Shown piece after piece: positions 1 through 64,000 of a DNA stretch of 64,000 nucleotides. The DNA lies in NCBI GenBank assembly GCA_964602715.1, contig CAZRSB010000004.1, positions 1,109 through 65,108 of the forward strand, given 5' to 3'. Each line of letters opens with the position of its first letter. Within the stretch, counting starts at the first letter, position 1. The notes below the pieces were generated by a model that was given only the letters and a program-made list of their open reading frames with translations, made no database searches and had not been told where the DNA came from. The position numbers and the translations under genes were made by a program. This DNA is from an uncultured Thermoplasmata archaeon. Its GTDB lineage: Archaea > Thermoplasmatota > Thermoplasmata > Halarchaeoplasmatales > Halarchaeoplasmataceae.

Positions 1-250
1 CAGAATTTATTGTAGCACCTATTTTAGTAGATAATACGACTTCTCCTCTGTTAGGTTTTATAACCACTCCTAAAAACTTCTCAGCTTCCTCCCCATAGGT
101 TTCAGCAGTGTCAAAAAAATTGATACCCAGTTCCCTCGCATATTCAATTGTTCTCCTAAATTCATCTTTATCGATTTTTCCATATGCTCCACTCAAAGCG
201 TAACATCCTAGGCCAAGTTCTGATATCGATGTTTTCAAGTCCATCTTCAT
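1..250 (-). CDS. Aldo/keto reductase, N-terminal part (runs off the window edge)
   Basis: Hand translation from the ATG at 250: MKMDLKTSISELGLGCYALSGAYG...IEYARELGINFFDTAETYG...VVLSTKIG. This contains the AKR motifs G-x-N-x-F-D-T-A-x-x-Y and STK. It is absent from the ORF track because there is no stop in the window. Confidence 0.85.
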   Translation of the reverse strand, partial: MKMDLKTSISELGLGCYALSGAYGKIDKDEFRRTIEYARELGINFFDTAETYGEEAEKFLGVVIKPNRGEVVLSTKIGATINS

Positions 251-401
251 CTCGCTCCTATCAATTAATATTTCAAATCTATTTAGTTCTTTGTGATTAT
301 TTACCATAAATCAGTTTTCTTTGTTGAACACCAGATAATGGTCTAATCAGAAATGGGCCTTCATAGGCATGGTATTTATTAACTGGTCGGTTTAAAGATA
401 A

Positions 402-1967
402 TTACTCGTTTAGTACTGGTAAAACCAATTTAGATTCGTTTCCTTCACCCATATACAAAGTATATTCACCTTTTCCCTTCTCCATCAAACTAGAACTCAA
501 TGACAACTGAGGAAAATTGCTACCTGAAATCTCGAGTCCGATCTTGTGATCCTTCTTGAATGTATGAGCGATCGACCAAAGATCTATACGGTATTTTTCT
601 TTTGAATCGGTTCCTTTTATTCTTTTGATCCCGTCGGCTATAAAACGGGCTGTACCGTCTTCATATACATCTACCAATTTGACACATATATCAGATTCAT
701 GCTGTGCTAATCCATAAAGCTCACATATCACGTTCCCAACTACAACGATATCTTGGTCTAGTTTACCAGTAGTAAAAAGTAGTACGTCATGTCTCTGATG
801 AAGTTCGCTCTGGTCCGCTGGACCAGGTTCAAGTCCTGCATCGGGGAACTCCCATACTCTACCTCCTATAGTAGGAACAGGTTCTTTTATTATGTAATCT
901 ACTATTTCAGATCGAGGCGTTATCTCCTTCGAAAGACGGTTTCTTGAGAGATATAGATTTATTTTATCATCAGGTTCCATCTCCTGATCTACATGGATCC
1001 ATCGTTTTTCACCGGTCAAGAAAAGAGCTATATTGCTTTCATCTGTGGTTATCTGGTCGTTGTCTATATCTTTATCCTTCAACCATCTATCGAACCAATT
1101 CACAATGTTTGTTACAACTCCTGGTCTACTTTCTTTTCCAAAATCAACACTATGAAGTTCTTTTTGCTCATCTAGAACCGTGTTGTGAGTCCATGGTCCT
1201 ATGATAAGGTGTTGAGGTGCAGTAGAATTTTGAGAAAAATACTTGAAGAGATCAACGGTAGGGCCTAGACACAGGTCATACCATCCAGACATGTGCATAA
1301 TCGGTATATTTATTCTCGGTAGATATTCTTTAACACTTGTTCTTTTCCAAAATTCATCCTTTATAGGATGTTTGCAGAATTCCTTCCATATTTTGTTAGG
1401 GTAGCCAGCTTTAGAAGCTGCATCTTCCAAAGGGATTGTAGAAAATATCTCCTCCCAATCTATTTCTGAAAGGTCCGGTTGAGGAGAATGAGAAGTGATG
1501 ATAGACCAGGGTAAAGCGTGATGTAGGACCAGCGCACCTCCTCTATGGGTCAGATCGTAAGCGTTAGAAAAGCCTCCTATATTTATCATGGTCTTTATCT
1601 CATCTTTTTTGGATACCGCGGGAAGAGCACATGTAGAAAGATAAGATACGCCAACTATGCCTATACCTTTTTTGTTGTACCAGGACTGTTTTTTGATCCA
1701 ATCTATTGTTTCTAGGCCGTCTTCTTTTTCCTGATTTATAGGATCAAATACACCTTCTGAATCGTATCTACCTCTTACATCTTGTACTACAAGGGCATAG
1801 TCCTCACTTACAAAGATGTCCGCAAAAATCTTCTTATTTTTCCTACCATAAGGAGTCATGATAAGCAATGCTGGATAACTATTTTCTTTTTCAGGTAAAT
1901 AAACATCAGTAGCCAATTTTGTCCCGTCTTTCATAGTGACGTGTGTTTCTTTAATTTTCATAGGCAC
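402..1967 (-). CDS. CocE/NonD family serine hydrolase (peptidase S15-like)
   Basis: DGTKLATDVYLP, TPYGRK, QDVRGRYDSEG, GVSYLS nucleophile elbow, GWYD, IIGPWTH, C-terminal ISGSNFP. Confidence 0.9.
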   Translation of the reverse strand: MPMKIKETHVTMKDGTKLATDVYLPEKENSYPALLIMTPYGRKNKKIFADIFVSEDYALVVQDVRGRYDSEGVFDPINQEKEDGLETIDWIKKQSWYNKKGIGIVGVSYLSTCALPAVSKKDEIKTMINIGGFSNAYDLTHRGGALVLHHALPWSIITSHSPQPDLSEIDWEEIFSTIPLEDAASKAGYPNKIWKEFCKHPIKDEFWKRTSVKEYLPRINIPIMHMSGWYDLCLGPTVDLFKYFSQNSTAPQHLIIGPWTHNTVLDEQKELHSVDFGKESRPGVVTNIVNWFDRWLKDKDIDNDQITTDESNIALFLTGEKRWIHVDQEMEPDDKINLYLSRNRLSKEITPRSEIVDYIIKEPVPTIGGRVWEFPDAGLEPGPADQSELHQRHDVLLFTTGKLDQDIVVVGNVICELYGLAQHESDICVKLVDVYEDGTARFIADGIKRIKGTDSKEKYRIDLWSIAHTFKKDHKIGLEISGSNFPQLSLSSSLMEKGKGEYTLYMGEGNESKLVLPVLNE

Positions 1968-2286
1968 CCTCGCAACGAGCTATAATATCAAATGTAATAA
2001 ATTTTACTCTTTTGAATTGGTTTGTGTTTGTTCTAGAACCGAATCATTATAGAACAAATTCCAAAATGAATTATAGTATAAATCAAAACTTTTAGAACTA
2101 AATTTTTGACATCAAGATAATCGGGATTTAAGACGAATGAGATTTTTTTTTCCAGTAGGTGTGCTTCAGATATAAATGGACACAAATAATCATTCGATAT
2201 TTTGATATTGATTTTAAACAGTCATTAGTATTAGGGCTCATCCGGGACTATTAAGATTGAAAGTATTCTCCCTTTGAGCTAAATTT

Positions 2287-2541
2287 TCATCGATCTTTTC
2301 CTTCGATATCATCTATCCTGTAGCTTCCATATTCTTGTGTCTCTTTACCTTTGATCAAAAGATAATAAATAAATGTTACAATGAAGAGTAAGAACATAAC
2401 TATTGTAACCAAAAGCATAGCTGCCATTACCGATATACCCAGAACCATAGCTACGATCAAGTATATTTCCATATAATGAAGGAAACCTAATAGAAATGCA
2501 ACAATGATTATCAGTGATACAAATTTAGATCTTTTTTCCAT
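2287..2541 (-). CDS. Small membrane protein, unknown function
   Basis: Two long hydrophobic stretches. Start moved to MEKRSK at 2541 because AAAGGTGAA lies just upstream. Lies directly downstream of the AIM24 gene. Confidence 0.55.
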   Translation of the reverse strand: MEKRSKFVSLIIIVAFLLGFLHYMEIYLIVAMVLGISVMAAMLLVTIVMFLLFIVTFIYYLLIKGKETQEYGSYRIDDIEGKDR

Positions 2542-2644
2542 CTTTGAATTCACCTTTTTCTGTTTATCTCCATGAGAGATAAAAGGTAGAGACAAACACA
2601 CCCGATATGGATGCGTCTGAATAATCGTATTTCAGAATTTTCTT

Positions 2645-3406
2645 TTATTTAGAGATATTAAATCCACCGACTTTAATTCCTGTTTTACCCGAACTACTGC
2701 TGCTACTGCTACTGCTACTATCCGTTGAGATATGCTTGCTCAATGCAGCTCCTAGATCACTAAGTGTTAGGCTTCGCAACCAAACTTTTCCTGGTCCCTG
2801 AAGTGTGGTCATGAAAAAACCTTCTCCACCAAATAGAGAACTCTTGATACCACCGACTCTTTCCACATCGAACTTTACAGATGGTTCAAAGGCAGCTACG
2901 TGACTAGTAGAAACTTTCAATAGTTCTTGAGGATTCAATTCTTTTTCTACCAGATCTCCTGTTACATGGATAAAAGCTGTACCTGTACCAGTCAACTTTT
3001 GAAGGAACATACCTTCTCCACCAAAAAATATTTTTCCCAACTTTTTTTGCATATGAGTATCTATATCAACACCTGCTTCTGAACAAAGGTAGGCATTTCT
3101 TTGGACAATGTATTCTGATCCCGGCTGAACGTCAAATGGCAGAATTCTTCCAGGAGATTTACCTCCAAAAGACACTATGCCTTCGCCTCCAATAGTTTCA
3201 AATTTGGTAAGGTAATAAGATTCACCAGAAGCACTTCTTTTTATTCCATCCATAATTCCTCCTTTACGTTCTGTCTTCATCTCTACGTTACCAGACATGT
3301 ATGTAAGAGACCCTGTTTCTCCATATATTGTCTCATTTCCTCCGATCTGAAGAGTCACTAATTCTAGATTATCTCCATCTATTCGATATTTCATTAACTT
3401 ATTCAC
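2645..3406 (-). CDS. AIM24/TIGR00266 family protein
   Basis: Repeated GGEG(M/F)F motifs, GETIYGETGSLTYMS, LQGPGKVWL; Ser-rich C-terminal tail. Confidence 0.9.
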   Translation of the reverse strand: MNKLMKYRIDGDNLELVTLQIGGNETIYGETGSLTYMSGNVEMKTERKGGIMDGIKRSASGESYYLTKFETIGGEGIVSFGGKSPGRILPFDVQPGSEYIVQRNAYLCSEAGVDIDTHMQKKLGKIFFGGEGMFLQKLTGTGTAFIHVTGDLVEKELNPQELLKVSTSHVAAFEPSVKFDVERVGGIKSSLFGGEGFFMTTLQGPGKVWLRSLTLSDLGAALSKHISTDSSSSSSSSSSGKTGIKVGGFNISK

Positions 3407-3625
3407 CTACTGCCCTATCGAATGGATTTATTTAAAATTTAGGATTTCTAGGAATAATTTGACTTTTACCTATTAAAGATATGGGTTAAGTATTAATAAT
3501 GTTCTTTAGAAAATTAATATTCTCCATAATATTCAATTCTGTTCTGACAACATTTAAAGAGATCTCTGTTGAGCTTTATTCTTAACTAGTATTTTTTAGA
3601 GTATTATGGGTTGAACCATAATTTG

Positions 3626-5287
3626 TCACTTTGACTTCAATACATCTTCAACAAAATTAGAAAGAGGATAAACAATCATATGTCCTACGATCTTCTTAAG
3701 AGATTGATTTTTTGAAATTTTTTTAGCTATTGGAGGGCTAATTTTATAATATATATCAGTGAATAACTTACCTGCTCTTCTCTGTAACAGAACTTGGTCT
3801 CTGAAAGTTCTTAAGTTGTCAATTTTTTCTGAGTTTGGATCACCATAAACAGCAGTCGCGATAAAACATCCTCTCCTACCTTCATTTTCAGATCCAATAC
3901 TTTTCTCCTCTTCTTTATCTAAGGCGTTTTTTAAGTCTATCAGTTCTTCCTTGAATCCTTCTTCAAAAGCCTTTATCGATGATAGATTTAAATATCTCTC
4001 TTCTCTCGAGTCCCCATCTTCAATAACTCTCAACCTTAAATATAAATCATCATAATTTTTTATCAGTTTTTCAAAGGGCAAATCAGTATACGCATTAAAA
4101 TAGACCGTATCATTAGGTAATATTAGATCTAGGTGTTTTTCATCAGGAGTTTCGTATATTTTTATATTTTGTTTATTTTTTCTTACAAGATATCTTTTCT
4201 CTCCTTCTTCGGAGATGACCGTTAATCCATTCTTTTTTATTATCTCAGCATCGTCCCCAATTTCATAACCCTTTTTGGTAAAGATCTCAACAATATTTTC
4301 GTGAATCTTTCCCTCTTGAATATACTTTTCAAATTGAGAAATGTCTATATCGAACAAGTGATTAGAATCTAAAAAGCCTTCGCTCTGGAAAAGATCAGAA
4401 TTTAGAGATAAAGTGCATTCTATCTTATTTAATATGTTATTTCTTAAATCCACCATATCTCCTTCTAAAAATATATTTTTTAATTTGCCTTTAGTGTTAT
4501 TTGTGACCTGACATTTGAATTCTAATTCAAAATCGTGGTCTAATTTTATGCCATTATAAGTGTAAACATCGTATTTGCATTTTTCATCTTCATCATCTAT
4601 TTTTATTAACAAATAGAACCTATTTTCATCTACTGCCACTTTCAAATCCTCTTCTGCATCAATTATCTTTGCACAATCTGTTAATCTGTAATTTTTTCTC
4701 TCAAATCCTTTTTTTATTGCTTTAGGCTTCGGTGTCTCTGGAAAATCAATGGAGAAGATCTTTCTTTTTTTACACCCATCCTCTACAGAGTAATATATCG
4801 TCAGATCCATAGATCCTTCAATGATCTCTAACAATCCTTCCCTGTTTAAAGGAACCACTACACCAAGATGGGGCAAGTCTTCCTTGTCTAGAAGACCTAT
4901 GCCTTTTTGTTCTGCGATACTTTCAGCTTTAGAATTAAAACCAGAAGGTGAGATAACAATTCCTTTATTTACTTCAGTGTTTTGAATTATCTCATCTATC
5001 TTCTGGATCGTCTCCTCCCCTACGGGTGAGCTATCTAAAGTGCATTCCACCACGATCTTATCTGAGTGTAGTTCCGACTCATATTCTGCATAAATATCTG
5101 CTTTAAAAGTTTCTCCAGAAACAGTCCTTAACTTATGATCTTTTTTTGTTTCGTATCCACATCTACTGAAAATGTTTTTAACTTCGTTTTTCAAAGTATT
5201 TGCTAAGTTCTCACCACACCTAGGACATCTATTCGAATCCGAAGAAATCATGCCATCACAAGATGGACAGGCGTATTTATATTCCAT
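3626..5287 (-). CDS. Multidomain protein: double Zn ribbon, Mrr-like restriction-endonuclease fold, ~70-aa inserted module, CFI-box-CTERM domain
   Basis: CPSC...CPRC; KADIYAE...IVVECT...KGIVISPSGFNSKAESIAEQKGIGLLD (Mrr_cat pattern); C-terminal GCFIATAVYG...LRTFRD...GKLFTDIYYKISPPIA. Confidence 0.75.
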   Translation of the reverse strand: MEYKYACPSCDGMISSDSNRCPRCGENLANTLKNEVKNIFSRCGYETKKDHKLRTVSGETFKADIYAEYESELHSDKIVVECTLDSSPVGEETIQKIDEIIQNTEVNKGIVISPSGFNSKAESIAEQKGIGLLDKEDLPHLGVVVPLNREGLLEIIEGSMDLTIYYSVEDGCKKRKIFSIDFPETPKPKAIKKGFERKNYRLTDCAKIIDAEEDLKVAVDENRFYLLIKIDDEDEKCKYDVYTYNGIKLDHDFELEFKCQVTNNTKGKLKNIFLEGDMVDLRNNILNKIECTLSLNSDLFQSEGFLDSNHLFDIDISQFEKYIQEGKIHENIVEIFTKKGYEIGDDAEIIKKNGLTVISEEGEKRYLVRKNKQNIKIYETPDEKHLDLILPNDTVYFNAYTDLPFEKLIKNYDDLYLRLRVIEDGDSREERYLNLSSIKAFEEGFKEELIDLKNALDKEEEKSIGSENEGRRGCFIATAVYGDPNSEKIDNLRTFRDQVLLQRRAGKLFTDIYYKISPPIAKKISKNQSLKKIVGHMIVYPLSNFVEDVLKSK

Positions 5288-5432
5288 TATAGAACCTACC
5301 TTTAAATCAGTATTTTTAAGTCACTCAACTTCTAATCACAAATCACCAACAGACAAAGGAATATATAAATTTGATTGAAGGTTTCATAGGAAACTATTAT
5401 ATAATACCGTTTCATGTGAAACTAACGTAATT

Positions 5433-7079
5433 ATGTTCAAGAAATCATTGAAAAAAATACAATTGTTGCTGCAATTTTTCGTTAAAATCTTCAAAATACC
5501 ATTTCACCTAGTCAAAGGTATGAGAAAGGAGGGGTCTTACGATTATTTAAAACAGAGGATGAAAAGACCTAGTAAAGACGAGATCCTTGAGGGAAATATC
5601 CTCCTAGTCATGTTCAAATTAGGATGGCCTATCATGTTAGCTACCTTTTTAAGGACTCTATATAACCTTGCTGATACCTTTTGGTTAGGACGTTTACCAG
5701 GAGAATTAGCAGAGTTTGCTGTAGCGGCTTCAAGTCAAGCATGGTCTGTAGTTTTCGTTATAATGTCCATCGAAATCGGTTTTGGGGTGGCCGCACTTGC
5801 TTTGATCTCGCAATACACAGGTTCTAGAGACTACAAAAAAGCTTCTGACTATGCTGGTCAGCTTTACTTCGTAGTTATAGTTTTTTCTGTTATTCTAGGA
5901 GCTATAGGGTACTTTATATCTCCTTATCTTATGGATATGTTGGTCGGAACTGGACCTGACGCTCCTTATTTAGCACACTACGGAACGGAGTACTTGCAGA
6001 TCACCTTTATGGGTATGCCATTCATGTTTTTGTTCTTCGCATTCATGTTTATAATGAGGGGATGGGGGGACAATGTAACCCCTATGAAGGTAGTGGCTAT
6101 AACTTCCATTTTGAATATATTGATTGATCCAATATTGATATTTGGATCTGGCTACGAATTGGTTTTAGGATCACTTTCAATAACTATACCTAGCTTTTTT
6201 GGTTATTCAATACCCATGATGGGAGTAAGGGGGGCTGCTCTCGCTTCAGTGTTATCAAGAGGTATAGCTGCCTTTTACTCTTTGTACTTGATGTTTTCCG
6301 GTAAGCTAGGTATTGAAGTTGATCTACACCAGTTAGCCCCGGACTTCCAGAAGATCAAAAAAGTACTCAAAGTTGGTATACCCGCTTCTTTTGGAAGACT
6401 TGGCAGTTCCTCAGGTTTTTTATTGTTATGGGCTATAATATATCGGTTACCAAATACTGGTACAGTGGCCGCAGCTTACGGGGCCGGAAATAAAATTTTG
6501 AACATCATGTTTCTGGTTATGGGAGGTATGACCATGGCCATCTCAACTATGGTCGGGCAGAGTCTTGGCGCAGACATGATAAAAAGAGCTGAGGATACAG
6601 CAAGAAAAGGTATCATAGCTCTTACCATATTGATGTCCCTTTTAGCTGTAGTTTTATTCATAAGCAGCCATCTGCTCATAAGGATATTGGTTCCAGGTCA
6701 AGAAGGTGTCATCCAATCTGGGGCACAATTCCTGATGATCTATTCAGTTTCAATACCCTTTTTTGGGATATTCAGAGCTATAAGCCAGATACTTGGGGGT
6801 TCCGGCCATACTGTTCAGCAGATGGGGTTGGATCTATCAAGGATATGGGGTCTCAGAATCGTGATTGTTTTTGTTCTTGCTATTGTGTTAGGTCTCGATG
6901 ACCTAGGATTCTGGATTGGCATGTCAGCTAGTAATTTTGTAGCAGCGGGTGTTGCATTTATAGTATATTCTAAAGGCTGGTGGAAAAAGAAGATAATCAA
7001 AGATGAGCCTTCATCTAGGCTTTCTATACCAAAACCAAAAGAAAAAAAGTCAGAGACGGAGGAGGACAGCAATGGATGA
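5433..7079 (+). CDS. MATE family efflux transporter
   Basis: About 12 TM segments, LGWPIMLATFLRTLYNLADTFWLG, RGWGDNVTPM, GQSLGA. The start could be later (5520 or 5559). Confidence 0.92.
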   Translation: MFKKSLKKIQLLLQFFVKIFKIPFHLVKGMRKEGSYDYLKQRMKRPSKDEILEGNILLVMFKLGWPIMLATFLRTLYNLADTFWLGRLPGELAEFAVAASSQAWSVVFVIMSIEIGFGVAALALISQYTGSRDYKKASDYAGQLYFVVIVFSVILGAIGYFISPYLMDMLVGTGPDAPYLAHYGTEYLQITFMGMPFMFLFFAFMFIMRGWGDNVTPMKVVAITSILNILIDPILIFGSGYELVLGSLSITIPSFFGYSIPMMGVRGAALASVLSRGIAAFYSLYLMFSGKLGIEVDLHQLAPDFQKIKKVLKVGIPASFGRLGSSSGFLLLWAIIYRLPNTGTVAAAYGAGNKILNIMFLVMGGMTMAISTMVGQSLGADMIKRAEDTARKGIIALTILMSLLAVVLFISSHLLIRILVPGQEGVIQSGAQFLMIYSVSIPFFGIFRAISQILGGSGHTVQQMGLDLSRIWGLRIVIVFVLAIVLGLDDLGFWIGMSASNFVAAGVAFIVYSKGWWKKKIIKDEPSSRLSIPKPKEKKSETEEDSNG

Positions 7080-7515
7080 AAAACAAACTGAAGAGACTAC
7101 TATCCATAAATTACACCAGATAGTTCATAAAAGATTGATAAGATTCATAAAAAATGAACTGAAGCCCTATGATTTCAACAGGGGTGAAATACCCCTTTTA
7201 TATAAATTATTAAAAGAGGGAGACGGCAAAACTCAGACAGAAATATGCGATATGCTCCATGTATCTAAGTCCACCACTTGCAAGATAATACAGAATTTAG
7301 TTGTAAAAGGATTTCTTCGAAAGGAAAGAGATGAATATGATAAGAGAGTGACCAAGATATTCCTCACCGATAGAAAAGATGAAATAAAGGACTTGCTGAT
7401 GGAACTGGACGAAAAAGCAGAAAATAAAATGTTAGAAGGATTCGATGATGAAGAAAAAGAACGATTAAGAGATTATCTAGAACGAATTTTCAATAATTTA
7501 GAGAGATCAAAATGA
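7072..7515 (+). CDS. MarR family transcriptional regulator
   Basis: TQTEICDMLHVSKSTTCKIIQNLVVKGFLRKERDEYDKRVTKIFLT. GGAGGA RBS precedes the ATG at 7072, which overlaps the MATE stop. Confidence 0.92.
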   Translation: MDEKQTEETTIHKLHQIVHKRLIRFIKNELKPYDFNRGEIPLLYKLLKEGDGKTQTEICDMLHVSKSTTCKIIQNLVVKGFLRKERDEYDKRVTKIFLTDRKDEIKDLLMELDEKAENKMLEGFDDEEKERLRDYLERIFNNLERSK

Positions 7516-7553
7516 GGAGAAAGTGAAGAGTAAGCTCTTGTTAAAAACACTTA

Positions 7554-8090
7554 TCAGATTTTCTCTTCTACCTCTTTATCTTTTTTATTATCTCTTCTTA
7601 CTAGGACAGAAACTATTATAGTGCCAACAATACCAAATATAAAAATGATCTTCCAAAAAGAAGGTGTATCTACTTCCAATACTTCAATATTTACGGTTTC
7701 TTTACTTTCATCGTAATCTTCGAGCCTTATCCCCAATTCAGCCTCTCTAGGTTCGCCTACTACTATCCATGTAAATTCGCCCACATATTCATCCTCGTCT
7801 ACCTCAGACCAATGGATTCTTTGATTATCTTCAACAAAACCATCAACCAAGTATTCAATATTCGATACCTCTTTATTTTCAGCTTCTTCTAGCTTAGTTA
7901 TCCTGTATTTGATTTTGATCTCTTCAGTCTCCTCGTATTCATCGTTCTCCTCGGGTTCCAATATCTCAATTTTAAATGGAGGTCCATCATTAGCATTATT
8001 TTCTCCCCTAACAATAGGTACAGTTAAAAAGCTAATCAACAAGACGATGATAATAGTGTAAGACAAAATTTTTCCTAGTGTATTTTTCAC
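7554..8090 (-). CDS. Exported protein with C-terminal membrane anchor, unknown function
   Basis: N-terminal signal peptide, acidic beta-rich core (FKIEILEPEENDEY), C-terminal TM helix followed by a basic tail. Confidence 0.7.
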   Translation of the reverse strand: MKNTLGKILSYTIIIVLLISFLTVPIVRGENNANDGPPFKIEILEPEENDEYEETEEIKIKYRITKLEEAENKEVSNIEYLVDGFVEDNQRIHWSEVDEDEYVGEFTWIVVGEPREAELGIRLEDYDESKETVNIEVLEVDTPSFWKIIFIFGIVGTIIVSVLVRRDNKKDKEVEEKI

Positions 8091-8125
8091 TGTTTAACAC
8101 CTGCATAAATTTTCTTTAATCACTC

Positions 8126-8992
8126 TTACAGATAACTGAAATCCTGCCCCATCTCTCTTAATCTTTTCACTCTCTCTTCAGTTGGGGGATGAGAGGAGAA
8201 GAGTTTTGCCATACTTTTACCTTTGAATGGATTCACGATGAATAGAGATGCTGAAGTAGTGCTCCTACTTTTCATCGGATTTTTCTTGTTCTGTGCACTT
8301 AATTTTTCTAGTGCGCTAGCTAGAGCGTTGGGATTTTTTGATATCTCGGCTCCTTTTTTATCGGCTTCAAATTCTCTTTTCCTCGATATCGCCATCTTTA
8401 TTATAAGTGCACCTATAGGCGCCAATATAAGAGTCAAAAGTAGGATCGGATTGGCTCTTCTTCTACCTCTACCGAACATCATCTGGAACATGACCATCCT
8501 TGCCAAGAGGGTTATAGCTCCAGCTATAGTTGCGGCGATGCTCATTATCATCATGTCTTTTCCCTTCACATGGCCTATTTCGTGTGCCATGACTCCTTTA
8601 AGCTCCTCATCGTCCAAAGTATTTAGAATCCCTTTGGTTGCGGCAACGACTGCGTTGTCTTCATTTCTGCCGGTAGCGAATGCATTCGGTGTATCAGATG
8701 GGATGATCGCCACTTTTGGCATTTTTATATCCGCTTCTCTGGCAACTTCCCTGACTATCCTAAATAATCTAGGATTATCGTGTTCTTCGATCAACTTCGC
8801 TTTATGAGATTTCAAGATTATTTTATGGCTGTAAAAATAAGAAATAAGATTCATAGCTCCAGCTATTACTAGAAAGATTAACGCTCCACTAATCCAGTTT
8901 TCCATGAAAAATTCTCCGATCAACCATCCGACTATGATGAAGAATACAAACATGAAACCGAACAATCCCATGGTCTTTGCTCTTGCGCCCAT
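8126..8992 (-). CDS. htpX: Zinc metalloprotease HtpX (M48)
   Basis: PNAFATGRN, HEIGH zinc motif, ISRKREFEAD, FSSHPPTEERV. Start placed at MGARAKT. Confidence 0.93.
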   Translation of the reverse strand: MGARAKTMGLFGFMFVFFIIVGWLIGEFFMENWISGALIFLVIAGAMNLISYFYSHKIILKSHKAKLIEEHDNPRLFRIVREVAREADIKMPKVAIIPSDTPNAFATGRNEDNAVVAATKGILNTLDDEELKGVMAHEIGHVKGKDMMIMSIAATIAGAITLLARMVMFQMMFGRGRRRANPILLLTLILAPIGALIIKMAISRKREFEADKKGAEISKNPNALASALEKLSAQNKKNPMKSRSTTSASLFIVNPFKGKSMAKLFSSHPPTEERVKRLREMGQDFSYL

Positions 8993-9112
8993 ATAGTTTA
9001 AGAACAGATCGAAGTAGTATATAAAGCTAACGAATCGTTTCACCCGAAACTATCTTCCGATCTACATCATCGATAGTGTTTCACTTATTCTCTAGTTTCT
9101 CTTTGTTATGAG

Positions 9113-10603
9113 TTATAATCTATCCCTGATATTGAAACTTAAAAGGTTTCGTAATCTCTTCTTTTTGTAAAGGGAGGGATTAAACAATACAACTGCTGTA
9201 AATATCTCTAACCTGCCGATCCACATGAAAAGAGTCACGATCAATCTTCCTATGTAAGGTACTTCAGTGAAATCAGTCGCTACAAGACCTAGTCCGGGAC
9301 CTACATTGCCTAGGGTTATGGCAGAAGCTGCTATTCCAGAAACTAGATCCAGTCCTAATCCAACCATGATGATAGCACCTATAGCAAAAAGCATCATGTA
9401 AGCAGCGAAAAACATAGCGATGTTTTCAAGAGTACCTTCGTCAATAACTGAATTGCCCATTCGTACGACCAAAACCCTCCTTGGATTGATGACTTCTATG
9501 AATTTTCTTTTGATCATCTTGAATATTAGTAAGATCCTCATCACCTTGATACCCCCACTTGTTGAGCCAGCAGATCCCCCTATGAACATCACTATCAATA
9601 AAAGGAGTCTAAACAGTTCCGGCCACGCGTCGTAATTTGCAGTAGTGTAACCAGTAGTAGTCATCAAAGATACTACTTGAAATAGAGCATCTCGGATCGA
9701 GATCCCATAACTAGCTCCGATGGCACTTATGATAGCTGTGACAGAGAGTATTATTGCTATGTAAGTGACAAACTCAGAATTAGTAAACAGCTTCTTTAAT
9801 TTACCACTGAACGCTTGGTAATGAAGTGAGAAGTTCACCCCTGCTATAATCATAAAGAAAATAAAAATCCACTGCACTGTGGAAGAAAAAACTGCAATGC
9901 TATCTGTATGAGGTGAAAAACCACCGGTAGGTAGAGTCGTAAAAGAATGATATACCGCATCGTAGAGGCTGAGCCTTGCACCAAGCAACAGTAGCATTAG
10001 CATAAAGGTAAAAAGACAATATAGATACCAGAGTATTTTTGCAGTCTCTTTTATCTTGGGTTTTAATCTAGTGATTGTAGGGCCTGGTGCTTCAGCTTCA
10101 AGTAGTTTCATCCCACCGCTGCTCAATTTGGATAAGATGGCTACTGAAAGAACGATTATTCCCATACCACCAATCCATTGTAATAGTCCTCTCCAGAGCA
10201 TTAAACTTTTATCGTACTGCTCAAGAGGGAATTCTAATATGGTAGCGCCTGTTGTTGTTAAACCGGACATCGCCTCAAAAAATGCATTTATCGGTGAAGA
10301 CAAAGCGAAAGTCAAAAGAAAAGGTATCGCAGAGATCAATGCTAAAACTATCCAAGAAAAACTAACGAGAACTATTGCCTCATTATGATGAAAGTCTTCT
10401 GGTCTCCCAAACTTTTCTGCCGGATAACCTAAAGTTATAGTAAAAGAGGCCATGAATATGAATACTAAAGCATTAAAAGGTAAAAAACCAAACAAAATAG
10501 GTGTTTCCTGGTAGTAAATAGCTGGTATCACTGGAACAAAAAATGCAAGGCCGAATATTTTTAAGATTGAACCCAAGTTACCAACTACTACTTTCCATCT
10601 CAT
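9113..10603 (-). CDS. trkH: Trk potassium uptake permease TrkH
   Basis: FFEAMSGLTTTGAT, LQWIGGMGII, TGGFS, TTTGY, GGSAGSTSGGIK, GNVGPG, MWIGRLEI. Confidence 0.95.
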   Translation of the reverse strand: MRWKVVVGNLGSILKIFGLAFFVPVIPAIYYQETPILFGFLPFNALVFIFMASFTITLGYPAEKFGRPEDFHHNEAIVLVSFSWIVLALISAIPFLLTFALSSPINAFFEAMSGLTTTGATILEFPLEQYDKSLMLWRGLLQWIGGMGIIVLSVAILSKLSSGGMKLLEAEAPGPTITRLKPKIKETAKILWYLYCLFTFMLMLLLLGARLSLYDAVYHSFTTLPTGGFSPHTDSIAVFSSTVQWIFIFFMIIAGVNFSLHYQAFSGKLKKLFTNSEFVTYIAIILSVTAIISAIGASYGISIRDALFQVVSLMTTTGYTTANYDAWPELFRLLLLIVMFIGGSAGSTSGGIKVMRILLIFKMIKRKFIEVINPRRVLVVRMGNSVIDEGTLENIAMFFAAYMMLFAIGAIIMVGLGLDLVSGIAASAITLGNVGPGLGLVATDFTEVPYIGRLIVTLFMWIGRLEIFTAVVLFNPSLYKKKRLRNLLSFNIRDRL

Positions 10604-10604
10604 A

Positions 10605-11933
10605 TTAGAAACAATCCTCTACAGCGTTGATTTCCTCTTTTAGAACAAAGGTCAAAACTTGATCTCCTGCTCTAAATGTTTTTTCTCCTCTTGGGATGAT
10701 GGTCTTTCCGTCTCTTATAATAGCACCTACGATGCACTCGGGGGGAAGATTACTTTGAGCTAAAGCGGTTCCCTCTACAGGTGATTCCTTATCTACGTTC
10801 ATCTCTAGCAAATAAATATCTCCGCCATGAATTGGTATAGCTTTCAATGGATTCAATTCTCTCGCCAATCTCAACATGGTATTCGCGGTTTGAAGTTGTG
10901 GAGAAGCCGCCAAGTCTATGCCTATCGTTTCTATAAGTGATTTTACACCGAGTTCGTTGACTGTGGCTACTGTCTTATTTACACCATAGACTTTTGCTAA
11001 TAAAGATACTAAAACGTTATACTCTTCTGAATCAGTAGTTACGGCAACAGCATTCATCCTCAACACTCCTTCTTCTATCAAAACGTTTTTATCCCTAGCA
11101 TCTCCAATCAAGACCTCTATATCTCTCAATTCCTCGGCAGCCATCCTAGCCTTCTCTTCTGAGTTTTCTATAAGTTTTACCTCTACACCCCTTTTATTTA
11201 GTTTGTTTGCTATGTGTATCCCGATTGATGAGGCGCCAACAACTATAACTCTTTCTACAGACGATTTTCTAGTTCCTAAAAGTTTTAATATCTTTTTTTC
11301 TGCCTTTTTACCTTCAGTCATGACCACTATAGTATCGTCCTTTTTAAGCTTGTCATCTCCATGAGGGACTATCACCTCATTTCCTCTTATTATAGCACCC
11401 AAGTTAGCTTTTTTTGGGAAAGATATGTCCTTAATCTTTTTATTTTTAATACGTGAATTAGATAAAACCTTGAACTCTGTAACATTTATCTTGCCCCCCA
11501 TAGAAATCTTACGATCGATGGCAAAGGGAACAGTAATAACATCCGCTACCTTTCTAGCTACCAATAATTCTGGAGACACAGCATAATCAACGCCTATCTC
11601 CCTAAATCTCTGAGAGACCTCCCTCGAGATGTATTCTAAACCTCTTATCCTAGCCATGGTCTTACAACCTGCAGATTTGGCCATAGAACAAGCTACTAAA
11701 TTAGTCTCATTACTGTCCGTTACTGAGAAAAAATAATCTGATCCTTTGATATCTAGTGAATTCAAAAGTTCAGGTCTAGCTCCATTGCCTTTTACGACTT
11801 TGATATCTAAAGCTCTTGCCTTTTCACAGGCTTTTTCTGATTTATCCACGATTATAACATCATGACCTTTTCTCCTGATCGATTCTGCAAGTTGACGACC
11901 TACTTCACCTGCACCGATTATTATAACTTTCAT
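10605..11933 (-). CDS. trkA: Trk potassium uptake regulatory subunit TrkA
   Basis: Two RCK N/C pairs (IIGAGEVG; VVGASSIG); 1 bp gap to trkH. Confidence 0.95.
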   Translation of the reverse strand: MKVIIIGAGEVGRQLAESIRRKGHDVIIVDKSEKACEKARALDIKVVKGNGARPELLNSLDIKGSDYFFSVTDSNETNLVACSMAKSAGCKTMARIRGLEYISREVSQRFREIGVDYAVSPELLVARKVADVITVPFAIDRKISMGGKINVTEFKVLSNSRIKNKKIKDISFPKKANLGAIIRGNEVIVPHGDDKLKKDDTIVVMTEGKKAEKKILKLLGTRKSSVERVIVVGASSIGIHIANKLNKRGVEVKLIENSEEKARMAAEELRDIEVLIGDARDKNVLIEEGVLRMNAVAVTTDSEEYNVLVSLLAKVYGVNKTVATVNELGVKSLIETIGIDLAASPQLQTANTMLRLARELNPLKAIPIHGGDIYLLEMNVDKESPVEGTALAQSNLPPECIVGAIIRDGKTIIPRGEKTFRAGDQVLTFVLKEEINAVEDCF

Positions 11934-11959
11934 TTCTTTTCACCATTTCTCCAGTTTTG

Positions 11960-12241
11960 TCACAAAAGCTTTTTCAAAAGCTTTTGATGCTTTCTAATCT
12001 TCACCTCTTTTCCTTCCTCTGTCCTTAATTTTTCCACGTCCAATATACGTAATTTTATATTACTTTCTTCAACAAGTTCGTCTCCGAAAATAGAAACCAA
12101 GATATCATTTTTTTCAGTACTTACTACCACTAATTCTCCATTAGAGATATCCAGTTTTTTTAACACTTTTGAGTTCACTCTAGCCCTACCTGTAGATCTA
12201 ACAGGACTCACTTCAACTATCAAAACGTCGTCTTCCGTCAT
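11960..12241 (-). CDS. Small protein resembling a stand-alone double-psi beta-barrel (CDC48/VAT N-domain-like)
   Basis: GRARVNSKVLKKLDISNGELVVV...IKLRILDVEKLRTEEGKEVKIRK shows the duplicated DPBB pattern (similarity judged by eye). Confidence 0.5.
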   Translation of the reverse strand: MTEDDVLIVEVSPVRSTGRARVNSKVLKKLDISNGELVVVSTEKNDILVSIFGDELVEESNIKLRILDVEKLRTEEGKEVKIRKHQKLLKKLL

Positions 12242-12293
12242 ATCTAAAAGTACAGAATCATTTTATAGATATATATTTTAGGGAAACAAAGAG

Positions 12294-13037
12294 CTAACGG
12301 ATAATATCTAAAAGAGAAGGACCTTTTCTTATCTCTTCTCCAAAATCCTTGACTTTGATATCTTCTGTACCTAAAGAATCTTTGATTGTTTTTAAAGCTT
12401 CTTCTTTTCCTCCCAATCTATCTACGAGTCTATTCTCTTTTGCCTCTCGACCGAGAAATACCTTTCCTTCAAATACCTCAGAATTATCTTGTATACCTCT
12501 TCTAGTTTTGATCTGATCTTTGAACAACTCATTTATCTCTGAAACCATCTTTTTCCTATGCTTTTTTCCCTCTTCACTGAGTTTAGAAAAAGGCATACCC
12601 TCATCTTTGAACTTACCCTCTGACTGTATATCGAATTTGATGCCAAGTTTATCGAGAAAATCTGTAAGGTCTGGTCTTATAGATATAGTGCCAACACCTC
12701 CAACACTAGATAGCTCATCAGCTACGATGATATCACAACTAGATGCCAACCAGTAAGCACCAGAAGTACACTGTTCTTCGATCAAAGCTACTTTGAATAA
12801 ATCCAATTTACTCACTAGCTGGGAAATCCTTTTACTTGTATAAGGAGAGCCACCTGGAGAATTGATTTCAAGCAATAAAGCTTTGTACTTTGATTTATCT
12901 TTAATTTTTTCAATATATTTCTCTACTTTTCCCACAGTGGAAGAGCCAAATGGAGAGAACAGACCTCCTGGACTCTCCATGATCGGGCCTTCAATAGGGA
13001 TCACTGCTACTTTTTCTTTAAACAAACCTAAGATCAT
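12294..13037 (-). CDS. sppA: S49 family peptidase (short SppA type)
   Basis: LLEINSPGGS, SGAYWLAS, VGGVG, GKFKD, FEGKVFLGREAKENRLVD. Confidence 0.9.
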   Translation of the reverse strand: MILGLFKEKVAVIPIEGPIMESPGGLFSPFGSSTVGKVEKYIEKIKDKSKYKALLLEINSPGGSPYTSKRISQLVSKLDLFKVALIEEQCTSGAYWLASSCDIIVADELSSVGGVGTISIRPDLTDFLDKLGIKFDIQSEGKFKDEGMPFSKLSEEGKKHRKKMVSEINELFKDQIKTRRGIQDNSEVFEGKVFLGREAKENRLVDRLGGKEEALKTIKDSLGTEDIKVKDFGEEIRKGPSLLDIIR

Positions 13038-13240
13038 ATTTCAACTAAAAGGTTTTGTTTACTTAAATGTTGAGTTAAAAAGTAGTTTAAATCAAAAAAC
13101 CGTACAGAAAATAAAAAAGGTATAAGACTCTTCAGTCGATTCTTATATCGCATCAAAACCAAAAAATATAATAACATCAAATGTTGTTTTATATTAGAGT
13201 TGTAAAGTAAAAATATTTGTGTCTCTGTCGGGAGGTCAAT

Positions 13241-13663
13241 ATGATCAAAAAAGACGATCTAGAGGGTAAAAGAAATTTGAGTAGAATACTTTCCTCCGAA
13301 CTTAAAACGAAGGATGAAAAAATTTTAGACCTTATAAAAAAGATCGATAAATCAAAAGATATGTGTAGCTCTAGTAAGGAAAAAGAGATAGTCCTAACAT
13401 TTTTAAAATATCTAAGATCAGAAGGTGAGATATCAGAAAGAGATTTGAAGATGAACATATATCTGGAATTTCTTGAAGACTCCTCAGAAGGAGAATTTTT
13501 GAGTATGAGAAAAAAGGTCGATGTCTCAGATGAAGAGATATGGGAGATAGGCAAGAATAGTTTAGATCTACTTGAGGAGAAAACCGGATATATAGAAACT
13601 CCAAAAAAGGGAGATCAAAAGTTTTATAGATGGAACGAATCTAGAGAAAATTCAAATGGATGA
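13241..13663 (+). CDS. Hypothetical protein with a winged-helix-like domain (related to 60917..61567)
   Basis: GGAGGT RBS precedes the ATG at 13241; motif FLKYLRSEGEISERDLKMNIY...W...LDLLEEKTGYIET. Confidence 0.6.
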   Translation: MIKKDDLEGKRNLSRILSSELKTKDEKILDLIKKIDKSKDMCSSSKEKEIVLTFLKYLRSEGEISERDLKMNIYLEFLEDSSEGEFLSMRKKVDVSDEEIWEIGKNSLDLLEEKTGYIETPKKGDQKFYRWNESRENSNG

Positions 13664-13711
13664 TTATAATTTACTTTTCAGGAGCACATTGCTAAAATCT
13701 TTTAATTTTTC

Positions 13712-16246
13712 TCAATTAGCCAACAATCTTTCACACCGTTTTTTCCAAAGATCCATACCTCTTTTTTGAAAGTGACTAGATGCCTCTTTGATCAATTCTT
13801 GATTTTGCTCATCACCCTTATTTTTCAAAACTTGACCTAAATCAAATAAAGAAATCGCTTTTTGATCAAAAGATTCTGTTTTTTCAAATATATCTATAGA
13901 TTGTTCCAAAAGATTCTTAGCTTTTTCTAAATTTTTATTTTCCCTTTCGATCAAACCATTTAGATGTTTTACAAGTCCTGTATCTCTTTCTATATCTCGT
14001 TTTGTAATCAGGAATCTTAGATCGCCAAGACGATCATTAGCCTTATCTATATTTCCTTCATGCACTTCTAGTTTCCCCATTAGATACTCCTGCTCTATTT
14101 TAACCTGCAGGCACCCTATTTGATCTAAAATACTTTTACTCTCATCAAGAGTTATTCGGGCTTTATCGAATTCCTCCATCTCAATATAGATATCACCTTT
14201 ATTCGTGAGAAGTTGGCTTTCTTCAAATCTATTCCCTACTTTTTGAGATAATTTTAATCCTTTGTTTATCTGATCTAATGATTTTTCAAGTTCACCTTTC
14301 TTTTTGTATACTACTCCTAGGTTGTTCAAAATTTGTGCCTGTTTTGATTTGTATCCCATCTGGTCATAGGCATCTAAACACTCGTTATAAATCTCGATAG
14401 CCTTCTCTAAATTACCATTGAGACTATATACACTAGCTAAATTATTCATAGTTGCTGAGAGTTCTCTCATGTCTTCAATTTCTTCTCTTAGTTTTCTAGC
14501 TTTTTCTAAATTTTTTATCGAGTCTTCAAAATCCCTCAATGCAAAGGCTGCACTACCTATATTATGAAGAGATTGAGCTAAAAACACTTTGTCCCCGATG
14601 TCTTCTGCGATTCTTTTGCTCATCTTGAAAGCCTTATAAGCCTCTTCAAGATGACCGATCTTCATCAACGACCATCCCTTTTTACCCAATAGTTTACCTT
14701 GATCTAAAGTACCCTCATCTTCTAGTGAAAGTCTATTATTTATCAATTCAAGTGCCTTTTCATACTCCCCTTGCTCCTGGAGTGTAGTGATTATCTCGAT
14801 ATAAACCCTCTGTTCGTACTCAAAGTCTTCCACAAGAGGAATGGCCTTTTGCAAGATCCCTCGACTTTCTTCAAAGTTCCCTAAGATCCTATGAGTATCA
14901 GCCATATCTTTTAGGATCTCAAGTTTTCTTATTTTATCAATATCTCTATCAAAGTTAGAAAGGATATCTAAAACTATATCATATATCTGAAGTGCATCCT
15001 CATGTGCAAATGATATCCTAGCATTCTCAGCGGCTTTTAAATAATATTCCATAGCTTTTTCATAATCTTCCCCACTTAGATAATGCTCAGCTAGAGAAAC
15101 ATATGGTTTTTCAAGCTCATCATTATTGATTTTTTCTATTGTCTCTGCTACTCTAAGGTGTAACCTTTGTCTTTCTGCCCATTTTCCTATTCCTTCATAA
15201 ACTGTCTTCCTTATTGTTTCATGGGAAAAATAAAGATATTCTTCATACTCACATTCTTCCCAAAGGTTGCTTTCAATCAAATCATCCACATGATCGAGAA
15301 TTTCTAGCTCCTCCAGTTCGGAAGAGTTGGCTAATAGAGGAAAAAATATCTTATCACCTATAACACTCCCCAATTGGATCAAAGACCTCGCTTCTTTTGA
15401 AAGACGAGATATCCTTTGTTTAATAACATCTTGGAGCAGGTCTGGTATTATGAACTCATCTTCATCTGGAAATTTTCCTTCCCAAGGAGATATAAGACCT
15501 TGCTCCAACATATTCCTCAAACTGATTCTGATAAATAAGGGATTACCTTTGGTCTTTTTTTGAAGTAATTTTAAAAATTTTTCTGGTATGTTTTTACATC
15601 CCAGCAATCTTTGTACCATCTTTTTACTATTTTTAAAAGAAAAAGGTTGCAGTTTGATATCTATATATAGATCCTTCCTGGACATTTGATTTTTCATGTT
15701 GGTAAACTCGTCTCCAGGGATTACATCTCCAGGTCTATACGTGCCTATAAATAATGAGGCATGATCACTTAAACGATCGGAAAGATAATGAAATAAATTC
15801 AAGGTACCCCTATCGGCATCGTGCATATCTTCGATGATAAATACGTGAGGAACTTTTTCAATATCTTTTTTTAAAACTTCCGCTGTTTCATAAAAAGCGG
15901 CATTCTTATGAGCCTCTAACATATCTCTATCTTTCAGCTCAATGTCCTGTAAATTTTCTATCTGAGTTAACGTAGGAAGAGATTCTTTTTTACCAGAGGT
16001 CCAAGCCTCTCTAATGGGAAGATACGGTTTATTTATTCCACTGACACAACGACCTTCCATGATCTTAAAATCTCTATTTTTTCCCTCATTTTTAATCTGC
16101 CTAATAAAAGTCGTTTTGCCTACACCAGGTTCACCCTGGATAAATACTGTTTTACCATCTCCTTTTTCTAAATTATCAAGTAAATCTCTCATCTTTTCAA
16201 GATTTTTTTCACGGTTTACAAGAATATTAGTTGTTCGTTTATTCAT
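13712..16246 (-). CDS. STAND-class P-loop NTPase with C-terminal TPR array, no N-terminal effector domain
   Basis: Walker A GEPGVGKTT, Walker B VFIIEDMH, GTYRP, GNPLF, HETIRKTVY, then multiple TPRs. Confidence 0.88.
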   Translation of the reverse strand: MNKRTTNILVNREKNLEKMRDLLDNLEKGDGKTVFIQGEPGVGKTTFIRQIKNEGKNRDFKIMEGRCVSGINKPYLPIREAWTSGKKESLPTLTQIENLQDIELKDRDMLEAHKNAAFYETAEVLKKDIEKVPHVFIIEDMHDADRGTLNLFHYLSDRLSDHASLFIGTYRPGDVIPGDEFTNMKNQMSRKDLYIDIKLQPFSFKNSKKMVQRLLGCKNIPEKFLKLLQKKTKGNPLFIRISLRNMLEQGLISPWEGKFPDEDEFIIPDLLQDVIKQRISRLSKEARSLIQLGSVIGDKIFFPLLANSSELEELEILDHVDDLIESNLWEECEYEEYLYFSHETIRKTVYEGIGKWAERQRLHLRVAETIEKINNDELEKPYVSLAEHYLSGEDYEKAMEYYLKAAENARISFAHEDALQIYDIVLDILSNFDRDIDKIRKLEILKDMADTHRILGNFEESRGILQKAIPLVEDFEYEQRVYIEIITTLQEQGEYEKALELINNRLSLEDEGTLDQGKLLGKKGWSLMKIGHLEEAYKAFKMSKRIAEDIGDKVFLAQSLHNIGSAAFALRDFEDSIKNLEKARKLREEIEDMRELSATMNNLASVYSLNGNLEKAIEIYNECLDAYDQMGYKSKQAQILNNLGVVYKKKGELEKSLDQINKGLKLSQKVGNRFEESQLLTNKGDIYIEMEEFDKARITLDESKSILDQIGCLQVKIEQEYLMGKLEVHEGNIDKANDRLGDLRFLITKRDIERDTGLVKHLNGLIERENKNLEKAKNLLEQSIDIFEKTESFDQKAISLFDLGQVLKNKGDEQNQELIKEASSHFQKRGMDLWKKRCERLLAN

Positions 16247-16288
16247 ATCTTTACACCTTTTTGTAGAGGAACTTTTTTCAACTAAATA

Positions 16289-19200
16289 TCAATCAAACTC
16301 GTCTATCTTCGTTTTTGCTTTCTGAATCCAGTGCTTCATTCCCTTCTCTTTGAACATCTCAAGGGCATCTTTAAGATAACTAAAGGATTCTTCGATATCC
16401 TCTTTTTCAAGGTACAGGACACCGATCTCAAAAAGGGTCACAGGATACTCGATAGGATCAACTCCCTTTAATAAATCTTCAGATCTGAATAGCTCTTTTT
16501 CGGCCTTTTCATATCTCTCTTTATTCCGATATAATTTGCCGCTCACTCTTCTACATATACCCTCTATAAGGTTATTTTCCACTTCTTGAGATAATTCTAT
16601 CGCTTCATTCATCTTTTCTTCAGCTCGATCGATGTTTCCTCGAAGCAAGTCTATCTCAGCGATAGAAGACAAAGTTGAAGCTACTTCAGCTTCTTCTGCA
16701 ACGTTTTCATAAAGCCGTTTAGCTTCTTGAAACTTTTCTAAAGCCTTATCTAACTGACCATCTAATAGTAGTACTTTTCCAAGCCCTTCAAGAGCCCAAG
16801 CAGTTCTAAATTTTACATTAGCACCCCTATATATTTCTAGGGCATCTTGATGATGTTCTAATGCTGTTTCTAATTCACCCATTTTCCGATAGGCTATGGC
16901 CATATTATTCAAACATCTAGCGATACCATTTTGACTGCCTACTTTCTCTTCAATAGATTTTGACTTTTGAAAATGATCTAAACCCTTTTTAAATTCGCCT
17001 CTATCTCTGTATATATCTCCTAAATTATTGTGAGCTGTAGCCATCCCTATTATATCTCTTCTCATCTCACAGTTCTCTAAACCTTCTTTGAAATACTCTT
17101 CAGCTTCGTCAAATTCACTTTGATACATCTTAACTAAACCTAAATTATTCAAAGAAGATATCAACCTTTCATCTTCATCTAGATCTTTCCAGATGTCTAT
17201 AGCTTTCTTAAAATGTTTAGTTGCTTCTTCCATTTCTCCTAGATGATATTTTAAGGAACCAAAATCATGATGTGAACCTGCGATCAATTTTTTGTCATCG
17301 ATTTTAAATGCCAATTGTTTCTCTTTTTCAAAAAGCTCCTCAGCATTATCGAGATCTCCTCTCTGTAGAGTAGACCATGCTTTTTGACCTAACAATTTAC
17401 AGACCTCGCTTGAATATTGCTCCTTTTCTTCTTCTGAATCGACTAGTTCCAACCCCTTTTCTACTATATCTATAGTTTTGTCTAGTTCTCTCTTCTCCCA
17501 ATGTGAGTTAGATATCTTTCGATAAATTCTTAGCTCTGTCTCTTTCTCTATCTCTTTTTCTAAAATTGAGCGATAAGTTTCATTTGATTTTTCATACTCC
17601 CCGATTAACTTATACGTATCTCCTAAGCTCTCTAAAATATCTATAACCTGTTTATCATCGGATTGTTTCGCCATTTTTAAAGCCCTTTTATACATCTCAA
17701 TTGCATCTTTCTGGGCAAAACTTTTTTTGGCATTTTCGCTTGCTTTGAGGTAATAATCCAAAGCCTGGTCTATATTTTGTGCTTTCTCATGATGTCTGCC
17801 TAGATCTGAATACCACTCTTCCAATTCATGGTCATATAGCTTCTCTATATTGTTAGCTACTCTCTTATGAAGAAGTTTCTTTTTCAACCTCTTGATATCT
17901 TTGTAAACAGTTTGCTTTATTAGCTCATGAGAAAAGTAAAATTTCTCCCCTTCTGTATCCTCATCCCACAATTGGTTACCCATCAGCATGTCTATATGAT
18001 CTAAAAGATCTATCTCGTCTAGGTCCATCGTTTTAGCAAGAAGATCAAAAGGTATCGGATCACCTATCACGCTGCCAATCTCTACCACCTTCACAGTTTC
18101 ATCATCCAATCGGTTCACTCTTCTTTCAATTACGTTGTGAACCATCTCTGAGACAGAGATGTCACTTTCATCACTAGGATACAGATCCTTTTTAGGATCT
18201 AGAATTTTCTCTTCGAGCATCTGCCTCAAACTCTCCTTTATGAAGAGCGGATTACCCTCTGTTTTTTCATGGATCCTTTCAATAAAATAATCCGGGACTT
18301 CTTCAGTACCTAAAAAACACTTAATGGTTTCTTCAGTATCTTCATATCTTAAAGGTTCGAGTTTGATCTTTTTTGATTTTCTTTTTCTAGTCAATCTATT
18401 CATCATCTCTATTAAATGATGATCTTCAGAGACATCTTCGGGTCGATAGGCTCCTATAAATAAAACTGGATCCCCATCCAATTTATCGTTCATATAGGCT
18501 AAGATATCCAATGTTGCTTCATCTACCCACTGGAGATCATCCAAAAATACAACTAATGGTTTTTTTTCGGCGATCTCTTTTATGTACTTCGTGGTTTCAT
18601 AGAAAGTCTCTTTCTTCTTAGCATCGAATAATCTTTTATCCTGAATACTCTCTTCATCCTTGCCAGGACCTATGAACGCCATTCCAGCTGTTTCTTGTTT
18701 TCTTGTCATACCTTCTATAAACTCACTAAAAGCTTCCTTAAAAGGAAGATAAGGATCAGATAGCTCACTTTGACAAGTACCCATCAAAAATTCAAATCCT
18801 AACTCCTGAGCGAAGGGCTTCAATTTAGATACAAGGGAAGTTTTTCCTATCCCAGCTTCGCCCTCTATGAAGATCGTTTTTCCACCCTCTTGTTTGACTT
18901 CTTTGAGATTCTCATTAAGTTCTATCTGCTCTTCTTTCCTACCTACAAATACTTCTATATCATTCTCTAATTCTTTAAGATTTATAATACCTTCTTCATC
19001 GATAGTGCTCAAACCTTTAACTATAGGATTTCTCCCACCGATATGATTATTAATCTTTTTAACGGGCATCTCTTTTTCTCCATCCTCAGTCAACAATGTC
19101 ACATACTCTTCTTTTATCGATTTCCAAAATTCGGTCTCGCTCTGTTTACCTTTTTTTGTCAGAAAATAAACATTTCTCTTTTTATCTGAATTTATAACAA

Positions 19201-19393
19201 ATCTTATATCTTCCTCTATTAGTCCCTCTTCTTTTATCTCTTTCAGAGTGTTATAAGGTGCGCGTTCGGTTATACCTACTGCTTCCGCTATACCTCTTGG
19301 CGTTATACAATAAGGCACCTCATCTTCATCCTTATATTCATCATATCCCTGCAGATATGTCAATACCATATCTTTTTCGCTAATTTCAAGCAT
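16289..19393 (-). CDS. wHTH + STAND NTPase + TPR protein
   Basis: N-terminal HTH (ITPRGIAEAVGITERAPYNTLKEIKEEGLI...YFLTKKG), VGRKEE, GEAGIGKTS, VVFLDDLQWVD, GAYRP, GNPLF, more than 10 TPRs. Confidence 0.9.
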   Translation of the reverse strand: MLEISEKDMVLTYLQGYDEYKDEDEVPYCITPRGIAEAVGITERAPYNTLKEIKEEGLIEEDIRFVINSDKKRNVYFLTKKGKQSETEFWKSIKEEYVTLLTEDGEKEMPVKKINNHIGGRNPIVKGLSTIDEEGIINLKELENDIEVFVGRKEEQIELNENLKEVKQEGGKTIFIEGEAGIGKTSLVSKLKPFAQELGFEFLMGTCQSELSDPYLPFKEAFSEFIEGMTRKQETAGMAFIGPGKDEESIQDKRLFDAKKKETFYETTKYIKEIAEKKPLVVFLDDLQWVDEATLDILAYMNDKLDGDPVLFIGAYRPEDVSEDHHLIEMMNRLTRKRKSKKIKLEPLRYEDTEETIKCFLGTEEVPDYFIERIHEKTEGNPLFIKESLRQMLEEKILDPKKDLYPSDESDISVSEMVHNVIERRVNRLDDETVKVVEIGSVIGDPIPFDLLAKTMDLDEIDLLDHIDMLMGNQLWDEDTEGEKFYFSHELIKQTVYKDIKRLKKKLLHKRVANNIEKLYDHELEEWYSDLGRHHEKAQNIDQALDYYLKASENAKKSFAQKDAIEMYKRALKMAKQSDDKQVIDILESLGDTYKLIGEYEKSNETYRSILEKEIEKETELRIYRKISNSHWEKRELDKTIDIVEKGLELVDSEEEKEQYSSEVCKLLGQKAWSTLQRGDLDNAEELFEKEKQLAFKIDDKKLIAGSHHDFGSLKYHLGEMEEATKHFKKAIDIWKDLDEDERLISSLNNLGLVKMYQSEFDEAEEYFKEGLENCEMRRDIIGMATAHNNLGDIYRDRGEFKKGLDHFQKSKSIEEKVGSQNGIARCLNNMAIAYRKMGELETALEHHQDALEIYRGANVKFRTAWALEGLGKVLLLDGQLDKALEKFQEAKRLYENVAEEAEVASTLSSIAEIDLLRGNIDRAEEKMNEAIELSQEVENNLIEGICRRVSGKLYRNKERYEKAEKELFRSEDLLKGVDPIEYPVTLFEIGVLYLEKEDIEESFSYLKDALEMFKEKGMKHWIQKAKTKIDEFD

Positions 19394-19538
19394 CAACGAG
19401 TATATCAAGACAATACTTATTAATTTTTAGGTAATATTCTTATAGTTTTAAGTAGCCACATCATAGTAGATATTGTCATTATTCCTGTTTCTTTCGACGG
19501 TGATAACCTTTTTAAACTATGAAAAAATACTGATGTTG

Positions 19539-20897
19539 ATGTCTCTTGAAGATATTACCTCTTATACAAAAGAGGAAGGAGCTGAGTACTGTGATATCAG
19601 GAAAGAAAAATGGAAAGTCACAGAGATAACACTAAAAGATGGAGAACCCGAAAAGATCAGTAGTGGCGAAGAAGAAGGAGCTATGATCAGAGTTCTTTAT
19701 GAAAACGGATGGGGTAATGTAGGTACTTCTGATCTACGAAATCTTAAGGAAAAGGCCAAAAGAGCATTGTCTATTGCCAAAAGCAGTAATGATTACAAAA
19801 AAGAAGATACTGGCATGGCCGACGTGAAAACTTATAAAGAAAATGTTGAGATGCCAATGAAAAAAAATTTTGAAGATATAAGTATAGAAGAAAGAATATC
19901 TTTTTTAAAAGAACTAGAACAAGATATTGATGAGGATTACGTCAGATCAACCGAGATTAGATATAGAGACTTCGTGGTAGAAAAGGAGATATACAATACT
20001 GATGGAACTCAAATAACAATGAAAATTCCAAAACTATTCGTTTATCTTATCGTTACGGGTAAAAGTGATACAGTACAGCGGGCAAGCGAAGGAGTCGGTG
20101 GAACTGGAGGATACGAAATTGTTGATCAAGTTCATGAAAAAAAGAAAGTCGTTTTAAAAAGATTGAAAACGCTGTTAGAGGCGGATACCCCTCCAAGTGG
20201 CAGGATGCCTCTTATAATGGATCCTCATCTTACTGGAGTTTTTTCTCACGAAGCTTTCGGGCACGCAGCGGAAGGGGATCTTGTTTCATCAAACAACAGC
20301 TGTTTATCTGGGAAAATAGGAGAAAAAGTCGCTTCTGACCTCGTAACCATAAGGGATGATCCTACATTCGAGGGTTATGGTTCATTCCCATTTGACGATG
20401 AGGGTACAAAAGCTAAAAATAGAGTTCTGGTAAATGACGGTATCCTAAATGATTTTATCTTAGACAGGGAAAATGCATGGAAACTGGATATGGAACCTAA
20501 CGGAGGAGCTAGAGCAGAAGATTTTAGAGTAAAGCCTCTGGTAAGAATGAGTAATACTATCATGGAACCCGGTGATATGAAATTTGAAGAGTTGGTTGAA
20601 AAAGTAGATAAAGGAGTCTACGCCAAATCATCTGGAGGAGGACAGGTAAATACCGGCGAAGGGACTTTTCAGTTCAACGCACAAGAGGCGTATCTTATCG
20701 AAAATGGAGAGATAATAAAACCTCTTAGAGATGTTAGTTTCAATGGATTTACTTTAGAAACCCTTAAAAACATAACTGGTGTAACTGAAGAATTTGGAAC
20801 TACGATCGGCCATTGTGGTAAAGGACAAACAGCTCCTGTTACCGATGGAGGATCACATGTTTTGGTATCTGAAGTAACAGTGGGTGGTAGAAAATGA
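19539..20897 (+). CDS. tldD: TldD metalloprotease subunit
   Basis: HEAFGH zinc motif, PFDDEG, RMSNT, CGK, GGSH. Confidence 0.92.
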   Translation: MSLEDITSYTKEEGAEYCDIRKEKWKVTEITLKDGEPEKISSGEEEGAMIRVLYENGWGNVGTSDLRNLKEKAKRALSIAKSSNDYKKEDTGMADVKTYKENVEMPMKKNFEDISIEERISFLKELEQDIDEDYVRSTEIRYRDFVVEKEIYNTDGTQITMKIPKLFVYLIVTGKSDTVQRASEGVGGTGGYEIVDQVHEKKKVVLKRLKTLLEADTPPSGRMPLIMDPHLTGVFSHEAFGHAAEGDLVSSNNSCLSGKIGEKVASDLVTIRDDPTFEGYGSFPFDDEGTKAKNRVLVNDGILNDFILDRENAWKLDMEPNGGARAEDFRVKPLVRMSNTIMEPGDMKFEELVEKVDKGVYAKSSGGGQVNTGEGTFQFNAQEAYLIENGEIIKPLRDVSFNGFTLETLKNITGVTEEFGTTIGHCGKGQTAPVTDGGSHVLVSEVTVGGRK

Positions 20898-22237
20898 AAG
20901 AAAAACTCATGGAATGTGTGAAGAAAACCCTCGAAATCTTAGAAAAAAAAGATTTAGCAGGAGACGTTTATGGTATAAGACAGAAAAATCTCAGATACTC
21001 CATCAAAAAGGGAGAGATATCAGACAGTTCTGAGTTTGAGGAGATAGGTATAGGAATCCGTGTTATCAAAAACGGCAAGATAGGATTCGGTTATACCACA
21101 CCAGGAGAAGAAGAAAAGGCCATAAAAAGAGCTGAAGAATTATCGAATATCTCTCCAAAACTAGAGATCGACTTACCAGAAAAGGATGCTGTATCCAAGG
21201 TAAAAACATATGATAACTCGATAGAAAATATTATACTCGAGGAAGAGGGGGGAGAATTGAGCCAAAAAGTTATCGAGGGAGCAGAGCAGGTAAATGAAAA
21301 AATCATACCTTCAAGAGGAGGAGTGACCTTTATTTCAGAATCGAAGGTGATAGGAAACACAAATGATATCTTACTTAAAGAAAAACACAGTGGAGTATTA
21401 CTAGGTATGATGGTAACTCTGCCCGGAGCTGATACTTCGATTACAGCTAGTGAATCTCGTTATTCCCGAAAAAAAGATTTAGACTTTTTAGAAGTCGGTA
21501 AAAGTGCTGGAGATAAAGTGATGTCTTTGGAAAATAAATCTAATATCCCACAAAAAGAAGTACCAGTGGTACTTAATCAGGACGCTTTTTCCATGCTGCT
21601 TTGGTTCGGATTAGTTCCACCAGTTAACGGTGAGAATGTAAGAAAAGGAAAATCAATTTATGAAGGGATGATCGGGGATAAAGTGGCTTCAGAGTCAGTT
21701 GATATCATCGACGATCCAACCCAGGATTGGGGACCTGGAAGCGGAGCATTTGATGACGAAGGTGTTAAGAGTATAAAAAATCCGATAATAGAAGATGGAA
21801 TCCTTAAAAATTTCATGTATGATCTTAAAGAGGCATCGAAAAGCAATACTGAAACCACTGGTAACGGTACTAGAGCTAGTTTTAAAGACCAACCAAATAT
21901 AAGTGACAGAAATATGGTGGTAAGAGGAAGGGACCTTAGCAAGGAAAAACTCATGCCCCAAAAAGGTATTCTAGTAGATGGTGTTATGGGCGCTCATACT
22001 TTGAATCCTTCGAGTGGAGATTTTAGTGTAGTTGCAAATCCTGCCTGGCGTATCGAAAATGGAGAGAAAAAAGGAAGATTAGAAGGATGTATGATATCTG
22101 GGAACATACATGAAGTGCTTAAATCGATGGAATTGGGGAAAGACTATAAAAAGATCAGGACGGGAATAGGAAGCCGCAGCATAAAAATGGACCTTCCTTC
22201 AACTAGGATGAACGACGTTACGATATCTGGAAAATAG
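20894..22237 (+). CDS. pmbA: PmbA/TldE non-catalytic subunit
   Basis: GIGIRVIKNGKIGF, FDDEGV, GAHTLNPSSGDFS; no HExxxH; ATGA overlap with tldD. Confidence 0.9.
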   Translation: MKEKLMECVKKTLEILEKKDLAGDVYGIRQKNLRYSIKKGEISDSSEFEEIGIGIRVIKNGKIGFGYTTPGEEEKAIKRAEELSNISPKLEIDLPEKDAVSKVKTYDNSIENIILEEEGGELSQKVIEGAEQVNEKIIPSRGGVTFISESKVIGNTNDILLKEKHSGVLLGMMVTLPGADTSITASESRYSRKKDLDFLEVGKSAGDKVMSLENKSNIPQKEVPVVLNQDAFSMLLWFGLVPPVNGENVRKGKSIYEGMIGDKVASESVDIIDDPTQDWGPGSGAFDDEGVKSIKNPIIEDGILKNFMYDLKEASKSNTETTGNGTRASFKDQPNISDRNMVVRGRDLSKEKLMPQKGILVDGVMGAHTLNPSSGDFSVVANPAWRIENGEKKGRLEGCMISGNIHEVLKSMELGKDYKKIRTGIGSRSIKMDLPSTRMNDVTISGK

Positions 22238-22278
22238 GCAAGGAGAGAATTCAACTAAAAACAAAAAGGTGTATAGCT

Positions 22279-22764
22279 TTGGAGGAATTTATAGAGTATT
22301 TTGCCTTTGGAAGTAATCTTCATATAGGCCAGATGAAAGATAGAGGTATAGAGATAATAGAAACTGAAATAGCTCAACTTCCCGGATGGAAATTAGCCTT
22401 TACCATATACTCAAAAAATTGGGGAGGTGGTGTGGGAGACATAGTACCTTGTTCCAACGACAAAGTAGAAGGCGTTATTTACACTATACACAAAAAAGGT
22501 CTAGAAAAATTAGATCACTATGAAGGACGTGACATCAAAAATGAAATGGATATAGGAATGTACAGAAGGCAGCACATTCCCGTAAAAACAAAAAAAGGAT
22601 GGAAGACCGTACTTACTTATACCGTTAATCGGACTCCTGAGTACAAAAAACGGTCATGTATAAAACCATCTTCAGAATACTTAGACACGATCATAAAGGG
22701 TGCTGTAGAACATAATTTGAGCGAAGATTACATCGAGCGATTAAAAAATATAAAATGCAGATGA
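22279..22764 (+). CDS. Gamma-glutamylcyclotransferase (AIG2-like) family protein
   Basis: YFAFGSNL, VEGVIY, LDHYEG, YRRQHIPV, PSSEYLDTIIKGA; TTG start. Confidence 0.88.
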   Translation: MEEFIEYFAFGSNLHIGQMKDRGIEIIETEIAQLPGWKLAFTIYSKNWGGGVGDIVPCSNDKVEGVIYTIHKKGLEKLDHYEGRDIKNEMDIGMYRRQHIPVKTKKGWKTVLTYTVNRTPEYKKRSCIKPSSEYLDTIIKGAVEHNLSEDYIERLKNIKCR

Positions 22765-22777
22765 GCGCACAATTAAG

Positions 22778-23011
22778 TTAGCATTGATCTCCTATTTTTT
22801 TCACTGTTATTTCAATAGAAGATACATTAGTTTTTCCGCCTTCATCATTTTCGATTTTTTCAATGTCTGTTATTATTTCAGTTATCTCTAGACCTTCCAT
22901 GAAACGGTTCTTAGTTATCTCTGCCACATCTACTGCTTTGCTGATAGCTCTTCCTCTTGCTTTTATAACCACCTCATCACTACCACTGTTGAACTGTGTC
23001 ATCAGAGCCAT
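22778..23011 (-). CDS. albA: DNA/RNA-binding protein Alba, apparently N-terminally truncated
   Basis: [19 protein letters not shown]...NVSSIEI is diagnostic of Alba. The usual N-terminal strand (xxFVGKKPxMNYV) is absent in all frames upstream. Confidence 0.8.
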
Positions 23012-23059
23012 AACATTAACCCCTCTAACTAAACTAATTAATAAATTGTTCAATAAAAA

Positions 23060-23233
23060 TCATCTAAATAGCTCTTCATCCTTGAGTTTAAAAATACGGC
23101 CAATACATTCTTCAAGATGCTGATCGTCGATACTCTCCTCCGCTCTTTTAAGACATTCTAAAAAGGGTTCCTCGGAAGACCCCTCCTGAACTTCACCAAT
23201 ACTGCGAGAAACAACTATTTCTTTTTCCAACAT
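23060..23233 (-). CDS. Small hypothetical protein
   Basis: Acidic 57-aa ORF (MLEKEIVVSR...) on the same strand just upstream of alba; no family recognised. Confidence 0.4.
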   Translation of the reverse strand: MLEKEIVVSRSIGEVQEGSSEEPFLECLKRAEESIDDQHLEECIGRIFKLKDEELFR

Positions 23234-23365
23234 TTGGGGCCACCATTGGTATAGTTGTGCAACTATACAAGTATACATAAAGTTTATGGTCATATAACAA
23301 AGTCACTAAATTGGGAAAAATAAAAATAATTTTGATAGATATCATACATCTAATAGGGGATTCTA

Positions 23366-23803
23366 CTGATCAGAATAGCAAAAAATAAGGATTTAGAAAA
23401 AATACAAGAGATAGCCTCTATTTCTTTAAAAGAGGTATATAAGAGAGAGGTTTTCATCATAATCAAAGAGCTTTTTGAAAAAGGATTTCTTGTCCATCAA
23501 GTCAATGATCAAATTACCGGCTTTATATGTGGTATCGACGTAGATAAAAAAACTTATAGGGTACTGATGTTAGCTGTTCATCCTAAATTCAGAGATCAGG
23601 GAATTGGAAGTGAACTGCTTGAAGGTTTTATCGACGTTTGTGCATCGAATGGAGCAGACAAAATAACTTTAGAGGTCAGAAAAAGTAGTGAAAGGGTTAT
23701 AAGATTCTATCAAAAAAGGAATTTTCAGATAGTTGAACACCTTGAAGATTTTTATACAAACGGAGAAGATGCATACAAAATGATGAGGGTATTAGACGGT
23801 TAG
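23366..23803 (+). CDS. GNAT N-acetyltransferase (RimI/Ard1-like), probable CTG start
   Basis: The frame stays open upstream of the listed ATG (23567) to an in-frame TAG at 23354-56: LIRIAKNKDLEKIQEI...GFICG...LAVHPKFRDQGIGSELL...LEVRKSS...FYQKRNF...FYTNGEDAYKM. Confidence 0.85.
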   Translation: MIRIAKNKDLEKIQEIASISLKEVYKREVFIIIKELFEKGFLVHQVNDQITGFICGIDVDKKTYRVLMLAVHPKFRDQGIGSELLEGFIDVCASNGADKITLEVRKSSERVIRFYQKRNFQIVEHLEDFYTNGEDAYKMMRVLDG

Positions 23804-23864
23804 AACTATTGATAGAGATAGTAAATGAGAAAAGTTATTAAATAAATGAAGATTTTTAACATGA

Positions 23865-25496
23865 ATGAATATCATGGATCCTAATAAAGAATTTAAAGAA
23901 TTTGAAGAAAAAGTTTTCCAATCGATCATTGAAAGGAATCCTATCCTTGCTACTCATCTCGGCAAACACGAATATGATGACAGACTCCCTGATGCAACAA
24001 AAAAGAAGCATCTTAAGGACATCGAACTTTCTGAAAAATGGTTGGAAGAATTAAAAAACTTTGACAACGAAGAGCTTAATGAAGAGAACCAAATCGCGAG
24101 AGATATCGGTCTCCATATATTATCCTTAAGATTGTTTTCTTTAGAAGATTTAAGGCAGTGGGAACGTGCCCCAAATGCTCCGCCTACTATTGGAAGTTCT
24201 ATTTTTCCACTCATCCGTAGAGAATTTGCCCCCTTAGAAGAAAGACTCGAAAGTATAATTTCTAGGATAGAGGAAGTTCCAAGGATGCTTGAAGATGAAA
24301 AAAAGAGATTGGAAAATCCTGTAAAATTATGGATCGACATGGCAATAGAATCCGCTGAACAGTTACCTATACTTTTCAAATTGGTACAGATGATGGCGAA
24401 AGAAGAAGGTTTCGAAGAAGAAAAGCTGAGCAGAATAAGAGAGGTAACATCTAAAGCAGACGAAGCTCTAGAAGAATATATAGAATGGCTTAATAATCAA
24501 AAAACAAAAGCTCAAGACGAATTTGCTATAGGTGAGGAAAAATTTAATGAGTTATTAGAAAAAAGGGAACTTGGATACAATGCTGACGAAATACTAGATA
24601 TAGGGGAAACATTATTGGAAAATGCACAGGAGGATATGGACAAATATGCTAAAAAAGTCCATCCAACTGGTAATGTTCAAAAAGCTCTAGAAAAAGTCGA
24701 ATCAGAAGTCCCAGATGATTTTGAAGAAGCTTTAGAGTGGTATGATATTGGTCTTGAGGATGCAAAAAATTTCGTAGTAGAAAACGATCTTGTAACAATC
24801 CCAGAAAACGAAAACATCGAAGTGACTGAAACACCGGAGTACATGAGGAATATCATACCTTTTGCTGCTTACATACCTCCTGCCAAATTTGACGAAGTGA
24901 AGAAAGGGATCTATGTAGTAACACCACCAGAAGATGATGATGACCTATCAAATTATTCCTACTGGGACGTAAGGAATACCACAGTTCACGAAGGCTATCC
25001 AGGGCATCATCTTCAGTTAGCTGCGGCAACTACCAATGAAGATATATTTCGCTTATTTTCTCAGGCTACTGAAACTGTTGAAGGGTGGGCCCACTACTGC
25101 GAAGAGATGATGAAAGAAAACGGATTTGATGATACTCCCGAAGCAAAGCTACTCCAATCAAAAGATATCGTTTGGAGAGCTGCCAGAATCATCGTTGATG
25201 TCAAATTGAGCACAGGAAAGATGTCCTTCGATGAGGCGGTAAAATATCTCATAGATACCGTAAATATGGACGAAAAGGACGCTAAAAAAGAAATCAAGCG
25301 CTATACTCAGAACCCAGCCTACCAACTGAGTTATCTTCTTGGAAAACAGATGATCAAAGAGCTGAAAGAGGAAGTTAAACAAGAAATGGGCGACGAATTC
25401 ACCGAGAAATTCTTCCACGATACTATACTTTACGCGGGAAGTGTACCGATAAAATATTTGAGAAAGATATTCGAGAAAAAGATAGAAAGCTTTTGA
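23865..25496 (+). CDS. DUF885 family putative metallopeptidase
   Basis: NPILATHLG, HEGYPGHHLQ, EGWAHYCEE, RAARIIVD, YQLSYLLGK. Confidence 0.88.
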   Translation: MNIMDPNKEFKEFEEKVFQSIIERNPILATHLGKHEYDDRLPDATKKKHLKDIELSEKWLEELKNFDNEELNEENQIARDIGLHILSLRLFSLEDLRQWERAPNAPPTIGSSIFPLIRREFAPLEERLESIISRIEEVPRMLEDEKKRLENPVKLWIDMAIESAEQLPILFKLVQMMAKEEGFEEEKLSRIREVTSKADEALEEYIEWLNNQKTKAQDEFAIGEEKFNELLEKRELGYNADEILDIGETLLENAQEDMDKYAKKVHPTGNVQKALEKVESEVPDDFEEALEWYDIGLEDAKNFVVENDLVTIPENENIEVTETPEYMRNIIPFAAYIPPAKFDEVKKGIYVVTPPEDDDDLSNYSYWDVRNTTVHEGYPGHHLQLAAATTNEDIFRLFSQATETVEGWAHYCEEMMKENGFDDTPEAKLLQSKDIVWRAARIIVDVKLSTGKMSFDEAVKYLIDTVNMDEKDAKKEIKRYTQNPAYQLSYLLGKQMIKELKEEVKQEMGDEFTEKFFHDTILYAGSVPIKYLRKIFEKKIESF

Positions 25497-25652
25497 CCTT
25501 GTAAACATGATCAGGTTTGAATATCCATGGTGCATGTAGAAGAACTAAAAATAATTCTAGATTGCATCGTTGAGTAGTGAAATCCCTCTCTTTCTTTTTT
25601 AGATTCGAGACTTAAACAGATTTAAGTACTATTTCAATATTTTAAAAAGGAT

Positions 25653-26591
25653 ATGAGTGGTACACCCAAGATACAGGCCCGAAATCTGCTGGTTAGATAT
25701 GGTGATGTGATCGCCCTGGATTCCTTCACTGCTGATATACCAGAAGGTGTAGTTGGTATATTAGGACCCAACGGTGCAGGGAAGACCACTTTCATAAAGG
25801 TACTACTCGGCTTGACTGAATCCCAGCGAGGAACGTACGTCATAAACACAGAAGTACCCCAATCAGAGATACATGATATCATCGGCTTTATGCCTGAGAA
25901 CGAGTGCCTCAAAGGCAGGATGAACGCATTTGAAATGGTTTCGTACATGGGCTCTTTATCGGGTATGTCCACGAACCATGCTATACAGAGGGCACACGAG
26001 GTATTGGACTTCGTCGATGTCGGAGAGGAACGTTACAGGGAGATATCATCCTACTCTACAGGCATGAAACAGAGGGTAAAGCTCGCCCAAGCCATAGTTC
26101 ACGACCCGGAGATACTGATGCTGGACGAACCCACCAACGGCATGGATCCCGACGGGAGAGAAGAGATGCTCGATCTCATAGAAAAAATAGGTATGTTCGG
26201 GAAAACCATACTGGTTTCTTCACACCTGCTACACGAAGTTGAGCAGGTCTGCGGATATGCCGCGATAATCAACGAAGGAAAACTGCTGAGACAAGGTAAC
26301 ATAAAGGAATTACTACAGTCTGAAGATGGAAGATACCGTATCAAAATCAGGGGCTCTAAGGATTCGATAGATGGATTCGTTAGAGCTCTAAAGAGGGATC
26401 ACCATGTGGAGAGTCGTATCGATGAATCAGAGCAGGCGACCTTAGTGGTCAATGGTGTAAACGACAGCAATGAGCTACTAGGCCTAGTGAAAAGTTCCGG
26501 AGTACAGATCAGGTATTATCGTCCCGATATCTTGTCTTTGGAAGATGTGTTCATAGAAACCTTTGAAGGAGGTGAATACATTGGGGATTGA
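25653..26591 (+). CDS. ABC transporter ATP-binding protein (ABC-2 type)
   Basis: GPNGAGKT, YSTGMKQR, LDEPTNGMDP, SSHLL. Confidence 0.93.
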   Translation: MSGTPKIQARNLLVRYGDVIALDSFTADIPEGVVGILGPNGAGKTTFIKVLLGLTESQRGTYVINTEVPQSEIHDIIGFMPENECLKGRMNAFEMVSYMGSLSGMSTNHAIQRAHEVLDFVDVGEERYREISSYSTGMKQRVKLAQAIVHDPEILMLDEPTNGMDPDGREEMLDLIEKIGMFGKTILVSSHLLHEVEQVCGYAAIINEGKLLRQGNIKELLQSEDGRYRIKIRGSKDSIDGFVRALKRDHHVESRIDESEQATLVVNGVNDSNELLGLVKSSGVQIRYYRPDILSLEDVFIETFEGGEYIGD

Positions 26592-27423
26592 CCCCATCGA
26601 ATACACACCGTGGCATGGTAAGAGGAGTGGAATGTCACACCGTATATTTATCGTGATCAAAAAGATATTCAATACTAGTGTAAGATCTAAAGGGGTGATA
26701 GTCCTTCTGCTGATAGGAGGCATACTAGTGCATCTGATCCCTATCATCAACGCTGTAATCGTTCCCCAGGAAAAATTGACCGCCGAGATCATGGTTCGCG
26801 GTTTGCCAACACTAGATCCTTATATGAGAGGGGAATTGTTCTTGATATTCTCCATATTACTCGCCGCCGTGGTGACTTCGGACCTTATATCTTCAGACTA
26901 CCAAGATAACTCATTCATCCTTTACTTTTCACGCCCCATAAAACCACCCCTCTACATTATCTCGAAATTGCTGGGAGGGATATCCGTCATATCTCTGTTC
27001 TGTTTTGTCATGCCTATGGTGTTCTGCATAACAGTGATAAGCACCCAGACGGGATCCGATTACTGGACAAGCTTCAAAGTGATGGGTTTGACCGCCTTAG
27101 CGGGCTTACTGACAACATCCTTCTTTTCCGTGATGGGATTGATGCTGTCATCCATGACCAAAAGGAAAGCATACGCTGGTGTAGGAACCTTCGTAGCTTT
27201 CTTTGCACCCACACTGATCGCCGATATCTTTTCAGAATTCAACGTTAACTGGAGACTGCTAAGCCCCATAAACGTGTTACATTATACCTACGATCTCATC
27301 TATGGTTACGATATACCACATAACATCGATACATCACTTTATTATATATCTCTATTCACCTATATTCTTCTACCTCTGGTGATAACTTACATCGTGATCC
27401 AAAGGAGGGCGTTGGGTAAATGA
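26581..27423 (+). CDS. ABC-2 type permease
   Basis: About 6 TM segments, DLISSDYQDNSFILYFSRPI. Probable TTG start at 26581 after GGAGGTGA. Confidence 0.85.
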   Translation: MGIDPIEYTPWHGKRSGMSHRIFIVIKKIFNTSVRSKGVIVLLLIGGILVHLIPIINAVIVPQEKLTAEIMVRGLPTLDPYMRGELFLIFSILLAAVVTSDLISSDYQDNSFILYFSRPIKPPLYIISKLLGGISVISLFCFVMPMVFCITVISTQTGSDYWTSFKVMGLTALAGLLTTSFFSVMGLMLSSMTKRKAYAGVGTFVAFFAPTLIADIFSEFNVNWRLLSPINVLHYTYDLIYGYDIPHNIDTSLYYISLFTYILLPLVITYIVIQRRALGK

Positions 27424-28346
27424 ACCTTATCAAAGCCGATAAACTATCAAAATGGTACGGTGAAGTCATAGGATTGAATTCGTTCAGCGTGGATATCAGA
27501 CCAGGTATAACCGGTATCGTTGGACCGAACGGTGCCGGGAAGAGTACGCTTTTCAAGATGATGATAGGTATGATCAGGCCCAGCCAGGGTGATTTACTGG
27601 TCATGGGTCAGAGACCGTGGCTTAATTCAGAATTATCCTCAAAGATAGGTTTTTGCCCCGACTACGATAACCTTCCAGACGAGGCCACCGGGCGTGAATT
27701 TTTACGATTGACCGGTGGGCTCCAGGGCATGCGAGGAAGAAGGTTGGATGGAAGGATCGATGAGGTTTCAGAGACCGTTGGGATAGGTTATGCTTTGGGT
27801 AGGAAGATCGCCGGTTACAGCAAGGGCATGAGACAGAGGATAAAGATCGCCGGTGCTATAATACACGATCCGGATATCTTACTGCTGGATGAACCGCTCA
27901 GTGGTGCCGACCCCCAGGCAAGAAAGGCGTTGATCGATGTGATCAAGGGTCTGCATGAAGAAAAGGGACATCATGTGATAGTGAGTTCTCATGTGCTCTT
28001 CGAAGTGGAGCGCATGACAAGCGATGTAATTTTGGTTTACAAAGGAAGAGCGGTAGCCTCGGGACACATCTCACAGATAAGGAACTTGATAGACAAGCAT
28101 CCACATAACATTATCATCAAGGGTGAAGGTATGGTAGAGCTTGGTAAGAGGCTACTAGAAAGGGATTATACGGTATCGGTGGGTTTCGACGGAGGTAAAG
28201 ATCGGTTGAAGGTGGAAGTGAAAAAACCTGACGAGTTCTTTGACGAGGTGCCAGAGATGGTGCTAGAGGCCGGAGGAAAATTGGATGAGATGTACAGCAT
28301 GGACGACAATCTGCAGGCGGTATTCAAATATCTGGTGGGGCGGTAA
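27420..28346 (+). CDS. ABC transporter ATP-binding protein (second ATPase)
   Basis: GPNGAGKST, YSKGMRQR, LLDEPLSGADP, SSHVL. Confidence 0.93.
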   Translation: MNLIKADKLSKWYGEVIGLNSFSVDIRPGITGIVGPNGAGKSTLFKMMIGMIRPSQGDLLVMGQRPWLNSELSSKIGFCPDYDNLPDEATGREFLRLTGGLQGMRGRRLDGRIDEVSETVGIGYALGRKIAGYSKGMRQRIKIAGAIIHDPDILLLDEPLSGADPQARKALIDVIKGLHEEKGHHVIVSSHVLFEVERMTSDVILVYKGRAVASGHISQIRNLIDKHPHNIIIKGEGMVELGKRLLERDYTVSVGFDGGKDRLKVEVKKPDEFFDEVPEMVLEAGGKLDEMYSMDDNLQAVFKYLVGR

Positions 28347-28347
28347 T

Positions 28348-29094
28348 ATGAACGGTGAGATGACCGCTTTCGTTTCATTGGCCTCCTACAAGTTCAAAAA
28401 AATAGTGCTGAACAAAAGGGTGGTAGCAGCCCTTGTAGTGGCTGTATTCGTGGTCGGTGTCATGGCCTACGCGTCTACTCAGGATGTAGAGCGGCTAAAA
28501 GATGGTACTATTTTGTTGGATATAATGTTCCTAACACTCTTTCTACCGGTACTCGTCATGCTATACAGTACTTCGGTGATACGTGAAGAGATAGAGGACA
28601 AGAGTATCACTCTTGTGATAGCTTCCCCCATAAAAAGGATCACTGCATATCTCTCTTATTATTCATCTCTACTGCTCGCTCTGGTGCTGATTATGGGCGC
28701 TATACTCACGGCGGGCTTCCTTTCTTTCTTCATACCGCAGGGTATGGATATGGAAGCCCTCTATCTTTACAGGGATATGCTTTCGCTGCTTCTTATCGGC
28801 TGTGTGGTTTACTCGGCGCTGTTTTTAATGGTGAGCGTTATCATGAAAAGGGCCATCTACTTCGGACTGTTCTACGCTTTCATATGGGAATCCTTCATCG
28901 GCTCCGTGCCCGGCAGGATAGCTGAATTCTCCTTCAGACACTACATAAGGAGTATCGGTGCTGGATGGATCGAGTTCATGGAATTCGGTAACGCTGCAGG
29001 AGTAGGCAGTTCGTTCATGATTTTGGGTGTAGTCTCCATCATCATGATCGCCGCCGGCGCATTGTTGTTCAGACATAAGGAATATCCTTGTTGA
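28348..29094 (+). CDS. ABC-2 type permease (second)
   Basis: About 6 TM segments, IREEIEDKSITLVIASPI, FAFIWE. ATG at 28348 lies 1 bp after the preceding stop. Confidence 0.85.
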   Translation: MNGEMTAFVSLASYKFKKIVLNKRVVAALVVAVFVVGVMAYASTQDVERLKDGTILLDIMFLTLFLPVLVMLYSTSVIREEIEDKSITLVIASPIKRITAYLSYYSSLLLALVLIMGAILTAGFLSFFIPQGMDMEALYLYRDMLSLLLIGCVVYSALFLMVSVIMKRAIYFGLFYAFIWESFIGSVPGRIAEFSFRHYIRSIGAGWIEFMEFGNAAGVGSSFMILGVVSIIMIAAGALLFRHKEYPC

Positions 29095-29274
29095 GATCGA
29101 ACTCTTTTTTTTTCTGCGTTGTAAAGATGAGTATTGATGGAGAGTATTGCTCCGTTTTTTTGTCGCAGATGATCAAAAACAACAATATCCTAGTCTTGGT
29201 GATAGTCACCTTTGCTTTTAGTGATAACAATTATCTTCTTACGGGAGAAAGAATCTCCCTGACCGTCGTATGTA

Positions 29275-29781
29275 CTATTTATCTACCAATTCGTCCGCAG
29301 TTATCAGTGGAACAAGTTCTACACCTAGCTCTTTTAACTTTTCTTGAGCGCCCTCTTTTCTATCCACTACTACCAAGACTTTGTTTACCTTTGCCCCTGC
29401 TTCTCTCAACACTTCAACGGTTTCTACAGACGAGCCACCAGTTGTGGTAACGTCTTCAACAACTGTAACTATTTGGCCTTCTTCCAGTTTTCCTTCGATC
29501 CTTCCTCCTGTACCGTGACCTTTGCTTTTTTTACGTACCATCAGAAAAGGTAAGTCCGTTTCTAACGAGAGGGCTGTAGCGAGAGGAACCGCACCCAATT
29601 CCATACCCGCTATTCTTTTTCCTTCGACGAGAGATGCCATCTCAGTGGCTATCTCTTTTAATACCGCGGGATCAGTGCTAGCCAATTTGATATCCACGTA
29701 ATAACTACTCTTTTTTCCTGAAGTGAGTGTGAACTCACCATACTTTATCGCTCCGCAATCTTCTAACATATTCTTTAACAT
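29275..29781 (-). CDS. pyrE: Orotate phosphoribosyltransferase
   Basis: GEFTLTSGKKSSYYVD, AGMELGAVP, VVEDVTTTGGS PRPP loop. Confidence 0.95.
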   Translation of the reverse strand: MLKNMLEDCGAIKYGEFTLTSGKKSSYYVDIKLASTDPAVLKEIATEMASLVEGKRIAGMELGAVPLATALSLETDLPFLMVRKKSKGHGTGGRIEGKLEEGQIVTVVEDVTTTGGSSVETVEVLREAGAKVNKVLVVVDRKEGAQEKLKELGVELVPLITADELVDK

Positions 29782-29785
29782 CTTT

Positions 29786-30328
29786 TCACCAAGGTTCTTT
29801 TTTTAATCCTAGTTTGTAACCAATTATATTAACCCCTCGGTGTAGGAGGGGTAATACGAGCATTATAATGATAGTCCCTAAAATACCTGGAAAGTCAAAA
29901 TAGGTATCAGCGAACCATCCACGACTTACGATAAAAGTTAGTATGAAAGCTCCAACGACAAAATCGTATTGGTCGATAATAGGGGATTTTGCTCCTCTTT
30001 TTTTACCTATCCTTCTCTTGATGAAACTACCTCCTATGTCACCTAACAAGGCTCCAAAGGACAGAGAGAGTATAGGAATCAAGCCCATTGGTAGGGCTGG
30101 ATATAATGAAATAAAAGGTCTTAAAAGGAGATAAAGTACCATGCCTACCATGGCGGCGGAAAAGCCTCCACCGAAGAGCCCTCTCCACGTTTTACCATCA
30201 CCGAGGATTCTTTTTCCTTTCAGTTTTTTACCGCCATCTATCGGAGGGCCTCCTCCAAAAACTACGGCAAGAGAATTGGCAACCAAAGCTGGTACAAAAG
30301 CCAAAATAGTTATCAATATTTGCAGCAT
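29786..30328 (-). CDS. carS: CDP-2,3-bis-O-geranylgeranyl-sn-glycerol (CDP-archaeol) synthase
   Basis: PALVAN, PIDGG, GDGKTWRG, GDIGGSFIKRR, DQYDF, LHRGVNIIGYKLGLKKEPW. Confidence 0.92.
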   Translation of the reverse strand: MLQILITILAFVPALVANSLAVVFGGGPPIDGGKKLKGKRILGDGKTWRGLFGGGFSAAMVGMVLYLLLRPFISLYPALPMGLIPILSLSFGALLGDIGGSFIKRRIGKKRGAKSPIIDQYDFVVGAFILTFIVSRGWFADTYFDFPGILGTIIIMLVLPLLHRGVNIIGYKLGLKKEPW

Positions 30329-30340
30329 TTTTTCACTTAT

Positions 30341-31132
30341 TCACCTCAAGTCAGTTTCCAGATCTAATACAGTTTCCAGTCTTTCTTTCAACTCTTTTAC
30401 TCCGATCTCCCATAATTTTTCACCTTTTTCCTTATCAGCCTCCGTCGCATCACCGATAATTCCTGTAGGGCTAATCTCATATACTTTCCAAGTATAATCC
30501 AATCTAGTTTTGTTGTCAAACTCCACCTTTGTATCTGGAAAATCATGTTCTTTATCGGGGATAGTTCTTTCGTCTACTAAATCGTTTCTTAAAGCTAAAG
30601 ATAAAGATGTCTCAACCTCTCCAGCGTGAGCATCATTATCGCATTTTATAATTTTCTCCCCTACGTGTTCCATACTTTCCATAGAATCATAATAAACGAT
30701 CATCCCTGTCTCTTTTTTTAATTCTCTAGCAGCATTTTCTATGGGTGCCAGACTTTCAATGTGTCCACTATAAATGTACAGACTTCGAAAACCGTGTTGG
30801 ATTATCGAACGTCCTATATCAATGATAATCTCTTCAAGTATGTTGGAACTCAAAGTTACGGTCCCCGGAAAGGTCATGTGACGTTCGCTCACACCATAGG
30901 GGATTGTGGGTAAGATAGGAGGTTTTTCTGAATCAAGCTTTTTAACTGCTTCTTTCACCATATGTTTTGCTATAAAACTATCTGTATCAAGAGGGAGATG
31001 AGGACCATGCTGCTCTAAACTTCCGATAGGTAATATCGCTAAATCCACCAACTCAGAGCGCTGTTCTAACTCCCAACGATTCATTTTAGACCATTCAATT
31101 TTCTCGTTCATATACTCCTTATTCCTTACCAT
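30341..31132 (-). CDS. Creatininase/amidohydrolase family protein
   Basis: LPIGSLEQHGPHLPLDTD, YGVSERHMTFPGT, HAGEVETS, TGIIGD, GEKL. Confidence 0.85.
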   Translation of the reverse strand: MVRNKEYMNEKIEWSKMNRWELEQRSELVDLAILPIGSLEQHGPHLPLDTDSFIAKHMVKEAVKKLDSEKPPILPTIPYGVSERHMTFPGTVTLSSNILEEIIIDIGRSIIQHGFRSLYIYSGHIESLAPIENAARELKKETGMIVYYDSMESMEHVGEKIIKCDNDAHAGEVETSLSLALRNDLVDERTIPDKEHDFPDTKVEFDNKTRLDYTWKVYEISPTGIIGDATEADKEKGEKLWEIGVKELKERLETVLDLETDLR

Positions 31133-31200
31133 TTTTTATTTTTTTGCCCCACCATCGCATCGAGGAAAATATTTTATTTTATATTCTCAATCTGTGAAAT

Positions 31201-31440
31201 ATGGAAAGTGTAAGGGACATATTGAATGAAATTAAATGGAGATTCAATAAATCTCTAAAAGATACTGAGATATATTATATACATCGTGGTGCTCCAGGAG
31301 ATTTTAAAACAATCAAAGGTGATGAAATATCAGATCTCGGTAGATCATTCATCACATGTGGGGAGGGTCATATACCTTACCATCGTGTATTCAAGATAGA
31401 ATATGAGGAGGAAGTGATATTCGAAAGAGAAAAAAGATAG
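31201..31440 (+). CDS. DUF504/MJ1316-like RNA-repair-associated domain protein
   Basis: RDILNEIKW, IYYIHRGAPG, HIPYHRVFKI. Confidence 0.85.
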   Translation: MESVRDILNEIKWRFNKSLKDTEIYYIHRGAPGDFKTIKGDEISDLGRSFITCGEGHIPYHRVFKIEYEEEVIFEREKR

Positions 31441-31446
31441 AGGTTT

Positions 31447-32085
31447 TTACTCTAATTTCTTTTCTAGATCTTCTATCTTTTCTCTTAGCCTTTCATTTCT
31501 TATCGAATTTGCTATATCTCCTCTTGTTTTCTCGACTAGATTTCTAGACATATCTTTTTTATTCTTTATAGGAACGATAGCGTTAGGATATTCTAGTTCC
31601 ATCAACATATTTTTTATATCTTCCATTTTAAGATGTAGATCCCTCGCCTTTTCTAAGTTATCGTTAGTCAATTCATCTAAAACCATTCTCCTCAACTCAC
31701 CGACCACATCTGCTAATCCCAATACATAAGAAGCTGAGGTTATATCCAATTCGTCGGGAGATTTGGGCTTTACACCTTCGGATAAGGACCATAATATATG
31801 TGCCTCAGCAAATTCTTGAAAACCGTTTCTGAGAAATCCAGCATAATATAGCTCAGGATGCTCTTCCACTACGCCCTTAATCTTTGATACTTCTTCCATC
31901 GCTTCATGTAATTCCGGTTTGCAGTTGTTACCTCTATGGATGTCTTGTATTATCTTTTTAGAGATCCTCCGAATCGCACGAGATGACTTCATCACAAGTT
32001 CCCTGACTGTATCTTTATCATCCAATTCATCATCGATATCCTCTACTATTTTTTCTAAAGATTCTATTTCACTCATCGCCATCAA
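31447..32085 (-). CDS. Translin/TRAX (C3PO) family protein
   Basis: RELVMKSSRAIRRISKKIIQDIHRG, QEFAEA, YVLGLADVVGELRR, KKDMSRNLVEKT. Confidence 0.88.
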   Translation of the reverse strand: MMAMSEIESLEKIVEDIDDELDDKDTVRELVMKSSRAIRRISKKIIQDIHRGNNCKPELHEAMEEVSKIKGVVEEHPELYYAGFLRNGFQEFAEAHILWSLSEGVKPKSPDELDITSASYVLGLADVVGELRRMVLDELTNDNLEKARDLHLKMEDIKNMLMELEYPNAIVPIKNKKDMSRNLVEKTRGDIANSIRNERLREKIEDLEKKLE

Positions 32086-33413
32086 TCTTCTCCCCTGATC
32101 TTTTTCATATTTTCAATCTTACGTTGAATACTCTCGGATTTACCTATGTCATGTCGCATCTGTATTTTATCGCCTTCTACGTGTCCTAAAGCACGTTCAC
32201 TTACTTTCTCCGCATCTTCAAGTTTCTCAGAATATCCCACTACAGCTAAAGACCTAGAAGTAGTAGTGTATATATTACCATCTTTTTCATCAACAGAAGC
32301 ATAATACAACCGAGCTCCCTCATTAAGAATGGCTTTTTCATTGACTTCAACTTTATTTCCTCCTTTTGGATCCACTCCGTAACCTTCTGGGACCACATAC
32401 TTGCACACACTGCTCTTATTTTCAAAAGAAATATCTAACCCAGATATGTCTTTTTTTGCCATTTTTTCACATATCTCCACATAATCAGATTTCAAAAGTG
32501 GCAAGACATTCATAACTTCGGGATCACCCCATCGACAGTTAAATTCTACTATCTTTGGACCATCTGCTGTGAGCATGAACTGCCCATAAAGCACTCCTTT
32601 GTAGAGGACACCTTCTTTCCTCATCGCTTCTAACGTTTCTTTTATGATCTTAGTGCTCTCATCATATAAATCCTGATCAACGAAGGGTAATAATCCATCT
32701 GATTGGGAATAGGATCCCATACCACCTGTATTAGGTCCCTCATCACCTTCAAATAATCTTTTATGGTCCTGAACGAGAGGCGTAGGAATCACATTTTTAC
32801 CATCAGTAAATACCTGCAAAGTATATTCTTCACCGACCAGTTTGTCTTCTAGCACAACTCTCGGTTTTCCCCAGATATTATCCTCTAATATTTTTTCACA
32901 ATATTCTATGACTTCCCTTTTATTTTGCAAATGTTCACCCATCACTTTCACTCCTTTCCCACCTGTGAGTCCAACGGGTTTAACTGCGAGATCGCCCTCA
33001 TAATGAGTAAGAAAGTCTTCGATATCCTTCATGTTTTCAAAAACTTTGTATTCTACTCTACCAGGCAACTCATATTTTCTTTGAAGATCTCTCATAAATT
33101 CTTTGGAAGTCTCTATCTTAGCAGCTTCTTTATTGGGACTAGCACATTTGATCCCTTTTTCTTCTAAGACATCGACTATGCCCTCTTTGAGGGGTAATTC
33201 AGGTCCGATGACCGCCATATCGATTTCTTTTTCTTTTGCCCATGACGCTATCTTTTCTACCTCAGACCCGCTCTCAAGTAAATATTCTTCAGCTAAACTT
33301 GCTATTCCTGGATTTTTATTACTCATAGCTGCGAATATGTCTGCTCCATCGTCTGATAAAGCTTTAGCTATCGTGTGTTCTCTAGCTCCTCCACCAACAG
33401 TCAATACATTCAT
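32082..33413 (-). CDS. purD: Phosphoribosylamine--glycine ligase
   Basis: VGGGAREH, IGPE, KPVGLTGGKGV, QDHKR, GPNTGGMG, EFNCRWGDPE. Start placed at MNVLTVGG. Confidence 0.95.
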   Translation of the reverse strand: MNVLTVGGGAREHTIAKALSDDGADIFAAMSNKNPGIASLAEEYLLESGSEVEKIASWAKEKEIDMAVIGPELPLKEGIVDVLEEKGIKCASPNKEAAKIETSKEFMRDLQRKYELPGRVEYKVFENMKDIEDFLTHYEGDLAVKPVGLTGGKGVKVMGEHLQNKREVIEYCEKILEDNIWGKPRVVLEDKLVGEEYTLQVFTDGKNVIPTPLVQDHKRLFEGDEGPNTGGMGSYSQSDGLLPFVDQDLYDESTKIIKETLEAMRKEGVLYKGVLYGQFMLTADGPKIVEFNCRWGDPEVMNVLPLLKSDYVEICEKMAKKDISGLDISFENKSSVCKYVVPEGYGVDPKGGNKVEVNEKAILNEGARLYYASVDEKDGNIYTTTSRSLAVVGYSEKLEDAEKVSERALGHVEGDKIQMRHDIGKSESIQRKIENMKKIRGED

Positions 33414-33471
33414 GCTATCGCCGCCTATAATAAACTCATAGAATATAAGGTTTAGTTTTCGTAAATTCAGC

Positions 33472-34080
33472 TTAGTCAATATATTCTTCTTTTGTCTTTT
33501 TTACCCTGACACAATCTTTTCCTACATCGATCACTTCGTCAGCTTCTATGTATATATTTTCTTTATTCATTTCTATCCTCGCAGCCAACTCTTCTTCATC
33601 AAAAGTGGTAGGAAGTGTAACACTCATATCTTCGAAGGAGAGCATAGGAACGGCAAAAGAGTCCAGATCTCGCTCTTCTTTATCTTTAGTACGAATAACC
33701 TTGGTTTCAACTCTGATATATTCTAAACTGCCGTCTTTGTTTTTTCCGGCTTCCGTTACTTTGCCTACATTTTCTCCTTCTATATCGATCACTTTAAACC
33801 CGACTAGATTTTTAGCTGGACTGATCCACAAATAAATTGCTTTAGAAGTGATCTTTTCTATGTACTTCAAGTTGATCCTCATATACTCCCCAAACAGACC
33901 TTTATGTATTATCAGTCTAGTGGGATTCAATGTACTTTTATTTATTTCAACATCATCTACATGTCCAAAGGGTTCACCATCAGAATCGTAAACCTTCATT
34001 CCTTTTATTTCATTGAATGTAGTTCGTCCTTCTGAAGAAGCTTTCAATTTATCATCCTGATTATTATTTCCCATGCCCAT
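33472..34080 (-). CDS. Tandem PRC-barrel domain protein
   Basis: Two repeats: IKGMKVYDSDGEPFGHVDDVEI and LVGFKVIDIEGENVGKV; ends VIDVGKDCVRV. Confidence 0.8.
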   Translation of the reverse strand: MGMGNNNQDDKLKASSEGRTTFNEIKGMKVYDSDGEPFGHVDDVEINKSTLNPTRLIIHKGLFGEYMRINLKYIEKITSKAIYLWISPAKNLVGFKVIDIEGENVGKVTEAGKNKDGSLEYIRVETKVIRTKDKEERDLDSFAVPMLSFEDMSVTLPTTFDEEELAARIEMNKENIYIEADEVIDVGKDCVRVKKTKEEYID

Positions 34081-34391
34081 CGTTTACAGTTATTACAAAA
34101 GAATTAAATTAGTTTTCCCCCTAATTCCAAATGATCACAAACTATCGATAAAACTATGATTCCTAGCTCCTATTATGCTTAATATAATACTTTTTATGGT
34201 TGAATATCTGAATTTTTAAATTAAAGAATTGAATGATATCAGCAATCAAATTCCCGATATCTTAGGAAAAGTCCACTTTACAAAATGAAAGTTACGAGCT
34301 CCATTATTATTTAGTGAAAGAAACAAAAAGGTAAACCTTGCTGAGATGTAAGGGAAATTAATTTAATATAGTAGTATAGTATGTAACTAGG

Positions 34392-37300
34392 ATGAATATG
34401 GATAAAGACAGTCACTTGAAACCTCAAGCACTCGAAAAAGAGATACTCTCGTTTTGGAATTCTAAAAATATAGACGAGGAATTGAGTGAGTATATTAGAG
34501 GAGGAAAAAACCATTATCTAGTCCGGCCTCCCAGTTCCATTCGAGATCAACTTACTTGGAAAGACATATATAAAAATATAATTTACGACGTCTGGGCACG
34601 GTATTGGTGTCTCAAAAACTATAACGTAAGGAATGGTTTTGGATTTGATCCTTCTACGCTTAGGATCGAGCGGATGTCTATAAAATCTGAAAGATCGAGA
34701 TGTCTTTCTTATCTTTCGAAGAAAGAACTCTCTGAGTTAGAAGAAAAAATAAAATCTAATTCTGAGGAATTATTGGATGAACTTAATGATAAATATAGGA
34801 AAATAGGGCTATGGAAAACGGGAGAATTCGATTATAAAGTCAGTGATGAACTATTTATAGATTCATGTTTTTGGACCTTGAAAAAGCTCGTGGGAGAAGG
34901 AGTGGTCGCCAAGAAAAAAAGACCCATCAAATGGTGCCCAAATTGTAAGGCTCCTATCACAAAGTCAGAGATGTCATTGGAAAGAGAGGTAAAACAGAGT
35001 TTATTAGTAAAGGTACCACTATCTAGCGGTAAAGATCGATACTTTTTAACAGAGGTAAAGGATTTATGGAAAATACCCGCGAGTACCTCGTTGATGGTCG
35101 ATACGGATGAGGAATACTTTATCTTAAAATATGACAAAGGAGAAGAAGAGGACGTAGAACAATTAGTGCTTATCAAAGATAGAGCCGAAGAGCTGATGGA
35201 AAAATATGGTATCGATGACTACTCAATATTGAAGTCTGTTTCGGGGGAAAAATTAGAAGGTCTAGCTTATAGAGACCCTCTTCATGATAAATTATCTGGT
35301 AAGAAGAAAGTGCTGAATGGAGGTAACCGTGTTATTGCTTCAAAAGCCGTACGCGATGGAGGAACAGGACTTGATTTTTTAATTCCGTACGAGAATCGTC
35401 ATTGGGAAATAATCAAAGATAAAAAAATAAAATATTATGACCCATTACTTGAAAACGGATATTTTGAAGGAGGTCCAAAAAATAATGAGTATTCTGGACT
35501 ATCATTTATTCAAGCTGAATCACTTATATTTGATCATCTTTTGAACAAAGGTTTAGTTCTCGAAAAAAAAGAAATTAAGACTGAATCAAAGAGATGTGAG
35601 TCATGTAAGAGCCGCATAATAGATTTTCCGAAAAGAGAGTATTTTATAGATGCAGAAAACATGGATGATAGTATTTTACAAAAAATCAAGACTCATTCCA
35701 GCGGAATTTCTCTAGAGGACGATATTGAGTTTAAGGACTTTTTAATATCTAGAAGGTCACATTGGGGTATACCATTTCCTGCCTGGGAGTGCGAATGTGG
35801 AAATCGCTTTTTTCCAGAAAATATAGAAGAGCTAATTGAAAGATCAAACATGGATGATGTTGAAAGTTCGAGCTATAGTGATTTCACAAATATGAAAGTG
35901 TATTGCCCAATGTGCGAAAAAGAAATGGAATGGGAAAAAAGATCATTTACCCCTACATTTTTAGAAGGGTGCTCTCCCTGGGCACAGCTGGGTTATCCTC
36001 AAGAAGAAAAAGAGTATCAAACCTGGTGGCCAGGAAAATTATTTTATGATTATAACTTAGAAAAAGACGATTTATCATCATTGAATATGGTGATCTCAGG
36101 TATAATTTTCGATGAAACTACCATCGAATATCAATTCGATCTCGGACCCATGATCGAGGAAATAGAATATGGCCGAGTTAAAGATCTAGTTGCAAAACAA
36201 GGTTATGATTCTATGAGAGTAAATTTACTAGCAAATGATCCTCCATCAGAACCAATGTATATCGAAGGCAAAGACTTTCAACATATTGAACCTCTCGTTA
36301 AAGTGAGTCTGAACTTATTAAAATTCTTAAAAGAAAACTTAAACAAAAACGAAAAGACACAAGAAGATCTTGAATCTTACAATCTAGCTAACCTGAAATC
36401 AGTTGAAGACCTATGGATACTCTCTAAAACAGAGCGGTTAAAAGGAGAGATCAAAAAGGACTATGAAAAAGGAAGATTCGATAAAGTTATCAAAAATTTA
36501 AAAGAACTGATCGTTGAGGATTTTGGTCAATGGTACGTTAAATTGGCTAGAGATCGACTCCAAGATGAAGACGTCTTACCTATATTATCACTGACGAATC
36601 ATATCCTTAAAAATTTCGCCATAATGACTTCACCTATCGCACCTTATTTGGCAGAGAAACTATATAAGGAGCTGGATGGAAAAGAAATTAGTGTTTTCAT
36701 CGAAGATTGGCCAAAATCTAATGAAGATTATCGTGAGGATACACTTGAAAAAGAGATGATATCTGTCAAAGAGATAGTTTCAAAAATAATATCTTCCAAA
36801 AGAGAATCAGAACTACCTATAAAATGGCCTCTAAAAGAAGTTGTTTATGAAGCTAAAACCTCTAAAGGTGAAAAATTAATAGAAAGATTCGAAAGAGTGA
36901 TCGAAGAAAAAGCAAAACTAAAAAACATTAGAAAACTAAAAGAAGAAGAAGAATGGGAAGAGGCGATATTAAAAGTAAAACCAGATAGAGAAGAGATCGG
37001 TAAATCATATCCTTCTTGGGAGAGTAAGATAGCAACTATGCTCGAGAATAAGTCTCCAGAATCAGTAAAAGAAGGAATAGAGAATGGAGATTTTACCATA
37101 GGGCTACAAGGACAGATGATTGAGATCGATGAGGACATGGTAACTTTCGAGAAGGAGATGCCAGAAGGATATGCTGAGATCGTTCTTGAAGATCTGAATA
37201 TCTATATTGATCTTAGTATATCCGAAGAGATTTGGCTGGATGAGATGGTAAAGGAGATCAAACTTCGAATTAAAAGCATGAGGAAAGACCTGAATCTGGA

Positions 37301-38396
37301 AGAAGGAGACGAATTAATTATTTATATATCATGTTCTGACGAAATCGAAGAAAGATTGAATGATCAAAAAGATCAAATCAAGAAAGAAGTAGGAGGAAGA
37401 AAAATATTAGTTGTTGTAGATGAAGAAGAGATGGAGGAAGCAAAATACATCCTCGAATGGGAAATAAACGATGAGATCATCCTCATCGGGGTCAAACCTC
37501 TATATAAAACTAAAGTTGTAGAATATTATTCTAATATATCAGGAGTGGATGATGAAACCGCCGAAGCGTTGTATGAGGCAGGTTACACATCTATTGACCA
37601 ATTGAAGAAAGCTGAAGCTTCCCAACTTTCAGATATCGAAGAGATTAAAAGAAGTCTTGCTAGGAAGATAGTGAACTCGTTATCAGATGAAGAACAAGAT
37701 GAACTCGAGGAAAAAGAAGACGAATTGGAAAAAATAAAGGAAGATGCTTCAGAAAAAGCTTCAGAAAAGGGGGAATACAGAGAGGAAGTGAGTGATGAAG
37801 AAAGTGATGTGGAATCAAAAGAAAAAGACGAAGAAAAAAAAGAAACCGTAGAAAAAGAGGATGAAACATCTGAAGAAGATATTGAAGAAGAACACGAAAA
37901 AGACGAAAAAGAGGATATAGACGATACTGAGCTCCCAGAACATATCTCTAAAAGTTCTACATATTTACTAATGGATAAACGATCGAACAGTTCTTTCAAG
38001 CTATTTAGAAAAATAATAGAATCTGGGGAGAGAGGATTTTGTGTCTCGAGAGATTATCCTGATAAAGTTAAAGATGAATATAATCTTCACGATGTTGAGA
38101 TGATATGGTTATCTAATGTCGATAGGGAAGATGTCATAAGACCAAAGAGTTTGGAAAAGCTAAGTTTAGCACTAGAAAATTTTCTGACTAAAACTGGAGG
38201 AGTGATAATGTTGAATGGATTAGAATATCTCATAACTAACAACGACTTTAAAACCGTACTTCATCTCATCCAATCGATAAAAGATCAGGTAGCCATTAAT
38301 GAATCCATTTTATTGATACCTGTAAATCCTTCAGCTATGAACGAAAATCATATCGATCTCATAAGCGGTGAAGTAGATGAGTTAATCGAAAATTAA
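34392..38396 (+). CDS. Degenerate isoleucyl-tRNA synthetase-like protein fused to HhH, acidic linker and DUF835
   Basis: IleRS scaffold (EKEILSFW, WCPNCKAPI, DFLISRRSHWGIP, PWAQLGYP, DLWILS, WYVKLARDR, SVFIEDWP, IKWPL) without HIGH or KMSKS. HhH at about 37523-37685; DUF835 (CVSRDYP, IWLSN, LNGLEYLITNNDF) at about 37929-38393. Confidence 0.85.
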   Translation: MNMDKDSHLKPQALEKEILSFWNSKNIDEELSEYIRGGKNHYLVRPPSSIRDQLTWKDIYKNIIYDVWARYWCLKNYNVRNGFGFDPSTLRIERMSIKSERSRCLSYLSKKELSELEEKIKSNSEELLDELNDKYRKIGLWKTGEFDYKVSDELFIDSCFWTLKKLVGEGVVAKKKRPIKWCPNCKAPITKSEMSLEREVKQSLLVKVPLSSGKDRYFLTEVKDLWKIPASTSLMVDTDEEYFILKYDKGEEEDVEQLVLIKDRAEELMEKYGIDDYSILKSVSGEKLEGLAYRDPLHDKLSGKKKVLNGGNRVIASKAVRDGGTGLDFLIPYENRHWEIIKDKKIKYYDPLLENGYFEGGPKNNEYSGLSFIQAESLIFDHLLNKGLVLEKKEIKTESKRCESCKSRIIDFPKREYFIDAENMDDSILQKIKTHSSGISLEDDIEFKDFLISRRSHWGIPFPAWECECGNRFFPENIEELIERSNMDDVESSSYSDFTNMKVYCPMCEKEMEWEKRSFTPTFLEGCSPWAQLGYPQEEKEYQTWWPGKLFYDYNLEKDDLSSLNMVISGIIFDETTIEYQFDLGPMIEEIEYGRVKDLVAKQGYDSMRVNLLANDPPSEPMYIEGKDFQHIEPLVKVSLNLLKFLKENLNKNEKTQEDLESYNLANLKSVEDLWILSKTERLKGEIKKDYEKGRFDKVIKNLKELIVEDFGQWYVKLARDRLQDEDVLPILSLTNHILKNFAIMTSPIAPYLAEKLYKELDGKEISVFIEDWPKSNEDYREDTLEKEMISVKEIVSKIISSKRESELPIKWPLKEVVYEAKTSKGEKLIERFERVIEEKAKLKNIRKLKEEEEWEEAILKVKPDREEIGKSYPSWESKIATMLENKSPESVKEGIENGDFTIGLQGQMIEIDEDMVTFEKEMPEGYAEIVLEDLNIYIDLSISEEIWLDEMVKEIKLRIKSMRKDLNLEEGDELIIYISCSDEIEERLNDQKDQIKKEVGGRKILVVVDEEEMEEAKYILEWEINDEIILIGVKPLYKTKVVEYYSNISGVDDETAEALYEAGYTSIDQLKKAEASQLSDIEEIKRSLARKIVNSLSDEEQDELEEKEDELEKIKEDASEKASEKGEYREEVSDEESDVESKEKDEEKKETVEKEDETSEEDIEEEHEKDEKEDIDDTELPEHISKSSTYLLMDKRSNSSFKLFRKIIESGERGFCVSRDYPDKVKDEYNLHDVEMIWLSNVDREDVIRPKSLEKLSLALENFLTKTGGVIMLNGLEYLITNNDFKTVLHLIQSIKDQVAINESILLIPVNPSAMNENHIDLISGEVDELIEN

Positions 38397-38428
38397 GATT
38401 ACTTGTATTCAACTTTGGAGGTTTATTT

Positions 38429-39331
38429 TTGAAGATCGGCATCGTAGGCCCGGGAGCTATAGGATCCTTTCTTGCATGTTTATTGAGTGATGAAAACGAA
38501 GTTGATCTTATAGGTAAAGTGGATCGAGATATCAATGAGATAAAAGTGATAGGAGAATCTTATACAAGCGGTAAAGTAAATTACTCAGATGATCCCTCTC
38601 AATTGATCGAAGATGATATAATCATTATAGCCACAAAATCTTTTGATACAAGAAGCGCTATGTCCTTTATTGAAGACTATATCTCCAATAAATCAATCAT
38701 CCTAACTCTACAAAATGGGCTGAATAATGAAGAAATAATATCAGAATTTGTCGGAGAAAAGAGAACTATCGGCGGGATAACTAGTCATGGAGTTACTTTT
38801 ATAAAACCGGGTACTGTCAAACATGCAGGTGAAGGTGACACAATTATAGGTGCCTATCCAAAAGGAAATAATAAAAAAGTGGAAAAAGTTTCTAAAATTT
38901 TTAACAGATCGGGACTAAAAACTGATATTAGCAATAATATCTTAAGGAATATTTGGGAAAAAGGAATCATTAACTCCGCAATCAACCCGATCACTGCTCT
39001 TTCTGGGATAAAAAATGGAACACTTCTCGACAATGATAATCTTAGGGATCTGATGAATATAACTGTAAACGAAAGTTGTGAGGTCGGAAAAAAATATGTA
39101 GACCTCTCAAATTCTAAAATGATAAAAAAAACTAGTGAAGTAGCTTCTAAAACCTCTGAAAATATTTCTAGTATGTTACAAGATATAAAAAACGAAAAAA
39201 AAACAGAGATTGAACAGATTAATGGAGCTATCATAAAAAAAGGCAAAAACAAGGGTATTGAAACTAAAGTAAACAGGGTTCTATTCAACCTAATAAAATT
39301 TAAGGAAAATGAATACCTTCAAGACTTTTAA
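38429..39331 (+). CDS. panE: Ketopantoate reductase
   Basis: GPGAIG, ATKSFD, LQNGL, WEKGIINSAINP, SSMLQD, TEIEQING; TTG start. Confidence 0.92.
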   Translation: MKIGIVGPGAIGSFLACLLSDENEVDLIGKVDRDINEIKVIGESYTSGKVNYSDDPSQLIEDDIIIIATKSFDTRSAMSFIEDYISNKSIILTLQNGLNNEEIISEFVGEKRTIGGITSHGVTFIKPGTVKHAGEGDTIIGAYPKGNNKKVEKVSKIFNRSGLKTDISNNILRNIWEKGIINSAINPITALSGIKNGTLLDNDNLRDLMNITVNESCEVGKKYVDLSNSKMIKKTSEVASKTSENISSMLQDIKNEKKTEIEQINGAIIKKGKNKGIETKVNRVLFNLIKFKENEYLQDF

Positions 39332-39338
39332 TTCATTT

Positions 39339-39725
39339 TCATTTCTTGATTATCTTTTTCCTACCCATCGCTTCTAGATATCTAATCTCTTGACCTTGTT
39401 CAAGCTCCTCAAAAGTTTCCTCGTCAACATTTATTTGAAATGTATCATAAGTATCCAGGTCCATGACATTTAATTCTCCATTTGATTTGTTCACTACCTG
39501 CCCTTTTCTTCTATCGATGATAGGAACTCTTATTTTTGTAGTAACTGGATTTAACATACTGTATTTTTTGCCATCGAAGATACCTCTTCCTTCTATCCTT
39601 GCTTTTGCTTCACCATGCTTACCAGGTTTTGATGTATCTATACTATCTATCTTACAAGGTTCGTCATCTATTATTATATACTGATTTTCCTGTAGATTTC
39701 TTATCTCATTTTGTTCCCAATCCAT
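39339..39725 (-). CDS. eif5a: Translation initiation factor aIF-5A
   Basis: SKPGKHGEAKAR hypusination motif. Confidence 0.96.
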   Translation of the reverse strand: MDWEQNEIRNLQENQYIIIDDEPCKIDSIDTSKPGKHGEAKARIEGRGIFDGKKYSMLNPVTTKIRVPIIDRRKGQVVNKSNGELNVMDLDTYDTFQINVDEETFEELEQGQEIRYLEAMGRKKIIKK

Positions 39726-39783
39726 GTTTATCAGACTGGAGTTATGTGTTTATCTATTAAAAATATTGTGTTTTATAGGCCTT

Positions 39784-41604
39784 TCAACACTCGACTTTAC
39801 CATTATTTTCTGCTAGTTTTTTCATCCTTTTCATCATTCCTTTCAAAACATTTAGACCTCTATCCCAAAATTTAGGGTCTGTTGTATCAATACCTATTGT
39901 TTCCAAAAGATCTTTTGGATCTTCAGATCCGCCCTTTCTAAGGATTTTCAGATATTCAGGGACAAAGTCCTCTCCTCTCTCTTTATATATGTCATAGAGA
40001 GCCAAAACTAAGAGATTGCCATAAGCATAGGCATAACAGTAAAAGGGATAATGAACAAAATGTAAGATATAACTCCACCACCAACCATATTCCTCTCTTA
40101 ATATAACTGAATCACCAAATTCTTCACGATTAGTTTCCAACCACAAATTATTGATCTGTTCACTATTCAGTTCTCCTTTTTCTCTTCTTGCCTGATGGAG
40201 TTTTTGCTCAAATTTTGTCATTATCACCTGTCTAAAGACTGTAGCGAAGTCTCTCTGTAATTTTTCGCCGATGATCCGTAATTCAGTCTCTTCATCTTCT
40301 ACTTCATCCATCAACTTATCAAACAAAAGCATCTCGCCAAAAACACTAGCCATCTCTGCAGTAGTCAAAGGCGTACTTTGTTGGAGGGCTCCCTGGTCTC
40401 TAGCGAGATATTGATGAACTCCATGACCAAGTTCATGAGCCATTGTTATCATATCAGATGTTCTGTCATTAAAATTTAACATTATGTAGGGATGAACAGA
40501 TGGAACCGTACTTGCACTGAAAGCTCCTCCACGTTTACCTTCTCTTATCTCAGCATCGATCCAATCGTTCTTAAAGAATTTCTTAGCTATCTCTTTCATT
40601 TCTAGGGAAAAATCCTCATATGCCTCTAGGACTTTTGTTTTACTCTCCTCGAAATCAATCTCTGGGATACTACCTGGCAATGGACTATATCTGTCATAAT
40701 CATAGAGCTCGTCTAAATCACATATCTGTCTTTTAAGTTCATAAAATTCTTCCACCAGATGAGTATTTTCCATCACTGCACTCAGAAGGGCATCGACAGT
40801 TTCCATATCTACCCTGTTGTCCAAATTCCTAGGAGTCATAGGATCGGGATAGTCTCTAAATTCACAGATAGTGGAATGATTTTGTACAATATTGTTGAAT
40901 ATGAAGTTAAGTAAGTCATTTTCTTCCTTTAAAGATTTAGTAATAGAATCAGATGCTATCTTTCGCTTTTCGCGATCATCTTCATACAATACAGACAATG
41001 CCTGATCTAAAACCATCTCATATGATTCTCCATCATATTCAAAATCTACAATCAAGTTTCCCATCGTCTGGTCGAAAAGTCTTTTAAAAGCCTCTTTACC
41101 AGTGTTTTGAAGTGATTCGATTATCTGTTCTTCAAATTCAGAAAGCATATATGGAGTATATCTACGCCAGTGATTTAAATAACTCTTATAATGTTCTAAC
41201 TCATCACTATCCATATAAATCTCAGCTTCTTCATCAGACAGAGATTGCCATTCGAGTTGGAAAAAAATCAATTCGTTTTTGATTTTACTTTTTATCTGTT
41301 CAGCCTTTTGGCGTAGTGCTCCTCTCTCAGGATCCTGAGTATCTGCTGCGTGATAAAGATTTGCAAAAGATGTTATCTTATAAATAGATTCATAGATTTC
41401 TTCATATGACTTCATCGCTTCTTTAAACTCTTGAGGGGATAATTCTTCTCTTTCGACCTTATTTTTATATTGTTCTCTAAATGCCTCAGCTTTTTCCATT
41501 GTTAGATTTATATCGTCCTCAAGTTTAGGGTCGTCAGGACCTTCATATAGATCGCTCAAATTCCATTTAACTCCTTCTGAACTGGTAGATTTAACTGATG
41601 TCAT
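39784..41604 (-). CDS. pepF: Oligoendopeptidase F (M3B)
   Basis: WNLSDLY, KRGGAFS, HPYIMLNF, AHELGHGVH, AEMASVFGE, HYPFYCYAYAYG. Confidence 0.92.
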   Translation of the reverse strand: MTSVKSTSSEGVKWNLSDLYEGPDDPKLEDDINLTMEKAEAFREQYKNKVEREELSPQEFKEAMKSYEEIYESIYKITSFANLYHAADTQDPERGALRQKAEQIKSKIKNELIFFQLEWQSLSDEEAEIYMDSDELEHYKSYLNHWRRYTPYMLSEFEEQIIESLQNTGKEAFKRLFDQTMGNLIVDFEYDGESYEMVLDQALSVLYEDDREKRKIASDSITKSLKEENDLLNFIFNNIVQNHSTICEFRDYPDPMTPRNLDNRVDMETVDALLSAVMENTHLVEEFYELKRQICDLDELYDYDRYSPLPGSIPEIDFEESKTKVLEAYEDFSLEMKEIAKKFFKNDWIDAEIREGKRGGAFSASTVPSVHPYIMLNFNDRTSDMITMAHELGHGVHQYLARDQGALQQSTPLTTAEMASVFGEMLLFDKLMDEVEDEETELRIIGEKLQRDFATVFRQVIMTKFEQKLHQARREKGELNSEQINNLWLETNREEFGDSVILREEYGWWWSYILHFVHYPFYCYAYAYGNLLVLALYDIYKERGEDFVPEYLKILRKGGSEDPKDLLETIGIDTTDPKFWDRGLNVLKGMMKRMKKLAENNGKVEC

Positions 41605-41732
41605 TGTTACACACAGACCTCTAAAGATTAGAAGAAAATAAAACTTTTGTGTAAAATCAGGAGCTTAACCATTATCGATCGAGATAATTGAATATGAATA
41701 TTTATAGTGATTTGTAGCTCTTATTTTTCTAG

Positions 41733-42077
41733 ATGATTTCAGGCGGTATCCATGATAAAATAAATTTGATGCAACACAATGCATCAAGACAGATACTAAA
41801 ATTCTGCTCTGAGTCAGCTAAATCTATTAAAGAACTCAGTATTGAACTAGGTATACCTATCGCTAAATGCTACAGATTAGTTTTAGAAATGGAAGACGTT
41901 GGATTACTATATAAATGTGATAAAATAAGAAGTAGAGGTAAAGAATTTTGCCTTTATAAATCTAATAAAGATCTAGAATTCTTCACGATAGATGATACCG
42001 AAATTAAAATCGATTTGACGCCAGGGAATAATTTTGATCAAGAATTTCATAAAAGATGCAGTTCAGTTGATGTTTGA
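41733..42077 (+). CDS. Winged helix-turn-helix (ArsR-like) regulator
   Basis: QILKFCSESAKSIKELSIELGIPIAKCYRLVLEMEDVGLL. Confidence 0.75.
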   Translation: MISGGIHDKINLMQHNASRQILKFCSESAKSIKELSIELGIPIAKCYRLVLEMEDVGLLYKCDKIRSRGKEFCLYKSNKDLEFFTIDDTEIKIDLTPGNNFDQEFHKRCSSVDV

Positions 42078-42119
42078 TCACTATTGACCCAACCTTCAAC
42101 TAATATTGAGGAATGAGAT

Positions 42120-45086
42120 ATGATAAAAAAACGCCTCTTCCTTATGTGGATAATCTTTATCCTGCTTTTCGCTTCATTTGGTGTTCTGACTTTTCCAACT
42201 AATAGTGAAACCACAGAAGAGATAAGTATCTATAACAAGAATCTAGAAGAGGACTACGATCAGGTCAATCCTTTTGAAAAACCACATTCTTGGACTGAAG
42301 ATCATGGAGTCACTTTTAAAGAATCGATATCTAGGAACACCTCTGTAGATATGGATGAAAGAGGACGTTTCGATGTAGTGTGGGAAGATAATAGAACAGA
42401 TGATTTTAACATATTTTATGTGAAATTGTGTGAAACAGATGGTGAAAAGTTGATCAATGACTTTAGGATAACCGACAATGAAAACCCCTCTTTGGACCCT
42501 AAAGTTTTTTCCCTGCAAGAAGAATATGTTGTGATAATTTGGCAAGAATATGATGGAGAGGATTGGTCCTTTTATTTTTCGAAGATTGAATACTCAGATA
42601 GAGAGGTTAGAAATATTATAGAAAGAAGGAAGATAACATCCTTAGGAAACAATGGTCCTGTAAACTATACTTTTGAGCAAGATGAATCAGACGAGTCTGT
42701 ATTCCATCTGGTATATGAAAATAAAGAGATAGGGGACTTATACTATAAGCAAATAAATGATGTAGGTCAAATACTCGTTGAAGAAAGATTGACTGCAACT
42801 GAGAAGAATTCCTATTCTCCAAAAATAGAGATCACTAAAGATAACGAGATGCACCTTTTTTGGCTCGAACCGATAGAAAAGGTCAACGGTGTTCTTTATG
42901 ATGGCATATTTTATGGGAAAATTGAAGATCTAGACTTTCCTGAGGAGATCCCCTTTGACCAGAACGATAGTAGAAGAATAACTGTTGTAAAAATGCTAGA
43001 AAGGTACGAAATCACTTTAGATGAGGAAGACAACATCCACATGATATTTGACGACGATAGATATGATCAATATAAAAAGGATATAATCTATAGAAAAATG
43101 TATTCAGATGGTACTACCTCCATTGATGATAGATTGATCACCCCTAGAGAAGACATGAATAACTCATTCCGACCATCAATAGCGACTGCAGTCGATGGTA
43201 ATATTTCATTAGTTTGGGCAGATAGCCGTGACTATGAAGCTATAGGAGAGGAAACAAAAAATCTTACGGAGAAGCCACATGACATATACTTCCAAAAACT
43301 CGATACAGAGGGTAATGAACTGAGGCCAGCTCAGAGAGTCACTGGAGTAAAATCGGTCGCATTAGATCCGATCATTATTAATGACGAGAAAAATAATCAC
43401 CATATCTTTTGGGAAGATACAAGGAGAGAATACATGGATATCTTTTACCAAAGGACCCACAAACCATCACTTTCTATAGAAGAGATGAGAGTAAATCCTG
43501 AAAAGCCAGTGTATAATTCCACTGTAGATGTTGAAATTGACTTAAAAAATGAGGGAGGAAGTTCTATTGATACCATAGGAACACTTTATTTACAAAGAGG
43601 TCACCAAGATAGATGTAAGCTACACAACGAAGAAATTCTTTTGGAGAGAAACTTTTCGATAAAAGAGGGAAGCAGGAAAACACTAGAGTTGAATTTCACG
43701 GCATTGAGCGCTGGTCATCAAAATTTAATCTTTAAAGCTAATGAAGATAGAGATGTACTTGAAGAAAATTATGATAGAAATTGCGCATTTGAAAATATTA
43801 CTGTTTTGCCAGATTTAGAAGTTGAGCTGCATGAGTTTGAACGAGTTGTAGATGCAGGTCAAAAGACCAATTTTACCTATGAATTGAACAATCTTGTTGA
43901 TATAGAACAAAACATTACGGTGGATTTAGAAGCTCCTAGTGGAGTTGAAATAAAAGATCATTCTCTAGAAACAAGGGAAATGCATATTTTTAGTTTTGAA
44001 AATGGAGATTATCAGGAACACCTTGAGGAAAAAAATGAAACTAAATTAAAAGAGATATTTGTAAAAGAAAATTATCCCTTGGATGATTTTGAAATAGTTG
44101 CGGAGGAAGATAAGGAAGATAAATGGTCTATAATTTCAGAAGGTGTAGAGAAATACAGCATTATAAAAGAGAACGAAAAACTGAACGTCTACAAGGAAAT
44201 AGTTAGATTAGGGCCTGAAGAATCACAAAATCATCGATTTGAGGTGGTACCAGATGAAAAATTACGAGCTGAGGAATACAAAATTAACATGAATGTGGAA
44301 TCAATAGATATAAAAAGATTGGCATCGGACGAACAGGATCTCGAATCTCATTTTGAAAGAGAATTTATCCTTCAGATAAATCCATTTTACGATCTTTCTT
44401 TTGAGATAAGAGAAGATAATTATGACAGAAGAGAAGATGGTGTCTATATTATAGAAGACCTAGAAGATTTAAACTATATGGTACAGATGAAGATCGAAAA
44501 CAGAGGAAATGTTGAACATAACATCAGCATAGAAGATAACAGAAATGAAACAGAAGTACATTGGGGACTTTTTACCGGAACGACCAGTATAGAACCTTTT
44601 GAAACTGGATTTTCTTTTCTATTTAGGACTTTCGACGAGGATTTTATAGAGGCTGTAGAAACCACTACAGTAGATGAGGACTTTACAGAAATATTCGAAG
44701 AAGAGTTGAGATCGATAAGTAATATACCGGATGACTATGAAATTGGAGATGATGTTGAATTTTACGAAAGGGATGGTGAAATATTCTTAAAAGAAAATGG
44801 TAAAGAATATTTATTGAAAGTGAGAGAACAAGAAATCGAAGTGTATACACATCCCACCTTGGACCTAACTAATCTAGAAGGTATAGAAGAAGACTTCGAG
44901 TTAAATGTCACGGCCGAATCATGGGATGAAATAGACCTAGAAGAAACTTTAACCGTTAGAGTTAAAGGGGAAGAACCGGTCAGTTTTTGGAGAAGAATAC
45001 CCTGGATGTGGATCATCCTGATACCTGTGATTGTCTTTATTGGCCTTATAGTGGTCGGTAGAATCTATTACACTTTTATTGCTTGA
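42120..45086 (+). CDS. Large surface protein: signal peptide, beta-propeller-like repeats, CARDB/Ig-like domains with two inserted modules, C-terminal TM anchor
   Basis: Repeats VVWED-x-R...IFY-x-K; CARDB pattern PSLSIEEMRVNP...LKNEGG...EENYDRN; C-terminal WIILIPVIVFIGLIVVG. Confidence 0.8.
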   Translation: MIKKRLFLMWIIFILLFASFGVLTFPTNSETTEEISIYNKNLEEDYDQVNPFEKPHSWTEDHGVTFKESISRNTSVDMDERGRFDVVWEDNRTDDFNIFYVKLCETDGEKLINDFRITDNENPSLDPKVFSLQEEYVVIIWQEYDGEDWSFYFSKIEYSDREVRNIIERRKITSLGNNGPVNYTFEQDESDESVFHLVYENKEIGDLYYKQINDVGQILVEERLTATEKNSYSPKIEITKDNEMHLFWLEPIEKVNGVLYDGIFYGKIEDLDFPEEIPFDQNDSRRITVVKMLERYEITLDEEDNIHMIFDDDRYDQYKKDIIYRKMYSDGTTSIDDRLITPREDMNNSFRPSIATAVDGNISLVWADSRDYEAIGEETKNLTEKPHDIYFQKLDTEGNELRPAQRVTGVKSVALDPIIINDEKNNHHIFWEDTRREYMDIFYQRTHKPSLSIEEMRVNPEKPVYNSTVDVEIDLKNEGGSSIDTIGTLYLQRGHQDRCKLHNEEILLERNFSIKEGSRKTLELNFTALSAGHQNLIFKANEDRDVLEENYDRNCAFENITVLPDLEVELHEFERVVDAGQKTNFTYELNNLVDIEQNITVDLEAPSGVEIKDHSLETREMHIFSFENGDYQEHLEEKNETKLKEIFVKENYPLDDFEIVAEEDKEDKWSIISEGVEKYSIIKENEKLNVYKEIVRLGPEESQNHRFEVVPDEKLRAEEYKINMNVESIDIKRLASDEQDLESHFEREFILQINPFYDLSFEIREDNYDRREDGVYIIEDLEDLNYMVQMKIENRGNVEHNISIEDNRNETEVHWGLFTGTTSIEPFETGFSFLFRTFDEDFIEAVETTTVDEDFTEIFEEELRSISNIPDDYEIGDDVEFYERDGEIFLKENGKEYLLKVREQEIEVYTHPTLDLTNLEGIEEDFELNVTAESWDEIDLEETLTVRVKGEEPVSFWRRIPWMWIILIPVIVFIGLIVVGRIYYTFIA

Positions 45087-45192
45087 TTTTTACTTTTGAT
45101 TTTCATTTCAATTTATTTTGATCAGTTATCAATTTTGAAAACAAACAAAAAAATTACAAATTATAGTAAGTGTGGGAAAGGAGTTTGAAAGA

Positions 45193-45774
45193 TTATGATA
45201 GAGGTAAGATATCTCTATTGTAAACCGTTGGTGTGTAGAATGATTCTAAGATCGTTGTTCCGTGTTTTGGAGTGAAGTGTAGTTCTAGTTCAGATTGTGG
45301 ACCGAGTTCAAACTCTTCTACATTGATGGTCAACTGAATTGTACTTCCAGGTTCTATTATTGGATTAGTGTCTGGATCGAACTCATCATGAGGATCCAAT
45401 AGCGCTTCAGCAGTGTAATCTCCGTATTCTAAAGTTTCTTCTTCCTCTCTTGAAACCACCTGTATCAGCGTAAAATCTAGGTTTTGTGGGGGACTACCGG
45501 GACCTATCCCTAGATTAACCTTTAGTTCGTCTATATCAGTTCTGTCTTCATCTGCTTCCCCATAGATTGACCGAACATTCAAATATGTGGCTACTTCCTC
45601 CACAGATTGTTCTGCTGTAGCCTCGGCTTGTTGTTTCAGTAAAGTAACTGTTCTTAGAAAAACACCAGCTGATACTGCAGCCACTAAGATTATGGCTATA
45701 AATATTATGAGGGTTCCCACACCCATCATTGCTTCTTGGTTTTCTTCTGTAGGTCTTCTATTAAGTCGTTTCAT
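45193..45774 (-). CDS. flaB: Archaellin (archaeal flagellin)
   Basis: Class III signal peptide QEA|MMGVGTLIIFIAIILVAAVSAGV, LKQQAEATA, PGSPPQNLD, LHFTPKHG. Confidence 0.9.
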   Translation of the reverse strand: MKRLNRRPTEENQEAMMGVGTLIIFIAIILVAAVSAGVFLRTVTLLKQQAEATAEQSVEEVATYLNVRSIYGEADEDRTDIDELKVNLGIGPGSPPQNLDFTLIQVVSREEEETLEYGDYTAEALLDPHDEFDPDTNPIIEPGSTIQLTINVEEFELGPQSELELHFTPKHGTTILESFYTPTVYNRDILPLS

Positions 45775-45786
45775 ATTTTCTCCGCC

Positions 45787-45839
45787 TCGGGTAACACCCG
45801 AACAGGGTAATTATGAACGGGCGCAATCAACTCCCGTTC
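45787..45839 (-). promoter_or_regulatory. Two-hairpin 5' leader of the archaellin gene
   Basis: Perfect stems GAACGGG/CCCGTTC (45815-21 with 45833-39) and TCGGGT/ACCCGA (45787-92 with 45796-801). TATA-like TTTATAT on the minus strand at 45862-68. Confidence 0.55.
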
Positions 45840-46007
45840 TCGTTATGACATATCATTATCGATATAAATAGTAGTTACGAAAATAGTATCAGCCCTGATA
45901 AAACTCTGGCATTATCATTTTTGAAAATCAAATCTATTATTATTAAAAATTGATATTTTTATCATTGCAAGGAAAATCTTTTAATTCTTTAATATTATTT
46001 CACCACC

Positions 46008-46493
46008 ATGGACGTATTCCAAGCCATGAATAAAAGACAAAGTATCAGATCCTTTAAGGGTGAACCAATAGAACAAGAAGACATTGAAAAAATCGTAGAG
46101 GCTGCAAGAATAGCGCCTTCAGCTCGAAATATACAACCATGGAAATTGATTGTTGTTCAAGACCCTAATCTGCTAGAAGATCTCGTAGAGGTTTGTAAAG
46201 GGCAGGAATTCGTGAAAGATTGTGGAGCTTTCGTTATAGGGTTGATAGAAGATTCAAAATGGGCGGAAGTCGATCTGAGTATAGCTATGGATCATCTCTG
46301 TTTGGAAGCTGTTGAACTTGGATATGGGACCTGCTGGATCGGAGCATTTGACAAGAAAAAATTAAGAGATCTTATAGATATACCTGAAAAATACGAATCT
46401 TTGGTATGTATGACTATTGGACTACCAGATGAAGAGCCAAGATCTCCTACAAAGAAATCTACAGATGAACTCGTGGAATGGATACGGGTCTGA
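46008..46493 (+). CDS. Nitroreductase family protein
   Basis: RQSIRSF, APSARNIQPWKLIVV, LGYGTCWIGAF. Confidence 0.93.
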   Translation: MDVFQAMNKRQSIRSFKGEPIEQEDIEKIVEAARIAPSARNIQPWKLIVVQDPNLLEDLVEVCKGQEFVKDCGAFVIGLIEDSKWAEVDLSIAMDHLCLEAVELGYGTCWIGAFDKKKLRDLIDIPEKYESLVCMTIGLPDEEPRSPTKKSTDELVEWIRV

Positions 46494-46542
46494 TAGCTAA
46501 AATAAATCAAAATAAAATAAAGGGTTTTTTATTGTAAACTAT

Positions 46543-48228
46543 CTAGTATGGTAGTTCGTCGTGATCTTTTAGATATTCTTCTTCAGCCCTCTCTCGAAGT
46601 TCTGTCCTTCTGATCTTCCCACTGATAGTTTTCGGAAGTTCTTCGACGAACTCAATTACCCTTGGATATTTGTACGGTGCGGTAACTTTCTTTACATGAT
46701 CTTGTAATTTTTTCTTCAATTCTTCGCTGGGCTCGTACTCATCGTTCAAGATGATGTAAGCTTTAACGATTTTAGTTCTTACTTCGTGTGGCGCTCCGAT
46801 CACCGCTGGTTCTTGAACAGCCGGATGTTCCTGCAAGGCACTTTCAACTTCAAATGGTCCAATCCGATAACCTGATGCCTTTATGACATCATCATCTCTT
46901 CCTACAAACCAGAAATATCCGTCTTCGTCTTTGTATGCTCTATCACCTGTAAAGTACCAACCATTGTCAAAAACACTTTCAGTTTTTTCTTCATCTTTCC
47001 AGTATTCTTTGAAAAGTCCAGGTGGTCTTTCGGGATCAACTTTTAGACCAATATGGCCTTCTTCACCGGGTGGCAATATATCACAGTTGTCATCGATTAT
47101 TTCCACTTCATGACCTGGAGTAGGTTTGCCCATAGAACCTGGTTTGACCTCCATTGTTGGATAATTTGCTACCAAGGCAACACTTTCAGTTTGACCATAA
47201 TAATCATAGATCCTTAATCCTGTATAATCCTCCCATTTATCTATGACGTCTGGGTTCAAAGGTTCACCAGCACTCAGACAATGTCTTAAAGAACTCAGAT
47301 CATAGCTTTCTACATCCTCATTGATCATCATCTTGTAGATGGTAGGAGGAACGCAAAATGTGGTTACTTCATAATCTTGAAGGACTTTTAATGCCTTTTT
47401 TGGATCGAATTTTCCAGTTATGTTTTGTTGTACAACTGTAGCACCAACTATCCACTGGCCGAAGAGTTTACCCCATACAGCCTTTGCCCAACCGTTATCA
47501 GCTATCGTCCAATTTATATCGTCCTCTCTCAAGTCCTGTACAAATTTGGCCGTAACTTCATGACCAAGTGGGTAAGAATGGGTATGCAAGACCATCTTTG
47601 GTTGTCCGGTTGTTCCTGAGGTGAAATATATGAGCATTGGGTCATCACTTTTAGTTTTTTCAATGTCTTCTTTCGAAAGTTGATCGGAACTATTCTCTAA
47701 AATATCATCAAAGTCCTTCCATCCTTCTTTTTTCTCCTCGGCATCCACTAAAATAAAATTTTTAAGAGAAGACATCTTTTCATGATCTCTGACTTCATCT
47801 ACTTTTTCGTGATTTGACCAGTCAGTTACGATTGTACTCGCTTTAGACCTTCCAATTCGATACTTTATATCTTCAGAAACTGCTAGATTTGGGGTTGGAA
47901 TCGGGATAACACCAAGCTTTATCATACCCAAAACGGCCACATACCATTCGGGTACCCTATGAATGAGGACCATTGCTCTATCTCCTTTTTCCATCCCCAT
48001 CTCTCTTAGAGCATTAGCAAATTTATTTGAGAGTTCCTTCAAGTCACTAAATGTGTGTTTTTGGGCGTTTTGTCCTGAATCATCAATAGATATCAAAGCA
48101 GTTTTATCTGGATTCTCTTCGGCTCTTTTGTCAACCTCGTCGAAGACAAAGTTATAATTCTCTGGAACATCCCACTCGAATTCTTCTCTAACTTCTTCAT
48201 AATCGTACATGTTATGTTCTTCCGTCAT
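46543..48228 (-). CDS. Acyl-CoA synthetase (short/medium-chain, ACSM-like)
   Basis: YFTSGTTGQPK, AGEPLN, YGQTE, GDRAYKDEDGYFWFVGRDDD, PKTISGKIRR. Confidence 0.93.
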   Translation of the reverse strand: MTEEHNMYDYEEVREEFEWDVPENYNFVFDEVDKRAEENPDKTALISIDDSGQNAQKHTFSDLKELSNKFANALREMGMEKGDRAMVLIHRVPEWYVAVLGMIKLGVIPIPTPNLAVSEDIKYRIGRSKASTIVTDWSNHEKVDEVRDHEKMSSLKNFILVDAEEKKEGWKDFDDILENSSDQLSKEDIEKTKSDDPMLIYFTSGTTGQPKMVLHTHSYPLGHEVTAKFVQDLREDDINWTIADNGWAKAVWGKLFGQWIVGATVVQQNITGKFDPKKALKVLQDYEVTTFCVPPTIYKMMINEDVESYDLSSLRHCLSAGEPLNPDVIDKWEDYTGLRIYDYYGQTESVALVANYPTMEVKPGSMGKPTPGHEVEIIDDNCDILPPGEEGHIGLKVDPERPPGLFKEYWKDEEKTESVFDNGWYFTGDRAYKDEDGYFWFVGRDDDVIKASGYRIGPFEVESALQEHPAVQEPAVIGAPHEVRTKIVKAYIILNDEYEPSEELKKKLQDHVKKVTAPYKYPRVIEFVEELPKTISGKIRRTELRERAEEEYLKDHDELPY

Positions 48229-48464
48229 ATCAATCAGGCGATTAACTAAACTTAAAATAGATAAATCTTTCCCATCTCACTGTTCGTTAAAGTAAATTTG
48301 ATGAATGGTGACCTTTAAAATGTATATATAGAAATTTAGATGTGAATTTCTTAAGTGATAAAACCTCTTTTTTAGACTATCGTCTAAAATAAAACTCGAC
48401 AATTTTATATATGGCTTTGCCATACGCTCATCCAAGAAATGAAAAATCGAAAAGGTGAGATAAG

Positions 48465-49769
48465 ATGAGAGAAGCTGTAATAGTTTCGGCGGTGAGAACA
48501 CCTCAAGGGAAATTTGGAGGATCATTAAAAGATTTAAGCGCAGTTGAATTAGGAAGTATTGCTGTTAAAGGGCTTTTTGAAGATCTGGACATGAGGCCAG
48601 AAAGTCCAAAGGATCTTATAGAGGCTAAACCAAATAAGTTAGACGAACAAAATAATTGTTCTGTTGAAGAACAATATTACAATTGGGAGGAAGAATTAAC
48701 AAGATTACCGATAGACGAGGTCATTTTGGGTAATGTACTTCAAGGTGGACAAGGTCAAAATCCAGCTAGGCAGGTAAGTATAAAAGCAGGGATACCTAGA
48801 GAGGTACCTTCACACACTGTTAATATGGTATGTGGTTCGGGGATGAAAGCGGTCAATTTAGCAGTAGAAAAAATAGAAAACGGCAAAGCGGATGCTGTAG
48901 TAGCAGGAGGATTTGAAAGTATGAGTAATGCTCCTTATCTACTTCCCAAAGCACGTTGGGGGAGAACAATGGATATAACAGGCAAAGGAGAAACTGTAGA
49001 TATGATGGTATGGGATGGATTGTATGAAATCTTTTATGATTATCACATGGGTAAAACTGCTGAAAATCTAGCTGATTTGTATGATATATCAAGAGAAGAA
49101 CAAGAAAGGTTGAGTGTTGAAAGTCACAATAGAGCTCTAAAAGCGGTGGAAGAAGGAATATTTGAAGACGAGATCATCCCGGTAAAAAAAGGAGAAGAAA
49201 TCATAGAGGAGGATGAACATCCAAGAAAAACTGACATGGAATCTGTAAAAAACCTACCACCTGTTTTTGACAGGAATGGAACCATAACAGCTGCTACATC
49301 TTCAGGCATATCAGATGGTGCTGCCGCCTTATTGATAACTTCGAGGAAATTTGCAGAGAAAAATGATATGAAAATTCTAGCGAGTATCAAAGATTTCTCT
49401 TCAGTGGGTGTAGATCCTAAATTTATGGGTCTAGGAGCTTCTGCTGCTATTGAACATCTTTTACTGAAAAATAATCTTACTAAGGATGAGATTGATTTAT
49501 TTGAAGAGAATGAAGCGTTTGCAGCTCAAATTCTCGCGTGCATGGAAGCGAGTGACGCACCAAAATACGGTGTAGGGATAAATGAAGAAGGAAGCGAAAA
49601 GATAAATCCCTATGGTTCTGGTATCTCACTAGGCCATCCAATTGGAGCTACGGGTGCGAGGATGTTGGTCACCTTAACACACGCTCTAAAAAGAAAAGGA
49701 AAAGACCTTGGATTGGCGAGTCTCTGTGTTGGAGGAGGGATGGGCATCGCAACTCTGATAGAGCGATAG
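48465..49769 (+). CDS. Acetyl-CoA C-acyltransferase (bacterial-type thiolase)
   Basis: AVRTPQGKFGG, NMVCGSGM, NEAFA, GHPIGATG, SLCVGGG. Confidence 0.93.
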   Translation: MREAVIVSAVRTPQGKFGGSLKDLSAVELGSIAVKGLFEDLDMRPESPKDLIEAKPNKLDEQNNCSVEEQYYNWEEELTRLPIDEVILGNVLQGGQGQNPARQVSIKAGIPREVPSHTVNMVCGSGMKAVNLAVEKIENGKADAVVAGGFESMSNAPYLLPKARWGRTMDITGKGETVDMMVWDGLYEIFYDYHMGKTAENLADLYDISREEQERLSVESHNRALKAVEEGIFEDEIIPVKKGEEIIEEDEHPRKTDMESVKNLPPVFDRNGTITAATSSGISDGAAALLITSRKFAEKNDMKILASIKDFSSVGVDPKFMGLGASAAIEHLLLKNNLTKDEIDLFEENEAFAAQILACMEASDAPKYGVGINEEGSEKINPYGSGISLGHPIGATGARMLVTLTHALKRKGKDLGLASLCVGGGMGIATLIER

Positions 49770-49773
49770 TAAA

Positions 49774-49797
49774 GGACATATGGACATATGGACATAT
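49774..49797. repeat. Tandem repeat (GGACATAT)x3
   Basis: Three exact 8-bp units immediately after the thiolase stop codon. Confidence 0.85.
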
Positions 49798-49958
49798 CAA
49801 AATACCTTACAACTTCCTTTAATTTATGTACATTTATAAGATAAATTTTACTCATTTCAATATATAAAACAACCTAGCCTAGTTATCATACTCAATATAC
49901 TAAAAACTAGATATAGATAATAAGAAAAAAGATTTGGGGGATGGAACTACGGTCCTTT

Positions 49959-50279
49959 CTAGAATAAAGAACCGAGCCCTTCTGCTGCTTCCTCTTTTTC
50001 TTTTTCTTCGTCTCTCTCTTCTTCCTCTTCTTCTTCCTCTTCTTCTTCCTCTTCTTCGGCTTCTTCGGCAGTCTCGGGAGCTGCTGCCCCTCCAGAGGGC
50101 ATAGCGAAACCTTCTTCGATAGCTTCGTCGATATCAACATCTTCTAAGCTTGCAGTCAAGGCTTTAACTCTAGCCTCTTCAACCTCAATTCCTGCAGCTT
50201 CCAAGACGTCTGTTATGCCATCTTCCGTTATCTCTTTACCTGCCGAATGAAGCAACATTGCGCCGTACACATATTCCAT
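49959..50279 (-). CDS. rpl12: 50S ribosomal protein L12 (P1/P2 type)
   Basis: [11 protein letters not shown]...acidic hinge...EGLGSLF. Confidence 0.97.
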
Positions 50280-50310
50280 ATTTTATACCTCCTTTGAACA
50301 GTATTTTTTA

Positions 50311-51240
50311 TTATTCATCTTTTTCATCATTATTACCTTCATCATCAACATCCATGCCGAGCTTCTCTCTTAATTCACTATCGAGAGCTTCAGGGTCTAA
50401 CTTAGATGCTAAAGCTAAAACACTACTTGAAGCATTAGAAAGCATCGGTTCTATTGTTTCTTTATTGATAACATCACTATTGAAAGCTAGACTCAATGAT
50501 TCAATTTGAGACTTAGCTATCAAAGATTTGATGTTTTCTTTAGTTGGATAAGACACACCAACAGAAAGAGCAAATGCTGACGATGCACAATCTTTTATAT
50601 CTTGTCTGAATCGATCTAGATCTATATCCAAGTCATCTCTATCATAGATTATACCATCTTCGTGAACCGTTTTGAGATCGAGACCAACAGTTATAGGATT
50701 GATCTCCAATCTACCCAACATAGCGGCTAGATCTCTACTGATAGTATCTCCTTCCTCAACTACTGTCTTGGTTTGGTTGATCACTACTTTACCACCCTGT
50801 ATAGAAGCGGGAATACCTACATTTTGAAGGTCACCAACGATAGGTCCTGGTTTGAAAGGTGTCTCACCCTCCTCAACCTTGACATCTTCTGGGGCGGTTT
50901 CTCCTCCACTAGCTGGTGCTTTGGTCTTTGTCTTTTCCATCCTATTGAAAAGCTTGAAAGGATTTAAATCAGTACTAACTAAAGCAACTTGTCCTTCGAT
51001 GTAATCTTTGAGTTCATCTAAATTTTCTTTATTATCGTCTATTCTGCCGAGAGCTTTTTTTATAAAGGTGTTTTTTGAAGCTCGAATCGTAGCAACATCT
51101 CTAAGTTTAGCTCTCATCTGCTGCATCTGACGAGCAGGGATTCCTTCTATATTTACAACGCCGATAACTGGTGTTGTTTCAAGGAATTCAGTCAGTTCTT
51201 CTATTTCTCTTTTCTTCCATTCTGGTACATCTTCACTCAT
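50311..51240 (-). CDS. rplP0: 50S ribosomal protein L10 (P0)
   Basis: VPEWKKREIEEL, IPARQMQQMR, TPFKPGPIVGDLQ. Confidence 0.96.
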   Translation of the reverse strand: MSEDVPEWKKREIEELTEFLETTPVIGVVNIEGIPARQMQQMRAKLRDVATIRASKNTFIKKALGRIDDNKENLDELKDYIEGQVALVSTDLNPFKLFNRMEKTKTKAPASGGETAPEDVKVEEGETPFKPGPIVGDLQNVGIPASIQGGKVVINQTKTVVEEGDTISRDLAAMLGRLEINPITVGLDLKTVHEDGIIYDRDDLDIDLDRFRQDIKDCASSAFALSVGVSYPTKENIKSLIAKSQIESLSLAFNSDVINKETIEPMLSNASSSVLALASKLDPEALDSELREKLGMDVDDEGNNDEKDE

Positions 51241-51249
51241 CTTTATCCC

Positions 51250-51888
51250 TCACATGATCCTCACGGCTGGGCCCATGGTCGTTTTTACATAGACGCTGTT
51301 TATATTTATCTCCCTTCTTTCTAGATTTTGTATGATCCTCCTCATAACAGTATCTATGTTATCTGCTATCTCTTCTTCGTCAAGTTCAGAAGTGCCTACT
51401 GGGGCATGGAACGTTTTTCTATCGCCTGATCTCACGTGAACAGTTCCTTTTAAAGACTTTACAGTTTCTTCTAAATCATCATCCGGAGTTATAGGATTTG
51501 GCATCTTTCCCTGTGGTCCTAGGATCGAACCTAATTCCCTACCGATAATAGGCATAAGTGACGGTTCTGCCAAAAAGAATTGGTGTTCTTCGGCTAATTT
51601 TCTTGCCTTTCTTTTATCGTCGGATAGATCTTCTATTTCATCTTTCTCGACCACTGTATCAGCTACATCTTTTGCTTGATGTGCCATCTCTCCGGTTCCA
51701 AAAAAACCAACTTTTATTTCCCTGCCTCTACCATTTGGGAGCACAATCTCTTCATCTATTCTGTTTCCAGGTTGAGAAAGATCTATATCTCTCAAATTTA
51801 TAGCTAAATCGACACTCTCTTCGAAATTCCTATCTGGTGCTTCTTCAAGAGCCTTTTTGACTCCTTCTAATGTCTTTTCGTCTGCCAA
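51250..51888 (-). CDS. rpl1: 50S ribosomal protein L1
   Basis: RNFEESVDLAINL, LGPQGKMP, VKTTMGP; TTG start after GGAGGT. Confidence 0.96.
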   Translation of the reverse strand: MADEKTLEGVKKALEEAPDRNFEESVDLAINLRDIDLSQPGNRIDEEIVLPNGRGREIKVGFFGTGEMAHQAKDVADTVVEKDEIEDLSDDKRKARKLAEEHQFFLAEPSLMPIIGRELGSILGPQGKMPNPITPDDDLEETVKSLKGTVHVRSGDRKTFHAPVGTSELDEEEIADNIDTVMRRIIQNLERREININSVYVKTTMGPAVRIM

Positions 51889-51896
51889 TTTTGTTA

Positions 51897-51955
51897 CCTC
51901 CTGTAGTAATTACGGCCCTGAAAAATTGATTCAGGGATGACCTCCTACAGGTCTG
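51897..51955 (-). promoter_or_regulatory. Putative L1 autogenous-control leader (23S rRNA L1-site mimic)
   Basis: Minus-strand RNA CCUGUAG-GAG-GUCAU-CCCUGAA...UUCAGGG-CCGUAAUUA-CUACAGG-AGGU. Outer stem 51900-06 with 51945-51; inner stem 51916-22 with 51930-36. TTTAAATA box at 51977-84. Confidence 0.7.
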
Positions 51956-52047
51956 TCCTTTCAGAACTAGGGTTCCTATTTAAAGGTTTTGGCCTCCCTC
52001 TCGAACAATCGTCGAGATATCACACATGATAATCTAACTTGTGATCT

Positions 52048-52950
52048 TTGATCCCAAAAATAAAGGATGTATTTTCGCTAATTTTAAAAAGGTGTCCGTT
52101 AATAACTATGATGATCACTATCACAAAGAAAGATATCGACTCTGCGATAGATCTTATAGACGAGGAAAAGATCGTTGATTATGAATATTATCCTGGTGAA
52201 TTTAAAGAAGATATTCAAAAAATAGAACATGCTTTGAAAAATATCGACGAAGAATTCATTGATAAAGAAAATATTGAAAAAAAATTTAAGAAAATTAACT
52301 CTCTTTTAAAAGAAGAGGATTATAAAGAATCTGTCCAGATGACGCACGACCTTTTGATAGAAATAGATATTTTAGATGATCTGACTTTCATTTTGAGTCA
52401 TATTGATGACATCCTTGATTCATATCGAGAAAATAAATCTGAGATCCCAGCTAAGTTGATTCAAAAAAGGGATAAGATACAAAGACTATGTACAGAAAGA
52501 AAGTACAAAAAAGCCTTATCGGAGGCGAAAACTCTAGAAAAAGATATTGAAGATACTGATCCGCACATTTTAGATGAATTATGGGAAACAAAAATAAGAA
52601 AAGTGAGAAAAAAATTAAGGATCGCACGATTTTCTGGCTTTGGACTCTCCAAGACTAAAGAGTTAGCCAAAAAAGGTGTTGAAAGTAAAAAGCAAGGAGA
52701 AATCAAAAAAGCCCTTGAAATTATAGATTTGGCTTCTGATCTCTTGGATGAACTCTTCTTATTTTCTCAAAAATTCGATGACTCCAAGAAAGATCTAGAA
52801 AATATTTTAAAAGAAGACCTGGAAAAAAAGGAAGAGATATGGGCACTCCGGCTGGAGGATATTTACGATCTATTAGATGAAGGTGAATTTAAAAAAGCGG
52901 AGACCCTTCTAAACGGATTTCCTTCTTTGAAAAGAAAAAAAAATAATTGA
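52048..52950 (+). CDS. Hypothetical all-helical charged protein
   Basis: 300-aa ORF with host-like codon usage and repeated helical-hairpin pattern; start uncertain. Confidence 0.6.
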   Translation: MIPKIKDVFSLILKRCPLITMMITITKKDIDSAIDLIDEEKIVDYEYYPGEFKEDIQKIEHALKNIDEEFIDKENIEKKFKKINSLLKEEDYKESVQMTHDLLIEIDILDDLTFILSHIDDILDSYRENKSEIPAKLIQKRDKIQRLCTERKYKKALSEAKTLEKDIEDTDPHILDELWETKIRKVRKKLRIARFSGFGLSKTKELAKKGVESKKQGEIKKALEIIDLASDLLDELFLFSQKFDDSKKDLENILKEDLEKKEEIWALRLEDIYDLLDEGEFKKAETLLNGFPSLKRKKNN

Positions 52951-52962
52951 AAGGATGAATAT

Positions 52963-54318
52963 TTATGAATGTACACTCTCCCCAGTGACATTCTCCGCAG
53001 CTTCTTTTATAGCTTCTGAAAAGGTAGGATGCGGATGTATGACTTTACCTAATTCTTCGCTTTTCACTTTTTCTTCTATAGCAATTGCTCCTTCCATGAC
53101 TATATCTGTAGCTCCTGGACATGCAAGGTGGAGCCCTACAACAATATCTTCCTCGTCAACTATAACCTTAGCTAGTCCCATCCTTTCTCCAGTAGAAGAA
53201 CCCCTACCAGTGGCAGAGATAGGATATTTTCCTACATTTACGCCACTAATTCTATCCCTTGCCTCTTTTTCTGTCAGGCCAACACTTGCTATTTCAGGAT
53301 GAGTAAATATACCTGCAGGCACATTTGATGGGTCAAAGGCTGCTGTTTCCTTGCATAAAATATCATTTACAGCTATCTCTGCTTGCTTGAAAGCAGAGTG
53401 GGCCAACATAGATTTTCCAGTTACGTCTCCTACCGCATATATATTATCATAGTTTGTCTTCATACATTCATTCACATCTATGAAACCTTCTTCATTTGAT
53501 AACTTGATATTACTTTCTGGAGGAGTCGGTTTTCGTCCAACAGAACTCAAGACCTTCTCTACCTCAATAACCTTTTCCGTTTCACCTTCTATTTTTGCTT
53601 CTATTGGATCTTTATTTTTGATTTCTGAAACCTTAGAACCAGTGTAAAAATTGACTCTTTTTCTTTTCATCATCTTTTCGGCCACTTTACTCAGATCCCT
53701 ATCCATAGTAGGTATCAATCTGTCCATAAGCTCTACTATATGGACATCTGAGCCCATCGATGAGTAGATATAAGCCATCTCCAACCCTATGTAACCACCG
53801 CCCACTATCAACATCGAATCGGGGACTTCATCTAAATATAGTGCTCCTTTGCTCGATAGTACTGTTTCTTCATCGATCTCCAGATGAGGTAAAGATGCGG
53901 GTTTCGATCCTGTAGCTATTATAATGTAATCAGATTTCAAAACTTTATCGTCTACTTTTACACTAGATTTATCTATCAACTCAGCTTCACCTTCTATAAC
54001 TTCAATATCGTGCTTTTCAAATAGGTTAATGATCGCTTTTCTAGAAACTTTGACTGCCCTGTCCTTTTTCTTCATAACTTTTTGAAAATCGACCTCTTTT
54101 AATTCTGCCTTAATCCCGTCCCTTCTTGCTCCTTTGATAGTTTCGATCTTTTCAGCCGTAGAAAGTAATGCTTTAGATGGTATACAACCTCTATTAGTGC
54201 AAACTCCACCTATCACATCTTTTTCTACCACTCTCACTTCTAAACCGTGCTTGGAAGCTAATACTGCGGCCACGTAACCTCCAGGTCCACTTCCTATAAC
54301 AGTCAAATTTTCGCCCAT
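52963..54318 (-). CDS. lpdA: Dihydrolipoyl dehydrogenase
   Basis: GSGPGGY, GGVCTNRGCIPSK, GGGYIGLE, AVGDV, HPHPTFSE. Confidence 0.93.
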   Translation of the reverse strand: MGENLTVIGSGPGGYVAAVLASKHGLEVRVVEKDVIGGVCTNRGCIPSKALLSTAEKIETIKGARRDGIKAELKEVDFQKVMKKKDRAVKVSRKAIINLFEKHDIEVIEGEAELIDKSSVKVDDKVLKSDYIIIATGSKPASLPHLEIDEETVLSSKGALYLDEVPDSMLIVGGGYIGLEMAYIYSSMGSDVHIVELMDRLIPTMDRDLSKVAEKMMKRKRVNFYTGSKVSEIKNKDPIEAKIEGETEKVIEVEKVLSSVGRKPTPPESNIKLSNEEGFIDVNECMKTNYDNIYAVGDVTGKSMLAHSAFKQAEIAVNDILCKETAAFDPSNVPAGIFTHPEIASVGLTEKEARDRISGVNVGKYPISATGRGSSTGERMGLAKVIVDEEDIVVGLHLACPGATDIVMEGAIAIEEKVKSEELGKVIHPHPTFSEAIKEAAENVTGESVHS

Positions 54319-54460
54319 CTTATCGAAACAGTATTTACATTTTGTATATATAGGATTTGGTGATAGTCAATTTGGACTAATTCGGTCTATAATCCATAAA
54401 TATTAATATTAGTTCGTCAATTGGAAAACGATTAAAAGTTGTATGTGAGGCGATGAAACT

Positions 54461-55552
54461 ATGGAGTCATTGGTGGATGAAGCTCTTTCAGATGAAAATG
54501 AAGTGAAAAAGAATGATTATCAGGACGCTGAAACTGATGAGGAACTCAAAGAAGTGCTCCAATCATTAAAAACCAACATATATATTGTAGGACTTGGGGG
54601 GGCAGGATGCAATACGATAAACCGAGTCTCCGAAGAAGGTATTCACGGCGCAAAGATGATAGCAGGGAACACGGATGCCCAAGATCTCTTGACAGTTAGA
54701 GCTAACAGAAAGGTATTGATGGGGCGTAACTTGACCAAGGGTTTAGGAGCTGGAGCAAAACCCCAAATAGGAGAAAAAGCCGCTAAAGAAGCAAAAGAGA
54801 AGTACGAGGAGATATTAGGTGATGCAGATATTACCTTTTTAACATGTGGACTAGGAGGTGGAACTGGTACCGGATCTGTGGCACCTGTTGCGGAAATAGC
54901 TAAAGATGCGGGTAGTCTGACCATCGCGGTTGTGACTAAACCCTTTGAAGCTGAGGGACGATCTCGGATGAAAAATGCTAAATGGGGTTTAAACAGGATT
55001 GGCAACATCGCAGACACCGTGATAGTCATTCCCAATGATAGATTATTAGAACTCGTACCTCGTTTACCATTGAATAAAGCATTCAAAGTGGCCGACGAAG
55101 TATTGATGCGGGCTATCAAAGGTATGACCGAAATCATCACCAAACCTGGTCTTGTTAATCTTGATTACAATGATTTAAGAACGATCATGCAAGGTGCTGG
55201 TCAAGCTATGATAGGCATGGGAGAATCGTCTGCAGGTGGAGATAAAAGAGCAGAAGAAGCGATAGAAGAGGCGATCAATTCTCCACTCTTGGATGTCGAC
55301 ATTTCAGGTGCTACCGGGGTATTAATCAATGTTACTGGGCCTGATGACATGAGCGTTCACGAGGCAGAGATGGTAGCAGAAAACGTGGAGAAAAAAGCTG
55401 GGGATGGTGCAAATATTATCTGGGGCTGTAGTGTAGACCCTACTTTGGAAGACACAATAAAAGTGATGATAGTCGCTACTGGAGTTAAATCCAAACAGAT
55501 TTTCAGTCCTGAAGAGAGCACTTCAAAGCAAGGTATAAAGAAAGTAGCCTAG
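54461..55552 (+). CDS. ftsZ: Cell division GTPase FtsZ (FtsZ1-like)
   Basis: GLGGAGCN, NTDAQDL, GLGGGTGTG, VNLDYND. Confidence 0.96.
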   Translation: MESLVDEALSDENEVKKNDYQDAETDEELKEVLQSLKTNIYIVGLGGAGCNTINRVSEEGIHGAKMIAGNTDAQDLLTVRANRKVLMGRNLTKGLGAGAKPQIGEKAAKEAKEKYEEILGDADITFLTCGLGGGTGTGSVAPVAEIAKDAGSLTIAVVTKPFEAEGRSRMKNAKWGLNRIGNIADTVIVIPNDRLLELVPRLPLNKAFKVADEVLMRAIKGMTEIITKPGLVNLDYNDLRTIMQGAGQAMIGMGESSAGGDKRAEEAIEEAINSPLLDVDISGATGVLINVTGPDDMSVHEAEMVAENVEKKAGDGANIIWGCSVDPTLEDTIKVMIVATGVKSKQIFSPEESTSKQGIKKVA

Positions 55553-55692
55553 TTTGAAGAAAACAAAGACTAAAAACCTTTACTTTTTTAATAAGATATT
55601 TATAAAAAATTTGAATCACAATGTTAATTAATAACTTCATTCTCATTGATAATCACATATGTTTGCATGCTTCGGAACTATTAAAAGATTAA

Positions 55693-56640
55693 ATGGAGGT
55701 GTCGCATCTGGATAGAAGGAAATCAGTAGTAATTATCTTTATACTCTTTCTGATAAGTGTCTGGTTAATAGGAAGTATGATGAACTTCCAATTTGATGAT
55801 CCAGAAGAAGGATTAGATGGAGGCGTTCAGATCGTTGGTCCCGTGACCGCTATTTTGATATTTGGTTTACCAGTGTTTATAATTTGGAAAACAAGGACTA
55901 AAATATTTTTACTAATGTTCATTGGGGGATTATTCTGGATAATAACACCATTCTTTTTTGAAGGTCTCACAGTGTTACTACTAGGAATTATTATACTGGG
56001 ACTTTTATTAGTACTCTTAGCATTTAAGAAAGGATATATCAATAAGAAAAAAGCAATTTTGTTATTCGCTTTAACTGGAGGACTTGGAGGTACTGTATTT
56101 TACCTATTTGTTATCGCACCGGGAGGTTATGCTGCTGGACGAGGTAACGGAGAATCTTTGATCGATCTTCCATCTATCTTCGCTTTAGATAGGATCGGAA
56201 ATTTGTTACAAGAAGGTTTACTCGTGCTTATATTGATATCAATATTTGCAATCGGATTCTTCATATACAATAAATTTGATCTTTATCAAATATTCGAACA
56301 GACACAAACAGAAGAAAAAGATATTGAACAGGATATATCCTCCGCGGTCGATGACACCTTACAGGACCTATACAAAGGAAACAATATAGAATCCACTATT
56401 ATGAGATGCTATCAACGTATGTCTATGATACTTGAAGATAAAGGTGTAAAAGATGAAAAGTATATGACTCCTAGAGAATTAGAAAAAGCGGCTAATGAAA
56501 TCTTAGATGTCCCTATCTCAAAAATTTCTAGGATAATCGATATATTTGAACTTGTCAAATATAGTGAACACAGTATAGATGAGAAAGATAAGCTAAAAGT
56601 AGTTGATGATCTTAAAGCTCTGAGAGATGAACTAACATGA
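55693..56640 (+). CDS. Membrane protein with C-terminal DUF4129 domain
   Basis: Multiple TM segments; IMRCYQRM...GVKDEKYMTPRE...IFELVKYSEH. Confidence 0.8.
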   Translation: MEVSHLDRRKSVVIIFILFLISVWLIGSMMNFQFDDPEEGLDGGVQIVGPVTAILIFGLPVFIIWKTRTKIFLLMFIGGLFWIITPFFFEGLTVLLLGIIILGLLLVLLAFKKGYINKKKAILLFALTGGLGGTVFYLFVIAPGGYAAGRGNGESLIDLPSIFALDRIGNLLQEGLLVLILISIFAIGFFIYNKFDLYQIFEQTQTEEKDIEQDISSAVDDTLQDLYKGNNIESTIMRCYQRMSMILEDKGVKDEKYMTPRELEKAANEILDVPISKISRIIDIFELVKYSEHSIDEKDKLKVVDDLKALRDELT

Positions 56641-57263
56641 TAACGAAAATTTCCGATGGTGTTAAGATTTTCATTGACAAACATCAATCGTCGTATCTAT
56701 TTTATCTTTTATTAGGACTATTAGCGATAATATCAACTGTTTTTATTTTAAGTGGTGAAACTGATATCGCCCATACACTTGGGAGAGCTATGGCTTTAAT
56801 TTTTATTTTTGGGCTATCCTACGGTTTAGTTGAATGGATATTTTCTGTTACAGAAGAGCAGGAGTATTGGGAAGAAAAAGAAGATGTAGATGAGAATATA
56901 AATTTACACGTTAAAGATATTTCAGAACTACTAGAAAGAGCCTCGGAAGGAAAGGAAAAAAGTAGAGAAAAACTTCATAGAAAGATAAAAGAAGTCTTCC
57001 TTCTGAAGTTAAAAAGTAAAAAAGATATTTCTGACGAAAAGATGAAGGACTTGTTGAATGATACCGATCAATTAAAAAGAGAAATCGGAGATGAGTTTAT
57101 ATCTGAGTTCATTATTAAAACAGGACAAAAAAAATATAAATTCGAAGAAGAAGAAAAAAAAGTTAAGAAAAAAAACTTGATCAAATATAAAAAACGATAT
57201 AAGGAAAAAATAAAAGAATTGCTCATAAGAATAAACGATTGGGATAAAGATGAAAAAATGTAA
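56637..57263 (+). CDS. Membrane protein of the DUF4129/DUF58 cluster
   Basis: Two TM segments followed by a charged helical domain; ATGA overlap with the upstream gene. Confidence 0.65.
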   Translation: MITKISDGVKIFIDKHQSSYLFYLLLGLLAIISTVFILSGETDIAHTLGRAMALIFIFGLSYGLVEWIFSVTEEQEYWEEKEDVDENINLHVKDISELLERASEGKEKSREKLHRKIKEVFLLKLKSKKDISDEKMKDLLNDTDQLKREIGDEFISEFIIKTGQKKYKFEEEEKKVKKKNLIKYKKRYKEKIKELLIRINDWDKDEKM

Positions 57264-57308
57264 CGTAGATCTCAAAAAATATCAAAATCTTCAGGAGCGA
57301 CGTAAAAG

Positions 57309-58589
57309 ATGAAGTTGAAAAAGACATATGCATTCTTGGTAATTTTAGCAGCCCTTGGGATCATTTGTGGCTATATCTTTAGAAGTTGGATTTTTTTTAG
57401 TTTGACGATATCATCTTTGTCGCTCTTCGTTGTATCAGCAAGAGTTATGCCTCCTAGAAAGCTACTTCTTACTGTTTCAAGGACACCAAGCGAACGAAGA
57501 AAAGAGATTTACGTTGGCGACGAAATGGAGATCACGATAACAGTAGAAAACGATAAGAGGAGACCTTTACTACTTGAAGTCCAGGATATGCTTCCCCCCC
57601 TTGTTGAAATTATAGAAGGATCGAATCATGCTGTGATGAAACTTGACAAACAAGAAAAAAAAGAATTGAATTATAAAATTTCTTGTCCCGTATCAGGAAA
57701 GATCGATATAGGTCCAGTAAGAGTAAGATGTTTAGATCCCTTAGATTTCTTTTCAAAAGAAGAGACTTACCAGAAAGAACTGTTTTTAAGAGTGCTTCCA
57801 AGGACGCAAGAGATGATAAGTGTTCAGATCAATCCAAGCTATACAAAACATTGGTTGGGAGATATCAAATCCAAAAATATAGGCGTTGGTAGCGAGTTTT
57901 TTTCATTAAGAGAGTATCATCCTGGTGATGAACTAAGAAAAATAAATTGGAAAGCTACAGCACGGCAGCTTGATCCTATCAGTAACGAATATGAAGGTGA
58001 AAAATCTGGGGACGTGATATTGGTTGTTGATGGATATAAAACGGGGATATCAGGAAATCAAAAATCAAATACACTGAGAGCCTCAATCGATGCAGCTGCT
58101 TCTCTAGCCTCCACTATTCTCTCCGCTAGGAACAGAGTCGGGCTTATAGTTTCAGGAGAATATCTAAATTGGGTATATCCAGGAACTGGTAAGAATCACT
58201 ATCATAAGATAATGGCGAATCTTACCCAATTTGAGAAAGGAGGTGCATGGGATCTAGAAGGAGTAAGAGGCCTCTTAGAGGATTTTTTCCCCAGAAAGAG
58301 TCTGATAATTTTTATTTCACCACTCAATGTCCTAGAATTCACTGAAACTATCATAGATCTGTCAAGGAAGGAATATGATGTACTCGTTATTTCCCCCGAT
58401 CCCTTTAAAATTGAAAAAGAGATTATCGATGACTATGACGAGATAGCTGAAAGTTTATACGTTACTGAGAGAGAAAACATCAAAGAAGCTCTCTGGAGAG
58501 CAGGGACTATGGTAGTGGATTGGGATCCCAATGAACCACTTGAGCCAGCTTTAGAGGAGGTGTTAAGATTCAAAGAAAGAAGAAGATGA
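57309..58589 (+). CDS. DUF58 (vWA-like) domain protein
   Basis: EFFSLREYHPGDELRKINWKATAR, VILVVDG, NRVGL, FISPL. Confidence 0.9.
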   Translation: MKLKKTYAFLVILAALGIICGYIFRSWIFFSLTISSLSLFVVSARVMPPRKLLLTVSRTPSERRKEIYVGDEMEITITVENDKRRPLLLEVQDMLPPLVEIIEGSNHAVMKLDKQEKKELNYKISCPVSGKIDIGPVRVRCLDPLDFFSKEETYQKELFLRVLPRTQEMISVQINPSYTKHWLGDIKSKNIGVGSEFFSLREYHPGDELRKINWKATARQLDPISNEYEGEKSGDVILVVDGYKTGISGNQKSNTLRASIDAAASLASTILSARNRVGLIVSGEYLNWVYPGTGKNHYHKIMANLTQFEKGGAWDLEGVRGLLEDFFPRKSLIIFISPLNVLEFTETIIDLSRKEYDVLVISPDPFKIEKEIIDDYDEIAESLYVTERENIKEALWRAGTMVVDWDPNEPLEPALEEVLRFKERRR

Positions 58590-59140
58590 TCTTCTCGGTG
58601 ATTATTATACTAATTGCTTTATTAGCTAGCTTTGCTTCACTTCATTCAATATATTGGTTCTTACCAGTTATTTTTGGAGTAACGCTCGCTATAGGTTACA
58701 ACACAAAAAGATCATCCGTGGTAGATGTAAGTTTGATTTTGCTGTTTTTTTCCTTCCTTTTCCTGAATCAGGATTTGAGTAGGGACATACCAAATTTAAT
58801 ACTCAGCGTAGGATTTATATTTTTATTTTTTGGAATCTGGTTTTTCACAAAATTTCTTTTATATTACGATAGAGTTGAAAGAACTTCTAGAGTCTCTTCA
58901 AAAGGAAAACAAACAAGTGTTTTCACCCGGTCCGCAAAGAACTACATGTTTTACGGTATAATTTTAAATACTTTTATCGGAGCGATCATATCTGCAATCG
59001 CTACTTTACTGGGTTCCTATAGTTCATTGAGAGGTATAATGGGAGGTAGGTTAGAGACAACATTGATGATATTATTTACATTCATTTTATTTTCGATAAT
59101 ATTTCTCATGGTTCATATATTGATGTCAAGCGACGATTAG
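58586..59140 (+). CDS. Integral membrane protein
   Basis: Five or six TM segments; overlaps the DUF58 stop. Confidence 0.65.
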   Translation: MIFSVIIILIALLASFASLHSIYWFLPVIFGVTLAIGYNTKRSSVVDVSLILLFFSFLFLNQDLSRDIPNLILSVGFIFLFFGIWFFTKFLLYYDRVERTSRVSSKGKQTSVFTRSAKNYMFYGIILNTFIGAIISAIATLLGSYSSLRGIMGGRLETTLMILFTFILFSIIFLMVHILMSSDD

Positions 59141-59157
59141 AAATGTTGATATTGTAA

Positions 59158-60387
59158 TTACGACTTACTTTCTATCAGGTCAGCCAGTAAATATACGTGT
59201 TCAGCAGCTTTGATCTTTACTTCTTTTCTTTTTCCGAGTAAATTGGAAGTTTCGTCTTTAAGCACTATCACTTTATAATTATCTAATCTTCCTTTAAGCG
59301 ATGTGCCTTTACCTCTTTCTAGTATAGTTGCCCAAGCTTTTCTGCCAACGTAATCATCGTTCAAATCTCTACTTATTTTAAAACGTAATTCTGTCATCTC
59401 TTTAGATCTTCTTTTCTTTTCCTGAGATTCTACTTTCTCCTTCATTTCTGCTGCTCTCGTTCCTTTCCTTGGACTGAATCTTGTAACGTTTATTATATCA
59501 GGTTTGATACTAGTTAAAGCTTCTTTCGTCATTGAAAAATCTTCTTCAGTTTCTCCTGGAAAACCTACTATTATATCTGTAGAAAGGGTAAGATCTGGAA
59601 ATTGCTTTCTGAATTCTTCAGCTGTTTCGATCCACTCTCTTACACTATAACTTCTGTTCATCTTTTCCAAAACATCATCTGACCCAGATTGCAGTGGAAG
59701 ATGTATGAATTTATAGATCCTATCATCTTTCATTATATCTTTAAGATCATCTTTTATAGACGCTAAACCGTCAATGTTCATCATACCCAAACGTATCCTG
59801 TAATCACCTTTAACCTCGAGAAGAGTTTTCAATAGTTCGATCAGATCGGTAGATCTATCTTTACCATATATAGCCATATCTTGCGAGGTCAATCTTATCT
59901 CCCTAGTAGATTGTTTTACTAATCCTTTGAATCTCTCTTTTATTTTATCGATAGGCCTGCTTTGGATTTTTCCTCTAGCCGATTTAGTTATGCAATATGT
60001 ACAGGAGCCTTTGCATCCAGATGCTATAGGAATTGTACCTACAAAAGGACTTTCTTCATCTTTCTTAGGACAAGTAGACAGATCCACCTGCTCAGGATTA
60101 ATGAAACTAACATTAGAATATTTACTTTGCAGCTCTTTTTTTCTAATTGAAGCAAGACAACCTGCTATTATCACCTCAGAAGTCTTTTGAGTGAGCTCTT
60201 TTACTCTTCTCCTCATCCTTTCTTCGGTTTTTTTTATGACCACGCAGGTGCCAAGAAGTGAGATATCAGCATCCTCTAAATTTTCAACTTGGATATGACC
60301 ATTGTCTTCCATAAACTCCGCTAACATCCCGGTTTCTCCCTGGTTCATCGTACAACCGTAGGATTCAACATAAAACTTCTTGGTCAT
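59158..60387 (-). CDS. MiaB-like radical SAM tRNA methylthiotransferase (probably archaeal MtaB type)
   Basis: ESYGCTMN UPF0004 domain, GCKGSCTYC, HLPLQSGSD, IIVGFPGETEEDF, C-terminal TRAM-like domain. Confidence 0.9.
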   Translation of the reverse strand: MTKKFYVESYGCTMNQGETGMLAEFMEDNGHIQVENLEDADISLLGTCVVIKKTEERMRRRVKELTQKTSEVIIAGCLASIRKKELQSKYSNVSFINPEQVDLSTCPKKDEESPFVGTIPIASGCKGSCTYCITKSARGKIQSRPIDKIKERFKGLVKQSTREIRLTSQDMAIYGKDRSTDLIELLKTLLEVKGDYRIRLGMMNIDGLASIKDDLKDIMKDDRIYKFIHLPLQSGSDDVLEKMNRSYSVREWIETAEEFRKQFPDLTLSTDIIVGFPGETEEDFSMTKEALTSIKPDIINVTRFSPRKGTRAAEMKEKVESQEKKRRSKEMTELRFKISRDLNDDYVGRKAWATILERGKGTSLKGRLDNYKVIVLKDETSNLLGKRKEVKIKAAEHVYLLADLIESKS

Positions 60388-60444
60388 GGATTTACAATGG
60401 TAGGTAGGATATATTTTATGTTTTGCCTCCTGTGACCCCATAGA

Positions 60445-60792
60445 TTACTCTTCGGCCATCATCTCTTCCATCTTTTTTTCCATAAGATCTCTGAGTTTTT
60501 TGTTCATCTTTTTTTGCATCTCCGGAGGGATCAATTCAAAACCCATCTCAGCACTGGTCTTGGCCAGCATGGCATAGGCATAGGTCTCCTTCATCTTCGC
60601 TTCCATGAGAACTTTGACGTGTTCTTTGAATTCGGCTTTTAACTCTTCATTTTCATCGAGTCTTTTTCTGATATGCCTTTTTATTTCGTCTTTTATGAGT
60701 TCCTCTACAGCCTCTACTATCAGTGTCTCAGTGTTGATTAGATCTTCCCCTCCTTTCAATATTGAGTCTAAGGTCCTATCTGCTCGGTTCAA
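60445..60792 (-). CDS. Hypothetical helical protein
   Basis: Charged helical ORF directly upstream of the methylthiotransferase; TTG start. Confidence 0.65.
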   Translation of the reverse strand: MNRADRTLDSILKGGEDLINTETLIVEAVEELIKDEIKRHIRKRLDENEELKAEFKEHVKVLMEAKMKETYAYAMLAKTSAEMGFELIPPEMQKKMNKKLRDLMEKKMEEMMAEE

Positions 60793-60916
60793 GTTATCAC
60801 TCTTCTAATGTATTCTAAAGATTAAAAGTATTAGTGTTTATCCCTTATCTAGTCTGAAAATGATAACAAAAAATATAACTCTTCTTATCATTAACAAATA
60901 TGAGAACAGGATAAGT

Positions 60917-61567
60917 ATGGAGAAAAAAGAAGTTATCCTTTCACTCGAAAAAGACCTATGGGAAAAACTTAAGGTCAAGTCTCTCAAAGAAGAAACTGCT
61001 ATTCAGGAACTAATATTAGAAGCTGTTATTAATTATCATCGATTCGAAGACCAAGAAGAAAGTCTATCGAAAATGATCAGATTTAGAGAGCTGGATAGAG
61101 AAATAGTTGATACGGTATATGAAAACGTGAATAAAGATAAAGAAACAGTCAGGGATATAACTTTAGAAGCTCTCAAATATCTAAGAAGTCAATCAGATGG
61201 GGGCCCATCAAATTTTTTGAGTAAGTTACCTCATACTAGAGAAGTACTTGAATTTGGAAGACTGGAAGAGGATGAGGAACAACTCGTTCTAAACAAAATA
61301 TATGATTCTGATATTGAAAGACCGAAGATCTGCGGAAAAATACTTTTAGAGACGCTCAACCATCTAAAAATGTATGGTGAAGCAAAAAAAGAAGATGTTT
61401 TGAATCATGTTTATTCTGAATCTGAATATAGTGACGAATATGAAGAAAAAGAGTGGTTTTCTTTAGCTTTGATAGGATTAGAACTGATGAAAGAGGAAGG
61501 AATAGTAAAGACTTTAGGGTCTGATCATTTCGAATATATCGGCCCCGATAAAGAACCAAGGATATGA
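60917..61567 (+). CDS. Ribbon-helix-helix N-terminus plus duplicated winged-helix-like domain
   Basis: VILSLEKDLWEKLKVKSLKEETAIQELILEAV (RHH pattern); repeats ITLEALKYLRSQS and ILLETLNHLKMYG. Confidence 0.6.
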   Translation: MEKKEVILSLEKDLWEKLKVKSLKEETAIQELILEAVINYHRFEDQEESLSKMIRFRELDREIVDTVYENVNKDKETVRDITLEALKYLRSQSDGGPSNFLSKLPHTREVLEFGRLEEDEEQLVLNKIYDSDIERPKICGKILLETLNHLKMYGEAKKEDVLNHVYSESEYSDEYEEKEWFSLALIGLELMKEEGIVKTLGSDHFEYIGPDKEPRI

Positions 61568-62640
61568 TTGATATGATCAATAAAAATAAAGGTTTCAAAG
61601 CTGTTGATAAAAGACAAAAACCTATCAGGTTTTCTAATGTGCAAATCATCATACCCGCCGGGGAAAAAAGAACTGAAAATGAAAGATACTATCAAGATGA
61701 AAATTGGGTAACAGCAGATCTCACATTAACAGAGGATGAGCTTACCATAAGACATGAGAGCAGAAAAGATTTTACTATTGCTCTATCTAATATTTATTAT
61801 ATCGACAGAAAAATAAGATTCACAAAGGCGAACTCACTAAATGTACTAAATTTCAATTATTCTGCCTCTGATGGAAGATATCTAGCTCTTATAAAGACCC
61901 CTTCTAAAAAGAGACTAAAAAAATATATGTTGAGATACATGATAAAAAATACAAAATTATTGTATATGTCCAACTTGGGTTCAAGAAGTTTCTCAGAAAA
62001 AAAGTGGCGCAGAGGAATATTCCATCTAGATAGTTCACCGGCTAATTCGATAATAATATATGACATAGATAACGATCAATCGGTAAGTGAGATAAATAAA
62101 GAATCTATATTTCGTCTAGAAAGATGTGAAATTAATGGTGAAGAGAGTCTAAGAGTCGATTACTGGAATGACAGTAAACATAGATGCGATCTGCTCTTAC
62201 CTTCAGAGATTTCTATCACTAATCTAGAAGAGTTCTTTAATTTTGGTTATCTAAAAATTAGAAAAAAGAAATTTTCGTTACATACTAAGGAAAAAATTCT
62301 TTTGGACGTATTGAGTGATCTGGAGAAAAGAAATCAAGATGAATATCCCACTCTCTCTGATTGCAAAGAACTTATAGGAAAAGATGAACTCAACCATTCT
62401 AAATTGGTAGAGAATACATTTCAACTAAATAAAAAAGGAGCTATAGAAACTATAGATGTAACCTTTGAATTGACTAATAGCGGCAAAAAAGCATTAGAAG
62501 ATGATCTGATAGAAAAATCTGAGGAAGTGGAGAAAGAATATGAGGATGTTCCTAACTCACGCAGGGACGAGATCGAAAAGAAAAAAGAGACAATCAAAGA
62601 AAGATTAAAAGAGTTCAGAAAACGCCGAAATAGCAAGTGA
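61564..62640 (+). CDS. Possible CheF-like protein (two PH-like halves plus C-terminal wHTH)
   Basis: NWVTADLTLTEDELTI...FTIALSNI; second half KKWRRGIFHL; C-terminal TKEKILLDVL...FELTNSGKKAL. Similarity to archaeal CheF judged by eye. Confidence 0.45.
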   Translation: MIDMINKNKGFKAVDKRQKPIRFSNVQIIIPAGEKRTENERYYQDENWVTADLTLTEDELTIRHESRKDFTIALSNIYYIDRKIRFTKANSLNVLNFNYSASDGRYLALIKTPSKKRLKKYMLRYMIKNTKLLYMSNLGSRSFSEKKWRRGIFHLDSSPANSIIIYDIDNDQSVSEINKESIFRLERCEINGEESLRVDYWNDSKHRCDLLLPSEISITNLEEFFNFGYLKIRKKKFSLHTKEKILLDVLSDLEKRNQDEYPTLSDCKELIGKDELNHSKLVENTFQLNKKGAIETIDVTFELTNSGKKALEDDLIEKSEEVEKEYEDVPNSRRDEIEKKKETIKERLKEFRKRRNSK

Positions 62641-62688
62641 TATAATAAGGGTAAAATCATAAATAATACAGTCATTCTAGGTCTATTC

Positions 62689-63513
62689 ATGAAGGTCACC
62701 ATCGCCCAAAAAGAACACAAAATAGGAAAGAAAGATAAAAATTTAGAAATTATACAAAAAACAGCGAAAAAAATAGATACGGATCTTTTGATTTTTCCTG
62801 AGATGTTCCTCACTGGTTATACCTTAAGGGATAGATTATGGTATGAGAGCGAACCTGTACCAGGACCTTCTTCGGAGAAGATTTCATCCATAGCTTCTAA
62901 GAATGACATGAACATAATATTTGGTATGCCAGAAAAGAGTATAAAAGACGGAAGACTCAGGAACTCAGCTATCCTTACAACTTCTGAAGGAAAAATCCAT
63001 ACGTATCGAAAATCATATCTTCCCAATTTTGGGCCGTTCGAGGATAAAAGATATTTCCACTCAGATGATGAAATTCCTGTTTTTGACACAAATTTTGGAC
63101 GAGTTGGAATAGTTATTTGTTATGATGTGTTCTTTCCAGAATTGACTAAAGCTATATCTCAAAAAGGAGCTGATTACATAGTAGTAATATCTGCTTCTCC
63201 TTCAGTCACTAGAGAATATTTTGAATCTATATTGCCTGCTAGAGCTATCGAAACTACCTCTTACATATTGTACTCAAATTTAGTTGGAAGAGAAGAGAGT
63301 ATGTTTTTCTGGGGAGGTGCGGAAATCATATCTCCTAAGGGCAGAAGCATAGCAAAGGCAGGATATTTCGAAGAAGAACTGCTTGAAAAAGAATTAAGGG
63401 AATGTGAGATAGAAAAAGCAAGGAGAGGACGACCTGTTATTGGAGATACGCGACCGGAAATGATGTACAGAGCTGCCGATAGCACTATCATGGATGAAAA
63501 CAACACAAATTAA
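62689..63513 (+). CDS. Carbon-nitrogen hydrolase (nitrilase family)
   Basis: Catalytic triad motifs FPEMF, YRK, ICYD; FFWGG. Confidence 0.92.
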   Translation: MKVTIAQKEHKIGKKDKNLEIIQKTAKKIDTDLLIFPEMFLTGYTLRDRLWYESEPVPGPSSEKISSIASKNDMNIIFGMPEKSIKDGRLRNSAILTTSEGKIHTYRKSYLPNFGPFEDKRYFHSDDEIPVFDTNFGRVGIVICYDVFFPELTKAISQKGADYIVVISASPSVTREYFESILPARAIETTSYILYSNLVGREESMFFWGGAEIISPKGRSIAKAGYFEEELLEKELRECEIEKARRGRPVIGDTRPEMMYRAADSTIMDENNTN

Positions 63514-63929
63514 AATACAAAATTCATCACAAGTAAAATAGCCATCATGAAGATTATATATCTTACTGAATCATTTATATTGACCTGTGAAAATAAACTT
63601 TTTATCCATCCTGAAGGTATACCTTTCACTTTCTTTATAAAAAGATAACCTCCCAAAAGAGAACAAAAAATCAGGACAGCCTCAAAACTAACTATCGCAG
63701 ACAATTCCACATTTGAGGTTAGAAGACCAGATGTTTCACCGAGGACCGCTTCAGAAGCGGGATCGACCACATTAGCTACGAATAGAGATGTTGTCATTCC
63801 TCCAAATAAGGTCAATCCAGCCAAAACAACTAGCGGTGCCATCATACCCTCAGTCAGCTCATTTTTGATCTCGAGATCTTTTTTTGAAGATAACAAAAAT
63901 ATACGAATAATAGAGGCAGATATCAACAC
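63510..63929 (-). CDS. Membrane protein, unknown function
   Basis: Three hydrophobic segments; start uncertain (GTG at 63929 or the MMAP codons). Confidence 0.55.
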   Translation of the reverse strand: MLISASIIRIFLLSSKKDLEIKNELTEGMMAPLVVLAGLTLFGGMTTSLFVANVVDPASEAVLGETSGLLTSNVELSAIVSFEAVLIFCSLLGGYLFIKKVKGIPSGWIKSLFSQVNINDSVRYIIFMMAILLVMNFVF

Positions 63930-64000
63930 AAAAGTAGATAGTACTACAATATATAGAGTAATGTTTTCTATTGAAGAAAGAACAGCCCATTTACTGTAAA

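Follow-up and report, generated by a model that had tools for sequence, protein, structure and literature searches.

Gene content and domain architecture

The window (the whole 64,000-nt stretch of DNA analysed) contains on its forward strand an IleRS homologue without catalytic motifs, extended at its C-terminus by a helix-hairpin-helix (HhH) domain, an acidic linker and DUF835, and followed by a gene for ketopantoate reductase (KPR) (Table 1). A first-pass annotation had described this ORF, its motif losses, its retained zinc sites and the HhH-linker-DUF835 order, all details of which were borne out with coordinates within a few bases. Public gene calls use the second ATG (34398) as the start, and the identical protein was found on three independent assemblies.

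Table 1. Features of the pseudo-synthetase locus (positions in the window)
Feature	Position	Strand	Basis
TATA-box-like element TTTAATATA, possible archaeal promoter, 22-30 nt upstream of ATG	34362..34370	+	read from sequence
Whole ORF, 1334 aa: non-catalytic IleRS homologue, HhH, acidic linker, DUF835	34392..38396	+	profile and homology searches
HIGH-motif position (residues 45-58), degenerate, no histidine: RPPSSIRDQLTWKD for GPPYTTGxIHxGTAWNK	34524..34565	+	alignment to active IleRS
GFDPSTLRIE for G(F/Y)DMHGLPIE; Asp retained, HGLP gone	34641..34670	+	alignment
Zn knuckle 1 (WCPNCKA), kept; C182 and C185 conserved in dead and active proteins	34932..34952	+	alignment
CP1 editing-domain homologue	34962..35576	+	alignment; folded in AF2 model
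Thr-rich editing motif: EVKDLWKIP for WTTTPWTLP	35052-35078	+	alignment
GTGxVH editing motif: GTGLDFLIP for TGxVHxAPGHG	35361-35387	+	alignment
Zn knuckle 2 (CESCKS), kept	35595..35612	+	alignment
FLISRRSHWGIPFPAWECECG: kept ISR..WGIP.P.W motif and Zn knuckle 3	35739..35801	+	alignment
Zn knuckle 4 (CPMCEK), kept	35904..35921	+	alignment
Amino-acid/adenylate pocket motif lost: NLEKDDLSS for DQTRGWFYS	36054..36080	+	alignment
KMSKS loop deletion site: GPMIEEIEYGRVKD where GxxMSKSxGN expected	36144..36185	+	alignment
Anticodon-binding helical domain, kept	36408..36842	+	Pfam Anticodon_1, E 1.7e-27
IleRS C-terminal (tRNA-binding) domain homologue; fold kept, strongly acidified	36924..37493	+	Pfam DUF5915; Foldseek; net charge
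HhH domain, RadA N-terminus-like	37515..37688	+	Pfam HHH_5; NCBIfam RadA N-terminus; AF2
Acidic linker, 85 aa, 43 D/E, predicted disordered	37701..37955	+	AF2; composition
DUF835, inactivated KaiC/RecA-fold domain without Walker A	37977..38366	+	Pfam, AF2, structure search
GGAGG Shine-Dalgarno-like site, in 32-nt gap before panE	38419..38423	+	read from sequence
KPR (PanE/ApbA), directly downstream	38429..39331	+	TIGR00745, 5ayv match

The type-2 IleRS fold is complete in the ORF, with both zinc sites present, and a type-2 IleRS is the best PDB match of the protein. Pfam tRNA-synt_1 spans residues 18-549 (profile positions 2-330 of 414 only), followed by Anticodon_1 (residues 673-817) and DUF5915, which is the IleRS C-terminal domain (residues 845-1034). 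The AF2 model of the synthetase body (pLDDT 87, pTM 0.81) matches 8c8v in Foldseek with E 8e-67 over 1070 columns, C-terminal domain included, and by sequence the protein matches a PDB IleRS with E 8e-54, a resemblance far above chance. Its score against the NCBIfam ileS equivalog is 279 bits, the cut-off being 621.

Motif loss is shared by the window protein and all 25 of its clade relatives (together, the dead clade), including a KMSKS-site gap of 6-9 residues in every one of these sequences, whereas the motifs are intact at 59 of 59 other fusion loci. Of the positions conserved to 95% or more in active IleRS, 130 have been lost from the dead clade, and the catalytic/editing half accounts for 102 of these; among positions conserved specifically in the clade, 16 of 25 lie in the anticodon-binding and C-terminal domains, several being Lys. 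The eight zinc cysteines (C182, C185, C402, C405, C467, C469, C505 and C508) are all kept, and ISRRSHWGIPFPAW is also among the retained features. We know of no class I synthetase that carries out adenylation without HIGH, KMSKS and the other lost elements; judged on these motifs, the window protein cannot plausibly activate isoleucine or edit. This agrees with the earlier proposal of an IleRS homologue without catalysis.

In the tail, HHH_5 (residues 1047-1099, E 3e-9) corresponds to positions 8-61 of the NCBIfam RadA N-terminus and is modelled by AF2 with pLDDT ~94. DUF835 is nearly full length (residues 1196-1325, profile positions 3-133 of 136; score 106 bits, cut-off 33) and has the near-invariant motifs WLSNV, IRPKxLEKLSL and EYLITNNxFxTVLxLxQSxxDQVAxN. 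The tail model (pLDDT ~97) has FlaH/ArlH, PH0284 and KaiC as its top structural matches, in keeping with the RecA/KaiC fold attributed to DUF835 by the first-pass annotation, and HhH plus DUF835 core can be aligned with RadA/Rad51 over their full extent. A P-loop (Walker A) was sought in DUF835 and is absent, and the window contains no KaiC-like ATPase or further DUF835 gene.

The window KPR scores 258 bits against TIGR00745 (cut-off 141), matches the Thermococcus kodakarensis enzyme 5ayv with E 5e-43 and looks catalytically competent. A KPR gene lies directly downstream in 24 of 24 dead loci (-4 to 57 nt, some overlapping) vs 0 of 60 intact loci. Since the dead loci all belong to a single order, part of this linkage could be inherited synteny. 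Pantoate/CoA synthesis branches off the valine precursor 2-ketoisovalerate.

Distribution and evolution of the fusion

The first-pass annotation had proposed looking for the IleRS-HhH-DUF835 architecture in related genomes; it is not limited to one assembly, occurring, in some cases without the HhH, with intact motifs in 59 or more species genomes of Thermoplasmata. In most Thermoplasmata the fusion keeps its catalytic and editing motifs and bears the annotation of the ordinary IleRS. One such fusion is Methanomassiliicoccus luminyensis WP_019176842.1, annotated as ‘isoleucine--tRNA ligase’. These proteins have the same domain order (IleRS body, optional HhH, Zn-ribbon or TPR inserts, and a C-terminal DUF835), their DUF835 is on average 53% identical, with near-invariant motifs in common, and they share ancestry with the window protein. 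They differ in retaining HIGH, HGLP, WTTTPWT, TGxVH, DQTRGW and KMSKS, all of which the window protein lacks, in a synthetase body just 24-34% identical, and in another gene neighbourhood without KPR. The architecture did not originate with the pseudo-enzyme but was inherited from intact Thermoplasmata fusions. Because it is widespread in catalytically intact IleRS, DUF835 was not added to a dead sensor as its ‘output’, as had been suggested; the domain has no P-loop or enzymatic output.

The dead clade comprises 26 sequences from 21 species genomes of soda- and salt-lake Thermoplasmatota (GTDB PWKY01, Ca. Haloplasmatales / Ca. Natronoplasma), with the window gene a member, and is monophyletic in 30 of 30 bootstraps. 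The root-to-tip length of its synthetase body is about double that of the intact fusions (0.53 vs 0.25), so that this part evolved at about twice the speed, with a much smaller difference for DUF835 (0.26 vs 0.20). Pairwise identity within the clade is 29-80% (33-56% to the window protein). Mean identity is 37-39% in the core, vs ~64% in the intact clade, and reaches 42% in the anticodon-binding domain, 47.5% in the C-terminal domain and 70.5% in DUF835. Reading frames are unbroken in 26 of 26 ORFs (1290-1420 aa), the two apparent breaks being 10-N gaps. In L019/L023, the only usable pair and one with dS near saturation, dN/dS is 0.08-0.14 both for the whole sequence and for the dead core, and 0.03-0.04 for DUF835. 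These low ratios from one pair, together with the 26 divergent orthologues, indicate that the window gene is held by selection and is not in decay, as the first-pass annotation had argued. Across the clade, purifying selection has preserved the entire fold with its two zinc sites, the anticodon-binding domain, the C-terminal domain and, most strongly, the tail.

No other part of the window protein is as strongly acidified as the C-terminal domain, which has a net charge of -13 per 100 aa vs -3.7 in active fusions (a shift of -9.4) and is far more acidic than the other proteins of the window. The tRNA binding for which this domain serves may therefore have been lost.

Proposed function of the pseudo-enzyme

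Loss of all adenylation, amino-acid-pocket and editing residues marks one monophyletic halophilic Thermoplasmatota clade. Throughout this order of salt-lake archaea selection has retained a full-length synthetase without catalysis, which suggests repurposing for a non-enzymatic job. Our preferred reading, to which we assign a probability of about 0.6, is that the window gene encodes a pseudo-enzyme, a repurposed Thermoplasmata-type IleRS that keeps an ancestral, tail-dependent non-catalytic role and now serves as an adaptor. The ancestral fusion would have had two jobs, aminoacylation and the tail-dependent one; a second, hypothetical IleRS gene would have taken over aminoacylation in the halophilic lineage, leaving the dead copy to specialise on the tail-dependent job (subfunctionalisation). 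We predict that a conserved partner is bound by the tail with its HhH and KaiC-like domains, the most plausible candidate being a KaiC/RecA-family ATPase assembly, and that the IleRS-shaped body acts as a binding platform, possibly for tRNA-Ile still. Presumed co-transcription with KPR makes it probable that the role is connected with the metabolism of pantoate/CoA or branched-chain keto acids.

A GCN2-like sensor, in which the dead body binds uncharged tRNA-Ile and signals via DUF835 to a downstream effector, seems to us doubtful. It would account for the anticodon-binding and C-terminal domains being better preserved than the rest of the synthetase body and for the concentration there of clade-specific positions, Lys included; the window fold also matches tRNA-bound IleRS structures, and DUF835 is a response-regulator output domain in other archaea. 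However, the idea is partly disfavoured by the strong acidification of the C-terminal tRNA-binding domain, DUF835 has no P-loop or other catalytic output, and the same tail occurs on fully active IleRSs and so did not arise as a sensor output. Moreover, no tRNA gene or other translation-control gene in the window is linked to the dead ORF, and the sole translation-factor gene nearby is aIF5A, which lies close to 10 of the 23 other dead loci. Regulation of the presumably co-transcribed KPR by the dead synthetase as a HisZ-like subunit, coupling pantoate/CoA synthesis to branched-chain ligand or tRNA status, strikes us as rather improbable. The invariable placement of a seemingly competent KPR beside dead but never intact genes and the internal GGAGG site fit such an arrangement, and HisZ, a dead HisRS paralogue regulating HisG, offers a precedent (PMC9437257). 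Against it, the Ile/Val pocket residues HGLP and DQTRGW are lost whereas HisZ retains its His site, none of the 120 best KPR homologues is fused to IleRS-like or DUF835 domains, all the evidence is gene order inside one order-level clade, and the DUF835 tail, conserved better than any other part of the protein, is left without a role.

That the protein is still the working IleRS of the cell, with non-canonical motifs, is very improbable. No other ileS occurs in the 64-kb window or in ~400 kb of related loci, and six plain IleRS candidates that were looked up all belong to unrelated organisms, none to a dead-clade genome; but the HIGH histidines, the KMSKS loop, the pocket and editing residues and 102 otherwise invariant catalytic-half positions are gone, the ileS equivalog score is far below its cut-off, and the synthetase body has evolved at about twice the rate. 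The eroded motifs and this faster body might also be read as a pseudogene in progress or an assembly artefact, a reading effectively refuted by the intact orthologues, the low dN/dS (dead core included), the three assemblies and the confident AF2 model, and to which we give next to no weight.

Comparison with known systems

The tail shares with RadA/Rad51 an N-terminal HhH followed by a RecA-fold core, and matches KaiC and the archaeal KaiC-like ATPases FlaH/ArlH and PH0284 in structure, but it lacks Walker A, its core is only ~145 aa and identity is 9-15%; unlike in RadA/Rad51, an 85-aa acidic linker splits HhH and core. The HisRS-like domain of GCN2 is a synthetase-derived, non-catalytic part fused to another module, an active kinase, in one polypeptide. 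The window protein is likewise a single chain joining such a part to another module, but its partner domain is an inactivated ATPase fold without enzymatic output, and its tRNA binding is putative. IleRS2/MupA (mupirocin resistance) and SbzA (Ile transfer in altemicidin biosynthesis) are also IleRS homologues that occur besides a housekeeping enzyme, but both are catalytically active, and the window protein scores 145 and 119 bits against NCBIfam MupA and MupB, with cut-offs of 1900.

LeuRS-I of Sulfolobaceae and LeuRS2 of haloarchaea are class Ia paralogues that aminoacylate poorly or not at all, yet are retained and important (PMC9437257). Like the window protein they are archaeal class Ia copies whose CP1 is disrupted and whose C-terminal domain has diverged and is acidic; LeuRS-I, however, forms leucyl-adenylate, binds tRNA-Leu and has no HhH or DUF835, whereas the window protein lacks the adenylation motifs. 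HisZ, the regulatory subunit of the ATP-phosphoribosyltransferase HisG (PMC9437257), is similarly a synthetase homologue that has lost adenylation, is kept by selection and has a genetic link to a biosynthetic enzyme, which for the window protein is KPR. It differs in being a class II protein that keeps its amino-acid site and whose partner has been physically shown, whereas the window protein is a class I homologue with a destroyed pocket and a KaiC-like tail.

Loss of Catalytic Motifs in an IleRS-Shaped Protein

One ENA and one Logan assembly, as well as a 73.7-kb contig, carry the identical window protein, and its ORF is therefore not an assembly artefact. Pfam recognizes tRNA-synt_1 (limited to profile positions 2–330 of 414), Anticodon_1 (E = 1.7e-27), DUF5915 (the IleRS C-terminal domain), HHH_5 and a complete DUF835, and among PDB sequences the protein comes closest to Priestia megaterium type-2 IleRS (E = 8e-54, residues 59–988). 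In an alignment to active archaeal IleRSs, each motif that the first-pass annotation had named as degenerate proved degenerate at its stated place. The HIGH motif (H-x-G-H/T/Q) of the first Rossmann half is represented by RPPSSIRDQLTWKD, opposite GPPYTTGxIHxGTAWNK, and its His is absent. The amino-acid/adenylate pocket motifs HGLP and DQTRGW read STLR (DPSTLRIE) and LEKDDL (NLEKDDLSS), the CP1 editing motifs WTTTPWT and GTGxVH (TGxVH) read EVKDLWK and GTGLDF, and the KMSKS loop is deleted, leaving a gap of 6–9 residues in all 26 sequences of the dead clade (the window protein, proteins P0002–P0005 and loci L015–L035). The parts described as kept are indeed kept, namely the ISR..WGIP.P.W motif, the anticodon-binding bundle and all eight zinc cysteines of two Zn sites. 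The loss of the catalytic motifs indicates that the window protein does not serve as the cell's IleRS.

An AF2 model of residues 3–1036 (pLDDT 87, pTM 0.81) matches the type-2 IleRS 8c8v in Foldseek (E = 8e-67 over 1,070 columns, C-terminal tRNA-binding domain included) and also the yeast IleRS–tRNA-Ile complex. Foldseek and Pfam together recover the overall fold and domain order of IleRS with its two Zn sites, anticodon-binding and C-terminal domains. The protein falls below the cut-off of the NCBIfam ileS equivalog TIGR00392 (279 vs. 621 bits). The window protein is a folded, IleRS-shaped protein lacking the residues for adenylation, amino-acid binding and editing.

In the model of residues 1034–1334, the HhH domain and DUF835 have pLDDT values of about 94 and about 97, respectively, and the acidic linker joining them is disordered. 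Pfam DUF835 (PF05763) scores 106 bits against a gathering score of 33 and covers profile positions 3–133 of 136. Its best structural matches are FlaH/ArlH (4yds, E = 6e-7), PH0284 and KaiC, members of the RecA/KaiC superfamily, bearing out the fold first proposed for it. The domain contains no Walker A motif (GxxxxGK[ST]); beta-1 (STYLLM) is followed by a four-residue loop and then a helix. These features fit the name used in the literature, “iKaiC, inactivated KaiC-like ATPase domain”, applied to a response-regulator output domain of Methanomicrobia and Thermoplasmata (PMC5847659). The long DUF835 motifs are near-invariant across dead and active fusions alike. HhH and the core module of the tail align structurally end to end with RadA/Rad51 and the domain order fits a recombinase, but we rejected this assignment given the missing Walker A and scores of 23–25 bits against RadA equivalogs with cut-offs of 259–361.

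Features discussed, with their locations
Feature	Location	Strand	Remarks
Window protein gene	window 34392-38396	+	1334 aa; start in public gene calls two codons later
Paralogous ORF	window 13712-16246	-	844 aa
Paralogous ORF	window 16289-19408	-	1039 aa
Protein with faint CARDB and lipoprotein-like matches	window 42120-45086	+	988 aa; adjoins archaellin/flagellin-type gene
Archaellin/flagellin-type gene	window 45193-45774	-	
MiaB/MtaB-like gene	L003:14826-16052	-	
MiaB/MtaB-like gene	L012:6389-7600	-	
MiaB/MtaB-like gene	L097:7826-9052	-	
Stand-alone DUF835 protein	L003:2313-3971	-	
Stand-alone DUF835 protein	L016:3-1574	-	
Stand-alone DUF835 protein	L033:2402-4000	-	
ORF upstream of intact fusion	L075:272-6220	+	example
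P0009, IleRS-HhH-DUF835	L106:185-5566		1793 aa; GCA_054043565.1

A Family of Active Fusions

A first homology search with the window protein returned only five dead-clade proteins (its own and four relatives) and understates the clade; KPRs (ketopantoate reductases, panE) from contigs carrying further dead-clade genes are present in the same database, and the E/K/D-rich acidic linker probably overwhelmed the prefilter on words. When species-representative genomes were scanned with an alignment of fusion proteins, 155 relatives emerged. The best 80 were retained, all from Thermoplasmata, Thermoplasmatota or Methanomassiliicoccales MAGs. An IleRS body and a C-terminal DUF835 occupy a single ORF in at least 80 species genomes. 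Motifs were tabulated from the gene extracted from each retained locus. All 59 loci L036–L094 have intact HIGH, HGLP, WTTTPWT, TGxVH, DQTRGW and KMSKS (or QMHKS) together with DUF835; every one of these six catalytic and editing motifs is lost in the window protein, P0002–P0005 and L015–L035 (21/21). With an intact fusion as query, over 100 clusters sharing this architecture were recovered, among them the RefSeq “isoleucine--tRNA ligase” of the cultured Methanomassiliicoccus luminyensis (WP_019176842.1, 1301 aa, with PF05763).

The DUF835 domains nearest to that of the window protein all lie in IleRS fusions, which are 1300–2329 aa long and differ in their HhH, TPR and zinc-ribbon inserts, and the DUF835 of IleRS fusions constitutes an IleRS-specific branch. 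Because active fusions are widespread and the nearest DUF835 domains are all found in IleRS fusions, we conclude from the sequences that IleRS-(HhH)-DUF835 is a widespread and normally active enzyme form and that the window protein is a derived, dead, noncatalytic branch of it. The first-pass annotation had read this architecture as that of a pseudo-synthetase; the architecture does recur widely in related genomes, but with motifs intact in 59 loci it is not peculiar to dead proteins.

Among the fusions, P0006 and loci L069, L075 and L078 combine an intact HIGH with an altered KMSKS ((S/P/A)LS(E/K)S), and in P0006, L075 and L078 the editing or pocket motifs are changed as well (WTSRPWT or WTSTPWT, EQTAGW); on their motifs these may be weakened or changing enzymes. 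At L068, L071, L075, L076, L078, L083 and L084 the intact fusion is directly preceded on the same strand by an ORF of ∼1900–2000 aa, the last ∼250 aa of which resemble the IleRS C-terminal domain (window protein residues ∼790–1035, E = 1e-15 to 1e-23); Pfam finds only CARDB/Ig-like domains in the rest.

Divergence and Selection in the Dead Clade

The 26 dead sequences are monophyletic in 30/30 bootstrap NJ trees, with pairwise identities of 29–80% (33–56% for the window protein against the others). Root-to-tip length in the synthetase body is about twice that of the intact fusions (0.53 vs. 0.25), and DUF835 is barely accelerated (0.26 vs. 0.20). Intact fusions conserve the catalytic core more than any other part of the body, at about 64% mean identity; within the dead clade the core is the lowest at 37–39%, followed by HhH (44%), the C-terminal domain (47.5%) and DUF835 (70.5%). 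Among 130 positions at least 95% conserved in active IleRSs and not kept in the dead clade, 102 belong to the catalytic/editing half and only 22 to the anticodon-binding and C-terminal domains, which hold 16 of the 25 clade-specific conserved positions.

Estimates of dN/dS come from the pair L019/L023 alone (dS 0.86–1.39), the other dead-clade pairs being saturated in dS. Values are 0.08–0.14 for both the whole protein and the dead Rossmann/CP half, 0.08–0.13 for CP1 and 0.03–0.04 for DUF835; intact fusions of comparable divergence give 0.07–0.11 in their catalytic half. Only L027 and L034 lack one uninterrupted long ORF, and what look like frameshifts in them are breaks at runs of 10 Ns. Because dN/dS is low and the only breaks fall at such runs, decay is rejected, in line with the selection initially proposed from the intact ORF. 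Together these data point to an old, monophyletic clade under selection.

Protein P0009, from another lineage and not followed by a KPR gene, has lost HIGH (SQITLGM) and KMSKS (AMLAKEN) but keeps HGIP, WTIYPWT and ISRQRYWGIPIP. In P0009 catalysis seems to have been lost a second time, independently and to a lesser extent. A place for it at the base of the dead clade, as an intermediate, was rejected on account of its different MAG and the absence of a downstream KPR; long-branch attraction may explain why it groups as sister in the NJ tree. The NCBI protein P0025 (1041 aa, without DUF835) is a plain IleRS-like sequence in which the HIGH region is unusual, reading GPPYAHDTLMTHHLWVG, and KMSKS is not recognizable; it may represent a further pseudo-IleRS that has no relation to the DUF835 family.

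Host Lineage and Gene Neighborhood

Two dead-clade loci come from published MAGs, NA-30cm_bin.7 (L017), of GTDB o__PWKY01, and NA-30cm_bin.11 (L023), of genus PWHR01 and 97.6% complete (PMC11287216 and supplement); o__PWKY01/PWHR01 MAGs have been equated with Ca. Haloplasmatales/Ca. Natronoplasma (PMC11287216). The closest homologs of the window's KPR are named “Candidatus Natronoplasma sp.” at NCBI, and further dead-clade members occur in MAGs from Kulunda soda lakes and Great Salt Lake.

KPR is the one invariant neighbor of the dead gene: in 24/24 dead loci, against 0/60 intact loci, it lies directly downstream in the same orientation with a spacing of −4 to 57 nt. The window's own spacer measures 32 nt and includes GGAGG. 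The KPR assignment is supported by TIGR00745 (258 bits vs. a cut-off of 141) and by the Thermococcus kodakarensis KPR 5ayv (E = 5e-43). A MiaB/MtaB-like radical-SAM/TRAM (tRNA methylthiotransferase) gene is convergent to panE in 19/24 dead loci, its place in the window being taken by aIF5A and an M3 oligoendopeptidase. Near the other dead loci aIF5A recurs in 10/23, and a Pyr_redox_2 gene is near 17/24 dead loci. Dead and intact loci share no neighbor families, leaving positional orthology without support, and the 64-kb window contains no tRNA genes or Rfam elements.

Stand-alone proteins of ∼525–553 aa with an N-terminal DUF835, one of them with a weak bactofilin match, are encoded 5–8 kb from the dead IleRS gene at L003, L016 and L033; none of this kind is encoded in the window. 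The neighboring pair of large paralogs elsewhere in the window resembles STAND-type NTPase/TPR regulators, each ORF partially matching long TPR arrays and the central part of TOMM kinase/cyclase fusion proteins.

No canonical ileS was found in the 64-kb window or in about 400 kb of dead-clade loci. Six of the closest plain IleRS matches (P0012, P0013, P0014, P0048, P0022 and P0016) are all in unrelated assemblies, and no gene product around them is closely similar to a protein of the window or the dead clade. Among the best 80 of 155 relatives, 0/59 intact loci have a WGS prefix that also occurs among the 21 dead loci, which is weak evidence against a second DUF835-fused IleRS in the dead-clade MAGs. 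Since IleRS is essential and the motif loss is severe, we infer that these genomes encode a second, charging IleRS. Haloplasmatales have many informational-gene duplications and frequent transfers (bioRxiv 10.1101/2023.07.03.547478), making either route to a replacement plausible.

Possible Function

With catalysis gone, the remaining function of the dead protein is, by elimination, one linked to the tail, the most constrained part and one common to active IleRSs; the linkage to KPR is tight and clade-wide. We propose that the ancestral fusion would have had a tail-dependent, noncatalytic role besides tRNA charging. In Haloplasmatales another IleRS would have taken over charging, and the dead copy would have specialized on the second role as an adaptor, its KaiC-like tail docking onto a conserved partner. 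Two features bear on binding of tRNA-Ile: the anticodon-binding half is relatively well kept, and the C-terminal domain, the most acidified region of the protein, has a net charge of −13 per 100 aa vs. −3.7 in active fusions and −2.9 in other window proteins.

The main alternative is that the dead IleRS acts on KPR much as HisZ acts in its own system. The downstream KPR in 24/24 dead loci is the conserved linkage to a metabolic enzyme that such a role would predict, and adenylation is lost as expected, but so are the amino-acid pocket motifs, and none of the 120 best KPR homologs is fused to an IleRS-like or DUF835 domain. A more far-reaching reading is that throughout the Thermoplasmata IleRS may be wired via its KaiC-like tail into archaeal KaiC/RecA-type signaling, and that in Haloplasmatales this role may have split off into a dedicated dead IleRS-shaped regulator, co-expressed with KPR and linking tRNA-Ile or branched-chain status to CoA precursor synthesis. 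We regard this as speculative, with a probability of roughly 15%.

Relation to Known Noncatalytic Synthetases

SLIMP and the HisRS-like domain of GCN2 are noncatalytic synthetase relatives. Noncatalytic or noncharging relatives on record also include HisZ and LeuRS-I, and a review of aaRS duplications from 2022 names IleRS2 and SbzA as the only IleRS cases and no dead IleRS (PMC9437257). We found no paper linking IleRS with DUF835 or KaiC. What the present family adds is a before-and-after series: hundreds of active IleRS-KaiC-like fusions, among them that of a cultured methanogen, together with a dead clade spanning an order and at least one other lineage in which degeneration is partial. The series makes the function of the enigmatic DUF835/iKaiC testable by experiment. 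There is also a practical side, as active fusions are annotated plainly as IleRS, and the dead proteins, below the ileS cut-off yet with IleRS Pfam domains, could be miscounted as a genome's ileS, with consequences for completeness estimates and metabolic reconstructions of Haloplasmatales.

HisZ, the GCN2 HisRS-like domain, SLIMP and LeuRS-I are all translation enzymes recruited for regulation. HisZ retains its amino-acid binding site, whereas the window protein has lost it; GCN2 carries a fused effector domain that is enzymatically active, whereas the DUF835 of the window protein is without a P-loop. If the proposed role is correct, the dead IleRS would be an archaeal class I counterpart of the HisZ/GCN2 logic with a new kind of output.
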